Of a DNA stretch of 64,000 nt, positions 1 through 64,000 are shown in pieces. The DNA is taken from contig CAVRJI010000002.1 in NCBI GenBank assembly GCA_963721475.1, positions 593,451 through 657,450 on the forward strand. The letters are read 5' to 3'. The position numbers and the translations under genes are program-made. The notes beneath the pieces were generated by a model, which saw only the letters and a program-made list of their open reading frames with translations, had not been told where the DNA came from and searched no databases. The first letter of the stretch is position 1. Each line of letters opens with the position of its first letter. The DNA is from an uncultured bacterium. GTDB lineage: Bacteria > Patescibacteriota > Saccharimonadia > Saccharimonadales > UBA4665.

Positions 1-33
1 ATATTCATGCTTTACCCTTTGATCCTTATTGAT

Positions 34-1389
34 TTAGCTTTGATTAGCGGTAATAATCTCGGTAACTTTGCTGACAATTTCGTCGAGCTCGCTTTGTGAC
101 TTTGCTTCAACATTTAAGCGCAAGAGCGGTTCAGTATTACTTGGGCGAACATTGACCCAGCTATCGGTAAGGTTGATGGTGACGCCATCGAGCCAGTCCT
201 GCTCGGTGCCAGGGAAGGCTTCGGCGATTTTTTGCATGGTGGTCTGCTTGTCGGTTACCCGGAAGTTTGTCTCTGGGATAGCAACATAAGCACCCCGAAT
301 TGGGGCAACCAGTTCTGACAAACTCTTGCCGGATTGGCTCAGAATAGACAGGACGATGACGGCTGCCAAAAGACCGCTGTCAGCCATGAAATTGGCTTTA
401 AAGAAGTAGTGGCCACTATGTTCGCCAGCAAAGAGTGCGCCGTATTTGCGCATGTCGCTCTTGATGAAAGAGTGACCAACGCGGGTGCGGACGGCGGTTC
501 CGCCATTTTTTTCGATTGCTTCAACGGCGGCGCGGCCACAAATGGCGTTATACAAAATAGTTGCGCCCGGCTGCTGCTTGAGGAAATATTCCGCCAAAAG
601 GGCTGTAATAACAGTGCCACTTACCGTCTGGCCTTTTTCGTCAATTAAGGCAGCGCGGTCGCCATCACCATCAAACGCCAAACCGGCGTCACAGCTCATT
701 TCTTGTACTTTAGCCTGCAAATCAATAAGGTTTTTTGGCTCAAGTGGGTTGGCAATATGGTTCGGGAAAGTGCCATCGAGCTCGAAATACATTTCTTCGA
801 CTTCAAAGGGGAGGTGTGGCTCAAGCTCGGGAAAGATCTTGCCTGCCATGCCATTACCGGCATCAACGGCAATGTGTAGTGGTTTCAACTGGTCGGCTTC
901 GATGAATGATAGGACGTGGGTAATCCAATCCTCTACGGCATCTTTTTGCTCGAGCTGACCCATGTGTTCGGCGGGAGTGAAAGTGCCAGCGAGTACGGCA
1001 TCCCGGATTTCAAACAGGCCGGATTCTTCGCCGATAGGCTTCGCTTCTTCACGACACAATTTGATGCCATTGTCGGCGCCAGGGTTGTGGCTAGCAGTGA
1101 CCATTGCGCCTCCGGCTAGTTGGTATTGTCCAACGGCAAAATAAATCATGTCACTGGTAACTTCACCAATGTCCATAACATCACGGCCTTGTGCTCGCAG
1201 GCCTTCGATGAGGGCAGCGGCAAGCTCGGCGGAGTCGGGTCGCATATCGCGTCCAACAGCCACAGGACCTTGGCTAGGCAGCCAGTTAGCAAGCGCAGAG
1301 CCTACCATATGGGCAACTTCAGATGTCAGTTCAGTTCCTACTTTGCCTCGGATATCATAAGCTTTGAAGATAGTAGCAGTATTAGTCAT
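34..1389 (-). CDS. manB: phosphomannomutase/phosphoglucomutase (alpha-D-phosphohexomutase family)
   Basis: 451-aa ORF with N-terminal FKAYDIRGKVG and the phosphoserine loop TASHNPGADNGIK, both typical of PMM/PGM enzymes. Confidence 0.9.
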   Translation of the reverse strand: MTNTATIFKAYDIRGKVGTELTSEVAHMVGSALANWLPSQGPVAVGRDMRPDSAELAAALIEGLRAQGRDVMDIGEVTSDMIYFAVGQYQLAGGAMVTASHNPGADNGIKLCREEAKPIGEESGLFEIRDAVLAGTFTPAEHMGQLEQKDAVEDWITHVLSFIEADQLKPLHIAVDAGNGMAGKIFPELEPHLPFEVEEMYFELDGTFPNHIANPLEPKNLIDLQAKVQEMSCDAGLAFDGDGDRAALIDEKGQTVSGTVITALLAEYFLKQQPGATILYNAICGRAAVEAIEKNGGTAVRTRVGHSFIKSDMRKYGALFAGEHSGHYFFKANFMADSGLLAAVIVLSILSQSGKSLSELVAPIRGAYVAIPETNFRVTDKQTTMQKIAEAFPGTEQDWLDGVTINLTDSWVNVRPSNTEPLLRLNVEAKSQSELDEIVSKVTEIITANQS

Positions 1390-1542
1390 TACGCCTCCTT
1401 AGGGTACTTTTATTATATAGGGTGTAGGGATATTTTTCGGATATGGTTTTTACAACGGTCCGACCTCTGTGGGCAGCCCGCCATATGCGTATGATGTGGG
1501 TCATAAGAGGCCAATCACCCAAAAGTTTGATATTATGGGTCA

Positions 1543-2580
1543 ATGATCGTTGCAATTATCGCCGGTGGATCCGGTAGCCGACTGTGGCCACTTTCCACCC
1601 ATAACTACCCCAAGCAGCTCCTAAAAATCAATGGTGAGAAGAATTCTCTTCTACAGAACACCTATAAGCGAGCAAAACTTTTATCAGATTCAATATACGT
1701 CCTACCCGAGACTCGATTAGTTGATCAGGTTAAGGAACAACTTCCTGAGCTCACCGAAGAGACCTTGATCGTTGAGCCAGCCCTGCGTGGTACGGCAAGC
1801 GGTGTTGCCGCTGTGCTTGCGCATATCGCTGAGCGACATGACCCCAACGAGCCAGTCGCTATCCTGTGGGCCGACCACTACATTCGGGATACTGAAGGTT
1901 TTGTGCACAGCTTTCAGATTGGTGCCAACATGTCTCAGCGGGAGGGGCGAATCGTACTTGTCGGGGTCGAGCCAACATATCCGGCTACTGGCTTCGGCTA
2001 CATTAAAAAGAATGGTTTGGTCGACGAAGATTCGTATATTTACAACGTCGAATCCTTCAAAGAAAAACCAGCTTTTGATCTAGCGCAGCAATACTTTGCG
2101 ACGGGCAACTACCTCTGGAACGCAGGTTATGCCATTGCAACTATTAGCACTTTTGAGCGTGAAATGAGCAAACACGCACCGCACTTATTCGATAGCTACA
2201 AGCGGCTTCGAGCTGCTCAAACCTCAGAAGAATACAACGAAGTGTACCTTGCACTAGAAAGCAACACTATCGACCGCGCACTTACGGAGAAGGTCGAAGA
2301 TTTATTGGTTGTACCTGCGACATTTGACTGGGTGGACCTCGGGTCTTTTAGCGATCTTTCTAAGGTGGTCATTTCTGATGAAAAGGGTAATTACAGCTAC
2401 GGGAACGTAGAGACAGAAGAGGTTCAGAACTCCTTTATCCATAATGATGAAGATAAGCCGATAGCCGTGATCGGTCTCGATAACATTGTCGTTGTTAATA
2501 CGCCTGAAGGAATTTTGGTTGCTCCAAAAGATATGTCCCAAAAAGTTGGCGACATCAGCAAGCGGTTCCGGACAGAATAG
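1543..2580 (+). CDS. manC: mannose-1-phosphate guanylyltransferase (GDP-mannose pyrophosphorylase, no isomerase domain)
   Basis: 345-aa ORF with the N-terminal nucleotidyltransferase signature IIAGGSGSRLWPLS. Divergent from manB. TATTAT -10 box lies 6 nt upstream of the ATG. Confidence 0.85.
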   Translation: MIVAIIAGGSGSRLWPLSTHNYPKQLLKINGEKNSLLQNTYKRAKLLSDSIYVLPETRLVDQVKEQLPELTEETLIVEPALRGTASGVAAVLAHIAERHDPNEPVAILWADHYIRDTEGFVHSFQIGANMSQREGRIVLVGVEPTYPATGFGYIKKNGLVDEDSYIYNVESFKEKPAFDLAQQYFATGNYLWNAGYAIATISTFEREMSKHAPHLFDSYKRLRAAQTSEEYNEVYLALESNTIDRALTEKVEDLLVVPATFDWVDLGSFSDLSKVVISDEKGNYSYGNVETEEVQNSFIHNDEDKPIAVIGLDNIVVVNTPEGILVAPKDMSQKVGDISKRFRTE

Positions 2581-2676
2581 TAACGCTGTCAGCGAAAATA
2601 CTGTACGTACTCCTACGTATTCATAGACGTGGGAGTGGTGTTTGTGGTATCCTCCAGATAATACCAAGGAGACTGT

Positions 2677-3147
2677 ATGGCAGAAAAAAATACCGAAAAA
2701 ACAACAAAAAAGCACACCAAAGACCCAAAATTCTTTATCGTTGCCCCATCCAAGCTGGCCGTCATGAGTATAGCGACCTTTGGTCTGTATGAAATCTACT
2801 GGGCATACAAGAACTGGCAGGCCATCAAGGAAGCTGATGATTCAAACATTATGCCTTTCTGGCGGGCTGTATTTGCGATCTTCTTTGCCTATCGACTCTT
2901 CCAGCGAATGGGTGCCAAGTCGCCAATGTTCCTCTTTGTTGCCTACATTCTGCTTGGCTTCGCGGTGCGCTTACCTGAGCCATGGGATCTGATTGCCATG
3001 CTTAGCTTTGGTATCTTGTATATGATTCAAACTGACCTCAATGAACGCCTCAACAAGCAGCCAGCTGCGATATACAGCACCAAGGCAACAGCAGTCGCTG
3101 TCATCGGCGGTCTGCTGGTTTTGGCCTATGTCAGCTCTTACTTCTAA
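2677..3147 (+). CDS. small integral membrane protein, function unknown
   Basis: 156-aa ORF with AAGGAG 5 nt upstream of the ATG. Lys-rich N-terminus followed by several hydrophobic helices. Ends at a terminator. Confidence 0.6.
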   Translation: MAEKNTEKTTKKHTKDPKFFIVAPSKLAVMSIATFGLYEIYWAYKNWQAIKEADDSNIMPFWRAVFAIFFAYRLFQRMGAKSPMFLFVAYILLGFAVRLPEPWDLIAMLSFGILYMIQTDLNERLNKQPAAIYSTKATAVAVIGGLLVLAYVSSYF

Positions 3148-3169
3148 GGCACAGTGCGTTTAGATGCTC

Positions 3170-3204
3170 AAAAAAAGAGTGCTCCAAGTCGGAGCACTCT
3201 TTTG
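3170..3204. terminator. bidirectional intrinsic terminator between convergent genes
   Basis: 10-bp perfect stem agagtgctcc/ggagcactct with a 5-nt loop, an A-tract 5' and a T-tract 3'. Confidence 0.8.
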
Positions 3205-3215
3205 GTTAATGCGTA

Positions 3216-5048
3216 TTATTCGACGGTGACTGACTTGGCCAGGTTGCGTGGGCGATCTACGTTCATGCCCTTTTCGGTGGCAACATAGTAGGCGAACAGC
3301 TGCATGACCAGTGCAATGAGCTGTGGTTGAGTTTGCTCAGCTGTACGTGGAATATAGATAACATCGTCGGCAAGCTTGGCAATATGCTTGTTGCCTTCAG
3401 TGGCAACGGCTATGACTGGGCCTTTGCGCGCTCGGATCTCCTCGATATTAGAATAGGTCTTTTCCAAGAGATCACCGTCAGTCGCAATAGCAAAGGTGGG
3501 GAAGTTCTCGTCGATCATGGCAAGCGGGCCGTGCTTCATCTCTCCCGAGGCATAGCCCTCGGCGTGAATATAAGAGACTTCCTTTAGCTTGAGCGCGCCT
3601 TCGAGAGCACAGGGGAAGCCGTAGTTGCGGCCTATAAATAAGAAATCCCGGGATTTGGCATACTTGCGGGCCATTTTCTGGATGACCGGACCTTGGGCAA
3701 GGATGCTGGCAGCTTTTTCGGGCAAGGCGTAGAGTTCCCGTAAGGTGGGTGTAAAGTGCTTATTAGCACTGCGCGCGAGTTCGAGGGCAATAAGGGTTAG
3801 AACAGTTACCTGGGATACAAAGGCCTTGGTCGATGCAACTGCTTGTTCGGGGCCAGCGTGACAGTAGACGCCCGCATCGGTCAAGCGGGCGATTGTTGAC
3901 CCTACAGAGTTAACAATGCCGAGGCGGAGCACGCCGTAGTCCTCGACTTTTTTGAGAGCGGCAATGGTGTCGGCGGTTTCGCCAGACTGGCTGATGGCCA
4001 GTACGACGGTGTGTTGGCTCATAGGTTCATCGCGGTATTTAAATTCGCTGGCCAATTGGACTTCTACGGGGATGCCAGAGATCTGTTCAATAAGATACTC
4101 GCCAACAAGCCCAGCGTAGTACGAGGTGCCACACGCAACAATGACAATGCGATCAATATGCATGAGACGGTCACGAACAGCTTCTAGGCCACCCAATTTA
4201 ACCGTATTGGAATCTGGGCGTAAACGGCCTTGGACGGCAGCCCGAATGGTATCGGGGACTTCGTGCATTTCTTTGAGCATGAAGTGCTCGTATTTGCCTT
4301 TGCCAGCTTGCTGGCTTATGGCTTCTAGCTCTTCGGCTTTACGTTCGACGGCTTTGTCTTGTTTGATGTGTTTAATACTGTAACCGCTCGGCTTAATAAC
4401 TGCCATCTCATGATCTTCCATGTAGATCACCTGGTTCATGTGTTCAACAATGGCCGAGGGGTCAGATGCGACAATAAATTCTTTGGCGCCAACGCCTACG
4501 ACCAATGGGCTTGAGAGGCGTGCGGCATACAGGGTATCGGGGTCTTTGGTGTAAATGGCTGCAATAGCATACGCGCCCTGCAAGTCACGCAGAGCTGCAC
4601 TGAAGGCGGCTGCAAAAGATTTGTGGCGTTTGAGGTGCGAATCAATTAGATGGGGAATAACCTCGGTGTCAGTTTGCGACACAAACGTGTAGCCCTCGGC
4701 CTCGAGCATATTACGAAGCTCTGGGGCATTTTCGATGATGCCATTGTGGACAACGAAGATGGTTTGATCTTGGTTGAAGTGGGGGTGGGCATTTTTGACA
4801 TTTGGCAAGCCATGTGTGGCCCAACGAGTATGTCCAACGGCCAATGATACGCCTTTGGCGGGCAGTTCATCTTCGGTCCGCAGGTTTTTGACTTGGCCTA
4901 CTTGCTTCACGACATGAGCTTGCTTGTCCGGCCCGATAAAGGCGATACCTGCCGAGTCATAACCGCGGTATTCTAGTGTTTGCAGTCCTGCATATACAAC
5001 ATCAGTACCGTTATGCTTGTTTCCAATATATCCAACAATTCCACACAT
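3216..5048 (-). CDS. glmS: glutamine--fructose-6-phosphate aminotransferase
   Basis: 610-aa ORF with the N-terminal nucleophile motif MCGIVGYIG, two SIS-type repeats and the canonical C-terminus KSVTVE. Confidence 0.95.
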   Translation of the reverse strand: MCGIVGYIGNKHNGTDVVYAGLQTLEYRGYDSAGIAFIGPDKQAHVVKQVGQVKNLRTEDELPAKGVSLAVGHTRWATHGLPNVKNAHPHFNQDQTIFVVHNGIIENAPELRNMLEAEGYTFVSQTDTEVIPHLIDSHLKRHKSFAAAFSAALRDLQGAYAIAAIYTKDPDTLYAARLSSPLVVGVGAKEFIVASDPSAIVEHMNQVIYMEDHEMAVIKPSGYSIKHIKQDKAVERKAEELEAISQQAGKGKYEHFMLKEMHEVPDTIRAAVQGRLRPDSNTVKLGGLEAVRDRLMHIDRIVIVACGTSYYAGLVGEYLIEQISGIPVEVQLASEFKYRDEPMSQHTVVLAISQSGETADTIAALKKVEDYGVLRLGIVNSVGSTIARLTDAGVYCHAGPEQAVASTKAFVSQVTVLTLIALELARSANKHFTPTLRELYALPEKAASILAQGPVIQKMARKYAKSRDFLFIGRNYGFPCALEGALKLKEVSYIHAEGYASGEMKHGPLAMIDENFPTFAIATDGDLLEKTYSNIEEIRARKGPVIAVATEGNKHIAKLADDVIYIPRTAEQTQPQLIALVMQLFAYYVATEKGMNVDRPRNLAKSVTVE

Positions 5049-5114
5049 TCTAAGTCCCTCAATTATTCTAATATTCGCCTAATTACAAGTAGCTCTAAGT
5101 CATATCCATTCCAT

Positions 5115-6635
5115 TTATTTACACCCAAAAGTCAGGCGCTCTATGGGCGCGTAGTTGTCAGTCAGAATCGTGCCAGTGGGCAATTCCGGTGTTATGTCCT
5201 TGTGTGGGCTATTAGCTTGGAGCCAATCTAGGCGCTTGTTGCTATAGGCTAGGATGATATTTTGGCGCACCGGAACAGCCCAATCCTCGAGCGCAAGAGC
5301 TTTGCTATATCGAAAGGTTTGCCTGTAGGTGCTATTGACGCTACCGAGTAGGGGTTTGCACTGAGCACTTGCCGAAGAAATGGCATTGACGAGCACGACG
5401 CCACCTGGAGCGAGGTTACGCTGGAGTTGGACGGTGTATTCGCTGGTTGTCAGGGCGAAAGGTACGGCTATGTCGCTGTATACGTCGGCAACAATAAGAT
5501 CATATTTCTGCTGGTTGGTATTGAGGAAGGTGCGTGCGTCAGCGGCAATATGCTGAACATTGGGTGCGGGACGATACATGAAATATTGCTGAGCTATAGA
5601 TAGGAGCTGCGGATCGATCTCTACGACATCAATCGACGACTGAGGGTAGGCATTGGCCAGGTGCGCCGGAAGCGTATAGGTGCCGCCGCCCAATACGGCA
5701 ATGCGTTTTTTGGCCGGAGCTTGTTCAGCAACCTTGCTGAGGGCTTTTATATATCCGAAGACTAACTGCTCTGGATGATCGATATCGACGGCTGACTGAC
5801 CACCCTGAGGCCCGTTAGTGAGTATTCGTATGGTGTGCCCTTGGCTGTTTTTGGTATCAATGACTTGGTAGTGTGCCGAAGTGGTGTCGATGTCGATCAC
5901 GCCAGCGGCTCGTGCCTTGCCCGTCCACGGCGCGTAGGCAATCACCGCAAGAGCAACAACTGCGGCGGTGCCGAGAAATCGAATATATTGATCTTCGCGC
6001 GGCATAATGAGCCAGCTTGTGCCGACTAGAACGACACATAGGACTGCAATCGTTTGAACGGAACCGATAAAGCCAAAGAAAAGAAATCCAGCCGCAAAGG
6101 TGCCAACGATACCGCCAATAGCATTCATAGCACTGAGTGAGGCCATCGACCGGCCTGCTTTTTGTACGGAATTTGTATGCAGTCGCACTAAATAGGGGCT
6201 GATTACTCCCAGAGCAAAGCTCGCAGGCATAAATAGAACGAGTGAGGCGACGAGGCCGCGAATGCGGGGATCGTCAAAGGTGTCGCGAATAAAAGTAAGG
6301 AGGCTTTCGGATAGCAAAACGGTACAAATCATGGCCAAGGTCGTGGCGAGTAAAAGCAGAGCAATGTCGGTGTGCTTAACGCGCTTATCGCCGAGAATAC
6401 CACCAGCTGTATAGCCCAAAGACAAGGCGGCAATAATGACACCAATCACGCTTGTCCAGACATACGTTGAACTGCCGATAGTCGGCGCAAGAATGCGCGA
6501 GGCTACCATTTCGTAGGCCATCAGGCAAAAACCAGTGCTAAAGGCTACAATCTCCAAAACACCAACACGGTATTGTTTGAATACACGCAACAGGAAAGTT
6601 AGGAGATGAGACATGATAGATTCCCTAGGCGTCAA
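5115..6635 (-). CDS. polytopic membrane domain fused to a spermidine-synthase-like SAM-fold domain
   Basis: 506 aa. The N-terminal ~210 aa form 6-7 hydrophobic helices. The C-terminal domain has the glycine loop IAVLGGGTYTLP and DLIVADVYSD. Overlaps the upstream GT gene by 11 nt. Confidence 0.7.
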   Translation of the reverse strand: MTPRESIMSHLLTFLLRVFKQYRVGVLEIVAFSTGFCLMAYEMVASRILAPTIGSSTYVWTSVIGVIIAALSLGYTAGGILGDKRVKHTDIALLLLATTLAMICTVLLSESLLTFIRDTFDDPRIRGLVASLVLFMPASFALGVISPYLVRLHTNSVQKAGRSMASLSAMNAIGGIVGTFAAGFLFFGFIGSVQTIAVLCVVLVGTSWLIMPREDQYIRFLGTAAVVALAVIAYAPWTGKARAAGVIDIDTTSAHYQVIDTKNSQGHTIRILTNGPQGGQSAVDIDHPEQLVFGYIKALSKVAEQAPAKKRIAVLGGGTYTLPAHLANAYPQSSIDVVEIDPQLLSIAQQYFMYRPAPNVQHIAADARTFLNTNQQKYDLIVADVYSDIAVPFALTTSEYTVQLQRNLAPGGVVLVNAISSASAQCKPLLGSVNSTYRQTFRYSKALALEDWAVPVRQNIILAYSNKRLDWLQANSPHKDITPELPTGTILTDNYAPIERLTFGCK

Positions 6636-7743
6636 TCTGTTGTTTGTGGACGTGCTGCTTAATGAAATCGGCTATATGATGTCGAAATACTTCCGGTGAA
6701 AAATCCTGTGCATGCTGGGCGATAGCTGCATGATCAAAGTGCTGCTTGGGAAAAAGCTGGAGTGCCTGGCATAGACTGTCGACGGTTTGCTCGCCAAAAA
6801 ATATACCTGTTTTCCCGGGAATAACGTAGTCCAGGGCGCCGCCTGCCTGGTAGGAGATGACAGGGGTTCCGGCTGCCATTGCTTCGATTGGAGTAATGCC
6901 AAAGTCATCAAAACAAGGCCAAATAAAGGCTTGAGCATTTGCAAAATAGCCAACCATTTCTTGGTCGGTAACACGCCCCGTAAAGGTGATTGTCGGCCCC
7001 GCCATAGTCATCAGCCGGTGATGCTCTGGGCCGTCACCGACAACCGTCAATGGCAGTTTGAGCTTGTTGCAGGCCAGAATGGCAAGATCAATCTTTTTCT
7101 GGGGGACGTGCCGGCTGGCGATGACGAATCCCTGGCGTTTGCGGTTCTGGGAAGTCTCGAAACGTTCGACATCAACCGGCGGGAAAATAACCGCCGAATC
7201 ACGATCATAATATTTTTTGATATCTGATTGAATATGTGAAGAATTGGCAATGTAATAGTCTGGTCGCTTGGATGCCCTGAGGTCCCACTTGCGCAAGGGT
7301 CCAGCAAGAAGGCGCAAACCGAGTCGGGCCAAGGGGCTAAATACGCCAAAGCCTGGCTGTCTCATATAGAGTTCGTAGTGCCGCCAGTAGTAATGCGTGG
7401 GAGTATGGCAGTAACAGATATGCGTCGTATTTGCCCCAGTATGCACACTTTTAGCTTCGCCATTGCCCGAACTGCTTATAACCAGGTCGTACTGGCTGAG
7501 GTCCAAATGTGTGAACCACCAAATGCGTAGTATACCGACATACTTGCGTAGTGGCCCGAAAGGCCACTTTTGCAGAAAACCGGTTACGACTTTACCACCG
7601 AGGCGTTCCCGCCATTCATCGCTGCAATACGAGGTATAGATGGGTGCGTCAGGGTAGAGGTTGTGGAGTTCTTGTACGACGCGTTCCGCACCACCGCCCA
7701 CTAACCAGTCATGAATAATCGCAACCTTTGGCGCTCGAGCCAT
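6625..7743 (-). CDS. glycosyltransferase, GT-B fold (family 4-like)
   Basis: 372 aa with N-terminal VAIIHDWLVGGGAERV and a C-terminal E-x7-E-like region (FGITPIEAMAAGTPVI) typical of GT4 enzymes. Confidence 0.85.
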   Translation of the reverse strand: MARAPKVAIIHDWLVGGGAERVVQELHNLYPDAPIYTSYCSDEWRERLGGKVVTGFLQKWPFGPLRKYVGILRIWWFTHLDLSQYDLVISSSGNGEAKSVHTGANTTHICYCHTPTHYYWRHYELYMRQPGFGVFSPLARLGLRLLAGPLRKWDLRASKRPDYYIANSSHIQSDIKKYYDRDSAVIFPPVDVERFETSQNRKRQGFVIASRHVPQKKIDLAILACNKLKLPLTVVGDGPEHHRLMTMAGPTITFTGRVTDQEMVGYFANAQAFIWPCFDDFGITPIEAMAAGTPVISYQAGGALDYVIPGKTGIFFGEQTVDSLCQALQLFPKQHFDHAAIAQHAQDFSPEVFRHHIADFIKQHVHKQQIDA

Positions 7744-9200
7744 TAGTGGCTTGCCCCGCGACCGCCCAACACCGAGCGGAAGGTTTTAAGGAGAATAACA
7801 ATATCCATCCAGAAGCTCCAGTTCTGCACATAGTACAGATCCAACTTACGGCGTTCATCAAAGCTAATTTCACGGCGTCCCGAGACTTGGGCAAGTCCTG
7901 TCAATCCGGATTTGACACTCAAGATAGCATGGCGCTTCTTAAAAGTGGCTAATTCCTGCGGGACTAATGCTCGTGGTCCAACAAGGCTGATATCTCCAAT
8001 AAACACATTGAACAGCTGGGGTATTTCATCGATGCTTGTTTTGCGCATAAAGCGGCCAATCGGGCTAAAGCGTGGGTCTTTAGGTACTTGATCGCCATTT
8101 TCACGGTATAACTTGATGAGTTCCGGTCGACCGAGTTTCGTAAAGCCTTCCTCAGGGGTTAGGCCGTTTGTATCTGTCTTGAGCGTGCGGAATTTATAGA
8201 CGTAAAATTCTCTGTTAAACCGAGTGAGGCGTTTTTGACGGAAAAAGATCGGGCCATCATCCAAGAGTTTAATGGCGATGGAGATAGCGATAATGACTGG
8301 TGATGCCGCAAGGAGCAAAATGCCCGAGAAAATAAGATCCGAAATACGTTTAACGATCCGGCCCCAGCCAAAGATGGCAGTTTGACGGACGACGATAATT
8401 GGTACTGATGAGCGGAAGAGTTCAACCTCAATATTACCGACGAACAGCTCATTGTTGCCGGGGATGAAGCGATAGCCGATATGATGCTCTTGCGCATAGG
8501 CCAGGATCTCGGTGTTACGAAGTTCGTTCGAGAACATTTCAGTCTGAATGATGCCATGGATGCCGCGCGGTTCGGTTGCCAAGAAATCCTTAAAGTTTTT
8601 GTAATTGGGAATGTCTGGATTATCAGGAGAATGCTTGGTGCCAACAACAGCCACAATTTTATACCCAGTACGACGGTCGGCTAGGGTATTGATGATTTCG
8701 CCGGTGACAGCACTATTCCCGACGATAACGACATGGGTCAGTCCAAGATCGTAACTAAATAGTTTCGTGCGGATATAGCGCAGTAAGTTGCGGAAGATTA
8801 GCAAGAGTAAGAAGGCTAGCGTAAAGCCATAGATGGGCACCAAACGTGCTGGGAAGATTGGCTCTGTCGAGATGAAGTTCCAAAAAACCAAGAAGAGCAG
8901 GCCAATAAAGGAGCCGACTAGTAAGCGGCCAAACTCCACAAAGCGCTTTTCGTAAATATTGCTATTGTAGAGGCCCAGCAAGGCGAAAATTAAGATCCAA
9001 AAGGGCAATACTGACAAGAAAATTCCCAGATAGGAGAGGGCATGAATTGGTTCGATAAGCGGACGGGGGTCAAGCTTAACGCGAAGTATATAGGCGGCAA
9101 CGAAGGCGGCAACTAGAGCCAGGAAATCGCCTGCCACCAACAGTGCGTTATAGATCAACGAGGCATTATTTTTCATACGTGTGTACTTATATAGTAGCAC
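7743..9200 (-). CDS. polyprenyl-phosphate glycosylphosphotransferase (bacterial sugar transferase, WbaP/CpsE-like)
   Basis: 485 aa with N-terminal TM helices. C-terminal catalytic domain carries DEIPQLFNVFIGDISLVGPRA and GLTGLAQVSGRR. Its stop overlaps the GT start (TAATG). Confidence 0.9.
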   Translation of the reverse strand: MLLYKYTRMKNNASLIYNALLVAGDFLALVAAFVAAYILRVKLDPRPLIEPIHALSYLGIFLSVLPFWILIFALLGLYNSNIYEKRFVEFGRLLVGSFIGLLFLVFWNFISTEPIFPARLVPIYGFTLAFLLLLIFRNLLRYIRTKLFSYDLGLTHVVIVGNSAVTGEIINTLADRRTGYKIVAVVGTKHSPDNPDIPNYKNFKDFLATEPRGIHGIIQTEMFSNELRNTEILAYAQEHHIGYRFIPGNNELFVGNIEVELFRSSVPIIVVRQTAIFGWGRIVKRISDLIFSGILLLAASPVIIAISIAIKLLDDGPIFFRQKRLTRFNREFYVYKFRTLKTDTNGLTPEEGFTKLGRPELIKLYRENGDQVPKDPRFSPIGRFMRKTSIDEIPQLFNVFIGDISLVGPRALVPQELATFKKRHAILSVKSGLTGLAQVSGRREISFDERRKLDLYYVQNWSFWMDIVILLKTFRSVLGGRGASH

Positions 9201-9265
9201 CTAATGTCTAAACTCGAAGACTCGAGGGGCTAACCGCCTGTTGTATAAACTGCTATAATGTACGT

Positions 9266-9709
9266 ATGCCAAAGTTCGTAAAACGTTCGATCAGCCGCAA
9301 GGATGTTATTCAGTTCCTTGAATTTATGGTTGGTGGCGGCGCGTACTTCTGGAGTGGCTATCTGGTGTTCGCAATTTGTTATAGTGGTTTCCACTGGGAT
9401 TGGTTGCCAGCCAAACTGGCCGCCGACGTCGTCGGCTTGAGCCTGAACTACCTTATACAACGCTTCTGGGCATTTCGTAGTAAGCGGCTTGCCCATCACG
9501 AAGGTCGTATCCTGGGGCGCTACGGCTTGATTAGCCTTCTTAACTTGACGCTCGACTACTTGATTATCGCCAGCCTTAAGGAGCTTGGCATCAGCCCATA
9601 TGTCGGGTTCTTTATATCAGCTGGATTCTTTACTATCTGGAACTTTGCCTGGTATCGGTTCTGGGTATTCATAGGTAACGCTAAAAAGCAGGAGGGACAT
9701 CATGGCTGA
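9266..9709 (+). CDS. GtrA-family membrane protein
   Basis: 147 aa with 4 hydrophobic helices and a GtrA-like N-terminus FLEFMVGGGAYFWSGY. TGcTATAAT lies 6 nt upstream of the ATG. Confidence 0.75.
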   Translation: MPKFVKRSISRKDVIQFLEFMVGGGAYFWSGYLVFAICYSGFHWDWLPAKLAADVVGLSLNYLIQRFWAFRSKRLAHHEGRILGRYGLISLLNLTLDYLIIASLKELGISPYVGFFISAGFFTIWNFAWYRFWVFIGNAKKQEGHHG

Positions 9710-10175
9710 AAGCCTTAGACCAACTAAAAAGCAGCGTGAGTTATTAACTTTTATCGAGGATTTTATTGGCCAACATGGCTACAGTCCCAGCTTCCGTGAG
9801 ATTATGGCTGGACTGGAATACACATCGGTGGCGACAGTGGCGCTGCATGTCAATAGTCTCATCAAACGTGGACACTTACGCAAACGTGACGGCAAGGCTC
9901 GTTCACTTGAGGTGGTCAACCCGACTCAGCAGTCGGACACCGAAGGAGCAAAGCCAGCTGGCGAGGAGCAGTGGTTCATCAATAAGATAGAATACTTTTT
10001 CGCCAAGGTTGAAAACACTGCTAAAATTGCCCAATCTCATGTTGATCAGCTGTATGTGCTGGTCGGAGCTTTGCGGGTACTTGGCTTTGAGCAGTCCGCC
10101 CAAGCCTTTATCCCACGCCTGAGCGAACTCAAGGTTCGTGTTGATACTGACGAGAATAGTGACCTCCCCAGATAG
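9702..10175 (+). CDS. LexA-type winged-helix DNA-binding domain protein lacking the S24 peptidase domain
   Basis: 157 aa. Residues 1-75 (LTKKQRELLTFIEDFIGQHGYSPSFREIMAGLEYTSVATVALHVNSLIKRGHLRK) match the LexA N-terminal domain. The C-terminal 80 aa look helical and have no Ala-Gly site or GDSM/Lys dyad. Overlaps gtrA by 8 nt. Confidence 0.75.
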   Translation: MAESLRPTKKQRELLTFIEDFIGQHGYSPSFREIMAGLEYTSVATVALHVNSLIKRGHLRKRDGKARSLEVVNPTQQSDTEGAKPAGEEQWFINKIEYFFAKVENTAKIAQSHVDQLYVLVGALRVLGFEQSAQAFIPRLSELKVRVDTDENSDLPR

Positions 10176-10408
10176 GGTAGCTGCGAACGCTGCCCAAACT
10201 CTACATATAGCGTTTTTTACAATATAGACGCCCTGTTCGTACTGTACAATAAAGGTATTAACAACGTGATTCATGGTGAGTGGAAGTACGTGTAACTCGT
10301 ACGCTGTGCCGCAACGGTAACGAGCTTTAGCTCCAAGCCCGATACGCGCTCCATGAAGGCATCCCGAGCAGGATTATCAAACAACACCTAGACAGGTGCT
10401 CTTTGAGG

Positions 10409-10444
10409 ACACCCGCTCGGAAAAACCAAAAGCGGGTGTTTTTA
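10409..10444 (+). terminator. intrinsic terminator ending one nt before the 10446 start codon
   Basis: 9-bp stem acacccgct/agcgggtgt with a 13-nt loop, followed by TTTTT. Confidence 0.7.
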
Positions 10445-10445
10445 T

Positions 10446-11981
10446 ATGGGGGAAGCAGCAAGACAGTGGGGAGAGTATACCTCGGCGCCAGTACAGGAGT
10501 CGGTTGTTTTGCCTGTGGACCAGCTGGCTCATGAGCGATGGTCGCAGCATCGATTCCAGCGGTGGATGGGCGGTATTGTAATGCCGCAGGCCGTTGAAGT
10601 GCCTCCCGTGGGCGACATCGCCAATGATTCGTCGCCAGCAGAGGCACCTGCCCCGTCGACGGTTGCTGAGGTCAGCTTGCGTGAACGTCTCCAGCGTACA
10701 GAACAAGGTGACCCCGAGGCTCAAAAAAGCAGCCGGACCAATATACATACGACAGTCATAGAAACTATCTTTAAGGCTGGCCATATTACACGCACGAGCT
10801 CGGAAATTGCCCAAGATGGCAGTTGGGGGCAATACGGTCAGTCATACGACTCAATCTATCGTAATTCGTTGGAGCGTGGTCGACAGCCGCCACGCATGCT
10901 CAGGCGCACGAAGATCGAAGCGCTTAATATGCACCGCATGGTGGATTGCGCCCGGGCGGGACTGCTTGAAGATAATCATTTTGTGGTTTTTTCGCTTGTC
11001 CACGATGACCAACCAGCAGAGATTATCAAAGAAGACAATTTCTTCACCCCAACCTTGTCGCTGAGTATCCAGGCGACATCTACAGAGCAAGGCCAAGTTG
11101 AAACGCAAACGGCTTTTTTGGCGGGTATGCAGCCATTTGACGAGGATCCATTTAAGCCTGCTAGTGAAAACCTTGCCGGACTCAATGCTGCCATGACCAA
11201 CCGTTTTGATATATCGACTGTTCGTAATATGTACAAGCAATGGGGGATCGCCCACGCAGAAGATATGTCGGTGATTGATCTACTGTCCACGCCGCTTCTT
11301 GTGCCTAAAGACACCATGCCTCATGGCGTTTCCAGCCTTGCCCGCCAGTATGACCAGATTCTAGGCCGTGATACATTTTTTGGCACGTCCAATGAGTCCC
11401 ATGATTATGGTACATTTGCCGATTACTGCGCCACCCGCGAACAACAATATGCATCGATAACGGATGATGTACTCCACGATTTATTGCAAGAGGTTGAATC
11501 TTTTGCGGACGATTTCCAGGCAAACCAGCGCATGCAAGATTTGGTAGATCAATATACTAACCGGCGGGCGACAAAGGATACTTCTATTGATGCTCGCAAC
11601 TTCGGCGCTTTATCAGCTGTATCTATCGAGCAGGCTCGTGTTAGCTTCGCCAGAGGTGATATGTATGCATATTTTATGCATGCCTCGCACGCCCTTGCCA
11701 CGTCCGTAACGACAGCATGTGGTATTAAATCGAGCGCCAAGGGCGGTAGTGGCGACAGCATTTTTGATTCGCTTCGGAGCCTACTTGATCCACAGGACAA
11801 ATCCGATGCGGAAAAAGAGTATGCTGGCCCAGAAAAGGATTCAGTCATGAAGTGCGTTAAATGTCCACTATGTAAAAAGGATGGAGTCGATGCGAACATC
11901 AAGATACATCGGGCTGAGCGTAAAAAAGTGATCACTTGTTCCTCGTGTCGGCAGTCAAAACAGTATGACCTGGCAGGGTAG
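10446..11981 (+). CDS. hypothetical protein with C-terminal CxxC...CxxC zinc-ribbon
   Basis: 511-aa uninterrupted ORF with no TM helix. The C-terminus reads CVKCPLCKK-x19-CSSCRQ. The start is uncertain; in-frame ATGs further downstream are possible. Confidence 0.65.
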   Translation: MGEAARQWGEYTSAPVQESVVLPVDQLAHERWSQHRFQRWMGGIVMPQAVEVPPVGDIANDSSPAEAPAPSTVAEVSLRERLQRTEQGDPEAQKSSRTNIHTTVIETIFKAGHITRTSSEIAQDGSWGQYGQSYDSIYRNSLERGRQPPRMLRRTKIEALNMHRMVDCARAGLLEDNHFVVFSLVHDDQPAEIIKEDNFFTPTLSLSIQATSTEQGQVETQTAFLAGMQPFDEDPFKPASENLAGLNAAMTNRFDISTVRNMYKQWGIAHAEDMSVIDLLSTPLLVPKDTMPHGVSSLARQYDQILGRDTFFGTSNESHDYGTFADYCATREQQYASITDDVLHDLLQEVESFADDFQANQRMQDLVDQYTNRRATKDTSIDARNFGALSAVSIEQARVSFARGDMYAYFMHASHALATSVTTACGIKSSAKGGSGDSIFDSLRSLLDPQDKSDAEKEYAGPEKDSVMKCVKCPLCKKDGVDANIKIHRAERKKVITCSSCRQSKQYDLAG

Positions 11982-11986
11982 CTAAT

Positions 11987-12016
11987 TTGACAAGCACAAG
12001 CATTGTTTGCTAGAAT
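11987..12016 (+). promoter_or_regulatory. sigma70-like promoter (TTGACA-18-TGcTAGAAT)
   Basis: Consensus -35 at 11987-11992 and an extended -10 at 12008-12016, directly after the stop of the 511-aa ORF and facing a gene-free gap. Confidence 0.5.
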
Positions 12017-12022
12017 GATCAG

Positions 12023-12270
12023 CATTGTCTAAGGGAATCGAGAAGCCCTTGAGCGAGAGACAAAAACAATCAATAAAATAAAATGAGGTGAAAGCACGAA
12101 AACCACTGCTTAGTGGTTGTTTGCTTTCGGGAGATGAGACAGATGCCTGTCAAAATCAAAGTCATACATTCCCGTCCTGCTCGGGTGGCTGTTACTGTGC
12201 GCCGACCGAGTTGGCAGGAGTTTATAACCTACTAAACAAAAAGACCGCTTTACGAGGGCGGTCTTTTTGT
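12023..12270 (+). ncRNA. candidate structured non-coding RNA, class unknown
   Basis: ~250 nt between the promoter-like element and an intrinsic terminator, in the gap between convergent genes. Nested helices are visible (gaaagca...tgctttc enclosing aaccact/agtggtt; tcctgc-tcgg...ccga-gcagga). The only long ORF runs through the terminator. Confidence 0.3.
12237..12270. terminator. bidirectional intrinsic terminator
   Basis: Stem aagaccgc/gcggtctt flanked by an A-tract and TTTTTGTTT. Lies just downstream of the dsbA-like stop on the minus strand. Confidence 0.8.
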
Positions 12271-12292
12271 TTAGGGCTGTGTATTTAGCCTG

Positions 12293-12919
12293 TTAGCTCT
12301 GCTTTTTGGCGAGTTCTGCATCAAGCAGTTTTTTGAAGGCATCAACGGTGTTGTTGGGGCTGATCTTCTTGCCATTCAAGAAGAAGGTTGGCGTTGCCTT
12401 CGGGTTGCCAGTCTTGTCGAAGGCGGCGATGTCGGCATTAATCAAGTCGTTAACCGCGCCGCTACTATAGTCCTGGCCAAACTTGGTCGTATCTAAGCCA
12501 AGCTGCTTTGCGTATTGCTCGAAGATTGACTTCGGATTACTTTCGGAAGACCAGGCTTCCTGGGTCTGGTAAAGCATGTCGTGCATTTCCCAGAATTTCC
12601 CCTGCTTGTTGGCGGCCTCCGCGGCCCGAGCACCGGCAATGGCGTTCTGGTGAATCTGGCTGAGTGGCAGGTTGCGGAATTGGAACTGAATACGATCTTT
12701 ATATTGGTCAACAACTTCTTTTACTATTGGGTAATAACTGCCACAGCCAGGACATTGGTAATCGCCATATTCGGTAAGGGTGATGCCGCTACTGGCGTTG
12801 CCCATGACGTGATTAGTCGGATTGACGTTCGATGACTTCGAATCGTCCTTATTGAATGCAAGAATTCCGATAAAAACCAGAATGATAGCGAGGATAACTC
12901 CCCAAAAACGCTTGTCCAT
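12293..12919 (-). CDS. DsbA-family thiol:disulfide oxidoreductase, membrane-anchored
   Basis: 208 aa with an N-terminal TM helix and the thioredoxin-fold active site YQCPGCGSYY. Confidence 0.85.
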   Translation of the reverse strand: MDKRFWGVILAIILVFIGILAFNKDDSKSSNVNPTNHVMGNASSGITLTEYGDYQCPGCGSYYPIVKEVVDQYKDRIQFQFRNLPLSQIHQNAIAGARAAEAANKQGKFWEMHDMLYQTQEAWSSESNPKSIFEQYAKQLGLDTTKFGQDYSSGAVNDLINADIAAFDKTGNPKATPTFFLNGKKISPNNTVDAFKKLLDAELAKKQS

Positions 12920-13055
12920 TATGCCAAGTTCCTCTTTAGATAGCCTTAGTATACAACGAATAGTTAGTAATAGGGCTTCTTTTTTGGCGGATTCCTCTAT
13001 ACCTTCAGGTAAGTATAAGCTTTGTAAAAAGCGCTGTCAGTCGTAAGATGAAAGC

Positions 13056-14111
13056 ATGATACAGTTCCTTATTGCTATTGGTTTGATTGGTTTTGCGTTA
13101 GTACTGATAGCCCTTCGAAAGACCTATGAGGCTGTCCCGGCCAGGGAGCTTAAGCGGCAGGCTCAGCATGGCGATGAACTTGCTAAAGTATTGTATCGGG
13201 CAGTGGCATACGGAGGGAGCCTACATATTTTGCTATGGGCGACGACGATTATTGCGATCGCTTTGAGCTTTGCTATGTTAGCCCAGGTGGCACCCGCTCC
13301 ACTGGTATTTATTATGGAGGCCCTTGTGATCGGCTTCGCTTTTGTGTGGATTCCTCGGACTGACGTAACCCGCCTCGGCCTGCGATTGGCAATTTGGTGC
13401 ACGCCCAGTATTGTTTGGGTACTTTCCCGCACTTTCCCGGTATTCCACAAGGTTTCTCGTTTTGCTAGCCAGCAGCAGCCAATCGTGCAACACACGGGCA
13501 TTTATGAACGCGACGATTTACTAGCCCTTATTGAACAACAAAAAGCACAGCCCGATAGTCGTTTGTTGCCTCAGGAGCTGTCACTCGTTAAGCATGTCCT
13601 AGAATTCAGTGACAAGCGAGTGAGTGACATCCTTATTCCCAAGAAAGCAGTGCGTGCAGTTTCTCAGGACGATACGGTTGGTCCTATCCTGATGGGAGAG
13701 CTCCACGATAGTGGATTCACTGTATTCCCGGTATATTCTGGCGCCCAAGAGAAGATAGTCGGAACACTCTTTTTGCGCGATGTCGTCAGTGCAAAGCAAG
13801 GTGGCGCGATTAGCGATATCATGCGTCCTAAGATTAGCTATGTCCACGAAGAGTATCCCTTGGGGCAGATGATGCATGCCTTTCTAAAAACCAAGAGTCA
13901 GCTATTCGTCGTCTTGAATCGATTCGAAGAATATGTCGGCATCGCAACAGTCGAAGATCTTGTGGCACAAATCTTGGGCGGCAAAGTCGAGAGTGTTTTT
14001 GACCAATACGATGATCCGCAGGCCGTCGTGGCGCATATTGGCGGGCATCGCCGCAAAACCAAGAAAGCAGCAGATACGACGCCAGAAGAGTCTGAGCCCA
14101 CAAACTTGTAA
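13056..14111 (+). CDS. CNNM/CorC-type protein (DUF21 transmembrane domain plus CBS pair)
   Basis: 351 aa with 3-4 N-terminal TM helices, then a CBS-pair-like region (VSDILIPKKAVRAVS ... GIATVEDLVAQILG). Confidence 0.8.
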   Translation: MIQFLIAIGLIGFALVLIALRKTYEAVPARELKRQAQHGDELAKVLYRAVAYGGSLHILLWATTIIAIALSFAMLAQVAPAPLVFIMEALVIGFAFVWIPRTDVTRLGLRLAIWCTPSIVWVLSRTFPVFHKVSRFASQQQPIVQHTGIYERDDLLALIEQQKAQPDSRLLPQELSLVKHVLEFSDKRVSDILIPKKAVRAVSQDDTVGPILMGELHDSGFTVFPVYSGAQEKIVGTLFLRDVVSAKQGGAISDIMRPKISYVHEEYPLGQMMHAFLKTKSQLFVVLNRFEEYVGIATVEDLVAQILGGKVESVFDQYDDPQAVVAHIGGHRRKTKKAADTTPEESEPTNL

Positions 14112-14138
14112 ATACAGCTACTATGCCGTATAACCATT

Positions 14139-15611
14139 GTGATGAATAACTCTGACCGCAGCGGTCGCTCTCTGGACTATCTCGATCTCCGGCAGACTAA
14201 CTATCTCTACCTGCCCGAAGCAAAACCGCCGAGTGTGGCGGATTGTGCCCGACGCCTGCAGGTTTACGTGTCACCGCATGCACCAGTCGATGTGCCATAT
14301 GATAATAATCCGAGCCGCTATGTGGAGTATGTCCGTAAGCGAGTAGTGGAGTCTAGGTGGAGCACGCACATCTATTCAGAGACTGGCCGACATTACCGCT
14401 CCTCGCGCCACTGGGTTGATTATGACCAGGCCCGGCCGCTCGATCCTGTCATGCAGTATTGGTACGATTCTAACAGGGAAGAAGTAGCGGATATTAGACA
14501 GGGTCGAAATATCGAAGAGGACTTCTTTAAGGTGAGATATTTGCCGACATTCTCGACAATGGTCCGTACTGTCGCCCAGGCACCGCGAATAATGGCTGAC
14601 ATGCGGGCCGACCATTACCGCGACCAAGTTGCGCGGGGTATCCCCCAGAACCGCGAGATGCTTGATTCAGCCGTCAGACGGGGCGAATATACCAGTGCCA
14701 ATATCGCGGAAGCCACTCGCATAGTCGAGGAGTTTGACTACCGCATGTCTATGCCTGATTTTTGGCGTCTGGAAACCGACCAGCAGGATGAGATTATCGG
14801 GCATATCGGTAGGCAATGCCTCTATCTTTGGGATGCTGCCGCACGCTATGGCACAGTTGCACTCCTCGCCAGAGAGCGGGTCTTCCCTCACCCAATTAAC
14901 CAACTGGATGAGGTGCTATCGAGCGCCGATGGCCGAGAAAGGGCGCCAGAGGTTTTTGAAGCCTTCATGGCTAATCCAGCGGTATTTGCCAATATGTTGA
15001 AGCAAACCAGAGATGGTGAGCAGCAAGAGGTGCAGGGAGCTGATTTCCGAAAACTCGTACGTGGAATGGAGGTTGGTGAGGTGCTGCACCTTTCCGAGGG
15101 GTCAACTCCAATTGCGCGCAGGCAAATCCGCCAAGTGTTCGGAGAGTTTTCGATGATCGCCGCTCACCAGATTCGGTCCATGCACGAATACCCTGGGAAG
15201 GTAAAATTCGCGAATTGGCACACCGAAGAAACAGATATTGCCGAGCAACTTATTGGCAATCACTACGGCAATATTACGAACCTCCGCGTCCAGCGGGGAG
15301 CAGTGGATGATGCCAGTGCCAAGCGATTAGTGTACCAATGGAGGCCGCAATTTGTACCACTCGAGACCATACGTCGTTATATTGCGTCGGCTGATTTTAA
15401 GGTGGGTGGCCGTACTGTTCCAGCAGCTATAGAGTTTGCGGTATTTATGCGTCACAGTTCGCATGGTCCGCAATTGAATAAGGCAGTCATGGCACCGCGT
15501 GGTACGGACCAATACGAACGGTTGATGTACGAAGCGAGCAGCAAAGCACGTAACAGATATTATTGGAATGTTCTTCACGCCCGCCGAACATCACACGGAC
15601 CTAAACGCTAG
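14139..15611 (+). CDS. hypothetical protein (orphan, soluble)
   Basis: 490-aa uninterrupted ORF with a GTG/ATG start pair at 14139/14142. I recognise no motif. Confidence 0.65.
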   Translation: MMNNSDRSGRSLDYLDLRQTNYLYLPEAKPPSVADCARRLQVYVSPHAPVDVPYDNNPSRYVEYVRKRVVESRWSTHIYSETGRHYRSSRHWVDYDQARPLDPVMQYWYDSNREEVADIRQGRNIEEDFFKVRYLPTFSTMVRTVAQAPRIMADMRADHYRDQVARGIPQNREMLDSAVRRGEYTSANIAEATRIVEEFDYRMSMPDFWRLETDQQDEIIGHIGRQCLYLWDAAARYGTVALLARERVFPHPINQLDEVLSSADGRERAPEVFEAFMANPAVFANMLKQTRDGEQQEVQGADFRKLVRGMEVGEVLHLSEGSTPIARRQIRQVFGEFSMIAAHQIRSMHEYPGKVKFANWHTEETDIAEQLIGNHYGNITNLRVQRGAVDDASAKRLVYQWRPQFVPLETIRRYIASADFKVGGRTVPAAIEFAVFMRHSSHGPQLNKAVMAPRGTDQYERLMYEASSKARNRYYWNVLHARRTSHGPKR

Positions 15612-15773
15612 CTAAGGGTGTTTCCCATTGCTCGACAGAGGTGGTATAATAATCTGCAAGATGAAGATTCACGTACAAAACAATATGAATCAGCGGGTCG
15701 GCAACCACGTCTAGGCGACGTGTATTGCGAGCGACCCTTCTTCAGCCGATATCTGATACATAACGGAGCATAT

Positions 15774-17078
15774 ATGAAAATCTTAAGCAAAGACGTGTCG
15801 GCACATACCGGCGAAACTATTACCATCGAAGGGTGGGTCCACAAAAAGCGCTTACTCGGCGGCCTGACATTTATTAACGTTCGCGACCGCGGCGGCCTGG
15901 TCCAAGTCGTCATCAAAGACAAAGACGAAGTTGAAAAGCTGCGTGGTTTGCAAATCGGGACTATTCTGGCGGTTACCGGTACGGTAGTCGAGGAGCCGCG
16001 CGCCCCAGGCGGCGCAGAGCTTCACGATGCCACTCTGGATATAAAAGTTCCCGTAACAGAGGAGCCACCGGTCGAAATAGACAAACCCCTCAGCCATAAA
16101 TCAGACAATCTAGATACTTTATTCGAGCATCGCTCCATCGGTCTGCGCAACTTGCAAGAAACCAAGATCTTCAAGATTCGTTCCGAACTTTTGCGCTATA
16201 TTCGTGACTTTTTGTATAGCCAAGACTTTACTGAAATTAACACTCCAAAAATTGTTGCCGGTGATGCCGAAGGTGGCGCCGCAGTCTTTCGGCTTGATTA
16301 TTTCGGCAAAGAAGCTACTTTGGCCCAGAGTCCTCAGCTTTACAAGCAAATTATGGTTGGTGTTTTTGATCGTGTCTTCGAAATTGGCCCAGCGTTTCGT
16401 GCTGAGCTGTCTGCGACGACCCGTCACGTCTCTGAAGTTACGATGCTTGATGTGGAATTTGGCTTTATCGAAGGCCACGAAGATGTTCTAAACATGCTTC
16501 AAGAATTGGTATATAGCGTGATGACACGTTTGTACGAAGAGCGCAGTGCTGAACTCAAGAGCCTCAATGCCCCAGATCTGGTGTTGAAGCCAGAATTCCC
16601 TCGTTACAGCATGGCGGAAATCCACGAGATGTACCAGAAAGAAACGGGCAAGGACATGTCCGGCGAGCTTGATCTGACGCCCGAAGAAGAAAAGTGGATC
16701 TGTGAGTACGCCAAAAAGGAGCATGGCTGTGAGGCTGTGTTCGCCACTGGTTTACCGCAAAGCAAGATGAAGTTCTACCACATGAAGGGCGAAAATGGCA
16801 CGGCACGGTCGGCTGACTTGCTGTTCCGCGGCATCGAAATATCAACTGTTCCTCAACGTGAACACCGTTATGATGAACTCATTCAGCAAATGAAGGATGC
16901 CGGTGTCGACACCGAAGCGCCTGCCTTTGCGGCATATTTGGCGGCATTCCGTCACGGCTTGCCTGCTCATGGTGGCTTCGGCTTTGGCATCGATCGTCTG
17001 ACCGAAAAGGCAATTGGCCTCGGTAACGTCAAGGAAGCAATCCTGTTTCCCCGCGACATCAACCGCTTGGCGCCGTAG
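15774..17078 (+). CDS. aspS: aspartate--tRNA ligase, archaeal/type-2 form
   Basis: Start chosen at MKILSKDV. Has an OB anticodon-binding N-terminus, class II motif 2 FRAELSATTRHVSE and motif 3 GGFGFGIDRL. About 434 aa, the length of the archaeal-type enzyme. The ORF-track extension from 15618 looks non-coding. Confidence 0.9.
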   Translation: MKILSKDVSAHTGETITIEGWVHKKRLLGGLTFINVRDRGGLVQVVIKDKDEVEKLRGLQIGTILAVTGTVVEEPRAPGGAELHDATLDIKVPVTEEPPVEIDKPLSHKSDNLDTLFEHRSIGLRNLQETKIFKIRSELLRYIRDFLYSQDFTEINTPKIVAGDAEGGAAVFRLDYFGKEATLAQSPQLYKQIMVGVFDRVFEIGPAFRAELSATTRHVSEVTMLDVEFGFIEGHEDVLNMLQELVYSVMTRLYEERSAELKSLNAPDLVLKPEFPRYSMAEIHEMYQKETGKDMSGELDLTPEEEKWICEYAKKEHGCEAVFATGLPQSKMKFYHMKGENGTARSADLLFRGIEISTVPQREHRYDELIQQMKDAGVDTEAPAFAAYLAAFRHGLPAHGGFGFGIDRLTEKAIGLGNVKEAILFPRDINRLAP

Positions 17079-17097
17079 CCCCGCGGATTATATTGCA

Positions 17098-17132
17098 GAA
17101 AGGTCTGTTGGCGACGACAGACCTTTTATTTT
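17098..17132. terminator. bidirectional intrinsic terminator
   Basis: Stem aaggtctgt/acagacctt followed by TTTTATTTT. Overlaps the stop codon of the convergent glycosylase gene. Confidence 0.75.
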
Positions 17133-17767
17133 GGCTCGTTGTCGAGTGATTGCCAGATGTACCAGCAGGCGATGGATTCGTAAGGGTGCCACTGATAGCG
17201 CTGGGCGAGCATGCGAATATCATCTGGTGTTGGGTTATCCTCCAGGCCGTAAAGCTTCTTGATGCCGTTACGAATTCCGAGATCTCCCCAGGCTAGGACG
17301 TCGGTGCGCCCCATACAGAACATCAAAAACATATGCGCCGTCCATTCGCCGACACCTTTGACTGCCGTGAGCGTATCAATGACCTGTTGATTACTCATGG
17401 CATCGAGACCTTCAAAGCTCAAACGACCATCTACGACATGTTGGGCGAGGTCCTGGATATAGGCAACCTTAGGGCGACTGAGACCAACAGCTCGAAGTGT
17501 TTCAAGATCTTTGGCTAAGATTTGCTGCGGTGTCGGAAATGTATCGCCGAATAAATCACAAAACCGTTTGTTGATACTTGCTGCTGCTTTGACGCTGAGC
17601 TGCTGACCAATAATACTGCGCACCAGATCTTGATAATAGTTGGTGTGCGGCGAGATAGTACAAAGGCCGACAACGGCAATGACGTCGGCGAGATGCGGAT
17701 CGTGTGTGGCAAGGTGTGCGCTGGCTTTCTTGTGATTAGAAAGGCTCATAAGAGGATAGATAGGCAT
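17126..17767 (-). CDS. alkA: DNA-3-methyladenine glycosylase II-like HhH-GPD protein
   Basis: Start chosen at MPIYPLMS. Has the HhH motif LTAVKGVGEWTAHMFLMF and the catalytic-Asp region WGDLGIRNG. The 81-codon upstream extension in the track has no similarity. Confidence 0.8.
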   Translation of the reverse strand: MPIYPLMSLSNHKKASAHLATHDPHLADVIAVVGLCTISPHTNYYQDLVRSIIGQQLSVKAAASINKRFCDLFGDTFPTPQQILAKDLETLRAVGLSRPKVAYIQDLAQHVVDGRLSFEGLDAMSNQQVIDTLTAVKGVGEWTAHMFLMFCMGRTDVLAWGDLGIRNGIKKLYGLEDNPTPDDIRMLAQRYQWHPYESIACWYIWQSLDNEPK

Positions 17768-17848
17768 GCTATATCCATTATAGCGCTTTTTATTATTTCG
17801 GCCGCTGCGTAATTTTGCTAGAATGACACTACTATATAAGGAACGCAC

Positions 17849-17995
17849 ATGTCTGACAAAGAAACCACCGTGTCGACTACTGATAGACCGATTGTTGAAC
17901 CTGAACTTGAGCTGCCCGAACCAGTAGCCAGCGTCGCAAGACCACACAGACTGGCTCGAATCAGGCGATGGTTTCGGATTCGCCAAGAAGCGTAG
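17849..17995 (+). CDS. possible small ORF (48 aa), unannotated in the track
   Basis: MSDKETTVSTTDRPIVEPELELPEPVASVARPHRLARIRRWFRIRQEA. TGcTAGAAT box at 17813-17821 and AAGGAA 7 nt upstream of the ATG. Confidence 0.3.
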   Translation: MSDKETTVSTTDRPIVEPELELPEPVASVARPHRLARIRRWFRIRQEA

Positions 17996-18059
17996 TAGTG
18001 AATTATACATTCCTGCCTGCTAGTCAAGAATTCAGTGAATCGCTACACTATAGTGAGAT

Positions 18060-19964
18060 ATGACAAAGCAGCCCCGAGAGATATCAGAATCAATGCCAGA
18101 TCCCGCGACTGGCAGTGCAACTGGTGCCCCGGAGCTCCCAACTGATCTAGCCAAAGAGCTTGCCAAGCACCTCAAGGCAGATAGAGCAGCCAAAAAGAAG
18201 CACGAGGCAGCGGCCTCGAGTACCGACTCCCCAAAAACGGAAACCAAGGGCCAGAACGCGGTGGATGCCGCGGAAATTGAAGCGTTAAACGACCCCGACA
18301 CTGATGTTGCTGTTGATGATATCGTGCGCCAAGAATCCGATGAAGTGTTGGCAAGTGAAGACGCTGCCCGAAAACCTGCCACCCCAGAACCGCGAGGATT
18401 TTGGCGCAAGCTAGGACATTTCTTTGCGGCTTGGTGGCGTAATAAATGGGCACGTTCCATCACAATCCTACTTGTATTGGCGGCCTTGACCGCTACTGCA
18501 GTTGTGCCAACGGCGCGTTATTTTGCTTTGAATACGCTAGGTGTTCGGAGCAGTGCGTCACTGACTGTGATTGATGTGAGCACACAGCTGCCGCTCAAGA
18601 ATGTATCAGTTAGTATGGGTGGAAAAGAAGTAAAGACTGACGCTAAGGGCCGTGCCCGGCTGACAGGTTTGCGACTTGGTCACCAGACGGTCACTGTTCG
18701 GCGCATTGCGTTTGCTCCGGTGAGGCAGCATGTAACCTTGGGATGGGGAAGCAACCCCCTCGGTGATTTTGTACTTACCGCGACAGGGGCTCGCTACACT
18801 ATTACTGTTCGCGATTTTATCTCGGGCAAACCGCTCTCAACCGCCGAAGCTGACAGTGGTGTTGCTGCAGCGGTGGCTGATAAGAACGGGCTGATAACTT
18901 TGACCCTAGATGCCAATGTTGATACTAATGCGATTGTCGATATTACTATTAGTGCCCAAGACCACCGCAGCGAAACGATCAGTCTAAACCTAGCGACAAC
19001 CGAAAGTACTGCCACCGTACTCGTGCCATCAGGCAAGGAAGTCTTCTTTTCAAAACAGAGTGGCACGCGTGATGTTGTCTCTATGGACTTGGACGGCAAG
19101 AACCGCACGACGCTTTTGCCAGGCACCGGCAATGAGAATAATAATCTGTCGCTTGCGGTTGATGCGGCTGGCAAGCGTGCGGCAGTGGTTTCGACGCGTG
19201 ATGATATCCGCGATAGTGACGGCTACCGCCTGAGTACATTGACACTTGTGGACATTGCCAATGGTGTTTCTACGACACTGGATCATGCTGAACAGATCCA
19301 ACTTATTGACTGGGTCGGTACGCGGTTGATCTACGAACAAGCAATTGCTGGCGCAAGTGCCAGCAACCCCCAGCGGTACAGAATTATTTCTTATGATTAT
19401 GTTGCGAGTGCGCGAGTGCAGCTTGCCACAGCCAATCAATTTAACGCTGTCGTCAGCGCAGCGGGCATGCTGTACTATGGTGTGTCAAGTACTGACCCAA
19501 ATGCCCAAGCCGCTTTCTTTCGGGTCCGACCAGACGGCACGGGGCGTCAGACGGTATTGAACAAAGAGACCTGGAGCGCATTCCGCACTGACTACAGGAC
19601 CCTCAGGCTCCAAACGCCTGACGGCTGGTATCAGTACGAGCTGAATGGTACTCCCCAAAAGAGCGCCCCTGCTACAGATTTCCAGAGCCGTATCTATGCA
19701 AGCAATGGGGACCACAACCTATGGGCAGAGAACCGTGTTGGTCTTGGCACGCTCGTCAATTACACAGCATCAAATAACAAAGATACCGTGCTGCGTGCTC
19801 AGGCAGGGCTAAACTATCCTATCCGGTGGCTGAATAGCGACACGGTTATATACCGTGTCGCAACAGCTCAAGAGGTCGCGGACTATGCGTTGTCTCTGAG
19901 CGGCGGTGAGCCCAAGAAGATTGTCGATGTCACTAACTCATACGGTTTTAGCCAGACTAACTGA
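18060..19964 (+). CDS. membrane-anchored extracytoplasmic protein, beta-rich (function unknown)
   Basis: 634 aa. Charged, disordered N-terminus, a single TM helix (ITILLVLAALTATAVV), then long beta-rich regions. A carboxypeptidase-regulatory/TolB-like character is only an impression. Confidence 0.65.
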   Translation: MTKQPREISESMPDPATGSATGAPELPTDLAKELAKHLKADRAAKKKHEAAASSTDSPKTETKGQNAVDAAEIEALNDPDTDVAVDDIVRQESDEVLASEDAARKPATPEPRGFWRKLGHFFAAWWRNKWARSITILLVLAALTATAVVPTARYFALNTLGVRSSASLTVIDVSTQLPLKNVSVSMGGKEVKTDAKGRARLTGLRLGHQTVTVRRIAFAPVRQHVTLGWGSNPLGDFVLTATGARYTITVRDFISGKPLSTAEADSGVAAAVADKNGLITLTLDANVDTNAIVDITISAQDHRSETISLNLATTESTATVLVPSGKEVFFSKQSGTRDVVSMDLDGKNRTTLLPGTGNENNNLSLAVDAAGKRAAVVSTRDDIRDSDGYRLSTLTLVDIANGVSTTLDHAEQIQLIDWVGTRLIYEQAIAGASASNPQRYRIISYDYVASARVQLATANQFNAVVSAAGMLYYGVSSTDPNAQAAFFRVRPDGTGRQTVLNKETWSAFRTDYRTLRLQTPDGWYQYELNGTPQKSAPATDFQSRIYASNGDHNLWAENRVGLGTLVNYTASNNKDTVLRAQAGLNYPIRWLNSDTVIYRVATAQEVADYALSLSGGEPKKIVDVTNSYGFSQTN

Positions 19965-19990
19965 GTTTGATTCTTGGTACAATAGACCCG

Positions 19991-20845
19991 ATGCAATTAA
20001 AAGATTTTCAGATGCAAGTGTGGGAATATTATTTGTCACATGGCCGGCACGACATGCCGTGGCGTCAGCCAGAAGCAAACGGCGACTTTGATCCCTACAA
20101 AATAATGGTCTCAGAGATCATGCTTCAACAGACACAGGTGCAAAGAGTAATACCGAAGTTCTTGGCTTTTACTGAGCAGTTTCCGACTGTGGCCGCGCTC
20201 GCTGAAGCTCCTTTGGCTCAAGTGCTTGATGCGTGGAGTGGCCTAGGGTATAACCGTCGGGCTAAGTTCTTGTGGCAAGCAGCAAGTGTGATCGCGCACG
20301 AACATCAAGGACGATTTCCGCGAGCCACCGAAGCACTCGTCGGCCTTCCTGGTATCGGAATTAATACAGCAGGCGCTATTATGGCCTATGCTTTTGACGA
20401 GCCCGTAACGTTTGTGGAGACCAATGTTCGAACGGTTTTTATTCATCATTTTTTTGCTCATGCCGAACAGGTTACTGACGCTGAGATTCGGCAGTATGGT
20501 GACGCACTGATTGACCTCTTGCGTCAAGATCCAAGTGATGAGCTTACGCCGCGTATCTGGTATTGGGCTCTGATGGACTACGGAACGTACCTTAAGCAGG
20601 TTGCCGGCAATGCCAGTCGCCGAAGTGTTTCATATGCCAAGCAGTCGCGCTTCGAAGGTTCGCGCCGCCAGATCCGTGGAGCAGTACTTCGCACTTTACG
20701 TGATGCACCTATGCGTCAAAATGATCTTGCTGAATGTATTGAGGACGACCGACTTCAGTCTGTTATTGAGGATCTTGTCAAAGAGAAAATGATCTCGTTA
20801 AATGGCGAGCATTATCAATTAGGCGACATGATGGTACAATTTTAA
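19991..20845 (+). CDS. MutY/Nth-like HhH-GPD glycosylase lacking the Fe-S cluster cysteines
   Basis: Start chosen at the ATG 7 nt after TGgTACAAT. Shows MutY-like motifs MPWRQ, VSEIMLQQTQV, GLGYNRRAKFLW and LPGIGINTAGAIMAYAF. Only one Cys in the whole protein, so no C-x6-C-x2-C-x5-C loop. Confidence 0.75.
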   Translation: MQLKDFQMQVWEYYLSHGRHDMPWRQPEANGDFDPYKIMVSEIMLQQTQVQRVIPKFLAFTEQFPTVAALAEAPLAQVLDAWSGLGYNRRAKFLWQAASVIAHEHQGRFPRATEALVGLPGIGINTAGAIMAYAFDEPVTFVETNVRTVFIHHFFAHAEQVTDAEIRQYGDALIDLLRQDPSDELTPRIWYWALMDYGTYLKQVAGNASRRSVSYAKQSRFEGSRRQIRGAVLRTLRDAPMRQNDLAECIEDDRLQSVIEDLVKEKMISLNGEHYQLGDMMVQF

Positions 20846-20854
20846 CAGTACTAT

Positions 20855-21232
20855 ATGGAACCAACACCTCAACCGAAACCAGTTATGGACGTTAAGGCGC
20901 CTGCGAAAGCAATTGCACCGCCATTGCCCGCGGCGCAGCCTGTTGCTACACCTGCCGTAGCAACAGCTGATTCGCCAAGGCCTTCTCAACCACAGACACC
21001 ACCTGTTGGAGAACATCCGAATGCTTTACCAATGCACAAAGCTCCTGCTGAAGACGATACACCAGAGCATGCGCCTGGCGGAACTCCAGAGCAGGATGCC
21101 GTGACTTTACCACCGCCTCCCACGCCAAAGGTTTCCAAGGTAGCCCACGGCCCGACGGCAGCCGTCACTTTGACCTTGATCGCGATGATCGCACTGAGCA
21201 CTTTAGCAATTTACATGTACACACAATCCTAA
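20855..21232 (+). CDS. proline-rich tail-anchored membrane protein
   Basis: 125 aa. Pro/Ala-rich low-complexity region followed by a C-terminal TM helix (VTLTLIAMIALSTLAIYMY). Confidence 0.55.
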   Translation: MEPTPQPKPVMDVKAPAKAIAPPLPAAQPVATPAVATADSPRPSQPQTPPVGEHPNALPMHKAPAEDDTPEHAPGGTPEQDAVTLPPPPTPKVSKVAHGPTAAVTLTLIAMIALSTLAIYMYTQS

Positions 21233-21246
21233 GGTAATAAAAGGAA

Positions 21247-21837
21247 ATGCGCGTCTTTCATTCTTTAACTGATTTAGAACTTGTTAACACAATCCTGCAG
21301 GGTGGGGTCGGTGTTTTGCCGACCGACACCCTTTATGGGCTTGTAGCTCGTGCTGCTAATCCGACAGCGGTGGAGCGCATGTATGCCCTCAAGAGACGCA
21401 ATGAGAAGCCTGGCACAACTATTGCCGCTACGCCGGAACAGTTGGTGGATATAGGCGTTGACCCGGCTGTTGTAGCTCGCGTCGCCCAGTACTGGCCTGC
21501 ACCACTGAGTATTGTTTTGCCATTAAGTGAGCATCTCAATCATGTACACCAGGGAACCGGAGAAAGTCCTTTCCGGGTGGTCGCCAATGAAGGGCTGCAT
21601 TTGCTACTCCAAAGGACTGGCCCTCTCGTTACAAGTAGCGCCAATCAACCTGGCGAGCCGCCTGCCCGTAATATAGCTGAGGCACAAGCTTACTTTGGCG
21701 ATCGGGTTGATTTTTATGTTGATGGAGGTGATATCGGTGACCGAGCGCCATCTACGATCGCTCGACTGGCAGGTAATCAACTCGAAATAGTACGGCAAGG
21801 CGCAGCACATATTACACATGGGGGAACACAAGAATGA
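21247..21837 (+). CDS. tsaC: L-threonylcarbamoyladenylate synthase (YrdC/TsaC family)
   Basis: 196 aa with the YrdC signatures LPTDTLYGL and LVTSSANQPGEPP. Confidence 0.85.
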   Translation: MRVFHSLTDLELVNTILQGGVGVLPTDTLYGLVARAANPTAVERMYALKRRNEKPGTTIAATPEQLVDIGVDPAVVARVAQYWPAPLSIVLPLSEHLNHVHQGTGESPFRVVANEGLHLLLQRTGPLVTSSANQPGEPPARNIAEAQAYFGDRVDFYVDGGDIGDRAPSTIARLAGNQLEIVRQGAAHITHGGTQE

Positions 21838-22166
21838 CATTTGACGAATATCAGCAAAAAGCAATCGTAACGGCACTGCCATACGATGATCCACAGATGG
21901 ACAAGACAATTTGGGCTCTTGGCATTGTTGGAGAGGCCGGTGAAGTCGCTGAAAAATGGAAGAAAATCATCGCCTACCATGATGGTCGCATAACCGAGGA
22001 TGATAAGGCAGAACTTGCCAAAGAAATTGGTGATGTATTATGGTATTTAGCAGTGTTTGCCGACAGGCTTGGCGTGTCCTTTGAGGAAATTGCGGATAAC
22101 AATCTTGCAAAGCTGGCGAGCCGTCATGAAAGAGGAATAATTAAAGGAAAAGGTGATAACAGATAA
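21834..22166 (+). CDS. MazG-like nucleotide pyrophosphohydrolase
   Basis: 110 aa with the EAGEVAEKWKK and EIGDVLWYL motifs of the MazG fold. ATGA overlap with tsaC. Confidence 0.85.
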   Translation: MTFDEYQQKAIVTALPYDDPQMDKTIWALGIVGEAGEVAEKWKKIIAYHDGRITEDDKAELAKEIGDVLWYLAVFADRLGVSFEEIADNNLAKLASRHERGIIKGKGDNR

Positions 22167-22169
22167 TTT

Positions 22170-22979
22170 ATGGAATACAGTCGCTCTTTTGATGCTGATC
22201 CTTCTGCTGTCGGTGGCCCCGATCCACATCCGCGTCGTCAAGAATTCTCACGCCTCACTGGCCATTTAACCGTTAGTGAAGCAAGCCATAGCCAACCTAT
22301 CGAAAGACAGCCTCAAACGCCTGCTGTTCGGGCACCGGAGAGTGTTATTGCTGCGGCACTCGGCGGCACACAGAGCCAAGAAACAGGGACTCAAACACAA
22401 CGCAGTGAATGGCACAGCTATCAGGTTGACGCTCAGACTGGTAAGGTCGTTGATCAGCGTACATCTATGGGGCAGGCTTTTTTGCGTGAACTCCAGCCAG
22501 AGCAGATGATGTCGAGCCCAGCCCAAGACGATGATTCTGGCGATCAACAGCAGATTATCGATACTCAGCAGGTCGCCCAAAGCGCGCCAGTCCGCACATC
22601 AGCAGCATCACCCCGAACTAACGTCGTGCTGTCGCCAGCTCCAGATCAATCGGCATATCCAATCGGCACGCCTCAAACGAATGCTTCAACGGCGACACCA
22701 CCTATTACGCCAGTCGCCTCAATAGTAACATCGCCAACACCCGTGATTGTCCCATCTATCCCAGCAACCCAAAATCGTCGCCCTCAATTTAGCCAACCAT
22801 ATGCCACATCGACAGCCGCCTCATCACCGGTTGAACCGATGCTCCCCCCGGGGCCTGCTATGCACGTTGATGACCAACATTTGCTGCCAGCGCCCCAAAG
22901 TAGCCTCGCAAAAATCGTAAAGAGTCCATGGCTGTGGCTTGTTGTCGGTATTGGTATGATTGTCTATTTCACGCGCTAG
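22170..22979 (+). CDS. low-complexity (P/Q/S/T-rich) protein with C-terminal TM helix
   Basis: 269 aa with biased composition and a C-terminal hydrophobic helix WLWLVVGIGMIVYF. Confidence 0.55.
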   Translation: MEYSRSFDADPSAVGGPDPHPRRQEFSRLTGHLTVSEASHSQPIERQPQTPAVRAPESVIAAALGGTQSQETGTQTQRSEWHSYQVDAQTGKVVDQRTSMGQAFLRELQPEQMMSSPAQDDDSGDQQQIIDTQQVAQSAPVRTSAASPRTNVVLSPAPDQSAYPIGTPQTNASTATPPITPVASIVTSPTPVIVPSIPATQNRRPQFSQPYATSTAASSPVEPMLPPGPAMHVDDQHLLPAPQSSLAKIVKSPWLWLVVGIGMIVYFTR

Positions 22980-23024
22980 ATAAATGTTCTTCTGGACGCA
23001 GCGAAGTGGGCAGAGTGGTGGAGG

Positions 23025-24335
23025 TTAATCTTGGAAGTTCTTACGGAGCCATTCATCCAGGCTGCCACCGCCACCGCCAGCCATCCCTACGACCATCTCG
23101 CCCGCAGCGAGGTGGTTTTTGATGTGCTCAAGCAGTGCATCATTTTGCTCGGCCGGTACAGCAATTTGGGGGTTGCTAAGGTGCTTAATAAGCTCTTGGG
23201 GCGTCAGTATGGTCTGATCCGGGTCTTCACGCGCTAGATAGCTTGGCAGCCAGTATACTTTTGTGGCTCCATCGAAGCAATCAGTATATTGGTCGTACAT
23301 GTAGTGCTGTCGGCGATTCGTCAGCGGCTCATACAGGACAACGAGTCCTTGGCCCTTGCGGTCGGATTGCTCAAGAGCGGCACTCATGGCCCCTCTGATT
23401 TTCTCGGGGGTATGTGCGTAGTCGCTGTAAAGATCGGGTGCAATCATTTCCATACGACGTTGCAGGCCAGGGAAAGCGTTCATGGCGCTTACAAGCTCGG
23501 ATATGGAACGGCCAGAAATCGTGTGAACTGTCTGTATCGCCAGCCATGCATCAAGCCGATTAAAGCGCCCCAGCAGGGTCAGGTCGTCGATGTCCGGGCT
23601 GTCGCTTGATTCAATATGTAAGTGATCCTTGCCGACACTCTCACCGTTATCAAGTCCAAGATAGCTCGCGTCTTCTTGCCACAAAACCGTGTGTCTGCTT
23701 TGGGAAATAAACTCCACAAAGGCTTGCTGATAGTCTTCTCGGGTGGGGAAGATTTCGTGGTGATCCCAGCTGACGCCGGTGATTAAGCTGATGTGGGGTT
23801 CAAAGGCTAGAAAGTTACGATCAAATTCGTCACACTCATACACAAAGTACTTCGATTCTGGTACGTATTGTCCCATTTCTCCAAAACTAATCTTTGCACC
23901 AACAGAATAGCTAATCGGTAGTCCGATCTGCTTGCAAAGCCAGATGACCATAGAGGTTGTTGTTGTCTTGCCATGGGTTCCTGCCACGGCTACCAGGTGT
24001 AGCTTTTTGGTGGTGATGACCTCGTTCAAAAGCTCATCGCGCTTGCTCATGTGGATATTGTTTTCTCGGCAGAAGACGAGTTCTGGGGCGTCGGGATTTT
24101 CGATCATGATAGCCGAAGAATAGACATACCAATCAATAGGGTTCGATGCATGCCGGCTGGCAATATTTTCGGCTGTTTGGCTGATATGGATGTCGGTAAC
24201 GCCGTGTTTTCGAAGATAAGCAATGTACTGGGAATCCTGCTTATCGGAACCAGAAACCGTGAATCCTGCTTGTTTTGCAATAAGCGCCAAAGGACCGATT
24301 GCGGTACCGCCAATACCAGAGAAAAAGATATGCAT
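23025..24335 (-). CDS. Mur ligase family protein (MurC/Mpl-like)
   Basis: Start chosen at MHIFFSGIGGTAIGPLA, a Rossmann-type N-terminus. Has the P-loop AVAGTHGKTTTTSM. The 30-codon upstream extension is rejected. Confidence 0.85.
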   Translation of the reverse strand: MHIFFSGIGGTAIGPLALIAKQAGFTVSGSDKQDSQYIAYLRKHGVTDIHISQTAENIASRHASNPIDWYVYSSAIMIENPDAPELVFCRENNIHMSKRDELLNEVITTKKLHLVAVAGTHGKTTTTSMVIWLCKQIGLPISYSVGAKISFGEMGQYVPESKYFVYECDEFDRNFLAFEPHISLITGVSWDHHEIFPTREDYQQAFVEFISQSRHTVLWQEDASYLGLDNGESVGKDHLHIESSDSPDIDDLTLLGRFNRLDAWLAIQTVHTISGRSISELVSAMNAFPGLQRRMEMIAPDLYSDYAHTPEKIRGAMSAALEQSDRKGQGLVVLYEPLTNRRQHYMYDQYTDCFDGATKVYWLPSYLAREDPDQTILTPQELIKHLSNPQIAVPAEQNDALLEHIKNHLAAGEMVVGMAGGGGGSLDEWLRKNFQD

Positions 24336-24401
24336 AGCTCCAGTGTACCACGACCCCATATATGGTACACTGGTAAAAGCTTGTGGTAAAAACCGAAGAA
24401 C

Positions 24402-25010
24402 ATGAATAAACAGTATTGGCATCACATCTGGGTAACACGCATTCGTCCAATCAAGGTATGGTACTTGATTGTCATTTTGCTAACGAGCGCTTTGGTGTGT
24501 GTGATTTCACTTCGCCATAACAATCAACAGATGGGTAAACTGCGTGATGCAGTTTATGTTGCCGACGAGAACAATAGTGACGTGGTTGGTGCTCTCCAGC
24601 AGTTGCAAACGTATGTCGGAGCACATATGAATACGAGTCTGACAGCAGGCAGTTCAGTGTATCCGCCAATACAATTAAAATTCACCTACGAACGCTTGCA
24701 GGCCGAGGCTAATACGAAATACAACCAGGCTAACGCTGCTATATACACCGAAGCACAAAAATACTGCGAAGAACAAAACTCGCACGACTTTTCTGGTCGT
24801 AATCGCGTACCTTGTATCGAACAATACGTTGCGAGCCATGGAGTTTCACCTTCGGCGTCAATACCCGACGGGATGTACAAGTTCAACTTTTCCTCGCCAT
24901 CATGGTCACCCGATGCCGCTGGCTGGAGTCTTGTCTTTAGTATGGTAATGGCCGTAGTGATACTTCTTCGCTTGTTATTGGGTTGGCTGCTGCCAAAAGT
25001 TACCAAATAG
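24402..25010 (+). CDS. membrane protein, function unknown
   Basis: 202 aa with TM helices near both the N- and C-termini and a soluble middle region. Confidence 0.55.
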   Translation: MNKQYWHHIWVTRIRPIKVWYLIVILLTSALVCVISLRHNNQQMGKLRDAVYVADENNSDVVGALQQLQTYVGAHMNTSLTAGSSVYPPIQLKFTYERLQAEANTKYNQANAAIYTEAQKYCEEQNSHDFSGRNRVPCIEQYVASHGVSPSASIPDGMYKFNFSSPSWSPDAAGWSLVFSMVMAVVILLRLLLGWLLPKVTK

Positions 25011-25015
25011 CAAGA

Positions 25016-26143
25016 CTAAGCGTTAAATAGGCCATATTCGTAGACCGCGACAAGTGCAGCATGCTGCTGGCTCTGTAAGTTACTGATAGGCTGCTCCTTG
25101 GTGGTCTGAAGCACGGGGCATTTAAACATGACGCCCCACAAGGCCTCTTCTAGATAGGATATATCATCGTCAGTACCAGGCCATTTGCCGGGCCACCTCT
25201 TATGTCCAAAAACGCGCTGAGCAGCTGCTTTCGCGCTTTGCTTTCGAAGTGCAAAATTGTCCTCTGTCTCGTCGGGTAATCTGCTCACTGGTATTTCGCT
25301 ATACAGATGCCTGCCTGCATATGGACCTTCTGAAATGCGTGTAATCTCTCCTTCAAGATCGGCAATCCCTACTGGTAGCAGATCGGAAATGTTTTGAGCG
25401 GCTCTCTTAAGTCCCAAGTAACTTAACTCATGAGCAACTTGCAATTTTTTCTCTGGGCTATAGCCGCCCGTAAGTGGATCGTCGTTGACTAGCATGGCTA
25501 GCTCAGGGGCAGTGGATGTAAGGGCGCCGCCATTCATTGCAGCAGCGAGATCATCAGCAGTTGCTGGGGCACCATGCAGCTCTACGCCGTATGTATCTAC
25601 AAAGAAGCGGCTCAGCTGTTTATTGCGGTCTGAAGCATGGGAGAACCACTGATGTGGCTTAATGACCGCTTCAGCCCCCGCCCACACGTAGCCACTACTA
25701 AGCCATTCGCCAAAAATATCACCTGGTAAGGGATCTTCGAGATCGGCGGAATCTTCGACGTTGATGGGGTCTTCGAAGTGTATTCCCGTTTTGTAGCGCG
25801 CATCAAGGCCAGCACCTTCGACCATGTATGTATGTTGCGCATCAACACAGAACTTACTAAGGCTATAGCGCTCAAGCTTTACGAGCAGAGCGGTTTCCCT
25901 CTTGCTCCTATCATCTAGTTGGCTAAGCGTTTTTCGTTCGAGCTCGTCATCGCGCGTGTAGTCAAGGACGTGGCTGTTTACCTTGGCGCCAAGCTTCTGT
26001 AGTAACGCTTGTTGAACAGCAAAAGGGTCGTTCTGAAGTTCGTCGCCCAGCCCTTGGGACAGTGCTGCAGCTGTCTCGTGAAAAGCAGTAATAATTGTTG
26101 GTTTTGGGATCTCAAGTAGGCTTGACATCCACGTACCATACAA
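25016..26143 (-). CDS. hypothetical protein (orphan, acidic, soluble)
   Basis: 375-aa uninterrupted ORF with no recognised motif. Confidence 0.6.
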   Translation of the reverse strand: MYGTWMSSLLEIPKPTIITAFHETAAALSQGLGDELQNDPFAVQQALLQKLGAKVNSHVLDYTRDDELERKTLSQLDDRSKRETALLVKLERYSLSKFCVDAQHTYMVEGAGLDARYKTGIHFEDPINVEDSADLEDPLPGDIFGEWLSSGYVWAGAEAVIKPHQWFSHASDRNKQLSRFFVDTYGVELHGAPATADDLAAAMNGGALTSTAPELAMLVNDDPLTGGYSPEKKLQVAHELSYLGLKRAAQNISDLLPVGIADLEGEITRISEGPYAGRHLYSEIPVSRLPDETEDNFALRKQSAKAAAQRVFGHKRWPGKWPGTDDDISYLEEALWGVMFKCPVLQTTKEQPISNLQSQQHAALVAVYEYGLFNA

Positions 26144-26209
26144 GGATTATGCACCTTTGTCTATAAAAAATGAGCCGCAGGATGCGGCTCATTTACTACT
26201 GTAGTAGGG

Positions 26210-26893
26210 CTATTGCTTCTTGGTGGTATCCGTCGAAGTTGAGCTCGTACCTGTTGTAGCGCTACTTTGGCCTGTCGTACCGCCGGTGGTGCTACTGCTC
26301 TGGTCAGTAGTTGTCGACGAGGTTTGACAGGTTTGGCCGTTTGGATTTTGCTTGACCCATTCAGCAATTGTTTTGGCAACTTGGCCGTCATCCTTAAGAT
26401 TTTCCCAGAAGGTGACTTGGTCGCGGTTGATGACCATTTGGTCGGATGGTCCATGGAGTTCACATCCCAATTTGATAAGCGTGAAACTCTTGTCGGCTTC
26501 TGTTGTCTTGGTCTGATCTTGGCTCTGACTATTGAGGTAGAAGATGTTGTCAAGGCTGTAGTATTTGGCCGTAACAACACGCAGCTTACCAAAGTATACT
26601 TGGCCATTTGCGAGGAATACAGCTTGGTATTTGCTGGTATTAACGTACTTGCTCTCGTTTGGATTGAATGAGTACAAGAAGAAAGATACGGCAAGCGCCA
26701 GAATAGTTACTGAAAATAGAAGGATAACCTTCATTGCGCGTACCCAAGTTGGTAGGCTTTGAATTGCTTTCTTGACGCCATCCTGATGTCCAAGATGATT
26801 GCCATGCGGAACTGTAGGGGGGGTTTGCGGTGTAGGGCCTGACGAGGCTACCCTCCCTGTTTGTTGCTGACTATTCCGGCTCATGAAATCCAT
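26210..26893 (-). CDS. membrane-anchored protein with Ser/Thr-rich C-terminus
   Basis: 227 aa. Disordered N-terminus, one TM helix (VILLFSVTILALAVSFFLY), a globular region, then an S/T-rich tail. Confidence 0.6.
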   Translation of the reverse strand: MDFMSRNSQQQTGRVASSGPTPQTPPTVPHGNHLGHQDGVKKAIQSLPTWVRAMKVILLFSVTILALAVSFFLYSFNPNESKYVNTSKYQAVFLANGQVYFGKLRVVTAKYYSLDNIFYLNSQSQDQTKTTEADKSFTLIKLGCELHGPSDQMVINRDQVTFWENLKDDGQVAKTIAEWVKQNPNGQTCQTSSTTTDQSSSTTGGTTGQSSATTGTSSTSTDTTKKQ

Positions 26894-27062
26894 AATTGTT
26901 TTATTCTCCCGCCCATTAATGAGTGACTTTATAGACCTCAGTGTAATACATTAGCAGTATGAGATGCAACCGCCTCGAGAGGAAAAACGGTTGACAAACA
27001 ATTTTTAGTCAGAGTATGGTAGGGATACCATTACTAATCCATAAGAGAGGGAAAATCTAGAA

Positions 27063-27263
27063 ATGGCATATAAGCACACAAACTCTAAGGGAGTGACCTA
27101 CTACCTGAATTCAAAGAAGGTAACTCTTCGTGGTGGTAAAGAGCAGACAATTTACTACTTCAGCAAGGACGAGCGACCAGAGGGTTGTGACCTTCCTGCA
27201 GGTTATTCTGTAAACGAAAACCCACGCAACGGTTTCTTGACTGTCAAGCGCGACAACAAGTAG
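27063..27263 (+). CDS. small basic protein, function unknown
   Basis: 66 aa with AGAGGGA upstream, followed by its own terminator and preceded by a TTGACA-type promoter. Confidence 0.55.
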   Translation: MAYKHTNSKGVTYYLNSKKVTLRGGKEQTIYYFSKDERPEGCDLPAGYSVNENPRNGFLTVKRDNK

Positions 27264-27275
27264 TTCCTCACTGCC

Positions 27276-27318
27276 AAAACACCTTGGCGTCTTACGGCGA
27301 CAGGGTGTTTTTGTTTTT
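27276..27318 (+). terminator. intrinsic terminator
   Basis: Stem acaccttg/cagggtgt (one G-U pair) followed by TTTTTGTTTTT. Confidence 0.65.
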
Positions 27319-27355
27319 CCCCTCTCTATCTCTCTTCTCGGGTTTGCTATACTAA

Positions 27356-28120
27356 ATGCATATGCAAGAACCAATTCTCATTGTCAAAAACCTACAAAAA
27401 TCCTATGACAACAAGAAAGTTGTTAATGGCATCAGTTTTGATGTAAAAAAGGGAGAAATCTTCGGCATCCTTGGACCAAACGGTGCAGGCAAAACGACGA
27501 CCCTGGAGATGATTGAAGCCTTGCGCCCTATCGACGGCGGTACCGCCCATATTGACGGTGTTGACGTCGCCCAGCACCCCTACAAAGTGCGGGCCATGAT
27601 TGGGGTTCAGCCCCAGAGCCCGGCTTTTCAGGACAAAACCAAACTTTCGGAATTGATCGAAATGTTTGCATCGGCATATGGCGAAAAGGTGAACGTCAAA
27701 GAGTTCCTGGATGATGTTAACTTGGCCGAAAAAGCCAATAGCTACGTCGAAAACCTTTCGGGTGGCCAGAAGCAGCGCTTTAGCATCGCTGCCGCACTGG
27801 TTCATAGTCCCAAGGTATTTTTTATGGATGAGCCCACCACAGGCCTCGACCCACAAGCCCGTCGCCACCTATGGGACCTTGTTCGCCAGGTTCGGGACAG
27901 AGGAATTAGCGTTATCCTAACCACTCACTACATGGATGAAGCGGAAGTTCTCTGTGACCGTATCGCAGTCATGGACAAGGGCGACATCATTGCACTGGAT
28001 ACACCACAAAATCTGATCAAAGACCTCCTGAGCAGAGGCTTTACCAAAAAACAGCATGTTGAGCAGGCTAATCTTGAAGATGTGTTTATCGACTTAACTG
28101 GCAAAGAACTGAGAGGATAA
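27356..28120 (+). CDS. ABC transporter ATP-binding protein
   Basis: Walker A GPNGAGKTT, signature LSGGQKQR and Walker B VFFMDEPT. An alternative start at 27362 fits TGcTATACT at 27345-27353. Confidence 0.9.
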   Translation: MHMQEPILIVKNLQKSYDNKKVVNGISFDVKKGEIFGILGPNGAGKTTTLEMIEALRPIDGGTAHIDGVDVAQHPYKVRAMIGVQPQSPAFQDKTKLSELIEMFASAYGEKVNVKEFLDDVNLAEKANSYVENLSGGQKQRFSIAAALVHSPKVFFMDEPTTGLDPQARRHLWDLVRQVRDRGISVILTTHYMDEAEVLCDRIAVMDKGDIIALDTPQNLIKDLLSRGFTKKQHVEQANLEDVFIDLTGKELRG

Positions 28121-28125
28121 GTCGC

Positions 28126-29238
28126 ATGCAACGCAAGCTATACACCGTATCGACATTCGTAAAAATTAATACCAAGCGCTTTTTCCGCGATAAGACGGCA
28201 ATCTTCTTTACGGTTGCATTTCCGCTGATCTTTTTGTTTGTCTTTGGCGGCATTTTTGGGAACAACACAGATGTCTCATTCAAAGTGGCGGTTCTCAATG
28301 AATCCAGCACGAGCGTCGCAAAGGACTTTGCCAAAGAGATCAAGAGCCAGGGCAAGCTTTTTGAAGTTTCTGATGACATCAAGACGCTCGATGCAGCCAA
28401 CGAAAAGATGAGCCGCGGCGAACTTGACGCTGCTATTGTACTGCCCAAAGATTTCGGTACTATCAAGCAGCGTCAGACAGTCCCAAGTGGTGCTGCGGTC
28501 ATTCGCTACACCGAAAATAACAAACAAGCTGCACAAACCCTCGGCTCGGTGCTGGACGTCATGTTCAAGGACATAAACGGGAAGTACGTCAAGACGGACA
28601 TGCCGTTTACCGTCCGCTCAGAGCAGACAAACGAGCGGAGCCTGTCGCCATTTGATTACACCTTTGCTGGCTTGCTAGGTTTCTCCATTATTGGCCTTGG
28701 CATTTTTGGCCCCATCAATGTCTTCCCGGAGCTAAAAAAGCAAGGCATCTTGCGACGTCTACACACGACTCCGCTCCGGGTTTGGCAGTACTTCCTGTCA
28801 ACCATGGCATCGCAAGCAATCATTGGCCTCTTTACGATGATTGTTATGTTTACGGTCGCCATGACTGTTTTTGATCTGAGAGTCGTGGGCAATATATTTG
28901 AGCTTGCCTTATTCCTGGTGGCCGGTATCGTTATGATCTTGGGTATTGGTCTGGCAATCGGTGGCTGGGCCAAGAATGAGCGCCAAGCGGCCCCGTTGGC
29001 CAACATTGTGGTATTCCCAATGATGTTCCTGAGCGGCACTTTTTTCCCACGCTTTATCATGCCTGAATGGCTTCAGAACGTTACTGCCTGGATCCCGCTA
29101 ACCCCAGTCATCGACGGCATCCGCCTGATAACGACCGAAGGCAAGGGGCTGCTTGAAATCCTTCCACAAGTTGGCATGGTATGCGGCTGGGCGATTGTGA
29201 TATATTTGATCGCCTTCCGTGTTTTCCGCTGGGAATAG
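28126..29238 (+). CDS. ABC-2 type transporter permease
   Basis: 370 aa. One N-terminal TM helix, a large loop, then 5 C-terminal TM helices. Adjacent to the ATPase. Confidence 0.8.
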   Translation: MQRKLYTVSTFVKINTKRFFRDKTAIFFTVAFPLIFLFVFGGIFGNNTDVSFKVAVLNESSTSVAKDFAKEIKSQGKLFEVSDDIKTLDAANEKMSRGELDAAIVLPKDFGTIKQRQTVPSGAAVIRYTENNKQAAQTLGSVLDVMFKDINGKYVKTDMPFTVRSEQTNERSLSPFDYTFAGLLGFSIIGLGIFGPINVFPELKKQGILRRLHTTPLRVWQYFLSTMASQAIIGLFTMIVMFTVAMTVFDLRVVGNIFELALFLVAGIVMILGIGLAIGGWAKNERQAAPLANIVVFPMMFLSGTFFPRFIMPEWLQNVTAWIPLTPVIDGIRLITTEGKGLLEILPQVGMVCGWAIVIYLIAFRVFRWE

Positions 29239-29290
29239 CCGGTAAATTAATTCTGCTTACTGCGGTTAAAACTGCTACAATATCTGTACT

Positions 29291-30145
29291 ATGGGTGGAC
29301 ACAAAGCTATCGCTCGTCGTGGCAACTGGATACTTTCGACTGAAATCGTTATCGAAGCGATCATTGTCGGCGTTGGTTTCTTCGAAGCGGTGCTGTTTAT
29401 TTTGGGATCACTGACAGGGACTGTGCCGCCCGTTACACTGGGCATCGCAGCATTATACTTTGCGATTCCTTATAACTTGTTGATTATTGGCATGGGCATG
29501 TCAGGCCAGATATTACACATGTCGACTCGCCGAAAAACCTGGGGCGTGCTGTTGCTAAACGCTCCGTTTATGGGCTATCTGCTCTGGCAGGGGACGGCCC
29601 CGGCAAATTATTGTTTATTGGCACTGGTTACACTAGGCTTGCTCTTTAATATGCCCAAAGTGCATATTCGGACTATTCCGGGCGTTGATGTGGTTGGCAT
29701 GGCGCTGTTTCTGGCGGGGCCATTCGTCTACGGTGCTCTCTTGGCCGATGTAGGTGGCATATGGTGGCTTGCCGCTTGGCTATCGGTAGTGTTAGTGGCC
29801 GCTGCGAACTATCTTATGTACAAGCTCCCCATGATTGGCTTGGAGCGAACATTGCACGTTGACAGTACCGACGCCCGTCTGGGCCTTGAACGTAGCCTGA
29901 TGGCGAGCATTGGCATGTACATTGTGGCGGCGCTATTGCCAATCTTTGCCTATGGCTTGTGGGGTATACCAGCAACAATCCTGATCTTGTGGTATGTATT
30001 GATTGCCTTCCAAGCTATTCCATATCGGATGCTCGCAGGAGCTGCGGGACTATACCGCGTATGGCAGGCAATCTGGTGGCTTAACTATCCAATCGGCATT
30101 ATATTAGGTGCCTATGCCTGGTACTTAATTGTTGCTAAAGCATGA
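29291..30145 (+). CDS. polytopic membrane protein (8-9 TM), function unknown
   Basis: 284 aa, almost entirely hydrophobic helices. TGcTACAAT lies 9 nt upstream of the ATG. Confidence 0.6.
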   Translation: MGGHKAIARRGNWILSTEIVIEAIIVGVGFFEAVLFILGSLTGTVPPVTLGIAALYFAIPYNLLIIGMGMSGQILHMSTRRKTWGVLLLNAPFMGYLLWQGTAPANYCLLALVTLGLLFNMPKVHIRTIPGVDVVGMALFLAGPFVYGALLADVGGIWWLAAWLSVVLVAAANYLMYKLPMIGLERTLHVDSTDARLGLERSLMASIGMYIVAALLPIFAYGLWGIPATILILWYVLIAFQAIPYRMLAGAAGLYRVWQAIWWLNYPIGIILGAYAWYLIVAKA

Positions 30146-30220
30146 GCTTCTTAAACCAGCATAAATATGGTATAATAATAGCCAGATAGGCACGCCACAT
30201 ACGGCGTGCTTGCCAAAAGT

Positions 30221-31174
30221 ATGAATATTCTGGAATCACTCCCAAGGCCATTTTTTGTATTAGCACCGATGGACGATGTTACCGATACGGTTTTTCGTCG
30301 TATGATCGCTGATTGCGCGCCACCAGATTTGTTTTTTACAGAGTTCGTTAATGTCGATGGGCTACAGAGTCCTGGCCGCCCTCACTTGCTCAAAAAGATT
30401 CGATATACCGAACAGGAGCGCCCGATTGTTGCTCAAATATGGGGTAAAAATCCGGAAAAGTATTTCAAAACTGCGCAAGAACTGGTGGAGATGGGTTTTG
30501 ACGGGATTGACATTAACATGGGCTGCCCAGCCAAGCCTGTGGTCAAAAATGGTTGTTGCAGTGCTCTGATCGAGAACCGTCCGCTGGCACTAGAAATTAT
30601 TCAGGCCGTTCGGGAAGGGGCTGCGGGACGAATACCAGTCAGTGTCAAAACTCGTCTTGGCTTCAAAAAGGTGGACCTTAGCTGGCACGAATTCTTGCTT
30701 CAGCAAAATCTTAACATGTTAACGATTCATGGCCGAACCCAGAAGGAAATGAGCTTGGTTCCAGCGAACTGGGAATTGATCGGTGAAGTTCGCAAGCTGC
30801 GTGATAGCTTAGCCCCCCAAACACTGATCGTTGGTAACGGCGATGTCGAAAGCCGCCAACAGGGCGAACAATTAGCAGCGGAGCATCAACTCGACGGCAT
30901 TATGATTGGACGCGGTATTTTTCATGATCCATTTTTATTCGCCAAAGAGAGCCCGTGGCCTGGCCATACCAAGCAGCAGCGAGTGGCTTTGTTTGATCGC
31001 CATGTTCGTCTGTTTGTAGAGACCTGGACAGGCGGCGAGCGACCCATTGCACCCCTCAATAAGTTTTGCAAAGTCTACATCCATGATTTTGATGGAGCCA
31101 AAGAACTCAGAGAACAATTAATGGATGCTGAAACTGCCCAAGAACTCCTTGATATTCTCAAAAATCATATGTAG
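30221..31174 (+). CDS. tRNA-dihydrouridine synthase
   Basis: Dus signature FVLAPMDDVTDTVFR and a TIM-barrel region with the catalytic Cys (GCCSAL). The track start at 30206 is a GTG alternative. Confidence 0.85.
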   Translation: MNILESLPRPFFVLAPMDDVTDTVFRRMIADCAPPDLFFTEFVNVDGLQSPGRPHLLKKIRYTEQERPIVAQIWGKNPEKYFKTAQELVEMGFDGIDINMGCPAKPVVKNGCCSALIENRPLALEIIQAVREGAAGRIPVSVKTRLGFKKVDLSWHEFLLQQNLNMLTIHGRTQKEMSLVPANWELIGEVRKLRDSLAPQTLIVGNGDVESRQQGEQLAAEHQLDGIMIGRGIFHDPFLFAKESPWPGHTKQQRVALFDRHVRLFVETWTGGERPIAPLNKFCKVYIHDFDGAKELREQLMDAETAQELLDILKNHM

Positions 31175-31215
31175 ATAGGTAGAACTGCCTCTCTCACTGG
31201 GGTATACTAATCTGT

Positions 31216-32139
31216 ATGATAAAAGCAGAACACCTCGGCAAGCGCTACCGCAAGAAGGTGGCCGTTGATGACATATCTTTTGAGGTTGAAACCGGTAAAG
31301 TTACCGGATTTTTAGGTCCAAACGGCGCAGGCAAGTCGACAACAATGCGCCTGATGCTTGGCCTTGATAACGGAGCTGGCAAAACAACCTTTGACGGCAA
31401 ACTTCTGCACGAATACCATCAGCCGTCTAAAGCGGTTGGTATTTTGCTCGAAGCGAAGGCGTTCCATCCAACTCGCATTGCCCGGACTCATCTTGAGGTA
31501 TTGGCAGCAGCTGGCGGTATTGACTCTGCTCGGGTAGACGAAGTGCTAGACGTCGTTGGCCTCAGCGACGCTGCCAAGCGCCGGCCCGGCAAGTTTTCCC
31601 TCGGTATGAGCCAGCGCCTTGGCATTGCAGCCGCTATTTTGGGCAAGCCAAAGTATCTCTTGCTGGACGAGCCAGCCAATGGTCTTGACCCAGAGGGCAT
31701 CGCATGGCTTAGGGCCTTCATCAAGGACTATGCCGCCCAGGGCAATGCGGTCTTTATTTCCTCACACCTGCTCAGTGAAATGTCACAGATGGCCGACAAC
31801 ATTGTCGTCATCGGCAAGGGGAAGCTCATTGCAAGCACCACAATGCAAGGCATTATATCGGGTAGTTCGCATTCAAGTGTTTTTGCTCGTGTATCCGACG
31901 CCAGTGCACTCAAGAAACTGCTCGGCGCCACTCAGTATGAAGTGAGTGAACAGAACGATGGTCTGCAGATTGTTGGAGCTAAAACAGATGAAATTGGTAA
32001 GTTGGCTTTTGATGGTGGTATCACCATTCTGGAGCTTACAAATCACCGCGCATCACTTGAAGACGCCTTCCTTGAGCTGACTGAAAACGCCCAAGAATAC
32101 CAGAGCCACGCAGCCAAAGAAGAGGAGATAAAGAAATGA
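31216..32139 (+). CDS. ABC transporter ATP-binding protein
   Basis: Walker A GPNGAGKST, signature-like FSLGMSQR and Walker B LLLDEPANGLD. Confidence 0.9.
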   Translation: MIKAEHLGKRYRKKVAVDDISFEVETGKVTGFLGPNGAGKSTTMRLMLGLDNGAGKTTFDGKLLHEYHQPSKAVGILLEAKAFHPTRIARTHLEVLAAAGGIDSARVDEVLDVVGLSDAAKRRPGKFSLGMSQRLGIAAAILGKPKYLLLDEPANGLDPEGIAWLRAFIKDYAAQGNAVFISSHLLSEMSQMADNIVVIGKGKLIASTTMQGIISGSSHSSVFARVSDASALKKLLGATQYEVSEQNDGLQIVGAKTDEIGKLAFDGGITILELTNHRASLEDAFLELTENAQEYQSHAAKEEEIKK

Positions 32140-32879
32140 TCCCGGCTCTTAAATCTGAATTTCGTAAACTTTTAAGCATTCGATCGACATACCTTATCAG
32201 TCTGTTGAGCATTGCCCTAGTAGCTTTCTTCTCGTTCTATATCGAGGGTCTTCGCGGGGCCGATAACGCGCTGATTGGCAGCAAGCTCCAGAATGAAATT
32301 TTGAGTAGCGCTGGCTTGATGCCAGTATTTGGGTCGCTCGTGGCAATCTTGCTGGTTGCTCACGAATATCGTTACAACACTATTATGTACACGCTCACGA
32401 GTATTAATCGCCGCAGTAAGGTGTTATTGGCTAAGATCCTCGCGCTTACTGTCTATACTATCGTGTTTGTAGCGGCTGGTATCGCCATTGGTGTTGCTGC
32501 GATGTACATTGGATTGGGTATTAAGGATATCAGCCTGGTGACGCAATACGTCGACTGGGCAGATGTTGCTTGGCGCGTTGCTTTCTATTCACTAGCTTAT
32601 GTACTATTCGGTTTTATTCTTGGCGTGCTTTTACGCAATGTCGTAGGCGCTATTGTGACATTGTTTATCTTGCCAAGCACGGCAGAGCCGTTACTGGGTT
32701 TGTTGCTCAAGGAGAACGCAAAGTACTTGCCGCTAACTTCACTAGAGAGGGTAATTAGTCCTGGGCCTGTGGCTCCTGGCGACTTGGGCCATGCCGCCGC
32801 CGCTGGTGTTTTTGCACTGTACTTGGCAATTGCGGGCGTAGTAGCCTGGATACTCTTCTTGAAGCGTGACGCTAATTAA
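32136..32879 (+). CDS. ABC-2 type permease
   Basis: 247 aa with 6 TM helices. ATGA overlap with the ATPase gene. Confidence 0.75.
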   Translation: MIPALKSEFRKLLSIRSTYLISLLSIALVAFFSFYIEGLRGADNALIGSKLQNEILSSAGLMPVFGSLVAILLVAHEYRYNTIMYTLTSINRRSKVLLAKILALTVYTIVFVAAGIAIGVAAMYIGLGIKDISLVTQYVDWADVAWRVAFYSLAYVLFGFILGVLLRNVVGAIVTLFILPSTAEPLLGLLLKENAKYLPLTSLERVISPGPVAPGDLGHAAAAGVFALYLAIAGVVAWILFLKRDAN

Positions 32880-32887
32880 CTACGAGA

Positions 32888-33511
32888 CTACACGCGATTC
32901 TTGTTGGGGCGAACGAGGCCGGATGACCACTCAATAATGCGGTCGCCAGGGTCAAGGGCGTGTACGCCGCGCAGTAGCCATTCGGCGGCAACGCGCTTTT
33001 TATAGCGACTCGAAGCTACAAACGCCTCGGCGTGCGCACGCTGAGCTTGTGTACCGTGCAGTAAAAGCTCTTCGGCTGAAACAGGTACAAGGCGGCCCTT
33101 AAAGCCATATCGTTCGAAGCTTTTCGCAGCGCGTGGAAGGAAGGTCTTTGAGGCAATCAGGGTGAAATCACCCTCGATTTCATATGCCTCGACAAGCTGA
33201 GCAACCGAGCGTGCACTGGTCGTTGTATTGTGGCAATTTTCATCAATGTATGTCGTGGTCAAAGAATTTGCAGCTGTATAGTGCTGCATAAAGTGGTCAT
33301 CCATGGCCTTTGCTTCGGTGCGACCGCCAGCGACCAGGCCACCCGAAAATATAACGCTTGATGGCTCGTTTGTCATCGCTAGGACAGCCACGGCGTTGAC
33401 CCGCATGATGGTTTCTTTTGATAATTGAGGATGGCTACTGTGTACTGTGGCAGGTTCCCAGTTGCCAGCAGGCACAATAATATTTCGGGGAAGTTCAGAA
33501 GGCGATATCAT
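32888..33511 (-). CDS. DUF218/YdcF-family protein
   Basis: 207 aa with the SGG...(T/S)EA core (IFSGGLVAGGRTEAKAMDD) typical of the DUF218 fold. Confidence 0.65.
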   Translation of the reverse strand: MISPSELPRNIIVPAGNWEPATVHSSHPQLSKETIMRVNAVAVLAMTNEPSSVIFSGGLVAGGRTEAKAMDDHFMQHYTAANSLTTTYIDENCHNTTTSARSVAQLVEAYEIEGDFTLIASKTFLPRAAKSFERYGFKGRLVPVSAEELLLHGTQAQRAHAEAFVASSRYKKRVAAEWLLRGVHALDPGDRIIEWSSGLVRPNKNRV

Positions 33512-33569
33512 AGATACTAGTTATACCACGGCTATTTGATCCGAAGAAATAAACTAGAAAGGACGTGCC

Positions 33570-34691
33570 ATGTATTCTTTCGCAGATGCTTCACAAGATT
33601 ATCGTATTGCCTCACACCAGGCAGAGACTTTTAACCAAAGCCATGACCTTGGGATTATCTTGCCTGCTGATCGCACCGCCAAGGATGCACAGTCAGCCCT
33701 TGAGGCTATAGGCCAGCCGGGGTTGGTCTATGTAGAGATGCCATCCTATGAGCAAGAGCGTGTCAGCTCGAATGCCGAAGGGCCCGTAGTCCATTGTGCG
33801 GGTAACGTGCGGGGCCCGGGCGTACCAACCCTCCTACAGGAAATGCCTTACAGCAGTTTGTATTTCCGCGAGCTGCGGCGCCAAGAACCTGTTCATTTTG
33901 CCGCCATGGAGGCCAACGTTCTTGAAGCAGTCAATGGTACGCCGATTGAGTATACGACTCATCTGTTCTTTGGCTTGCTAGCTCGAGAATGCCTATTTGT
34001 GCCCGGTGACGCTCACGATGGGCAACTGCTGCCTTCTGCGGTTCAGGAATTGCCATGGCGCATTAATCGGGCAGGGCGATTGGATATACTCAATCCGCAT
34101 ATATTGTCCAGTGAAATCCAAAGGCAAGTAAGAACTGCGGTTAATGACCGACACGACATGAACCGTTTCCGCGACGTAGCCCTCGTGAACAATATTGTCG
34201 AGTTAGAAGACAGACCTTACCGCCAAGCGATGGGGGTTGCAGCAGACGCAGTATTACCAAGCTATATTATTCGGGGTAACGCCCATAGGCGAAGCCTAGA
34301 AGCTACGTTAACTGACCAGCGCCTTGACTACAAACTATGCCTATACGATCCGCCAAAAGATGGCACAGTGATTGCTGCCACGTTTGCACCCAATCAACAT
34401 ACCGACGATGAATATGTTCGAACAATCACCAACCTACTCCAAACGATGCTCCAGGCCAAAGAAGTAAGCCCCTTCCATGCCGAGGCTTGCGAGCCACTCG
34501 CTGAGAAAATGCGGAAAATCGGCGTTCTTGCTAGCCGGTCACCCGCAATCCTTGATAGGGTTAGAGAGCTGCTGATAGCGAGCCACGAAAAGCAGGACGG
34601 CGGGCGACTGAGAGCCTGGGCGCAGCGAAAACGCTTTAAAAAGATGGCGATGGCCGTACTCCAGATGTGTGATCAAGAGCAGCCAATCTAA
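33570..34691 (+). CDS. hypothetical protein (orphan)
   Basis: 373-aa uninterrupted ORF with AAAGGA upstream and no recognised motif. Confidence 0.6.
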   Translation: MYSFADASQDYRIASHQAETFNQSHDLGIILPADRTAKDAQSALEAIGQPGLVYVEMPSYEQERVSSNAEGPVVHCAGNVRGPGVPTLLQEMPYSSLYFRELRRQEPVHFAAMEANVLEAVNGTPIEYTTHLFFGLLARECLFVPGDAHDGQLLPSAVQELPWRINRAGRLDILNPHILSSEIQRQVRTAVNDRHDMNRFRDVALVNNIVELEDRPYRQAMGVAADAVLPSYIIRGNAHRRSLEATLTDQRLDYKLCLYDPPKDGTVIAATFAPNQHTDDEYVRTITNLLQTMLQAKEVSPFHAEACEPLAEKMRKIGVLASRSPAILDRVRELLIASHEKQDGGRLRAWAQRKRFKKMAMAVLQMCDQEQPI

Positions 34692-34752
34692 CTGGCATGT
34701 TGTTTATAAGACGAGACGTAAAGGAGTGTTGCATGACGTATAGTTATACCTT

Positions 34753-35352
34753 ATGAGATTACATGATATTGATGCCCAGTTAACCTCAGGCGAAGCTGAC
34801 TGGATGCTCCAGGCCAGCCTTGTTGATGCTCCAGAATGTCTATATCTTGCCGCGGTTGGCCAGCGCGTACTGGACGCCAGGGCAGCACGCGCCGCTCGCC
34901 ATCAGGTAACTGGAGAAAAATTCTTTACGCTCGAAAAAGCCCGACAAAACGATTTTAGCCGGGTGCAGCTGGGAATACAAATGGTACCAGCGCAGGACTT
35001 GGAGCGTGAGCTGTACACCTTGCCTGACGGCACCGAAATGCCCGCGCTAGGCATTACTATGACCTCATATGAGCAGGTGCAGATAATGGGATACGCAGTT
35101 GAAGGTTTTAAGGTTGCACGGGGAGGGCTAGCACGTAGTTGCAGCCTCCAAATGCAACGCGGCTTTAGCGACATACCAACACTGATCAAATCTGGAGATA
35201 TCGAGACTGCTTTGACACAAGCCAACGAATTGCATAGAAGCGGCAGGGCAATCGGTGTTGGCCCTCTCTTTTTTGAAACACTTGCCATGGCTAATGCAAC
35301 AAGAGGTGTTATTCGTGCAATTTCCCAGAATATGCGAGGGGATTCGCGGTAG
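34753..35352 (+). CDS. hypothetical protein, paralog A of a tandem pair
   Basis: 199 aa. Shares N-terminal (EADW...VGQRVLDAR) and C-terminal (GVIRAISQNM) blocks with the next ORF. Confidence 0.6.
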   Translation: MRLHDIDAQLTSGEADWMLQASLVDAPECLYLAAVGQRVLDARAARAARHQVTGEKFFTLEKARQNDFSRVQLGIQMVPAQDLERELYTLPDGTEMPALGITMTSYEQVQIMGYAVEGFKVARGGLARSCSLQMQRGFSDIPTLIKSGDIETALTQANELHRSGRAIGVGPLFFETLAMANATRGVIRAISQNMRGDSR

Positions 35353-35390
35353 TTTGCGCGTATAAACTTTATATAGTATAATATGTTTCT

Positions 35391-36050
35391 ATGAAACTAG
35401 ATGGAGAACGAGCTCAGGTAAGTATGAGCGAGGCGGATTGGTTTATATATACTGCCTGCAGCCCGGATAGATGCGAAACCATGGAGATGGTCGGGCAGCG
35501 TGTTCTGGATGCTCGCATTCAGAATGCTGCTTCACACATTCCACTGCTTGATGTTTTTCCGACGGTTGCAGGCTTGATGTCTGCCAGCACCCAGAGCACA
35601 ACTCAATATGTCATGGAAAATAGCAGGCTCCAGGAACGGCTCGGACCCATCCGGGCGTTCGAAGAGGCCACCTATGGTGTCGATGGAGCTGAACAAGTCG
35701 CCTTTGCCTTTGATCTTACGAGAGAAGAGCAATACAAGGTGTTACTGAGTGCGGTCAAGGCGCAAGAGCTAGCAGCTGAAAGCCTCGGAGATTTTACCAA
35801 CCCGACAGCACTGGATCCAGGTGATGTCGCAGAGCTTGAGGCAGAGATTGCTGCGAATGGCAGCGAATCATTCGAACTTACCGTGGCAGATGAATTTGGC
35901 GTTGAGGTTGCATTCGAAGTCGAAGACAATTTGGATGATCCCGCAGTGCAGGCATATTGGGGTGAGGTGCACTTTAAGGAAGCCTTGGCTAAGCAGAGTG
36001 TTACGAGCGGCATAGTCACTGCTATACGGGATAATTTACACCGTTCTTAG
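35391..36050 (+). CDS. hypothetical protein, paralog B of a tandem pair
   Basis: 219 aa with N-terminal SEADW...VGQRVLDAR and C-terminal GIVTAIRDNL blocks. The middle region is acidic and divergent. Confidence 0.6.
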   Translation: MKLDGERAQVSMSEADWFIYTACSPDRCETMEMVGQRVLDARIQNAASHIPLLDVFPTVAGLMSASTQSTTQYVMENSRLQERLGPIRAFEEATYGVDGAEQVAFAFDLTREEQYKVLLSAVKAQELAAESLGDFTNPTALDPGDVAELEAEIAANGSESFELTVADEFGVEVAFEVEDNLDDPAVQAYWGEVHFKEALAKQSVTSGIVTAIRDNLHRS

Positions 36051-36110
36051 CACCGATGTTCTCTCTAAGATAGCTTGGACCCGACTCGTTCACGACAAGT
36101 CCCAGACCAC

Positions 36111-36142
36111 GAAAAAGACCCAGAAAAAATCTGGGTCTTTTT
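36111..36142. terminator. bidirectional intrinsic terminator
   Basis: 10-bp perfect stem aaagacccag/ctgggtcttt with an A-rich loop, between a + strand CDS and a - strand tRNA. Confidence 0.8.
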
Positions 36143-36144
36143 CG

Positions 36145-36220
36145 TGGTGGGGGCAGCTGGACTTGAACCAGCGACCAATCGGTTATGAGCCGACTGCTCT
36201 AACCACTGAGCTATGCCCCC
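36145..36220 (-). tRNA. tRNA with CAU anticodon, probably tRNA-Ile2 (lysidine-modified) rather than elongator Met
   Basis: 76-nt cloverleaf GGGGGCA...CTCATAA...TGCCCCCACCA with encoded CCA. The variable loop and T-arm TGGTCGCTGGTTCAAGTCCAGC match my recollection of E. coli ileX. Confidence 0.85.
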
Positions 36221-36301
36221 GTGCAGCCTGTGTACAAAAAACTGTGGCTAACAGAGATGAGTATAGCAGATTTTAACACAATATATATAATAGAAGTAGC
36301 G

Positions 36302-36766
36302 ATGCAGCAAAAAATCAAACAGTACATAGAAAAGTTCGATAAATACACTGACCAATTACATGATATGCGAGTGGTGGGTTTGCTGTCGTTTGCTTTGATT
36401 GTGCTTCTGATCAGCTGGAGCGGGGTACGCGCGATTGATACCAACTATGTGCTGCAAAAAGAAATAGCACAGCTTGAGCAGCAAAATCAGGTTCGCCAGC
36501 TCGCCAATAATAACCTCAGACTGCAAAATCAATACTTTAATACCGATCAATATCTTGAGCTTGCTGCCCGCCAAAACTTTGGCTTAGCGAAGCCAGGGGA
36601 GAAAGAAGTCTTAGTGCCGACGAGTGTTGCTTTGGCTCACACAACCGAGCTGGCCAACAGCGAACAGGTGCAGGCGGCCAATACTCGCGCCAAGCAGCCA
36701 GCGTATCAGCGACATTTTCAGGCTTGGATGAACTTTTTCTTACATCGCCAGACGCTTCAGGATTGA
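36302..36766 (+). CDS. ftsB: septum formation initiator (FtsB/DivIC family)
   Basis: Start chosen at MQQKIKQ. One TM helix, a leucine-zipper coiled coil, and the conserved ELAARQNFGLAKPGEKEV block. The track start at 36221 would overlap the tRNA. Confidence 0.75.
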   Translation: MQQKIKQYIEKFDKYTDQLHDMRVVGLLSFALIVLLISWSGVRAIDTNYVLQKEIAQLEQQNQVRQLANNNLRLQNQYFNTDQYLELAARQNFGLAKPGEKEVLVPTSVALAHTTELANSEQVQAANTRAKQPAYQRHFQAWMNFFLHRQTLQD

Positions 36767-36812
36767 CACATATAGTACGCACTGGTACAATAGTACAGTT
36801 CTCAAGAGATAT

Positions 36813-36887
36813 CGCGGGATGGAGCAGCGGCAGCTCGCGTGGCTCATAACCACGAGGTCCCAGGTTCGAGTCCTGGTCCCGCAACCA
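36813..36887 (+). tRNA. initiator tRNA-fMet (CAU)
   Basis: 75-nt cloverleaf with a C1xA72 mismatch. CGCGGGATGGAGCAGC...GGCTCATAACC...CCCGCAACCA closely resembles the E. coli initiator. CCA is encoded. Confidence 0.9.
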
Positions 36888-36901
36888 ATCGAGAATACTA
36901 C

Positions 36902-36925
36902 GGCACCCAAAAGGTGCCTTTTTTA
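36902..36925 (+). terminator. intrinsic terminator after the initiator tRNA
   Basis: Stem ggcacc/ggtgcc with loop caaaa, followed by TTTTTT. Confidence 0.75.
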
Positions 36926-36954
36926 TTACCATCCGTGTAGCATATAATTATAAG

Positions 36955-37659
36955 ATGTCCGAATACCAAAGCCCCCACACCGAACAACATAAATCTCACC
37001 GTGCCCCCTGGCTACGCGCCGCCGTTCTGGGTGTCAACGATGGCATTGTTTCAACGGCCAGCTTGATGCTCGGTGTCTTGGCAGCAACCCAAGATGACAG
37101 AGCTATCTTGACTGCGGGTATCGCAGGCTTGGTCGCTGGTGCTCTCTCTATGGGGACCGGCGAATATGTATCGGTAAGCTCTCAGCGTGATTCAGAGCGC
37201 GCAGACATCGCTATTGAACGTAAATCTATCCAGGATAATCCAGACGAGGAGCTTGCAGAGCTGGCCTGGATTTATGAGCAGCGTGGCCTTGAGCCAAAGC
37301 TTGCTCGCCAAGTTGCACAGCAACTGCACAACCACGACGCCGTTGGCGCGCATGCCCGAGATGAACTCGGCATCGACCACGAAGACTTATCCAATCCTGT
37401 GCAGGCAGCGCTTGCTTCTGCGCTCGCGTTCTCGCTTGGGGCAGGTATTCCAATCGTGGCCGCTTTAGCCGCAACGAGCAACGGTGGCTGGGCGATCACG
37501 CTTTCGTCGCTTGTCGGCTTGGCGGTGTCTGGCGCGGTCGGTGCATTTTTGGGTGGTGGGCACCGTTTGCTTGCGGCTTTGCGTGTCTTTGTCGGCGGTG
37601 GTGCGGCCATGGCCATCACCTATTATATTGGTCACCTTGTCGGCGGTGCTAGCTTTTAG
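36955..37659 (+). CDS. VIT1/CCC1-family iron/manganese transporter
   Basis: 234 aa with the signature LRAAVLGVNDGIVSTASLMLGV, a central acidic helical domain and C-terminal TM helices. Confidence 0.85.
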   Translation: MSEYQSPHTEQHKSHRAPWLRAAVLGVNDGIVSTASLMLGVLAATQDDRAILTAGIAGLVAGALSMGTGEYVSVSSQRDSERADIAIERKSIQDNPDEELAELAWIYEQRGLEPKLARQVAQQLHNHDAVGAHARDELGIDHEDLSNPVQAALASALAFSLGAGIPIVAALAATSNGGWAITLSSLVGLAVSGAVGAFLGGGHRLLAALRVFVGGGAAMAITYYIGHLVGGASF

Positions 37660-37745
37660 CCAGTATAATTTTGATATAGTTAAACGTAAACCTGCAGCCC
37701 ATTTTTGCGAGCAGGGTCAGAATGTTGAAATGACCAGGAGTATAC

Positions 37746-38603
37746 ATGCTGGAGAGGACGCTCTGTATACAAGACCAGCCGCTTTATTTAGCGGAGGATC
37801 TTTGCCTCCCTTGCGTTAGTAATGAAGCTGACTGGGTGTCGCATTCCCGCAAGGCTATGGCCTGGCGTAAGCTTGAGGCCGCAATGGCAATCCCGGAAAA
37901 TGCCCAGCCTCTTTTTTGCCAGGCTCAGCAAGACTTGGACGACTATTTGCAGGGAACGGATGCAACCCCAACGCTTTATCCTGCAAAAGTCATCGAGGCT
38001 TTTTTGCCCGCCTTTAACGACCGCATGCACAAACGGCCAGTTAGTGATGCAAGCCGCCAGTTGGTCTGCGCGGGGCTTGGCCACGTTATGCGGATGCTGC
38101 TGCAAGAGGACGAAGCGGATATTAAGGGCTCATTGCCCGAGGTGCTGACGATGTATTTATCTGCACGGGACGGTCCTGACGCTTTTTTATTCCCGGGTTC
38201 ACTACGCGAAGAGAGCAGCGGGGGTCCGGCTCAGCGCCTTAATCATGACTCATATAAACTAACCTTTGACGATGGCGGTTTGCCGCTCAAAGTTCCACTC
38301 CAGATTAAAAGAGGCAGAAATAGTGGCATACACTATGACATACCAGTCATACCAATTGCCGAAGCGTTGCAGCCGGTGACCAGGCGTCTGGGCGGCGACT
38401 CATTAAAGATCGCTGAGCTGATTATTCTGGAAGCAGAAGGTGACGCCAATGCCACCCAAAGCTGTGTGTTGGATTTCGCGAGCTATTGCTTACTCCAGAC
38501 AATTGACGAAAAAGTTCAAGAGCGGCAGCCATTGCTCCGCACCTACAAGATGGATCACAGCCAAATGAATACGCCCCCATCGTCGGCTTATTTGATATAC
38601 TAG
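37746..38603 (+). CDS. hypothetical protein (orphan)
   Basis: 285-aa uninterrupted ORF ending 6 nt before the EEP-family gene. Confidence 0.55.
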   Translation: MLERTLCIQDQPLYLAEDLCLPCVSNEADWVSHSRKAMAWRKLEAAMAIPENAQPLFCQAQQDLDDYLQGTDATPTLYPAKVIEAFLPAFNDRMHKRPVSDASRQLVCAGLGHVMRMLLQEDEADIKGSLPEVLTMYLSARDGPDAFLFPGSLREESSGGPAQRLNHDSYKLTFDDGGLPLKVPLQIKRGRNSGIHYDIPVIPIAEALQPVTRRLGGDSLKIAELIILEAEGDANATQSCVLDFASYCLLQTIDEKVQERQPLLRTYKMDHSQMNTPPSSAYLIY

Positions 38604-38609
38604 ACCGAT

Positions 38610-39428
38610 ATGAAAGACAGATATACCGTTGGATTTTTAAATGCTGGACGTGGTTTAAGCCATCCAGCCAAGCACGAACAGATTGCTGAAGGCCTGCAAC
38701 GTATGAACGCTGATGTCGTGGTTGTTGGTGAATCCTTCGACAAGACTGGTTTACCATACGATGAAGCGTTTGCGATCAAGCTGGGCTATGAACGATTTAC
38801 GACCGAATATAATGATCAGGATCTCCACCCAAGCGGAGAACAATACATTACCATGCTGCATCGCATTGAAGGTGTCGCCCCAACCGTCCTACGATTGGCA
38901 ACACGCAATGCAGTAGAGATAACAATGCCCTTTAACAATGGCAAAAATGTACGATATATTGGGAGTCACTTTGACGACCGGAGTTCGATTCGCCGGGGGG
39001 TAATGGCCCGTGCTTTACGTAATAGCCTCGACCTGCCACCCTTCTCGACACGGCCACGAGCCACCCCTGATGCTGTAGCGCTCGGTTGCGATGGCAATGA
39101 TATGCACCCCGAAGATCGGTTGGCACGCATCGCACGCAGCAGTCCAGCCAAGATGGCGGCCCGGCTGATACCCCACGCGCGTGCTCGAAGTCTAGCAACC
39201 CGCTTTACGGGCATGGCCGAAGGATCAGGGCTCCAAGAGCTAACGCACGACAAGCGTCTGGTCGATGTGGACCCGAAACACCAACCCACTATGCTTTTGG
39301 GCGGATTTGCTATCGCGCAGCTTGATCGCATTATGACAACTCCTGGCGACCTCAAAGTGAGTGATTTTACCGTTCACCCACCTATGGGTTCCGACCACTT
39401 GGGTATATCAGCGGTCATTCACTTCTAG
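38610..39428 (+). CDS. endonuclease/exonuclease/phosphatase (EEP) family protein
   Basis: 272 aa with an N-terminal strand plus catalytic Glu region (ADVVVVGES) and the C-terminal SDHLGISAVIHF motif characteristic of the EEP fold. Confidence 0.7.
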   Translation: MKDRYTVGFLNAGRGLSHPAKHEQIAEGLQRMNADVVVVGESFDKTGLPYDEAFAIKLGYERFTTEYNDQDLHPSGEQYITMLHRIEGVAPTVLRLATRNAVEITMPFNNGKNVRYIGSHFDDRSSIRRGVMARALRNSLDLPPFSTRPRATPDAVALGCDGNDMHPEDRLARIARSSPAKMAARLIPHARARSLATRFTGMAEGSGLQELTHDKRLVDVDPKHQPTMLLGGFAIAQLDRIMTTPGDLKVSDFTVHPPMGSDHLGISAVIHF

Positions 39429-39471
39429 TCATCAAGCCTGTGGAAAGATCACAGATATTTTGTTGTAAAAA

Positions 39472-39500
39472 AATGTTGCTTAAGCTCTGCTAATGTTGCT
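39472..39500 (+). repeat. direct repeat AATGTTGCT x2 spaced 20 bp, upstream of a promoter
   Basis: Exact 9-mers at 39472-39480 and 39492-39500, 30 bp upstream of the -35 box at 39530. Confidence 0.6.
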
Positions 39501-39529
39501 ATTATTGGAGTAGTGGTAGAGACGCTCCA

Positions 39530-39557
39530 TTGACAAAACATAAGAATTATGTATAAT
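39530..39557 (+). promoter_or_regulatory. consensus sigma70 promoter (TTGACA-16-TATAAT)
   Basis: Perfect -35 at 39530-39535 and perfect -10 at 39552-39557 in a 420-bp gene-free gap. Confidence 0.7.
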
Positions 39558-39637
39558 AATGGATGTTAGCAATCACAAACAAAAACCTTACAAAACATAA
39601 AAGCACAAAGTCATAAAAACAAAAAGGGGCACCAACT

Positions 39638-39733
39638 ATGACGGTTAATACAAAGATGGGTTTGCCATTTGAAGTCTCACAAACAGACAACAAAGACATT
39701 CGCAAGATAGATGCACTACTTGGTAACATCTGA
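39638..39733 (+). CDS. possible 31-aa small protein (or coding part of an sRNA)
   Basis: MTVNTKMGLPFEVSQTDNKDIRKIDALLGNI. AAAGGGG lies 8 nt upstream of the ATG, after a ~75-nt C/A-rich leader. Followed by a terminator. Confidence 0.35.
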   Translation: MTVNTKMGLPFEVSQTDNKDIRKIDALLGNI

Positions 39734-39782
39734 CTTGCTGATAGCACAACCCGAGCATAAAACTGCTCGTAAGATATATAAA

Positions 39783-39821
39783 TAGTCCGGTACTTTCACG
39801 CGCCGGACTATTTTATTTTTT
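39783..39821. terminator. intrinsic terminator
   Basis: Stem tagtccgg/ccggacta followed by TTTTATTTTTT. Confidence 0.75.
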
Positions 39822-39847
39822 AGCAACAGATAGGTAGGAGTCGACTG

Positions 39848-40153
39848 CTATTCGCGCCGTTCTTCCTCGTGCTCAAGCTCAACCAATGATGCTCGCCTAT
39901 GAGGGAGTTCTTCCTGAACGCCTATGCCTGCGGCGTGTGCGAGGCCTTCGTCGTATGCTTCGTGACTATCGACCCCATCATCCGTGGTGGGATAGTCGAC
40001 GGGAATAGAAGGTGATGGCACGTCATCGGCAGGTGCCGATGGTACGTCATTGTCTTCAGGCAGTCGCTCTTCATCATTTTGCGGACTAAAAATGTCATCG
40101 CTTGGCTGCAATGGATCGGGTGTTGATGTGTTATCTTGTGGATTCATAAGCAC
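39848..40153 (-). CDS. small highly acidic, proline-rich protein
   Basis: 101 aa, D/E/P-rich and probably disordered, downstream of the 40236-40955 ORF on the same strand. Confidence 0.5.
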   Translation of the reverse strand: MLMNPQDNTSTPDPLQPSDDIFSPQNDEERLPEDNDVPSAPADDVPSPSIPVDYPTTDDGVDSHEAYDEGLAHAAGIGVQEELPHRRASLVELEHEEERRE

Positions 40154-40235
40154 TCCTTGTTATGTTCTCTCGTTACTTTGCGTAGTATAGGGCTGTCGTT
40201 GGCCGCAAGGTAGGAGATATCTTACAGTTAGCAGG

Positions 40236-40955
40236 TTAAGCATCCAACGCCTGGAGGTATTCGGAGGGCAAGGGGCTTTGTGCGCGCTCGAAACCGATGT
40301 GAAGCGCCCGCCAAAAGACAGCGACATCGAGCTGTAGGCACGCCGTATTGTAGTATTTAATATCCGCTTCCATGCAGGCAAGATGATACTCAAGTGTATT
40401 GGGCTTGTACTTGTCGTCAATATTGCAGGTGGTGCTCCAGAGCCCTGGTAGCATTTTGGGGTTTACCTCACGCCAGGCCCTAAAGATTGCCCGAGCCTCA
40501 GGGAGCGGCCGTGTCATATCGTCAATAATCTCAACCTGTCGATGCATTTGGGGCCGCGGACCAACTCCTGCCTGCGTGCCAGGCTGATCCGGGTTCAGGC
40601 TGACGTTAGATATTTCCATGAGGCTATCTAGCCCCAGGTGACGCAGAATTTTGGCGGCAACAAGAGGCGTAGCCTCGTCTTTGTCGTGCTCTAGGGGTAC
40701 ATCGCAGGAGATCATAGTTTGTACGTGCTCCGTAAGAATGGAAGCATCACCAAAGCCCATGCGCTTTTGCTCAACAAGCCCATATCCGTAAAAGCTCATG
40801 CTCTTGAGTGCGAGGCCGGTAAGTACTCGCGCGGGCTCCTGAACAAGTGCAGCGATTGCTGCATTGAGATAATGTTTTTCGTAGGAGTTATGATAATCAG
40901 GCCCTACGGGGCCACAGATGGTATTTTTAGTCACAGGCACTAGTATGGCGGGCAC
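40236..40955 (-). CDS. hypothetical protein (orphan)
   Basis: 239-aa uninterrupted ORF with no recognised motif. Confidence 0.55.
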   Translation of the reverse strand: MPAILVPVTKNTICGPVGPDYHNSYEKHYLNAAIAALVQEPARVLTGLALKSMSFYGYGLVEQKRMGFGDASILTEHVQTMISCDVPLEHDKDEATPLVAAKILRHLGLDSLMEISNVSLNPDQPGTQAGVGPRPQMHRQVEIIDDMTRPLPEARAIFRAWREVNPKMLPGLWSTTCNIDDKYKPNTLEYHLACMEADIKYYNTACLQLDVAVFWRALHIGFERAQSPLPSEYLQALDA

Positions 40956-41059
40956 GGCATATGATGTGTGTAATAAATGTCACTGTCATCAGGGGTGGAT
41001 ATGTGTAAAGATAGAGAGCCTCATTGCAGTGCTAAAGGCAGAAGTCTACAATAACGGTA

Positions 41060-41653
41060 ATGATTGGCGTGCCTCGAATTTCTACGCTGCTGTCTGGAGT
41101 ATGTATTGCGGCTGGCCTCTATGTATTGCTGCTTGCAACGAGTCCGGCTCTTCAGGACATGTCACCGCGTAAAACATGGAACGTGCCCGTGGCTCACCAG
41201 CCCGAAGCAGTCTTAGCCGAAGACCGGCTCTATATCCCCAAAATGCATCTGAACGTTACGTATAAGGCTGGTGATAAGAGTGTTTTGAACGATAATGCCT
41301 GGTGGCGACACCCAGACCGAGGCAACCCCGAACGGGGCGGAAACTTTATTGTGGCGGCGCATCGTTTCGAGATGGGGTTCACGCCTGGTGAGACACGATA
41401 TAAATCGCCGTTCTATCATCTTGACTCGCTGACCATCGGTGACAAGATATACGTTGACTACAACGGCGTACGCTACATGTACGAAGTATATGATCGCCAC
41501 AAGGTAAAACCCAATGACGTGGCAATCGAAGATGCTACGATGGATGCGCGTATGACATTGTACAGCTGCACATTTCGCGGTTCGGCTGATGGGCGCGAGG
41601 TGGTCTTTGCACGTTTAGCGGCGCAGGACGTAGACCCTACGATTCAGTTCTAG
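41060..41653 (+). CDS. sortase-family transpeptidase
   Basis: 197 aa with an N-terminal TM anchor, the catalytic His region GNFIVAAHR, the Cys motif TLYSCT and a downstream Arg (VVFARL). Confidence 0.8.
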   Translation: MIGVPRISTLLSGVCIAAGLYVLLLATSPALQDMSPRKTWNVPVAHQPEAVLAEDRLYIPKMHLNVTYKAGDKSVLNDNAWWRHPDRGNPERGGNFIVAAHRFEMGFTPGETRYKSPFYHLDSLTIGDKIYVDYNGVRYMYEVYDRHKVKPNDVAIEDATMDARMTLYSCTFRGSADGREVVFARLAAQDVDPTIQF

Positions 41654-42513
41654 GATCGTTTCCTGGCTGCGGCCTTTTTCGTGGGAGCCTTTTTAACTGT
41701 TGCTTTCTTTGCTGTTGTCTTTTTGGCCGCCGATGGAGCTCCGCTCAATGCCGCAGCCTTTTTAGCCGCAGTTTTGCCGAGGTTTCGGACAACGGTCAGA
41801 CCATCAAATTTCGAACCCTCAGAGCCTTGCGGGTTGGGTGTACTATGCTCGTCTTCGACTGCCTCTGCTGCCCTGGTGGTTTTGGCCTGGGATACTTCAA
41901 TGCGTTCCTGATCGTAGCGCGCACGGTAGGGGTCGTACAAGACCTCCTCGTAATCAAGCGTAGTGCCGACATTAATCAGTTCTGGCCGACCTTTGTCGCC
42001 GAAGATTGCGGAGGAAAGTGTCACGAATTTAATCGGGCTGATCTCGCCAGTACTCTCGGCGGTAAAAAGACCGCTGCCCAGCAATACGACACCACCAATG
42101 TGATAGCTTGGCCATCTGGGGGGTTTATCTTGGGCAAGGGTTAGGCGCGATATGGCGCTTTCTGGCACCTGATCGGGGCTAATTGCTTCAATGCCAACTC
42201 GAGTAATAAGCCCTCTGCCGCTCATTCGCAAATAATCACTGGCAATCCGTTGATTGTCCCTTGGCGTCTGTACGCGTAACCGGCTCACCGTATCAGCTCC
42301 AAACGGGTCAAGATACACGTCAAGAGTTCTGGTCAGGTCTTGGTAGGCGTCGTCCATCTCTTGTGTCACGCGCCTATCGGTATACTCAAATGGCGCAAGG
42401 TGATGCCCGGGTTTCATGAGATTTCGACGCTGCCCGTCAAGCAGTTCGGGCATCTGCTGAATATCAAGATTTGCCGCTTGCACTCGATAAAAAAGTCCGC
42501 CCTCGACGCTCAT
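41650..42513 (-). CDS. hypothetical protein with histone-H1-like Lys/Ala-rich C-terminal tail
   Basis: Start chosen at MSVEGG, 6 nt after GGAGG. The last ~45 aa read KTAAKKAAALSGAPSAAKKTTAKKATVKKAPTKKAAARKRS. Confidence 0.65.
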   Translation of the reverse strand: MSVEGGLFYRVQAANLDIQQMPELLDGQRRNLMKPGHHLAPFEYTDRRVTQEMDDAYQDLTRTLDVYLDPFGADTVSRLRVQTPRDNQRIASDYLRMSGRGLITRVGIEAISPDQVPESAISRLTLAQDKPPRWPSYHIGGVVLLGSGLFTAESTGEISPIKFVTLSSAIFGDKGRPELINVGTTLDYEEVLYDPYRARYDQERIEVSQAKTTRAAEAVEDEHSTPNPQGSEGSKFDGLTVVRNLGKTAAKKAAALSGAPSAAKKTTAKKATVKKAPTKKAAARKRS

Positions 42514-42595
42514 TCGAAACCTCCAAATTATGTTTTTATGATAACAGGCAGACGCTGGCCTAAGCAAAATTACTCAAGCCAGGTATACTAGGGGC

Positions 42596-43795
42596 GTGCC
42601 GATATATAGACCAAGTATTGTGGGGCGCCGACTCGTGCCTTTATACGCAGCTGCTTTCCTGCAGAGTTTTGTGCTGTGGTATGTTATCGAGAAACTTTTT
42701 ATGCGAAGCATTGGCTTCACTGATGCAACAATTGGTATTATGGCAGCGGTTTATTCGGGTGTCATGCTGCTCGCAGAAACCCCATCCGGTATTTTGGCCG
42801 ACCGGTGGAGCCGCAAGGGTGTCTTGATCCTCGGAAGTGTAGCCCTGGCCATCAGTGCCTGGGTGTGTGGCGTGAGTAGCGGCGTATTTGTATATATTGT
42901 TGGTGCCATGTGCTGGGGCGTGTTTTATGCACTATATTCAGGGACGTATGACTCAGTTATTTACGACACCTTGATCGAAGAACGTGGCAGCGCAGACGAC
43001 TTCCACAAATATTATGGCAGAGTACGCATCGCGGAAAGCCTTGCCCTCGTGGCTAGCTCGCTGCTGGGGGGCTTACTTGGCGACATGCTCGATTTGCGGG
43101 CGGCTTTCTATTGGACGGTCCCATTTTCACTGCTATCTATTGTGCCACTGCTTATTTTCCGTGAACCGCGCCTCCACAAGGCTGAGACAGAAACACCCGT
43201 CAGCCAGCATGTCCGTGGCACCTTTCGGGCAGTTCTGCAAAAAGGAGCGCTCAAGCAAATTTTGCTGGCTGTTGTCGGTGCGGCTGTGGCTACAGATATA
43301 CTTCTCGAATTTACCCAACTTTGGTATATCGCTATCGCCATGCCAATCGCTTTGTATGGTATGGCGAACGCCTTTTTGCTTGCCGCGCCAGGGTTCGCTG
43401 GAGTGCTGGCAAAATGGCTGAACAGTCGACAGCGTATTGATATAACGCTTGCGGTGGGATTTGTGGCGAGCCTTGGCCTTCTGCACTTTAAGCATTCTTG
43501 GCAAATTATGATTTTGCAGACGGTTCTTTGCTTGAGCCTTTCATGTATGAGTATTGCGCTCAACAAGCGAATGCATGACGAGCTGCCCTCAAAGGTTCGT
43601 GCCGGTGCGGCATCCGCGATTAGTACGCTGGGCCGACTCCTCTTTATCCCATTGGCAGCCTTATTTGGGTACGTCAGTAATCGCTGGAGTATTTTTATGG
43701 CCGGTTGGATTATCGCTGGAGTATTTATGCTAATGGTCGTTTATAGCGTTCGAGTATTTGGCCGCTCACAGCCCACTCCGGAAATTACAACATAG
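42596..43795 (+). CDS. MFS transporter
   Basis: 399 aa with ~12 TM helices and the MFS loop motif GILADRWSRKG. GTG start 6 nt after TATACT. Confidence 0.85.
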   Translation: MPIYRPSIVGRRLVPLYAAAFLQSFVLWYVIEKLFMRSIGFTDATIGIMAAVYSGVMLLAETPSGILADRWSRKGVLILGSVALAISAWVCGVSSGVFVYIVGAMCWGVFYALYSGTYDSVIYDTLIEERGSADDFHKYYGRVRIAESLALVASSLLGGLLGDMLDLRAAFYWTVPFSLLSIVPLLIFREPRLHKAETETPVSQHVRGTFRAVLQKGALKQILLAVVGAAVATDILLEFTQLWYIAIAMPIALYGMANAFLLAAPGFAGVLAKWLNSRQRIDITLAVGFVASLGLLHFKHSWQIMILQTVLCLSLSCMSIALNKRMHDELPSKVRAGAASAISTLGRLLFIPLAALFGYVSNRWSIFMAGWIIAGVFMLMVVYSVRVFGRSQPTPEITT

Positions 43796-43876
43796 GAATC
43801 CGTTGTTGCCCCTTTTGTATTGCAAGAGTATTTGGCATAATACCAAGCTTAAGCAGTAAAACAGAAGGGACAGAGT

Positions 43877-44338
43877 ATGGAAAAAGCAGGTAAAACGCCG
43901 TCAATTGTTCGCTATGGCCTACCTTTAGCTACCGGGGTGATACTTCTTGCTGCATGTTCAGAGTCTGGTAAGCCCCGTGCAGAATCGCCTGAATTGCCCG
44001 TAGCGCCGAGCGCCTCCGCGGTGTTGCCTCCAGCAGGTGCGGGCGGTGTAGAGTTGCCTAGTTTGCAATTTGCCGGGCATGGAAATGAACTCTTGGCATA
44101 TCCCGGTACCTCTAATTCCGCTGAAGATCTGACGCCCAACGGCCAATTTAGCCCCGGCGAAACTGTACCAGTTGAGTGCAGAACGACGGGACGCGAAGTG
44201 GACGGGTCAGCGACCAATACAGATCCTCGGACGGCAATATGGTACCGCGTCATGGGTACTCCTGGCCTAACACAGTATGTTATCGGTGCGCACGTAGAGA
44301 TGACTTCCCCCAAGGGAGAGCCTATCCCTAGCTGCTAG
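43877..44338 (+). CDS. putative lipoprotein
   Basis: 153 aa with a signal peptide and lipobox (VILLAACSE). GAAGGGA lies upstream of the ATG. Confidence 0.6.
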   Translation: MEKAGKTPSIVRYGLPLATGVILLAACSESGKPRAESPELPVAPSASAVLPPAGAGGVELPSLQFAGHGNELLAYPGTSNSAEDLTPNGQFSPGETVPVECRTTGREVDGSATNTDPRTAIWYRVMGTPGLTQYVIGAHVEMTSPKGEPIPSC

Positions 44339-44354
44339 GCTAAAAAAGATTTGC

Positions 44355-44380
44355 AAATAGAGGCAACTGCCTCTATTTTT
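44355..44380 (+). terminator. intrinsic terminator
   Basis: Stem atagaggc/gcctctat with a 4-nt loop, followed by TTTT. Confidence 0.7.
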
Positions 44381-44447
44381 AGTATGCCCAGAAATATGAG
44401 GATAAGGGTAGCTTAATAATAATATTTATGGTATAATATTTTAAATT

Positions 44448-44813
44448 ATGGAATACTCTAGTGCGCCAGTATTTGGACTGCAGCATGACCTGGATAATCA
44501 GTATTTTCTGACGAATCCGGTAACAACCGAACATCTCGGTGGTATCGCTATCATGACGTTTGGTGCTGACTATGTCGAGATTAATACCGCCCCAATGCAG
44601 CTTTGGGTCTCTCGCAGTGTAGTCGAGTGGCTTGGGAGTGACGAAGGATCATCGCAAAGGGGCGACATCGCCAAGGGTGCCCGCTTTCTACAGGAATATT
44701 TTGCATTGTTGCCTGACCATGATGCTATTCGCGAGGTTGCCCATACCGACGGCACAATCGTAGGTTATTCCGACGGTGCCCGCTTCCACGGCAATAAAAA
44801 ACTTTCAGCCTAG
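44448..44813 (+). CDS. hypothetical protein
   Basis: 121-aa ORF with TGgTATAAT 10 nt upstream of the ATG. Confidence 0.5.
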   Translation: MEYSSAPVFGLQHDLDNQYFLTNPVTTEHLGGIAIMTFGADYVEINTAPMQLWVSRSVVEWLGSDEGSSQRGDIAKGARFLQEYFALLPDHDAIREVAHTDGTIVGYSDGARFHGNKKLSA

Positions 44814-44853
44814 GCTGCAAAGATTCCATCGTTAATGGGTGCTGTTGCGCTTG

Positions 44854-45432
44854 CTATGTCTTTAGGTATTGCTTAAGCTTCTGAGTAAACCGCTGCATGT
44901 GGGGGTCAAAGATTGCTGGGTGTGAATCGAGGATTTCATCAAAGGTGAACCAGTTCATATCAGTAAACTCCGAACGATCAAAGTCGAGCTTCCTATGAAT
45001 ATCTCCAAGGAGTAAGTACCACAGGCTGACATCGGTGTGTCCTGCGGTCAGGCCAACTGTTTGGGTGACAGTGACAAAAAACGGCCTATCATTATTTTTG
45101 AGGAATCGGGCGTCTAGGTTTACCTCTTCTTTTGCTTCACGAATAACAGTATCTCTAGGATGTTCGTTGAGCTCTACGTGGCCACCAGAAGGGAGCCAAA
45201 GCTGCGCTTTGATGTGATCGCCCAGGAGGAGGCTGCCATGTAATGGATCAATAATCACAAAATAAGCTACTAAATGCTTTGGCGGCTTGTCGGGTTTGAC
45301 GATGCGGAATATGTTGGCGCCGCTATCGAGCCATTGAAGCGTGTCGGTAATATGGTCTTGTTCAAGGCTGTCATATGGATGAACGTCTGTGACCTCGTGT
45401 CGAATGACCTGTTTTATGTCTGCTGTTTTCAC
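44854..45432 (-). CDS. NUDIX hydrolase
   Basis: 192 aa with the Nudix box GGHVELNEHPRDTVIREAKEEVN. Confidence 0.8.
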   Translation of the reverse strand: MKTADIKQVIRHEVTDVHPYDSLEQDHITDTLQWLDSGANIFRIVKPDKPPKHLVAYFVIIDPLHGSLLLGDHIKAQLWLPSGGHVELNEHPRDTVIREAKEEVNLDARFLKNNDRPFFVTVTQTVGLTAGHTDVSLWYLLLGDIHRKLDFDRSEFTDMNWFTFDEILDSHPAIFDPHMQRFTQKLKQYLKT

Positions 45433-45537
45433 GTGCTCTCCTTACGACGTAGCCTACGAGCAACAATCAAAAGGAGCAAGACCATTTTTTACAACATCTG
45501 GCGCTTAAGGTACGAGGCAAGTGATATTGGTGCTAGC

Positions 45538-46233
45538 CTAGGCGATAAGTTGTATGCCGCTCAGGTTGGGCACTGTAAGGGTGTCATCCTTGGTCCTGGC
45601 GATTGATTCGAGGTGGGGCGTTGGTCCGTCACGCTCGATGAGAATGGAACGGGCGCCAACGTTTTGGGCCAATTGAACGTCAACAAACTGATCACCAATG
45701 ACGAGAAGTCTGTCGGGGGTGATATTGTGCTGCGAGAGCCACGGTTCTATGGAGCGCTTGTCGGGCTTACGATAGGCGACTTCGTCTCCGGCATATACAT
45801 TCTGAATACAGCCAGCAAGCGTAGTGCCGGCAACAATAGCCCGCGGGCTTGCGGAGCCTCTATCTTTGTGCTCCCGATTGGTGAGCACTAGCTGCGGTAC
45901 GCTGTACTGGGCAGCCTGTTGTGCAAGCAGGAGCGCATCTGCAAATAAATGTCGATTGATGCCGCCTTCGTAGTGGCGTTCCTGTTTGCGCAAGAAGAGG
46001 GAGACGAGAATGTCGAGGTCGGCATTACTGTCGAGGTCGAGCACTCTTTGAATTGTTTCCTCAAGTGAACCATGGAAGTTCATCTGCATCGTTTTGCGCA
46101 AAGGAATAAGATAGCCCATTTCACTTGCGACTTCGCTCAGGACCTTCTCAAAAATACTAAAACTGTCCAGTAATGTGCCGTCCAGATCCCAAATAATACC
46201 GTCTATATCTTTAATTATCACAAAGTCTAGCAT
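45538..46233 (-). CDS. HAD-superfamily hydrolase
   Basis: Start chosen at MLDFVI. HAD motif I WDLDGTLLDS and motif IV-like VIGDQFVDVQ. The upstream 30-codon extension is rejected. Confidence 0.8.
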   Translation of the reverse strand: MLDFVIIKDIDGIIWDLDGTLLDSFSIFEKVLSEVASEMGYLIPLRKTMQMNFHGSLEETIQRVLDLDSNADLDILVSLFLRKQERHYEGGINRHLFADALLLAQQAAQYSVPQLVLTNREHKDRGSASPRAIVAGTTLAGCIQNVYAGDEVAYRKPDKRSIEPWLSQHNITPDRLLVIGDQFVDVQLAQNVGARSILIERDGPTPHLESIARTKDDTLTVPNLSGIQLIA

Positions 46234-46299
46234 AGCATTATTTTTACGAATTAAGTTGCCGAAGGTTGCTATACTGTAGCTATAATCAGGAGCGCGTTC

Positions 46300-47349
46300 T
46301 TGAAGAAACAAACAAAAAACCAAGGTCCTTTTTACCGCAGAAAAGCGTTTATCTGGAGTGCTGCGAGTTTGGTCGGTGTGCTTATTGTAGTGCTCGTGGC
46401 GTTTCGGGTCAGCCCCTGGCCGGGCGCGATGCTTATTCGCTATGAATTTACCCGTAGTGACATTAAGACATCAAAGGCTCTCGAAAAGCATCAGCCATCT
46501 ACGGCGATCACGTCACTTGCTAATCAGCAATACCGACCCCATGACGACGACGCTTTTTTGGATGTCTATTTCCCGGCAAATACCAAAGAAGCCGCAAAAC
46601 TACCTGTGGTTATTTGGACTCATGGAGGGGCTTGGGTTTCTGGCGACAAAGAGGACAATCTCACGTATTTTAAACTGCTGGCTGCCCAAGGTTATACGGT
46701 TATTTCCGGCGACTATACGCGCGGGCCGGAAAAGAAATACCCGACCGCCGTCAAGCAACTTAATGATATGTATGCCTATATCCAGGCTAACGCCAATCGC
46801 TTTCATGTCGATGTCGATAAGATTTTTTTGGCTGGTGATTCTGCGGGCTCGCAACTATCCAGCCAGATGGCAACGCTGGTTACCAGTCCAGAATATGCCC
46901 AGGAGATGCAGATAAAGCCTAATCTAGATCCTTCGCAGCTGAAGGGTGTTATTCTCAACTGCGGTATATATAAAATGGATGCGCTCGTGCAGCCGAATCC
47001 TACTCTGCCTAAAATAGTCGGTTGGGGCACGGACGTCAGTGTATGGGCGTATGTTGGGTCCCGAAGCACTTCGGATCCAGCTCTCAGACAAATGTCTGCC
47101 CAATACCATGCAACAAGTACCTTTCCTGCTACATACATTACGGGTGGCAACGGCGATCCATTAACAAATGCTCAGTCCAAGCCTTTCGCGGATAAGCTAC
47201 AAGGTCTCGGAGTAGACGTCACGAGGCTTTTCTATCCCGAGGACCATCAGCCTTCTTTGCCACACGAATATCAGTTCAATCTAGACAATGCCGACGGTGA
47301 AGCTGCGCTTGCCGCAACACTGAAGTTCCTGAGAGACCATTCACAGTAG
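46300..47349 (+). CDS. alpha/beta hydrolase (HSL-type esterase/lipase), membrane-anchored
   Basis: TTG start 7 nt after AGGAG. N-terminal TM helix, oxyanion motif HGGAW and nucleophile elbow GDSAG. Confidence 0.8.
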   Translation: MKKQTKNQGPFYRRKAFIWSAASLVGVLIVVLVAFRVSPWPGAMLIRYEFTRSDIKTSKALEKHQPSTAITSLANQQYRPHDDDAFLDVYFPANTKEAAKLPVVIWTHGGAWVSGDKEDNLTYFKLLAAQGYTVISGDYTRGPEKKYPTAVKQLNDMYAYIQANANRFHVDVDKIFLAGDSAGSQLSSQMATLVTSPEYAQEMQIKPNLDPSQLKGVILNCGIYKMDALVQPNPTLPKIVGWGTDVSVWAYVGSRSTSDPALRQMSAQYHATSTFPATYITGGNGDPLTNAQSKPFADKLQGLGVDVTRLFYPEDHQPSLPHEYQFNLDNADGEAALAATLKFLRDHSQ

Positions 47350-47362
47350 AGTAGGGCAAGAT

Positions 47363-48295
47363 TTAGGCTGCAGATGAAGTGTCTTCGGTGTCGCCAGATG
47401 TACTAAAGCTAACCTCATTGGCAGTGATGATGGCATTACGCATCTGCTCACTAATATCATTCATGCCGCCAGGTGAGTGAGGAATAAGAATTGTGTTGCT
47501 CTTGCCGGACAGGCCAATATCTTTCAGGGTGTCAAAGTATTGTGTCATGAGCACTAAGTTCATGACGTCTTGAGCTTTTGCGCCGTCAATTGCTGAGCTA
47601 AAGTTCTCAACCGATACCTTGAGGCCGTCAATGATGGCCTTGCGTTGATCGGCTATGCCCTTACCTTGGAGTGCCTTGCTTTCAGCTTCAGCTTCAGCGG
47701 CTTTGACCACGCGAATCTTCTCAGCTTCAGCTTGCTGGATGGCTGCCTCACGCATACGCTGCGCGGCGTTGATTTCGTTCATGCTGGATTTTACTTTGGC
47801 ATCAGGGTTAATATCGGTCACAAGCGTCTTGATGATGTTGTACCCAAAGTCATTCATGACCGTATCAAGTTCTTTTTTAACTGCCAGGGCTATGTCGTCC
47901 TTCTTTTGGAACACGTCATCCAGGATAATGGATGGCACACGGGCTCGAACGGTATCAAATACGTATGCAGTAATCTGTTCTTGGGGATTTTGTAGTTTGT
48001 ACACTGCCTCGAGAACGTTTTCTGCCCGGACGCAGTATTGGACGCTGACAATACACACGATAAAGACATTGTCTTTTGTTTTGGTCTCAATCTTGACGTC
48101 TAGCTGTTGGATCCGAAGGTTAGGGGTCGCCGCGATGCGGTCAATAAAGGGCGCCTTTATGTTCAGCCCGGCATTTGCAACTTGTTTAAAGCGCCCAAAG
48201 CGCTCAACAACAGCGATCGTTTGCTGACGAACGATAAAAAACATATTAGCAACTAGAATGAGTGCAATAGCACCCAAGACATACAAGACCCACAT
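47363..48295 (-). CDS. SPFH/band-7 (stomatin/prohibitin-like) protein
   Basis: 310 aa with an N-terminal TM helix, an SPFH core (IVRQQTIAVVERFGRF) and an Ala/Glu-rich coiled coil. Confidence 0.85.
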   Translation of the reverse strand: MWVLYVLGAIALILVANMFFIVRQQTIAVVERFGRFKQVANAGLNIKAPFIDRIAATPNLRIQQLDVKIETKTKDNVFIVCIVSVQYCVRAENVLEAVYKLQNPQEQITAYVFDTVRARVPSIILDDVFQKKDDIALAVKKELDTVMNDFGYNIIKTLVTDINPDAKVKSSMNEINAAQRMREAAIQQAEAEKIRVVKAAEAEAESKALQGKGIADQRKAIIDGLKVSVENFSSAIDGAKAQDVMNLVLMTQYFDTLKDIGLSGKSNTILIPHSPGGMNDISEQMRNAIITANEVSFSTSGDTEDTSSAA

Positions 48296-48430
48296 GGCAA
48301 ACCTCTCAGATTTTATAGAATTTTAAGTATTATACCATGATTACAAGCGATAGCTCCGCAAAGCAATAAGACGAACAAAGGGCCAAGCTTGGAAACTTGA
48401 CCGTAATAAGAATTAAGGTATGGTATTTAA

Positions 48431-49198
48431 ATGATAAATAATAATACAGCCCGCGGTGACGTACATCGATTTCCCGGAGCGACCACCTTGAGCACTCTCG
48501 AACCAAACCCGAACCATCTCTCGGCATCATTGTGGATGAGCATGGGTAACCGCGCCCTTAACGGGGAGTTTGCCGAGTTGCCACCACGACCCACAGATTC
48601 CGCTGAAATCGTTGAACGCATACGGTATTTTAAAGCAACCGAATCCCAGCGGATGGGTGAATACGGCAAAGAATTCCTGGAGCAAAAAGGTCGGCCAACG
48701 ATCAAGGGTATCATCGGATTGCTTGAGGCTGGACGCCAGGAGCTGAGCGAACGGTATTTTCATGTAGCTAGTGCCATGACTATGCTTTCACAGCGCCAAG
48801 AAGGTAGTCATTTTCTTGAAGTAATGCGAGATACGACAAATGTGCGCAAGGCGAGCCTGCGGCGAGCAATCGGTGGCGAAGGTCTCTCCACGATTATTGA
48901 CATGCAAGAACCGACGACCTATTCGCCACTTTATCGAGATCGACCATCCCGACACCACCATGCCGTATTTAGGTATAGCAGTATCCCAGGCCCCGACCTT
49001 GGGATGCTCAATGATGTGGCAACGGTTGTGCTCAATGCTGATCCAGGACGCGAATTCGCCGATGTTTATACGGCCGCTCCATTCACGGGTCAAGCAAACA
49101 TTGCCGCAACGCCTGGAGTTCTAGAGGCAATCCTACGCGACGCTCATAGCACCCTCGAGGCGACAAGGGAACATTACGCAAGGGTTCATGGGCGCTAA
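48431..49198 (+). CDS. hypothetical protein, tandem paralog 1
   Basis: 255 aa, collinear with the next ORF (RGD..PGAT, GxPT(I/V)KGI(I/V)GLLE, TAAPFTGQANIAATPG). A TTGACC-16-TATGGT promoter lies 6 nt from the ATG. Confidence 0.65.
   Translation: MINNNTARGDVHRFPGATTLSTLEPNPNHLSASLWMSMGNRALNGEFAELPPRPTDSAEIVERIRYFKATESQRMGEYGKEFLEQKGRPTIKGIIGLLEAGRQELSERYFHVASAMTMLSQRQEGSHFLEVMRDTTNVRKASLRRAIGGEGLSTIIDMQEPTTYSPLYRDRPSRHHHAVFRYSSIPGPDLGMLNDVATVVLNADPGREFADVYTAAPFTGQANIAATPGVLEAILRDAHSTLEATREHYARVHGR
49073..49104 (+). repeat. 32-nt exact repeat, copy 1, inside paralog 1
   Basis: gccgctccattcacgggtcaagcaaacattgc is identical to 49889-49920. 8 more identical nt follow after one mismatch. Confidence 0.9.
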
Positions 49199-49249
49199 GG
49201 AGCTCCGCACCGGGAGCCAGCTCCCGCAAAATTAAGATATACTATCTAC

Positions 49250-50017
49250 ATGTTTAACTCTTCACGCGGTGATATATCTAAATTGCCTGGTGCGACCGAG
49301 CTTGGTAATCTTGTACGCGACATCGACCATCTGCCAGCGTCAACCTGGCTATATATCGGCCAGTTGGCTATAGATAACGGCGTTCCAGAACTGCCGACCC
49401 AAGCTCCAGAAAGCAGTGATACTCGGGTTAGTCTCGAACAGTGGAAGGCCATAGAGGAGCATCGTATGAGCCTCCATGGCAAAGAGATGGTAGGGCAGGT
49501 GGGGCAACCAACAGTTAAGGGCATTGTGGGCTTGCTTGAGGGGCACCGCCAAGAACTAGGCAAGCGTTATGAGGGTAGCGGCATGAGCGGCGTTTATGGA
49601 TTTGCACGGCCTAAAACTCAAAGCCATTTTGTGGAATTTTTGCGTGATAATACTGGTGTTGGGGAACGTACGCTGCACCGAACTATCGGCCAGAATGGCC
49701 TGGCTGTGTCGATAGATATGCAAAACCCACCGGCACGCTCGTACCTTATGCGCCGAGGAGCTCACGGGGCGCGGCATGCGTTGATTCAATATAATGCCGA
49801 CCCAACTGCCAAAGAGCCCTTGGTAAACGAAAGGGTTGCGGTAGTGCTTAATGCCGACGCAGATCGTGAATATGCTAATGTCTTTACAGCCGCTCCATTC
49901 ACGGGTCAAGCAAACATTGCGGCAACGCCCGGCGCCCTTGAGGCTTTATTGCTGGATGTACAAAAAACTATTGATGATACGACTGAGCGTTACGGCAGGA
50001 TGTACCCGGATCGGTAA
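49250..50017 (+). CDS. hypothetical protein, tandem paralog 2
   Basis: 255 aa, the same length and motif order as 48431-49198. TATACT lies 6 nt upstream of the ATG. Confidence 0.65.
   Translation: MFNSSRGDISKLPGATELGNLVRDIDHLPASTWLYIGQLAIDNGVPELPTQAPESSDTRVSLEQWKAIEEHRMSLHGKEMVGQVGQPTVKGIVGLLEGHRQELGKRYEGSGMSGVYGFARPKTQSHFVEFLRDNTGVGERTLHRTIGQNGLAVSIDMQNPPARSYLMRRGAHGARHALIQYNADPTAKEPLVNERVAVVLNADADREYANVFTAAPFTGQANIAATPGALEALLLDVQKTIDDTTERYGRMYPDR
49889..49920 (+). repeat. 32-nt exact repeat, copy 2, inside paralog 2
   Basis: Identical to 49073-49104. Confidence 0.9.
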
Positions 50018-50030
50018 ACAAAAGATTGAC

Positions 50031-50070
50031 CAAGAAAAATACCCGAGTTTTATCTCGGGTATTTTTCTTG
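50031..50070. terminator. bidirectional intrinsic terminator
   Basis: 17-bp perfect stem caagaaaaatacccgag/ctcgggtatttttcttg with a 6-nt loop, between a + strand CDS and a - strand tRNA. Confidence 0.85.
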
Positions 50071-50145
50071 GTAGCGGCGACAAGACTTGAACTTGTGACC
50101 CCAGGCTTATGAGTCCTGTGCTCTAACCAGCTGAGCTACGCCGCC
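50069..50145 (-). tRNA. tRNA-Met (CAU), elongator-like
   Basis: 77-nt cloverleaf GGCGGCGTAGCTCAGCTGGTTAGAGCAC...CTCATAA...GGGGTCACAAGTTCAAGTC...CGCCGCTACCA, which resembles E. coli elongator Met. It has a G1-U72 pair and an A31/G39 mismatch. Confidence 0.85.
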
Positions 50146-50196
50146 ATAAATTACAAGGGGTAATATAGCATATTATTGGTTTGCTGCCTAGGGCTA

Positions 50197-50763
50197 CTAC
50201 TGGTGTTCTTGTCGCTCATGCAGCCAAGCACCTAGCTCGTGCCAGGCAGTGTGTTTATGGGCAATCACCGGCAAACCTTGGCTGCGCGCTTCGGCATTGC
50301 TGAGTCCCTGATCGTTAAAGGAAATAATTTGATCGTTGGGGTTTTCTGACTGGCCTTTGATTTCCGTGAGTAGTGTGCCCTCGATATCTACTTTTATGAG
50401 GTGCGTCTGGGATTGGTCCTGGTAGATAACATATTGCCTTAGGAAGACTCGCCTGTCTTTTAGCGGGAGTGTCAGCCTCAGAAAATCTTCTGCCGTAAAC
50501 CATTGATTAATGTCTTTCATATAGGGCCCAGGAAAGCCACGGAGGCCAGGAATAATCCAGCTGTCGTCATTCACGATCAGTGGCTGCTGCACAATATCGA
50601 ACGCTTTCTGGGCTTTATCGCGCACGATATCTTCGCTGTTCTCCGATTGAATTTCCGGAATATCAAGTGAGCGACTTTGAATGGTCGCCCCAAAGCTGTG
50701 CAGGATATGCTGCGCAGCCCGAATTTTATGTGGATTGCCGGTGATGAAAATAAGTGCGGACAT
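50197..50763 (-). CDS. rdgB: non-canonical purine NTP pyrophosphatase (HAM1/RdgB family)
   Basis: Start chosen at MSALIFITGNPHKI, the family N-terminal motif. About 188 aa. The 59-codon upstream extension is rejected. Confidence 0.75.
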   Translation of the reverse strand: MSALIFITGNPHKIRAAQHILHSFGATIQSRSLDIPEIQSENSEDIVRDKAQKAFDIVQQPLIVNDDSWIIPGLRGFPGPYMKDINQWFTAEDFLRLTLPLKDRRVFLRQYVIYQDQSQTHLIKVDIEGTLLTEIKGQSENPNDQIISFNDQGLSNAEARSQGLPVIAHKHTAWHELGAWLHERQEHQ

Positions 50764-50780
50764 GATGTTATAATTAGAAC

Positions 50781-51671
50781 ATGAAAGTGAGTCTTGCGCC
50801 AGGAAAATATGTGATTGCCGTGTCCGGTGGAGTGGACTCCATGGCCTTGCTTGATATGATAACGCAATTACCGAGCGTCCAGCTTGTTGTGGCCCACTTC
50901 GACCACCAGGTGCGTCCGGATTCGGCAGAAGACCGTACACTAGTGCAGTCGGCCGCCCAGGACTACGGCTTGGCCTTTGTATATGAGGAAGGTGGCTTGG
51001 GCGCTGGTGTCAGCGAAGAGCGTGCTCGACTAGCTCGCTATGCCTTCTTGCGCAAGGTGCAGGCAGAGCAGGGCGCGGCTGGGATTATAACAGCCCACCA
51101 TCAGGGTGATGTTATTGAAACGATGCTGCTTAATCTTATTCGTGGAACCGGGCGCCGTGGCCTTAGTTCGTTACAATCCTCAGCGGACATTATCCGCCCC
51201 CTTCTTGATTATACAAAAAACGAACTTATACGATATGCAACCGAACGGGGAATTGCTTGGCGCGAAGATAGTACCAATGCCAATGATGCATACCTACGAA
51301 ATTACCTACGAAACCATGTAATCACTAAACTATCAAGCGAACAGTACGGCTCCCTGCTGGTGATCAGTCAACAGGCTAGAACACTTAACGCGTTAATTGA
51401 TAGCGAGCTGCCCAAGGTCCTAGACACTATCCGCTGCGATAACGGAGACTTTGTTCGTCACTTGTTCATTATGCTCCCCCACAATGTTTCGCAGGATATT
51501 ATGGCCACGCTTCTTCGCCAAAATAGCGTGAAAAACATCAATAAAAAAATGATTTCACGATTGGTTGTGGCGATCAAAACTGCCCGCCCCCATACTCTTT
51601 ATGATGTTGATGCTGCGCGAATTCTGGAGGTTCGTAAGAAAACCTTTAAGATAATGCTCAGATACTCGTAA
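50781..51671 (+). CDS. tilS: tRNA(Ile)-lysidine synthase (short form)
   Basis: 296 aa with the PP-loop VIAVSGGVDSMALLDM and a TilS-type core (HHQGDVIETMLLNLIRGTG). TGtTATAAT lies 6 nt upstream of the ATG. Confidence 0.85.
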   Translation: MKVSLAPGKYVIAVSGGVDSMALLDMITQLPSVQLVVAHFDHQVRPDSAEDRTLVQSAAQDYGLAFVYEEGGLGAGVSEERARLARYAFLRKVQAEQGAAGIITAHHQGDVIETMLLNLIRGTGRRGLSSLQSSADIIRPLLDYTKNELIRYATERGIAWREDSTNANDAYLRNYLRNHVITKLSSEQYGSLLVISQQARTLNALIDSELPKVLDTIRCDNGDFVRHLFIMLPHNVSQDIMATLLRQNSVKNINKKMISRLVVAIKTARPHTLYDVDAARILEVRKKTFKIMLRYS

Positions 51672-51701
51672 AAACCTCTTAAAGGTGTATAATGCTCTCG
51701 T

Positions 51702-53573
51702 ATGGATAACAAGAAAACCTTTCGCTCTGCCAATAATAAAAAGGGTAGCGGCGGTCGTAGAGGGTTCCGCAATGTCGGATTTATTGCCCTCATCGTCCTG
51801 TTTGCCCTCATTATGTTTGCCGCATATGGCCAACCTTCCAGCACCAAAACTATTCCTCTGACAGAGGCCGTTAAGCAATCAAGCGACGGTAAATACAAGA
51901 AGTTGCAGGTGACTGGTAACGAGGTGTTAATCACCGAGAGTGGTGAGGCTAAGCCTACCCTCAAAACCTTTAAAGACCCAAATACGACACTTAAAGAAGA
52001 TGGATTTAAGACTTCTGGTACGGAAGTAACTTTTACTCCACAATCAAAGTCCTCATTCTTGGAGAACATTGGCTTGGCATTGTTACCTGTCATCCTTATT
52101 AGTGTTGTTTTGTTCTTTATGCTCCGCAGTGCTCAAGGCCAAGGCAACCAAGCTATGAGCTTTGGTAAGAGCCGTGCCCGCTTGTATGGCAACGAAAAAG
52201 ACAAGATCACCTTTACTGACATTGCTGGTTCGGCTGAGGCCAAGCAAGATCTGCAGGAAGTGGTTGAATTCCTAAAGTATCCAAAGAAGTTTGCCAACGT
52301 TGGCGCCCGTATTCCAAAGGGTGTTTTGCTTGTGGGCCCTCCAGGAACTGGTAAGACAATGCTTGCCCGCGCTGTTGCCGGCGAGGCGAACGTCCCATTC
52401 TTTAGTATCTCTGGTTCTGAGTTTGTCGAAATGTTCGTAGGTGTTGGTGCAAGCCGTGTTCGTGATTTGTTTGCGAAGGCCAAAAAGAATGCACCATGCA
52501 TTATCTTTGTTGACGAAATCGATGCCGTCGGCCGCCGTCGCGGTTCTGGTATGGGTGGTGGTCACGATGAGCGTGAGCAAACTCTCAACCAGATCTTGGT
52601 TGAAATGGATGGTTTCGAACAAGGCCAAAATGTTATTGTCTTGGCTGCAACCAACCGTGCCGACGTGCTAGACCCTGCTTTGCTCCGCCCAGGTCGCTTT
52701 GACCGCCGTGTTAACATTGGTCTGCCGGACCGCAAGGACCGCGAAGCAATCTTAAAGGTTCACTTCAAGAAGAAGCCAGTCATGAAGCATGTCGACCTCG
52801 ACGCTTTGGCTGCAAAATCCGCCGGTTCGTCTGGTGCAGATTTGGCTAACATTGCCAACGAGTCGGCAATTATTGCTGCTCGCTTGAATCACAAAGAAAT
52901 TTCCAACGATGATGTAACTGCAGCTTTTGAGCGCGTGGCCATTGGCCCAGAGCGCAAGAGCAAGGTCATGAACGAAAAAGAAAAGCAAGTCACCGCTTAT
53001 CACGAAGCTGGTCATGCTATTGTCGGCCATGTCTTACCAGACAGTGACTTGGTCCACAAGGTAACGATTATTCCTCGTGGTGGTACTGGTGGTGTCACCT
53101 GGTTTATCCCGCCAGAGGACAAGAGCTATCATTCAATTGTTGAGTATAAGGATGTCTTGGCTCGTATGCTTGGCGGACGTATTGCCGAAGAAGTCATGTT
53201 TGGCTCCGATCACGTAACAACTGGCGCTGGTAGCGACCTACAGAAGGCTGCTGAGCTTGCCCGTGATATGGTGGTCAACCAGGGTATGGGCAATAAGCTC
53301 CGCAATCAAGTCTTCCATGTTGATGACGGTATGATGCTGGACAAACTCGTCCACGAACGTGATTACTCCGAGGACACAGCTAAGATGATTGACCAGGAAG
53401 TCGAAGTGCTCATTACAGAGGCCGCTAATCGTGCCCGTATGGTCATCAAGGCCAACAAGGACAAGCTCGAAGCCCTCAAGGACCTGTTGCTCGAAAAAGA
53501 GACCGTTGAAGCCGATGACGTCAAAAAGGTCTTCAAGGGTGCCGAAATGCCTAAGGCTGCTGCTCTCTACTAG
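51702..53573 (+). CDS. ftsH: ATP-dependent zinc metalloprotease FtsH
   Basis: 623 aa with two TM helices, the AAA Walker A GPPGTGKT, a second region of homology, and the zinc motif HEAGHA. Confidence 0.95.
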
Positions 53574-53589
53574 ACAGATATCCGTTTCC

Positions 53590-53627
53590 AAAATACCCCG
53601 CTTGCACCACAAAAGCGGGGTATTTTT
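53590..53627 (+). terminator. intrinsic terminator after ftsH
   Basis: 13-bp stem aaataccccgctt/aagcggggtattt followed by TTT. Confidence 0.8.
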
Positions 53628-53693
53628 ATGTCTGCTCAACTTGCCATGAGATTAATCATATAAAATTACCGATAACGGTAGGCTCACGAGGCT

Positions 53694-55352
53694 ATGGGGA
53701 GTATACTAAAAATAGCTAAACCCTCACATTATTATTTATTACGCATGCAAGAAAAACCCAAACCGCGAGCTAAAAAAAGAATCTCCCTCGGTAGTGCTGC
53801 TGTTCTATTGATGACTACGACCTTGGTTGGTCAATTGCTGGGCTTTATGCGCACCAAGCTGGTCAATGCAAACTTTGATCCATACGGCGCACAGAGCACC
53901 GATGCATATTTTGCCGCGTTTACTATTCCTGATCTATTCTTCTATACGCTGGCAGCGGGTGCTCTTGGCGTTGCATTCATGCCATTTCTGGCTGATCGTC
54001 TGCATAAAGGTGACCGGCGCGGTATGTGGGAGCTCTCAACAAGCTTACTTAACCTGTTAAGTATATTAATGCTGTTCGTGGCGGTCATCATCTTTGCTTT
54101 TGCACGACCTCTGATCAGCCATATCGTTGCACCAAACTTAAGCCCAGAGCAGCTCGATAATGCTGTGTTTATCATGCGACTGCTTGCGCTAAACCCCTTC
54201 TTCTTTACTATTTCCGGTATCTTGAGCAGTACACAGCAAACACTGGGCCGGTTCTTCTTCTTTGCTATCGCTCCTCTGGTGTATAACCTGTCGATTATTG
54301 TGAGTATCTTTGTATTCCGCGGAACAGACATGGGGCTTAAGGGGTTGGGAATCGGCGCGCTGGTTGGCGGCATCTTGCAGGTATTAATCGTGGCCTGTGG
54401 CTTATTCGGAACGAAATTCTATTGGCGGCCTAAGATTGCGTGGCGTAGTGACGACTTCCGTACGATCCTCAAACAGTTGCCCCCGCGGTCTCTGGACCAG
54501 GGGATCGACCAGGTGCAGGGTATCGTGGAAACAAACTTGGCCAACCGCCTGGGGACAGGATTCGTTAGCTTCTACAACAATGCTTATACAATGCACATGG
54601 CGCCAATCCTTTTGCTTGGTACGGCAATTTCAACAGCAGCTTTCCCGCAACTCAATAAGCGATTATCCCAAGGACGTCCCGACTTATTCCGCGCGGATTT
54701 CTTACGCATCTTACGATTACTCATCTGGCTGGTTGTGCCGGTTGTCATCGTCTGTTTCTTTACCCGTGGCTATCTGGCTCGACTTATCTTCTCTCGTAAT
54801 GCCCCTGAGATTGCCCTGATTTTTGGATTTCTGACTGTGGCCATTTTCTTTCGTACGGTATACGCGCTTATCTCGCGCTGGTTCTATGCCCAAAAGGACA
54901 GCAAAACGCCGCTATTTGTCTCGATCTTTACAATTGCCCTGAACATCGGCTTGGCAACGTACCTATCCAAGCCCGCAAACTATGGTGTTGGTGGCTTGGC
55001 TATGGCCCAGTCCATTGTGGCGGCAGTCGAGGTTGTCATTCTGAGCATTATTATGGTTATTCGTGATCCAAAACTGCTTAACATCGAATTTGGCAGTGGC
55101 CTTTTGCGAATGGTCTCGGTAACTGGCTTCACCGTGCTGACGGCCTTCATTGCCATTACCTTCTATCCACTTGCTGTTACGGACATCGGATTTATTACAC
55201 TGGGAACAAAACTATTCTTTATCTCGGCCGCCACAATGTCGGTCTATGTCCTGATATCCGGGCTCTTTGGCCTCGAAGAAGCGCGCCCGATCTTTAAATG
55301 GATCAAGCGTATTATTACGAAGCCACTCCGCATCCAGGATTGGAGCGCTTAG
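53694..55352 (+). CDS. murJ: lipid II flippase MurJ (MviN family)
   Basis: 552 aa with ~14 TM helices and a MurJ-like N-terminus (TLVGQLLGFMRTKLVNANFG...). An alternative start at 53745 is possible. Confidence 0.8.
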   Translation: MGSILKIAKPSHYYLLRMQEKPKPRAKKRISLGSAAVLLMTTTLVGQLLGFMRTKLVNANFDPYGAQSTDAYFAAFTIPDLFFYTLAAGALGVAFMPFLADRLHKGDRRGMWELSTSLLNLLSILMLFVAVIIFAFARPLISHIVAPNLSPEQLDNAVFIMRLLALNPFFFTISGILSSTQQTLGRFFFFAIAPLVYNLSIIVSIFVFRGTDMGLKGLGIGALVGGILQVLIVACGLFGTKFYWRPKIAWRSDDFRTILKQLPPRSLDQGIDQVQGIVETNLANRLGTGFVSFYNNAYTMHMAPILLLGTAISTAAFPQLNKRLSQGRPDLFRADFLRILRLLIWLVVPVVIVCFFTRGYLARLIFSRNAPEIALIFGFLTVAIFFRTVYALISRWFYAQKDSKTPLFVSIFTIALNIGLATYLSKPANYGVGGLAMAQSIVAAVEVVILSIIMVIRDPKLLNIEFGSGLLRMVSVTGFTVLTAFIAITFYPLAVTDIGFITLGTKLFFISAATMSVYVLISGLFGLEEARPIFKWIKRIITKPLRIQDWSA

Positions 55353-55364
55353 TGCCCAGAAGCA

Positions 55365-55392
55365 AAAGATCCGCCACATGCGGCGGATCTTT
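55365..55392. terminator. bidirectional intrinsic terminator at the left edge of the island
   Basis: Stem aaagatccgcc/ggcggatcttt between the convergent murJ and the small - strand ORF. Confidence 0.75.
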
Positions 55393-55416
55393 CTGATTAC
55401 TCCATCTTGGAATGAT

Positions 55417-55707
55417 CTAGTAGGCTTTGACGGTCGCCAGACAAGGGCTTCCCTGTAGGCTGCGGAAGTGATAGGTGAGCCGGTACTCATCTCCATCTGA
55501 CTGTCGCTCGAGAGAGGTGTCTACATCGACGTCACCGTCAAAATCAACTCTCAACTGAGGTTCGGGGATCTGCTTTTCAAAAATACCGACAACAAAGCGA
55601 GTGGTTGTATCTGCTTCAATGACCACCTGACCGAGTATTTCTGGATAATCTTCTTCCAAAATCGTGTCGTTGTGTTGTAAAATTGCTGAATCGCTTGTTA
55701 TGCTCAT
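55417..55707 (-). CDS. small acidic protein, partner 1 of the duplicated module
   Basis: 96 aa with AGGAGA 11 nt upstream of the ATG. About one third identical to 57168-57464 over the C-terminal 54 aa, by hand alignment. Shared motif EY(R/K)LTYH(F/L)...Q..(S/N)PC. Confidence 0.6.
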   Translation of the reverse strand: MSITSDSAILQHNDTILEEDYPEILGQVVIEADTTTRFVVGIFEKQIPEPQLRVDFDGDVDVDTSLERQSDGDEYRLTYHFRSLQGSPCLATVKAY

Positions 55708-55826
55708 GCGCTGAATGTCTCCTATTAGATGATCTGTATCTTCTTAGATTGAGGCTACGGTGATGGTTTGTGTGTTTAATCACATACGTCTGTGATGTGT
55801 ACTGGCGTTGAAAAATATTAAATGAG

Positions 55827-55845
55827 TTGTTACTCTAGGTAACAA
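55827..55845. promoter_or_regulatory. inverted repeat TTGTTAC-N5-GTAACAA in divergent promoter region 1
   Basis: 7-bp perfect arms. A third GTTAC half-site lies at 55858-55862. Confidence 0.45.
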
Positions 55846-55890
55846 GGGAAGAAAACTGTTACTAGTAGTTGCTTGCAGCTGCTATTTTTG

Positions 55891-55916
55891 ATGATACATG
55901 TCTATTTCGGAACATG
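55891..55916 (+). promoter_or_regulatory. conserved upstream motif ATGATACA-N8-TCGGAACATG (copy 1)
   Basis: The same 8-mer, spacing and 10-mer recur at 57559-57584, upstream of the paralogous gene. Ends 22 nt before the ATG at 55939. Confidence 0.55.
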
Positions 55917-55938
55917 CAAATAATTATTACAACTATAG

Positions 55939-57171
55939 ATGAAATATTATAAAAATACTGAGCTCGCTACTATATATCACGTTTCTGAAAAGTCCGTCCG
56001 CAACTGGATCGAGGCTACGCAAAAAGGGAAACTCGACCTAGAGCTTCACGAAATCAACGACCGCCACTACATAGCAAACACCACAAAAAATCTCGACATC
56101 ATTAAAGGTATGGTTGAAGAACGCAAAAAATTCACCAATACTCGTGCGCATAAGGTGGTGAGCCCCAAGCCAGAGTTCTATAAGCTGTACAACGAAAAAC
56201 AGATAATCGATATCATAACGAACATTGATACCCATCGCGAAATACCTCTGCAGTATAGCTACTTTAACGGTGGTGCGACTTATTGGCAGAGCTATATTGA
56301 AAAGCTGTTACATGAGAATACTCCTAACCTTCTCACAAGTACGATTGGCCTTTTGCAAGTTAACCAAAGCTACATCGATACGATCACGCACGGCAAAAAA
56401 GTTAATATTTGCGACTTGGGCGTCGGTGAAGGAACCCCAGCCAAAGGCTTGCTCTCGCATTTACTAGAAGAAGATCGGCTAAACCGCTATATGGGCATGG
56501 ACTTCAGCAGAGATATGCTCAAGATCGCCGAAGGTAACGTGCGTAAGTGGTTTGGTGATGATTTCAACTTTGAGGCATACACAATGGACCTTAACTATGA
56601 CCGCTTTGCTGACGCACTGCGAAAAGATATGTTCCATGGTGAGGAAGCTGACCATCCCTTGAATCTCATTCTTTTATTGGGCGGCACCCTAACTAACAAT
56701 AAGGACCCTGACCTAGCTCTGAGAATGATTAATGCAAGTATGGGTAAGGATGACTATCTGATATATACTAAACGGCTAGACACCGAGTCATCAAGGCGCT
56801 ACTTCGACTTCAATATTGCCAGTGATGGCCAGCTTTTGACTCCACGCCACATGCTCGTCCCTGACCTTCTTAACATAGATCCCTCATTATATGAAGTTGA
56901 GCAGTTCTTTAACGAGGAGAAAAAAGCAAGAACTATTCAGCTGAGACTAAAGGTTGATCTAACAATAGATATTACCACTGATAATCTATGCAAAAAGATC
57001 AATCTTAGGAAAGGTGATGTCGTCCTGCTCTGGCGCTCATGGCATCAAAGTGCGATGGATGTCATTAATCAGTTCGAACGAAATGGGTTCGACCTTTTGC
57101 AGGCAAGTATTACGGAGAATAAAGAGTACTTGCTCACAATCTCAAAAGTTAAGATTGGCGCTAATATCTAG
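55939..57171 (+). CDS. HTH domain fused to EgtD-like (Methyltransf_33-type) SAM-dependent methyltransferase, copy 1
   Basis: 410 aa. N-terminal HTH-like ELATIYHVSEKSVRNWI. Then a motif order as in EgtD-type enzymes: ICDLGVGEGTPAKGLL, RYMGMDFSRDML, ILLLGGTLTNN, YTKRLDT, RRYFDF, KGDVVLLWRSWHQS, NGFDLL, EYLLTISKV. Confidence 0.7.
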   Translation: MKYYKNTELATIYHVSEKSVRNWIEATQKGKLDLELHEINDRHYIANTTKNLDIIKGMVEERKKFTNTRAHKVVSPKPEFYKLYNEKQIIDIITNIDTHREIPLQYSYFNGGATYWQSYIEKLLHENTPNLLTSTIGLLQVNQSYIDTITHGKKVNICDLGVGEGTPAKGLLSHLLEEDRLNRYMGMDFSRDMLKIAEGNVRKWFGDDFNFEAYTMDLNYDRFADALRKDMFHGEEADHPLNLILLLGGTLTNNKDPDLALRMINASMGKDDYLIYTKRLDTESSRRYFDFNIASDGQLLTPRHMLVPDLLNIDPSLYEVEQFFNEEKKARTIQLRLKVDLTIDITTDNLCKKINLRKGDVVLLWRSWHQSAMDVINQFERNGFDLLQASITENKEYLLTISKVKIGANI

Positions 57172-57464
57172 CTTATTTCGCATTTGCGAATAACTACTCG
57201 ACAAGGGTTATCCTGAAAATTCTGGAGATGATAGGTAAGCTTGTATTCACCAGTATCTTCAGTCCGTACGAGAGTTGCATTAACGATCGCATTTTTAGGA
57301 AAAACTTCTAAATGAAAGTTTGGTTGCGGGAAGTCATCCTCATAAATTCCCAAGACAACACTTGTCATTTCTCCAGAGTCTATGTCAACCCTATCGACGA
57401 TTACAGAATCGGAACCATCCGATAAAAGCGGATCATTCGCAATAGTTCTTGTATATGTGTCCAT
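57168..57464 (-). CDS. small acidic protein, partner 2 of the duplicated module
   Basis: 98 aa with GGGGAGA upstream. Paralog of 55417-55707. Its stop overlaps the stop of the convergent 55939-57171 gene within CTAG. Confidence 0.6.
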   Translation of the reverse strand: MDTYTRTIANDPLLSDGSDSVIVDRVDIDSGEMTSVVLGIYEDDFPQPNFHLEVFPKNAIVNATLVRTEDTGEYKLTYHLQNFQDNPCRVVIRKCEIS

Positions 57465-57545
57465 GCCTCGATCTCCCCAGATTGAAGTTAAAGAATAAAA
57501 GTGGTATCTTTTAGTAACTGCCTTTCAGGTAGCATCATACCAGAA

Positions 57546-57560
57546 ATTGCTAATAGCAAT
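57546..57560. promoter_or_regulatory. palindrome ATTGCTA-A-TAGCAAT in divergent promoter region 2
   Basis: 7-bp perfect arms, immediately upstream of and overlapping the conserved motif copy 2. Confidence 0.4.
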
Positions 57561-57584
57561 GATACAGAAAAAAATCGGAACATG
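57559..57584 (+). promoter_or_regulatory. conserved upstream motif ATGATACA-N8-TCGGAACATG (copy 2)
   Basis: Identical 8-mer and 10-mer with identical spacing to copy 1. Ends 16 nt before the ATG at 57601. Confidence 0.55.
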
Positions 57585-57600
57585 TCAATAACTTTTAGCT

Positions 57601-58839
57601 ATGAAATATTTTAAGAATTCAGAACTAGCTCGACAATATAACATCTCGGAAAAGACAGTACGCAATTGGATACTTGGGGCTGATGCTGGGAAAAACGAGC
57701 TGGAGATTTTTGTCGATGATCGTAGTAGAGCCTACATTGCCGATACGGTGAGGAATGAGCTAATCATCGAGAAGATGACTATTCTGGGGAAGAAGTACCG
57801 AAATAGTAAGACGCACAAAGTGCTCCATGTCTCAGATGAGCTTTATAAATACTATACCCATGGGCAGATACAAGACATTGTTATGCATCTTGATAAAAGT
57901 GCTGAGTTTCCCTTCCAATATTCACACATGGGGCCACGCGGTGTAGAGATTAACGACGGATATTACAGGCGGCTAACACAAGACAATAAACCAAACTCAC
58001 AGGCTTTTACGGTTCAGGCAATAAATGAAAACATATCCTTGATTAAATCCTATATGCAAACTTCCCAAAGCATCAATATTGTCGAAATTGGTGGTCGCAC
58101 AGGCCTCATTGCAAAATCATTGATATCTATCTTTTTGGTTGATGATTACCTTGCTAGGTATGTTGACGTGGATGTGAGTAGTGACATGGTAAGGTGTGCA
58201 CAGACGACGGTGCGAGATCACTACGGTGACGGCATGCACTTCCAGGGATACGTTCGAGATATTCACAAGCAGCAGATTGACGATATCTTATTCGATGCGC
58301 GAATAGATAACAATCTTGCTGACAATTTAGTTATCTTTGCAGGGAGTACTTTATTCAACCTTGCTTCCCCGAAGCAAGCCTTAAACAACATCTCAAATAG
58401 TCTCGCTTCACGAGATCTCTTTATACTTACGATGAAGCTGGACTCTTCGCTAGCACGAAGATACTTTGATTTTGGTCCGAAGTTCGAGAACAAACTCCTC
58501 TCACCCGGAGAGAAATACATGCTAGATTTGTTGAATATCGATGAAGACTGCTGCGAGATCGAGCAGATTTATGATGAAGAATTACGAATAAGAAAAGCAC
58601 AAGCTCGGTTGAAATACGACATAACTCTCGTCTTCAACATCAAAGGCAAAGAAAAACGAATCGATTTTTCCAAAGGCGAGGCCATATTGCTTTGGCGATA
58701 TTGGCACAAAAATCTCGAAGAAATCGAGGATATGATGCGCGAAGCGGGCTTTACGGTGATGCAGGCCACCAAATCACCCGATGAGCAGTTTGGCATGATT
58801 ATTGCACGAGTGAAATCACAGCGCCCGCGCCTCACCTAG
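57601..58839 (+). CDS. HTH domain fused to EgtD-like (Methyltransf_33-type) methyltransferase, copy 2
   Basis: 412 aa, collinear with copy 1 at roughly 30% identity by eye. Motifs: ELARQYNISEKTVRNWI, IVEIGGRTGLIAKSL, RYVDVDVSSDMV, VIFAGSTLFNL, TMKLDS, RRYFDF, KGEAILLWRYWHKN, AGFTVM, QFGMIIARV. Confidence 0.7.
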   Translation: MKYFKNSELARQYNISEKTVRNWILGADAGKNELEIFVDDRSRAYIADTVRNELIIEKMTILGKKYRNSKTHKVLHVSDELYKYYTHGQIQDIVMHLDKSAEFPFQYSHMGPRGVEINDGYYRRLTQDNKPNSQAFTVQAINENISLIKSYMQTSQSINIVEIGGRTGLIAKSLISIFLVDDYLARYVDVDVSSDMVRCAQTTVRDHYGDGMHFQGYVRDIHKQQIDDILFDARIDNNLADNLVIFAGSTLFNLASPKQALNNISNSLASRDLFILTMKLDSSLARRYFDFGPKFENKLLSPGEKYMLDLLNIDEDCCEIEQIYDEELRIRKAQARLKYDITLVFNIKGKEKRIDFSKGEAILLWRYWHKNLEEIEDMMREAGFTVMQATKSPDEQFGMIIARVKSQRPRLT

Positions 58840-58884
58840 CCAGTCGCTGTGATTTCTGGTCTACCTCTGTTATAATAGGGTTTA

Positions 58885-60669
58885 ATGAATCAGTCTCAAA
58901 TTAGAAACTTTTGTATTATTGCGCATATTGATCACGGTAAGAGCACTTTGGCCGATCGCTTACTGGAGATTACGGGCACCGTCGAAAAGCGTCAAATGAA
59001 AGAGCAGTTGCTCGATCGTATGGACCTTGAGCGCGAACGCGGCATTACCATTAAGCTCCAACCGGTACGCATGGATTACAGGGGTCACCAGCTCAATTTG
59101 ATTGATACTCCTGGCCACGTAGACTTTAGCTATGAGGTCTCCCGTAGCCTCGAAGCATGTGAGGGTGCTATTTTGGTGGTGGACGCCACACAGGGCATGC
59201 AGGCCCAGACTTTGGCCAATGTATATCTTGCGATAGCTGCTGATCTCACCATTATTCCCGTTCTCAACAAGATTGATTTGCCAGCTGCTGATGTTGAGCG
59301 CGTTAGTAAGGAAATTATAAGTCTGCTTGGCTGCAAGCCAGAGGATATTTTGCACATCTCTGCCAAAACAGGGCAGGGTGTTGATGCTGTTCTGGAACGA
59401 ATTGTCCAGGATGTGCCCGCCCCAAGCGGTACGCATCAGGCTCCAACCCGCGCCTTGATTTTTGATAGCTACTACGACGATTATCGTGGTGTTATTTTGT
59501 ACGTCCGCGTTGTTGATGGTGAGATAAAAAAAGGTGCGTCAATCAAGATGATGGCGACCCAGGCACCTGGTATTGCTTTGGAAGTCGGGGCACTCAAGCC
59601 CGATATGACGGCAAATGCCGCATTGGCAACCGGCGAAATTGGCTACATCGTGACCAACCTCAAGAGCACCCGCGAAGCGCGTGTTGGTGATACAGTGACA
59701 TTGACCTCTCTCATCGAAACAGGCATTGCTGCTTTGCCTGGCTACAAGGATGTAAAGCCGTTTGTATATGCTGGCTTTTTCCCTGACAGTAATGAAAATT
59801 ACCAGTTGCTTAAGGATGCTGTCGAAAAACTCAGCTTGAGTGATTCAGCATTACAATTCGAACCCGAGAACTCTCCGGTACTAGGTTTTGGTGTGCGTAT
59901 TGGCTTCCTCGGCTTACTCCACATGGATATCGTCCGTGAGCGTTTGGTGCGCGAGTACAATCTTGACCTTGTTGTTACCAATCCGTCGACAGATTATCAG
60001 ATTACTCTTATGAATGGGCAAGAAGTGGACATAAAGAGCGCAGCCGATCTGCCAGATCCGGCAAAGATCGAAGCGATTCGTGAGCCTTGGATCAAGGGTG
60101 AGATCGTGGTCCCTCAGGATTATGTTGGTGCAGTGATTCAGCTTATCGTGAGTAAGCGTGGCTTGCAGAAGAATCTGAGCTATATTGACGAGCGCACGCT
60201 CGTCAGTTTTGAGGCCCCTCTGGCTAACTTGTTAACTGATTTTTATGACCAGCTCAAGAGTTTAACATCGGGCTACGGCTCGTTTAACTACGAGCTAGAT
60301 GACTATCGTGTCGAGGACCTGGTACGGCTTGATTTTTATGTAGCAGGCGAACGCGTCGATGCTTTGGCTATTATGGTCCATCGTTCCGAAGCGCCCTATC
60401 TTGGCCGCGAAATCGTGCAAAAACTGAAAGAAGTGATTCCTCGTCAACAATTCCCAGTAGCGTTGCAGGCGGCAATTGGCGGTCGTTTTATCGCGCGTGA
60501 AGACATCAGCGCTTACCGCAAGGATGTGACGACGGGCCTGTACGGTGGAGACGTTTCTCGCAAGAAAAAAGTTCTTGCCAAGCAGAAAAAGGGTAAGGCT
60601 CGTATGAAGCGTTTTGGCAAGATTGATATTCCAGCCGAAGCATTTACAGTCATGCTCAAGCGTGATTAG
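58885..60669 (+). CDS. lepA: elongation factor 4 (LepA)
   Basis: 594 aa with the GTPase G1 motif IIAHIDHGKSTLADR, DTPGHVDF and NKID, plus a LepA-specific C-terminal domain. TGtTATAAT lies 8 nt upstream of the ATG. Confidence 0.95.
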   Translation: MNQSQIRNFCIIAHIDHGKSTLADRLLEITGTVEKRQMKEQLLDRMDLERERGITIKLQPVRMDYRGHQLNLIDTPGHVDFSYEVSRSLEACEGAILVVDATQGMQAQTLANVYLAIAADLTIIPVLNKIDLPAADVERVSKEIISLLGCKPEDILHISAKTGQGVDAVLERIVQDVPAPSGTHQAPTRALIFDSYYDDYRGVILYVRVVDGEIKKGASIKMMATQAPGIALEVGALKPDMTANAALATGEIGYIVTNLKSTREARVGDTVTLTSLIETGIAALPGYKDVKPFVYAGFFPDSNENYQLLKDAVEKLSLSDSALQFEPENSPVLGFGVRIGFLGLLHMDIVRERLVREYNLDLVVTNPSTDYQITLMNGQEVDIKSAADLPDPAKIEAIREPWIKGEIVVPQDYVGAVIQLIVSKRGLQKNLSYIDERTLVSFEAPLANLLTDFYDQLKSLTSGYGSFNYELDDYRVEDLVRLDFYVAGERVDALAIMVHRSEAPYLGREIVQKLKEVIPRQQFPVALQAAIGGRFIAREDISAYRKDVTTGLYGGDVSRKKKVLAKQKKGKARMKRFGKIDIPAEAFTVMLKRD

Positions 60670-60764
60670 GGCCAGCTAGGCTACAAAAAATAAAAAAACA
60701 CAACATTCACCCCTGTTGTTAAAGACTTGCAAAAAAGAATGTACCCCGCCTATTATTTGCAACG

Positions 60765-61271
60765 TCACAGTTCGATTGCCGCATCTCTTTCGACTGTGAC
60801 GCCCACTTTCCTAGTCTTTAGCTTGTAGGGCCTCAGGTCTTTAATGAGCTCGACAGCGTGTTTCTTTGGGTCGACACCTTCGTATGTTTTGACTATGCTT
60901 CCCTCCGGATTGATGATGTACGTGTTGCGGTGTGTTCCCATATATTCACGTCCCATAAACTTGCGTGGTCCCCAAGCTCCATATGCTTCAATCGTGCCGT
61001 GCTCAGGGTCACTTAAAAGGGCGAACGTAAGGTTATGCTTGTCGGCGAATTTTCGATGGCTGGCAACGGAGTCTTTGCTAATACCGATAACTTCCGCATT
61101 GCCAAGCTCTGCAATAGCTTCCCGCTCATCCCGAAAGTTGCAGGCCTCTGTTGTACAGCCGGGCGTATTGTCTTTTGGATAAAAGTATAGGACAACCCAT
61201 TTGCCGGCATAATCGGCGAGGGTATGGGTTGTACCGTCTTGGTCTTGCAAGCTAAAGCTAGGTGCTTTCAT
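60765..61271 (-). CDS. bcp: thioredoxin-dependent peroxiredoxin (Bcp)
   Basis: Active site YPKDNTPGCTTEAC. Start chosen at MKAPSF, 4 nt after GAGGAG. The track start at 61283 is the alternative. Confidence 0.9.
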   Translation of the reverse strand: MKAPSFSLQDQDGTTHTLADYAGKWVVLYFYPKDNTPGCTTEACNFRDEREAIAELGNAEVIGISKDSVASHRKFADKHNLTFALLSDPEHGTIEAYGAWGPRKFMGREYMGTHRNTYIINPEGSIVKTYEGVDPKKHAVELIKDLRPYKLKTRKVGVTVERDAAIEL

Positions 61272-61358
61272 AAATCTCCTCATTACTAACCGTGTAAATA
61301 CCTTAATAGTTTAACGCATATAAGTGTACATTTAGGCACATTACGCTATAGTACAGCT

Positions 61359-62081
61359 ATGGAATTAGAAGAACGACTTATCTCGAAGGTCGCCAGTTAC
61401 CGGCCTTCCGCACAAAGACTAGCCGCCCTTCAGGATACGCCCTTGCTGTTTATGGTGGGTGTATCTGGAGCAGGTAAAAATGTGCTCTCACACCAGCTCT
61501 TGCGAAAGCATCCGGAAATGTACCACCGCTTTATAACCCATACAACGCGCAAGCTGCGTATGAATCATGGTGTTATGGAACAGCATGGTGTGGAATACTA
61601 CTTCATCTCTCATGACGAAGCGGAACAGATGCTCGACAGCCAGGACTACCTGGAGACAAACCTCTACAGCGGTAATATTTACGGAACAAGTATTTCCGAA
61701 ATACAGCGAGCTCATGACGAAGGCAAGATTCTTGTGGGGGATATCGACGTAAACGGTGTGGCCCACTTTATGCACGTTATGCCAAATAGCCGCCCGGTGT
61801 TTATCCTGCCGCCAGATTATCAGACCTGGCAGCGTAGGCTCATGACTCGTTACGAAGAAGGGGTAAATAAAACAGATTGGCATAATCGCATGCTCACGGC
61901 TCGCCGCGAGATCGAACATGCCTTGGTGACAGATTATTATTACCTGATTGTTAACGACGATCTCGATGACGCGACTGAGGCAATTCATGCCATCGCAACT
62001 GGAAAGGTCAATGACCACCGGCCAGCCAAAGCTGTGCACGCAGCCAACGAAATACTCTGCGAATTAAATAAAGTCTTATAG
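61359..62081 (+). CDS. guanylate-kinase-like P-loop kinase
   Basis: 240 aa with the P-loop GVSGAGKNVL and GK-like blocks (TTR...EYYFIS, NIYGTS). Longer than and divergent from canonical Gmk. Confidence 0.65.
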   Translation: MELEERLISKVASYRPSAQRLAALQDTPLLFMVGVSGAGKNVLSHQLLRKHPEMYHRFITHTTRKLRMNHGVMEQHGVEYYFISHDEAEQMLDSQDYLETNLYSGNIYGTSISEIQRAHDEGKILVGDIDVNGVAHFMHVMPNSRPVFILPPDYQTWQRRLMTRYEEGVNKTDWHNRMLTARREIEHALVTDYYYLIVNDDLDDATEAIHAIATGKVNDHRPAKAVHAANEILCELNKVL

Positions 62082-62111
62082 CTCCATCTATAGTGGAGAT
62101 TATCAGGCTGC

Positions 62112-62138
62112 TTGGCACTCTTGACGATCGAGTGCCAA
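62112..62138 (+). promoter_or_regulatory. CIRCE-like HrcA operator (TTGGCACTC-N9-GAGTGCCAA)
   Basis: Perfect 9-bp inverted repeat with a 9-nt spacer, 8 nt upstream of hrcA. One substitution per arm from the consensus TTAGCACTC-N9-GAGTGCTAA. Confidence 0.85.
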
Positions 62139-62145
62139 GCAGATT

Positions 62146-62874
62146 ATGATAAGGTCAATGACCGATCGCCAAAAACAGATTTTATGCTCTATTGTCGAGC
62201 AATACGCAGAAGTTGCGAGCCCCGTGGGTTCGAGCTTGTTGGCGCGTGTTTTTGGCGTCAGTTCGGCAACTATTCGTGCTGAAATGGCTGAATTGGAACG
62301 CCTTCACTATATTACGCAGCCGCATACGAGTGCTGGCCGTGTGCCGACTGATAGAGGTTATCGATTTTACGTGAATAGTCTGGCGGGTGAAGAACTGCCA
62401 TTAGGAGAAACGGTTTCTGAGCGCCGGGCGGAGCGCGCCTTGGCGGCTCGAGTGCAGGTAGGCGGTGTGCCAGAGCGCACGATTCGCAGTGCTGTCGATA
62501 CGCTTGTGGAATTAACCCACAATCTTGGGATCGCCACCATAGGCAACCAACTCTATATGAGCGGATTATCTAATTTGTTTGGCCAGCCAGAATTCATTCA
62601 TGGCGGCCAGGTAAAGCAAGTTGCTCAGTTGCTCGATAATCTTGAGCCTTGGCTCCAAGAGGCGGCGCCTAACCAGCCGCTTAGCGTATATATTGGCCAG
62701 GAAAATCCCATAGGCCGTAGCGCGGGCTGCTCGCTTATTATTAGTCGATTCCGTAGCCCTTATTCCGACAAAAGCTACATTGGCGTTCTTGGACCAACCA
62801 GACAGAGCTACCGTGATGTTATGCAGCTCGTGCGCCATACCGGACAAGTATTAGAGGAGGTACTTTATGACTAG
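62146..62874 (+). CDS. hrcA: heat-inducible transcription repressor HrcA (short form)
   Basis: 242 aa with the N-terminal wHTH RQKQILCSIVEQYAEVASPVGS...SSATIRAEMAELE and the GRVPTDRGYRFYV block. Confidence 0.85.
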   Translation: MIRSMTDRQKQILCSIVEQYAEVASPVGSSLLARVFGVSSATIRAEMAELERLHYITQPHTSAGRVPTDRGYRFYVNSLAGEELPLGETVSERRAERALAARVQVGGVPERTIRSAVDTLVELTHNLGIATIGNQLYMSGLSNLFGQPEFIHGGQVKQVAQLLDNLEPWLQEAAPNQPLSVYIGQENPIGRSAGCSLIISRFRSPYSDKSYIGVLGPTRQSYRDVMQLVRHTGQVLEEVLYD

Positions 62875-63454
62875 AAACCAGCAACAAGACCAGCAAGACC
62901 CAACCAACCAGCCTGATGGGATGGACGACCGAGATCGTATGCCATTTGACGATGAGTATAGTGATGACCAAGGTCAACATGATGATATGGCGGGTGTGCT
63001 TGGTGATGACCAGGATGATGCGATGCTCCAAAAAATTGCTGAGCTTACGGAAGCTCTGCAGCGCGAACGTGCAGACACGATGAACATTCGCCGTCGCCAC
63101 GGGGAGCAGATTACAGGCCTCAAGACAGTCATTACGGCCGATGTCGTCAAAAAGCTGCTGCCCGTCGTGGACAGCTTTGAACGTGCGCTCAAGCATGTCC
63201 CTGAGGACCTCGTAGGCAATGACTACGTCAAGGGTGTCCAGGGTGTCGTCAAGCAGTTCGAGAAGGCTCTGAGCGACCTTGGGGTTACGCGTATTCCGAC
63301 TGTCGGCGAAGCCTTTGACCCCAAATGGCACGAGGCTATTTCCATGGAAGAGGGTGAGGGTGACAACGAAGTGGTCAGCGAAGAGCTCCAAGCTGGCTAT
63401 GCCATCGGCGACGAAGTCATTCGTCATGCTATGGTTCGCGTCACGACTCAATAG
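62867..63454 (+). CDS. grpE: nucleotide exchange factor GrpE
   Basis: 195 aa with an acidic N-terminus, a coiled coil and a C-terminal beta domain carrying GEAFDPKWHEAIS. Overlaps hrcA by 8 nt. Confidence 0.9.
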   Translation: MTRNQQQDQQDPTNQPDGMDDRDRMPFDDEYSDDQGQHDDMAGVLGDDQDDAMLQKIAELTEALQRERADTMNIRRRHGEQITGLKTVITADVVKKLLPVVDSFERALKHVPEDLVGNDYVKGVQGVVKQFEKALSDLGVTRIPTVGEAFDPKWHEAISMEEGEGDNEVVSEELQAGYAIGDEVIRHAMVRVTTQ

Positions 63455-63482
63455 CCGCGGCAACACCAAGTTAAGACATACT

Positions 63483-63511
63483 AAAAAACACCTCTGTCTG
63501 AGGTGTTTTTT
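63483..63511. terminator. bidirectional intrinsic terminator
   Basis: 12-bp stem aaaaaacacctc/gaggtgtttttt with a 5-nt loop. Confidence 0.85.
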
Positions 63512-63530
63512 AGAGGGGAACCGGGGCCGG

Positions 63531-64000
63531 TTACGGCCGTGGTCGAAGCAGGATCGCTCCGGCAAATTGTTTTGCGGCTTCGGCAAGAGCGGCTTTTCGC
63601 TTGCCATCACGCCCTGGTGCGAGTTCCTTGAAGCCACGATGCCAGGATCCAAGGCCTACGGCAAAGCCCGCATCTTGTATTTGAGGATATGACAGAGTGC
63701 GAGCAAAGGCATGGTCGAGCGGCTCATTCGGATCACGAACGATAATTTCAAAGACTTTTTTGCCAACAGCAGCAATCGTGCGCCTATCTACGGTAGCAGG
63801 CTTCTCGTCGACAGGTATGGCAAGTTCGGAGGCGGGAACGTACTCAAAATCAAGGGATTGACGGTAGTAAGGGCCGTCATTACCTATCTGCTTGGCAGCA
63901 GCGGTTCCCCGATAGACATATTGGAGAGTACCAACATGACCTGGTAACCTCATGCCGAGTTCGTTGTTGATGAACTGGCCGAGACGCCCGAGCTTATCGA
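63531..64000 (-). CDS. hypothetical protein, 5' end outside the window
   Basis: The reading frame stays open upstream of the listed Met to the window edge (…DKLGRLGQFINNELGMRLPG…). No motif recognised. Confidence 0.5.
   Translation of the reverse strand, partial: DKLGRLGQFINNELGMRLPGHVGTLQYVYRGTAAAKQIGNDGPYYRQSLDFEYVPASELAIPVDEKPATVDRRTIAAVGKKVFEIIVRDPNEPLDHAFARTLSYPQIQDAGFAVGLGSWHRGFKELAPGRDGKRKAALAEAAKQFAGAILLRPRP

Follow-up and report, generated by a model that had tools for sequence, protein, structure and literature searches.

A candidate autoregulatory enzyme-repressor with an EgtD-like methyltransferase domain in a duplicated gene module of Saccharibacteria

EgtD-type enzymes methylate alpha-amino groups, and the roles of the EgtD residues Tyr206, Glu282 and Ser284 have been described (PMC8593015). 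The C5-DNA methyltransferases M.SsoII and M.Ecl18kI carry an N-terminal regulatory helix-turn-helix (HTH) of ~70 aa, joined through a flexible linker, and are encoded opposite a divergent partner gene, with an intergenic operator and facing, interfering promoters (PMC3978073, PMC2760811). Trigger enzymes such as BirA (PMC6391492) and RbkR (PMC5397151) combine catalysis and sequence-specific repression in one polypeptide. The window analysed here (the whole stretch of 64,000 nucleotides), from a Saccharibacteria (TM7) genome, contains between murJ and lepA two old copies of a module formed by a small acidic protein and an HTH-methyltransferase, which shares features with each of these systems. 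The large proteins resemble EgtD in their fold (E 3e-18, target TM 0.79), in the counterparts of Asp113 and of the Gly161/Thr163/Asn166 loop, and in passing the Pfam cut-off; however, they are only 12-15% identical to it, fall below the TIGR03438 cut-off, add ~85 N-terminal residues of HTH and linker, carry Phe for Tyr206 and Trp for Glu282 with Ser284 unconserved, lack EgtB, EgtC and EgtE in their context, and are hosted by genome-reduced episymbionts. Methyltransf_33 homology also links them to EasF-type and aromatic amino-acid betaine synthases, although their weak match to TIGR03439 (EasF; 17.8 bits) lies far under the 205-bit subfamily cut-off, an HTH is fused, and the locus has no ergot or prenyltransferase context; by likeness to other Methyltransf_33 enzymes, alpha-amino N-methylation is plausible. 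The predicted layout is similar to that of M.SsoII and M.Ecl18kI in regulatory logic only, since the EgtD fold bears no relation to a C5-DNA methyltransferase domain, an acidic beta-sandwich protein of 96-98 aa stands where those systems have a restriction endonuclease, and a PADLOC/PHROGs search returned no defence match. With BirA and RbkR the window proteins share an enzyme and an HTH on a single polypeptide, presumably with repression, but they belong to another enzyme class and the target detected is their own promoter region only.

Gene content and base composition of the locus

The interval and its flanks comprise the following genes and gene-end elements:

53694-55352, MurJ ORF, on one flank of the four-gene interval
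55365-55392, hairpin (inverted repeat I4) between the convergent murJ and small A genes, 14-nt arms, 93% complementary
55417-55707, minus strand, ORF of small acidic protein A (96 aa, pI 4.2)
55939-57171, plus strand, ORF of HTH-methyltransferase A (410 aa)
57168-57464, minus strand, ORF of small acidic protein B (98 aa, pI 4.4)
57601-58839, plus strand, ORF of HTH-methyltransferase B (412 aa, diverged paralogue)
58812-58856, inverted repeat I8, perfect, 12-nt, spanning the methyltransferase B stop (58839), immediately upstream of the lepA promoter
58868-58876, extended -10 of lepA (TGTTATAAT)
58885-60669, LepA ORF, on the other flank

The two divergent pairs named in the original prediction were recovered as ORFs, and the same four genes, no more or fewer, are annotated in a public assembly of identical DNA; the acidity of both small proteins, the murJ hairpin, the lepA promoter and the overlap of the stop codons of methyltransferase A and small B in a single CTAG (57168-57171) likewise proved real. 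The large proteins are collinear end to end, as had been noted, with a computed identity of 37% (E 2e-87) in place of the ~30% first estimated, and the small proteins are 33% identical (E 3e-15). Three further loci (L001, L104 and L106) have the same four-gene arrangement, and sequence comparison thus supports the view that a divergent small-gene/large-gene module was duplicated in tandem here long ago. The hairpin between murJ and small A, bordered by an A-run and a T-run, is likely a bidirectional terminator and accounts for a sub-threshold Rfam P9 match, and the repeat upstream of the lepA promoter is possibly a terminator or insulator.

The predicted drop in base composition was evident: the interval has a GC content of 0.421 against a mean of 0.498 (sd 0.0105, minimum 0.470) in 537 segments of equal size from the rest of the window (z = -7.3). 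The deficit lies mostly at codon positions 1-2 and in AT-rich intergenic DNA (0.35-0.36), and GC3 of the large genes (0.50 and 0.48) approaches that of the flanks (0.51-0.54). HTH-methyltransferase genes are below flanking GC in 45/45 reference loci (median -7 points), the locus is syntenic among housekeeping genes in many genomes and, as had been noted, neither integrase nor transposase was found inside the interval. The HTH-methyltransferase family is vertically conserved across Saccharibacteria; given this conservation, the low GC in all 45 loci and the near-normal GC3, the word island does not fit the locus if it is taken to mean acquired DNA.

Domain architecture of the large proteins

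The AF2 model of methyltransferase A (pLDDT 91.4) divides into a basic HTH followed by a beta-hairpin (residues 1-62), a low-confidence linker (63-67) and an EgtD-fold methyltransferase (~87-405). The N-terminal 70 aa of the large proteins have a pI of 9.3-9.5, versus 5.5-5.9 for the remainder. HTH_23, HTH_28 and HTH_17 gave sub-threshold matches in 21-22 of 22 family members, the HTH segment scoring below the Pfam gathering threshold throughout these and the window proteins, and helix residues S16, V20, R21, N22 and W23 are invariant or almost so. Together, these data support a separate basic HTH-like N-terminal domain, in agreement with the HTH-like strings originally pointed out, which are present. 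The fusion had been thought unusual; it is instead the standard architecture of a family (~410 aa) widespread in Saccharibacteria, with at least 598 clusters of full-length relatives.

The predicted EgtD-like fold was borne out by both profile and structure searches. Pfam PF10017 (Methyltransf_33) matched copies A and B with 48.3 and 55.2 bits (cut-off 23), EgtD occupied the top 15 Foldseek ranks with the methyltransferase A model (E 3e-18 to 1e-15; first non-EgtD fold at 1.7e-13), hhalign against true EgtD gave 95.8% probability, and the EgtD substrate-lid beta-sheet is present in the model. About 320 residues of the enzyme fold are kept at ~50% identity across the class, and the window proteins matched no DNA methyltransferase family in Pfam or NCBIfam. 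Profiles and model together show that the large proteins have the EgtD/Methyltransf_33 fold of SAM-dependent methyltransferases.

In the hhalign alignment, D188, G248, T250 and N253 correspond to EgtD D113, G161, T163 and N166 and, together with motif I (DxGxGxG), are invariant or nearly so in A-type copies (73 sequences). By contrast with these retained residues, Tyr206 of EgtD is replaced by an invariant Phe (Phe289), Glu282 by Trp365 and Ser284 by a variable position, and alignment confirmed that LLWR.WH occupies the place of the EgtD 'TEVS' strand. With the EgtD equivalog TIGR03438 of NCBIfam (cut-off 290.9 bits), copy B scored 33.5 bits and copy A was not matched. At the level of aligned residues, the SAM site and the alpha-amino contact are thus shown to be kept and the histidine-specific contacts lost, so the enzymes appear to be relatives of EgtD but not histidine methyltransferases; since the Phe stands at the carboxylate-binding position of Tyr206, the substrate might be no amino acid. 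Consistent with the original prediction, ergothioneine/ovothiol partner domains (EgtA, EgtB, EgtC, EgtE, OvoA) were not found in window ORFs of at least 340 aa, nor did any of them turn up among conserved neighbours in 45 loci. In copy B, SAM motif I reads EIGGRTG, with Arg for the second glycine, a change that L001 and L104 also carry in their B copies; methyltransferase B and its L001 counterpart form a deep branch.

Promoter elements and the recognition helix

Five elements were identified in the two divergent intergenic regions:

55808-55836, plus strand, predicted extended -10 promoter of methyltransferase A (TTGAAA, 17-nt spacer with TGn, TACTCT)
55828-55844, dyad TGTTAC-N5-GTAACA, overlapping the -10 of the methyltransferase A promoter
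55891-55920, minus strand, box A (ATGATAC-N9-TCGGAACA-TGCAAA; core 55907-55914)
57482-57510, plus strand, predicted extended -10 promoter of methyltransferase B (TTGAAG, 17-nt spacer with TGn, TATCTT)
57559-57588, minus strand, box B (ATGATAC-N9-TCGGAACA-TGTCAA; core 57575-57582)

In an alignment of 16 sub-clade sequences, the invariant columns of the methyltransferase promoters are exactly TTG (-35), TG and T-A-n-n-n-T, an architecture conserved alike in the A and B copies; the predicted methyltransferase A transcript would start near 55843, with a leader of about 95 nt. On the minus strand, a promoter scan reads box A as a sigma-70-type promoter (TTTGCA-18-TATCAT) towards small A, and box B as TTGACA-18-TATCAT (11/12 consensus positions) towards small B. 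The box consensus, ATGATACgt.t....tTCGGAACATGTCAAta, precedes nearly all family genes: 45 of 56 matches in 592 kb precede a methyltransferase start by 25-82 nt, and 60 of 65 exact matches in metagenomes lie no more than 150 nt from an HTH-methyltransferase start, or 60/61 usable matches, as four of the remaining five lie at contig ends. The box is retained upstream of tandem methyltransferase copies that have no opposite-strand gene.

The 8-bp core TCGGAACA varies with the recognition helix. Boxes belonging to the canonical helix SEK[STA][VI]RNW contain this core in 41 of 42 cases, and those of other helices in 0/12, both hexamers still being present; moreover, matching variant helices accompany matching variant cores (L044/L055, L047/L054, L019B/L033B). 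The association gives a Fisher p of 4e-11 with kinship ignored, the helices representing ~6-8 independent types, and both window paralogues share one helix type and one core. Conservation merely as a promoter is possible for the box, yet it leaves the covariation between core and helix unexplained. Compared across more than 100 related loci, the sequences therefore suggest that the HTH recognises an 8-bp site conserved in the promoter region of its own module, in which case the enzyme probably controls both its own gene and that of its partner; both the box and its co-variation with the recognition helix are new here. The core is accordingly a candidate operator, although it is not clearly palindromic, as the site of a dimeric HTH usually is, and the module's own promoter region was the sole target detected in the DNA examined, with no wider regulon seen there.

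Facing genes, proposed mechanism and alternatives

Searches of Pfam, NCBIfam, PADLOC and PHROGs assigned the small acidic proteins to no family. The AF2 model of small B (pLDDT 81.5) is a six-stranded beta-sandwich with residues 1-19 disordered, to which neither PDB nor BFVD offered a significant structural match, and on this model the proteins form a new family in which the beta-sandwich stands alone, with 103 representatives (about 100 clusters) whose N-termini vary. Because they have homologues that co-occur with a divergent adjacent HTH-methyltransferase (23/25 loci, and 7/7 distant relatives looked up), the two-component pairing of the original prediction holds for small-protein loci, but not family-wide: in 54/65 loci the HTH-methyltransferase faces an unrelated small gene, C5 (hhalign probability against the small acidic protein, 0.1%), so the small acidic protein is not needed for the family's core function.

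The interpretation that we favour, at somewhat better than even probability, is that of an autoregulatory enzyme-repressor with logic like that of M.SsoII or BirA. The large gene product would be bifunctional, with a basic HTH (~62 residues), a short flexible linker and an EgtD-fold methyltransferase that N-methylates another small, probably amino-acid-like, substrate. Its HTH would bind the TCGGAACA core within the spacer of the strong TTGACA-18-TATCAT promoter, which faces the small gene and points away from the methyltransferase gene, the core also lying within or beside the methyltransferase's own promoter or leader. Because the bound core would sit in or near both promoters, the protein could repress the small gene and tune its own synthesis through steric exclusion or promoter interference, and DNA binding may respond to whether the methyltransferase domain has its ligand bound. 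The beta-sandwich protein would be more than a neighbour, a dedicated accessory of this subfamily, maybe a binding partner, modulator or substrate carrier; copy B, with its altered motif I, may be mainly regulatory, and since both paralogues have the same helix type and core, the two modules could cross-regulate.

Alternatively, the pair may form a two-protein modification system, in which the small protein is the methyltransferase's substrate or its stoichiometric inhibitor or activator and the HTH serves autoregulation only. This is unlikely but retains real weight: the small family is nearly confined to HTH-methyltransferase neighbourhoods, the pair was duplicated and retained as a unit in four genomes, and the disordered tail of ~19 residues could reach the active site of an enzyme type known to act on alpha-amino groups. 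However, the unconserved N-termini argue against specific N-terminal methylation, the EgtD fold has a closed small-molecule pocket, and most relatives face C5. A transcription factor that only senses SAM or a metabolite, without catalysis, is rather improbable; the Arg in motif I of copy B and its L001 and L104 orthologues would fit it, as would the strong selection on the regulatory half indicated by the box and helix, but the catalytic-site residues of A-type copies and the class-wide conservation of the enzyme fold speak against it.

The remaining explanations carry little probability. A horizontally acquired defence or addiction island, resembling a toxin-antitoxin or restriction-modification system in which the small protein would be the antidote or effector, is very improbable: the low GC, the resemblance of the divergent layout to M.SsoII-type systems, and one pair (L044) found amid IS elements, Fic and an AbiEii-like ATPase would agree with it, but PADLOC and PHROGs gave no match, mobility genes are absent from the interval, the GC deficit is a family trait with near-normal GC3, the locus is syntenic between housekeeping genes, and the fold is that of EgtD rather than of a DNA methyltransferase. 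The original interpretation was thus partly upheld, in its duplication, fold, separate HTH and lack of ergothioneine partner genes; the fusion proved not to be unusual, and the searches gave no sign of a defence or addiction role. Slighter still is the chance of an HTH-targeted enzyme that modifies nucleic acid (DNA or RNA) at the box or close to it; the joined DNA-binding domain and the conserved cognate site invite this idea, against which stand the EgtD ranks in Foldseek, the modelled substrate lid, the conserved alpha-amino-binding Asn and the lack of DNA methyltransferase matches in Pfam and NCBIfam. Hardly credible, finally, is a genuine histidine N-alpha-trimethyltransferase producing hercynine for ergothioneine, as the public label 'L-histidine N(alpha)-methyltransferase' and PGAP-style names on relatives would have it: Pfam family and fold agree, but the TIGR03438 scores, the three substituted contacts and the missing partner domains do not.

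Beside the box, the dyad at 55828-55844 may represent a second operator or a leader hairpin. Its arms pair in 80% of cells (16 sequences), with weak covariation (two double-change cells; observed score reached by 26/500 shuffles), and B copies do not have the left arm of the TGTTAC dyad.

Layout and composition of the locus

The two tandem copies (A and B) of a small acidic gene facing an HTH-methyltransferase gene are present as four open reading frames, and the same four genes are called in the public assembly of this DNA. The frames and their flanks are as follows.

Genes of the locus (window positions)
53694-55352, MurJ, left flank of the four ORFs
55417-55707, minus strand, small A, ORF of 96 aa
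55939-57171, plus strand, large A, ORF of 410 aa
57168-57464, minus strand, small B, ORF of 98 aa
57601-58839, plus strand, large B, ORF of 412 aa
58885-60669, LepA, right flank of the four ORFs

In agreement with the original prediction, the stop codons of large A and small B overlap in a single CTAG (57168-57171), the small proteins are acidic (pI 4.2 and 4.4), and mobility genes (integrase or transposase) are absent from the locus. The proposed tandem duplication is borne out by the identity between large A and large B (37% end to end, E 2e-87) and between small A and small B (33%, E 3e-15). Second copies are present at 18 of 116 loci and form deep, long branches in a neighbour-joining tree, with window B being sister to the second copy of the related locus L001. 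Since L001, L104 and L106 show exactly the same four-gene arrangement, tail-to-tail junction included, the module was duplicated as a unit long ago. Copy B carries Arg for the second Gly of motif I (EIGGRTG, compared with DLGVGEG in copy A), a substitution common to the B copies of the four-gene arrangement (E/D-I-G-G-R-T-G; window, L001:7671 and L104:3967), which points to weaker SAM binding and possibly to a role that is chiefly regulatory.

The GC content of the interval is indeed lower than that of same-sized windows elsewhere (0.421 vs 0.498 ± 0.0105, minimum 0.470, z = -7.3). Within the window, the shortfall sits in codon positions 1-2 and in intergenic DNA, GC3 being 0.50 and 0.48 in the large genes vs 0.51-0.54 in MurJ, LepA and FtsH. 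The methyltransferase gene has a lower GC than its surroundings in 45 of 45 reference loci (median -7 points). The conserved neighbours across these loci are housekeeping genes, namely UvrD/PcrA (Pfam-confirmed) and, by appearance, TPI, PGK, pyruvate kinase and KsgA, or MurJ and LepA in the clade to which the window belongs. Two housekeeping contexts were distinguished: the divergent pair lies between UvrD and TPI-PGK in about 30 loci, and between MurJ and LepA in the window, L001-L003, L005, L009 and L045. An island in the sense of acquired DNA is thus not upheld, recent horizontal acquisition being rejected on the GC deficit in all 45 loci, the near-normal GC3 and the synteny with housekeeping genes; the low GC characterises the family as a whole and is not a mark of recent import.

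Several further features of the window were recorded. Within 58868-58887, the extended -10 element of lepA (TGTTATAAT) ends only 8 nt before the ATG and no Shine-Dalgarno sequence is present, so that the lepA mRNA may be leaderless; the window methyltransferase genes are also without an obvious Shine-Dalgarno sequence, unlike most family members of other clades. A perfect 12-nt inverted repeat (GAAATCACAGCG / CGCTGTGATTTC, 21 nt apart, 58812-58856) spans the stop codon of methyltransferase B directly before the lepA promoter. Four ORFs of 373-511 aa (10446-11981, 14139-15611, 25016-26143 and 33570-34691) could be assigned to no Pfam family at E <= 1e-6, and the 506-aa ORF 5115-6635 has a spermine-synthase-like domain behind a long unassigned N-terminal region.

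The large proteins and the EgtD fold

The first search returned 598 relatives of the large protein, almost all 403-421 aa long with 99-100% of the query covered; where named, the organisms were Saccharibacteria, Saccharimonadales or Patescibacteria, and the 45 loci from the reference-genome scan are nearly all Saccharibacteria MAGs. The HTH-methyltransferase fusion, at first regarded as an oddity of this locus, is therefore the norm of a class-wide family. A separate N-terminal HTH-like domain, as anticipated, was modelled by AF2 in residues 1-62, with three helices (6-13, 17-28 and 49-61) and, before the last of them, a beta-hairpin (36-46), followed by a low-confidence hinge (63-67); its pI is 9.3-9.5 vs 5.5-5.9 for the remainder of the protein. 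No Pfam HTH model (HTH_17, HTH_23, HTH_28 or MerR) was matched at cut-off, the best single-member E values being 1e-4 to 6e-4, and sub-threshold matches to HTH_23, HTH_28 and HTH_17 were obtained in 21-22 of 22 members and to MerR in 12. The segment VSEKSVRNW is almost invariant in the family.

The assignment of the large proteins to the Methyltransf_33/EgtD fold holds, with PF10017 scores of 48.3 and 55.2 bits for A and B, respectively (gathering cut-off 23), and, among the matches listed, a precomputed PF10017 label on nearly all of 120 relatives. The AF2 model, built from 73 sequences (pLDDT 91.4, pTM 0.80), has the two domains of the EgtD type, a Rossmann core and a substrate-binding beta-sheet lid (C-terminal strands E318-E368). 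EgtD chains occupied Foldseek ranks 1-15 against the PDB (E 3e-18 to 1e-15, target TM up to 0.80), the first non-EgtD fold appearing at E 1.7e-13, and profile-profile alignment with true mycobacterial EgtD gave a probability of 95.8%. Family residues D188, G248, T250 and N253 correspond to EgtD D113, G161, T163 and N166, of which D113 is the SAM-site aspartate and the G161/T163/N166 loop holds the substrate alpha-amino group (PMC8593015). Copy A has both motif I in its D/E-x-G-x-G-x-G form (DLGVGEG) and the beta-2 acidic residue D188, and across the family its residues D159, G161, G163 and D188 are either invariant or conserved to 90% or more.

In EgtD, histidine is contacted by Tyr56, Tyr206 and Ser284 at the carboxylate, by Asn166 at the alpha-amino group and by Glu282 in the imidazole subsite (PMC8593015). 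Asn166 is kept as family N253, the Tyr206 position is an invariant Phe289, and Tyr56 has no alignable counterpart. The predicted replacement of the EgtD substrate segment by LLWR.WH was found in gapless register (KG..ILLWR.WH vs AGEEMLTEVSCKF), with Glu282 changed to a nearly invariant Trp365 and Ser284 falling at a variable position. The EgtD equivalog TIGR03438 scored 33.5 bits for B, against a cut-off of 290.9, and was not matched by copy A in NCBIfam, where A's 18.1 bits were for Hen1. Domains of the ergothioneine/ovothiol partners EgtB/OvoA, EgtC, EgtE and EgtA are absent from window ORFs of at least 340 aa, as the earlier reading had noted, and EgtB (FGE-sulfatase/DinB_2), EgtC and EgtE were not found among the conserved neighbours of the 45 loci. 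With the fold of EgtD but missing histidine contacts, an equivalog score below cut-off and no partner genes, the large proteins are almost certainly relatives of EgtD and not EgtD itself. The public label 'L-histidine N(alpha)-methyltransferase' is probably an over-annotation; it implies ergothioneine-type chemistry, which the sequence contradicts, and its correction averts wrong metabolic reconstructions.

Small proteins and other divergent partners

The small proteins belong to no Pfam, NCBIfam or PADLOC family, and PHROGs gave one weak match (E 0.0014). In the predicted structure, six strands form a beta-sandwich that carries a disordered tail some 19 residues long (pLDDT 81.5), and no significant structural relative was found (best E 0.31 in PDB and 0.009 in BFVD). 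A word-index search recovered 4 relatives only, and exhaustive HMMER with a profile seeded by both window small proteins was needed to reach 103 representatives, nearly all standalone, 83-110 aa long and with a median pI of 4.9. The family, to which both window proteins belong, is defined by the motifs G-x-Y-E...P-x-P and G-(D/E)-Y-x-L-x-Y...N. Its expected co-occurrence with the methyltransferase was confirmed, the divergent neighbour being an HTH-methyltransferase at 23 of 25 loci; of the two exceptions, one locus has no room for a neighbour and the other (L044) is split by an IS element. The 7 distant small proteins that were looked up (25-35% identical to those of the window) all face a divergent gene whose product fits the HTH-methyltransferase profile from its position 1 onwards, and this enzyme is the only known genomic context of the new family. 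As a family-wide partner of the methyltransferase, however, the small acidic protein fails, since it is present in 6 of 65 motif-selected loci vs 54 of 65 for C5, an unrelated family of small divergent genes. From these counts, the dependence is one-way: the small protein depends on the methyltransferase, and the methyltransferase does not depend on the small protein.

C5, the usual divergent partner (110-170 aa, e.g. L021:5420-5848), is encoded on the strand opposite to the methyltransferase and directly upstream of it, among L004-L043 and L057-L121; it is recognised by the motifs ALYYLP..YKLV and SPEALASAIL and has only a faint similarity to GT1 glycosyltransferases, in their C-terminal half (E 0.014). 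A third, unannotated family, C20 (about 150-190 aa, no Pfam match), sits between the tandem methyltransferase copies of another clade, and in L054 it directly follows the small acidic protein gene. C5 and C20 were rejected as far homologues of the window small proteins (hhalign probability 0.1-0.4%).

Positions of C20 genes
L008:7214-7750
L021:7217-7714
L024:7233-7826
L036:5064-5522
L054:1442-2119

The conserved box and the proposed regulation

Both copies carry a box of the form ATGATAC-N9-TCGGAACA-TG(T)CAA(A) at 55891-55920 and 57559-57588, the only two such sites in the window. Read on the small-gene strand, it has the form of a promoter, TTGACA-18-TATCAT, with copy B at 11 of 12 consensus positions. 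The box stands at fixed spacing before almost every family gene: for 45 of 56 matches (<= 2 mismatches, 592 kb), a methyltransferase gene starts 25-82 nt downstream, and an exact-pattern scan of metagenomes with a 9-nt spacer returned 65 loci, 60 of them with an HTH-methyltransferase start within 150 nt. The other five comprise four loci cut by contig ends and L097, on a high-GC contig; this sole non-methyltransferase match fits chance, and with just the two sites in the window no sign was seen that the box marks a wider regulon. Short-gap tandem copies without an opposite-strand ORF also keep the box, which therefore belongs to the methyltransferase gene itself; no conserved mini-ORF was found between tandem copies lacking the small gene. 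One-mismatch sites at L012:8034-8046 and L021:7991-8003, about 2 kb downstream of the methyltransferase and with no second copy there, may be remnants of a B copy since lost, or extra targets of the regulator.

A second block, TTGAAA-N14-TGnTAnnnT, is conserved across 16 aligned intergenic regions of the window's sub-clade, and its invariant columns are exactly the TTG, TG and T-A...T that an extended -10 promoter reading towards the methyltransferase would have.

Predicted promoters and starts (window positions)
55808-55836, plus strand, methyltransferase promoter, conserved block
57482-57510, plus strand, methyltransferase promoter, conserved block
near 55843, plus strand, predicted start
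near 57517, plus strand, predicted start
near 55884, minus strand, predicted start
near 57552, minus strand, predicted start

With these predictions, each module would have two promoters directed towards one another, and the 8-bp core of the box would fall within the promoter of the small gene and in the leader of the methyltransferase. Face-to-face promoters under the HTH of a methyltransferase are known from Ecl18kI (PMC2760811; domain layout PMC3978073). A dyad, TGTTAC-N5-GTAACA (55828-55844), overlaps the -10 element of copy A, with weak covariation support. A conserved hairpin or dyad just upstream of ATGATAC was rejected (median MFE z -0.50 vs -0.55 for the control region, p = 0.38), and no known RNA family was detected in the leaders, where Rfam gave two sub-threshold matches only, one of them the murJ terminator hairpin.

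The recognition helix and the core were compared only for methyltransferase genes that had not been picked through the motif. Proteins with the canonical helix SEK[STA][VI]RNW have the core TCGGAACA (<= 1 mismatch) in 41 of 42 boxes, and those with any other helix in 0 of 12 (2-6 mismatches), both hexamers being retained (Fisher p = 4e-11, ignoring phylogeny, with about 6-8 independent helix types). Shared variant helices go with shared variant cores: L044 and L055 have TAA(A/C)TCAT (L044-type helix SLTAVAKW, core TAAATCAT), L047 and L054 have GGGAAACA, and the second copies of L019 and L033 have (C/T)(T/C)TGATCA. An HTH that reads the 8-bp core would be expected to give such a pattern. Cross-regulation of the two window modules is possible, since both paralogues combine the canonical helix with the canonical core.

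We modestly favour a picture in which an EgtD-fold enzyme, together with the small gene, is under autoregulation by its own HTH. The protein would bind the core and repress the strong small-gene promoter, would set its own level directly or through promoter interference, and its DNA binding may be modulated by substrate or SAM occupancy, as in the ligand-modulated enzyme-regulators BirA and RbkR (PMC6391492, PMC5397151). The small acidic protein would then be an accessory partner. A small protein that serves as substrate or inhibitor of the methyltransferase is an unlikely reading, partly compatible with the favoured one. A catalytically dead sensor-regulator is improbable, though likelier for copy B with its Gly-to-Arg change than for copy A, where motif I and D188 are intact.

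A defence or addiction island is very unlikely, since none of the four proteins had a PADLOC match at E <= 1 and PHROGs contributed just the single weak match. Slightly less credible still is an HTH-guided nucleic-acid methyltransferase. The regulatory layout is all that the locus has in common with M.SsoII-type systems, which pair a C5-cytosine DNA methyltransferase with a restriction endonuclease, whereas here an EgtD fold is paired with a 96-98-aa beta-sandwich. A true EgtD, for which the fold speaks and the lost histidine contacts do not, has the smallest probability of all.

The enzyme fold and the logic of fusing an enzyme to its own repressor are already known; no paper was found on an HTH-Methyltransf_33 fusion or on the small-protein family. 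The further proposal that the HTH-EgtD-fold protein and its small partner form an undescribed, Saccharibacteria-specific, self-regulated methylation system, with product or substrate feedback through the HTH on the operator, is offered tentatively and is rather doubtful. If it were true, the enzyme would make a methylated amino-acid-like metabolite, or modify or load the small protein, and could have a part in life as an episymbiont, for instance by sensing or altering amino acids from the host. Saccharibacteria live on actinobacterial hosts, lack amino-acid synthesis and have genomes of about 1 Mb. A family retained by nearly all of them, in some cases twice, is therefore likely to matter. 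The system is class-wide, apparently mis-annotated and readily testable, in a poorly understood phylum: a compact enzyme fused to its putative own repressor, with a predicted operator and with natural helix-core covariation as ready-made specificity mutants.

Unusual carriers of the family were also observed. At the distant locus L056:1035-3765 (GCA_030269515.1), a radical SAM gene follows the methyltransferase, and the HTH is in a separate reading frame (frameshift or sequencing error). L004, L014, L026, L032 and L039 come from MAGs with the labels Limnocylindria, Pristimantibacillus, Bacillota, Nevskiaceae and Parcubacteria; the last four are probably mis-binned contigs, as they show the typical Saccharibacteria synteny UvrD ... 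TPI-PGK, and the assignment of L004, with only the C5-methyltransferase pair and otherwise unique genes, is less clear. In L044:2532-7224 (NZ_FWXV01000004.1, a 725-kb contig labelled Kibdelosporangium aridum), an HTH-methyltransferase (48% identical) and a small protein are parted by a DDE transposase and a hydrolase, amid IS4/5, Fic and AbiEii-like ATPase genes at a GC of about 0.60; this could be an epibiont-to-host-type transfer or a foreign contig. Its variant box is nearly identical to that of the metagenome locus L055.
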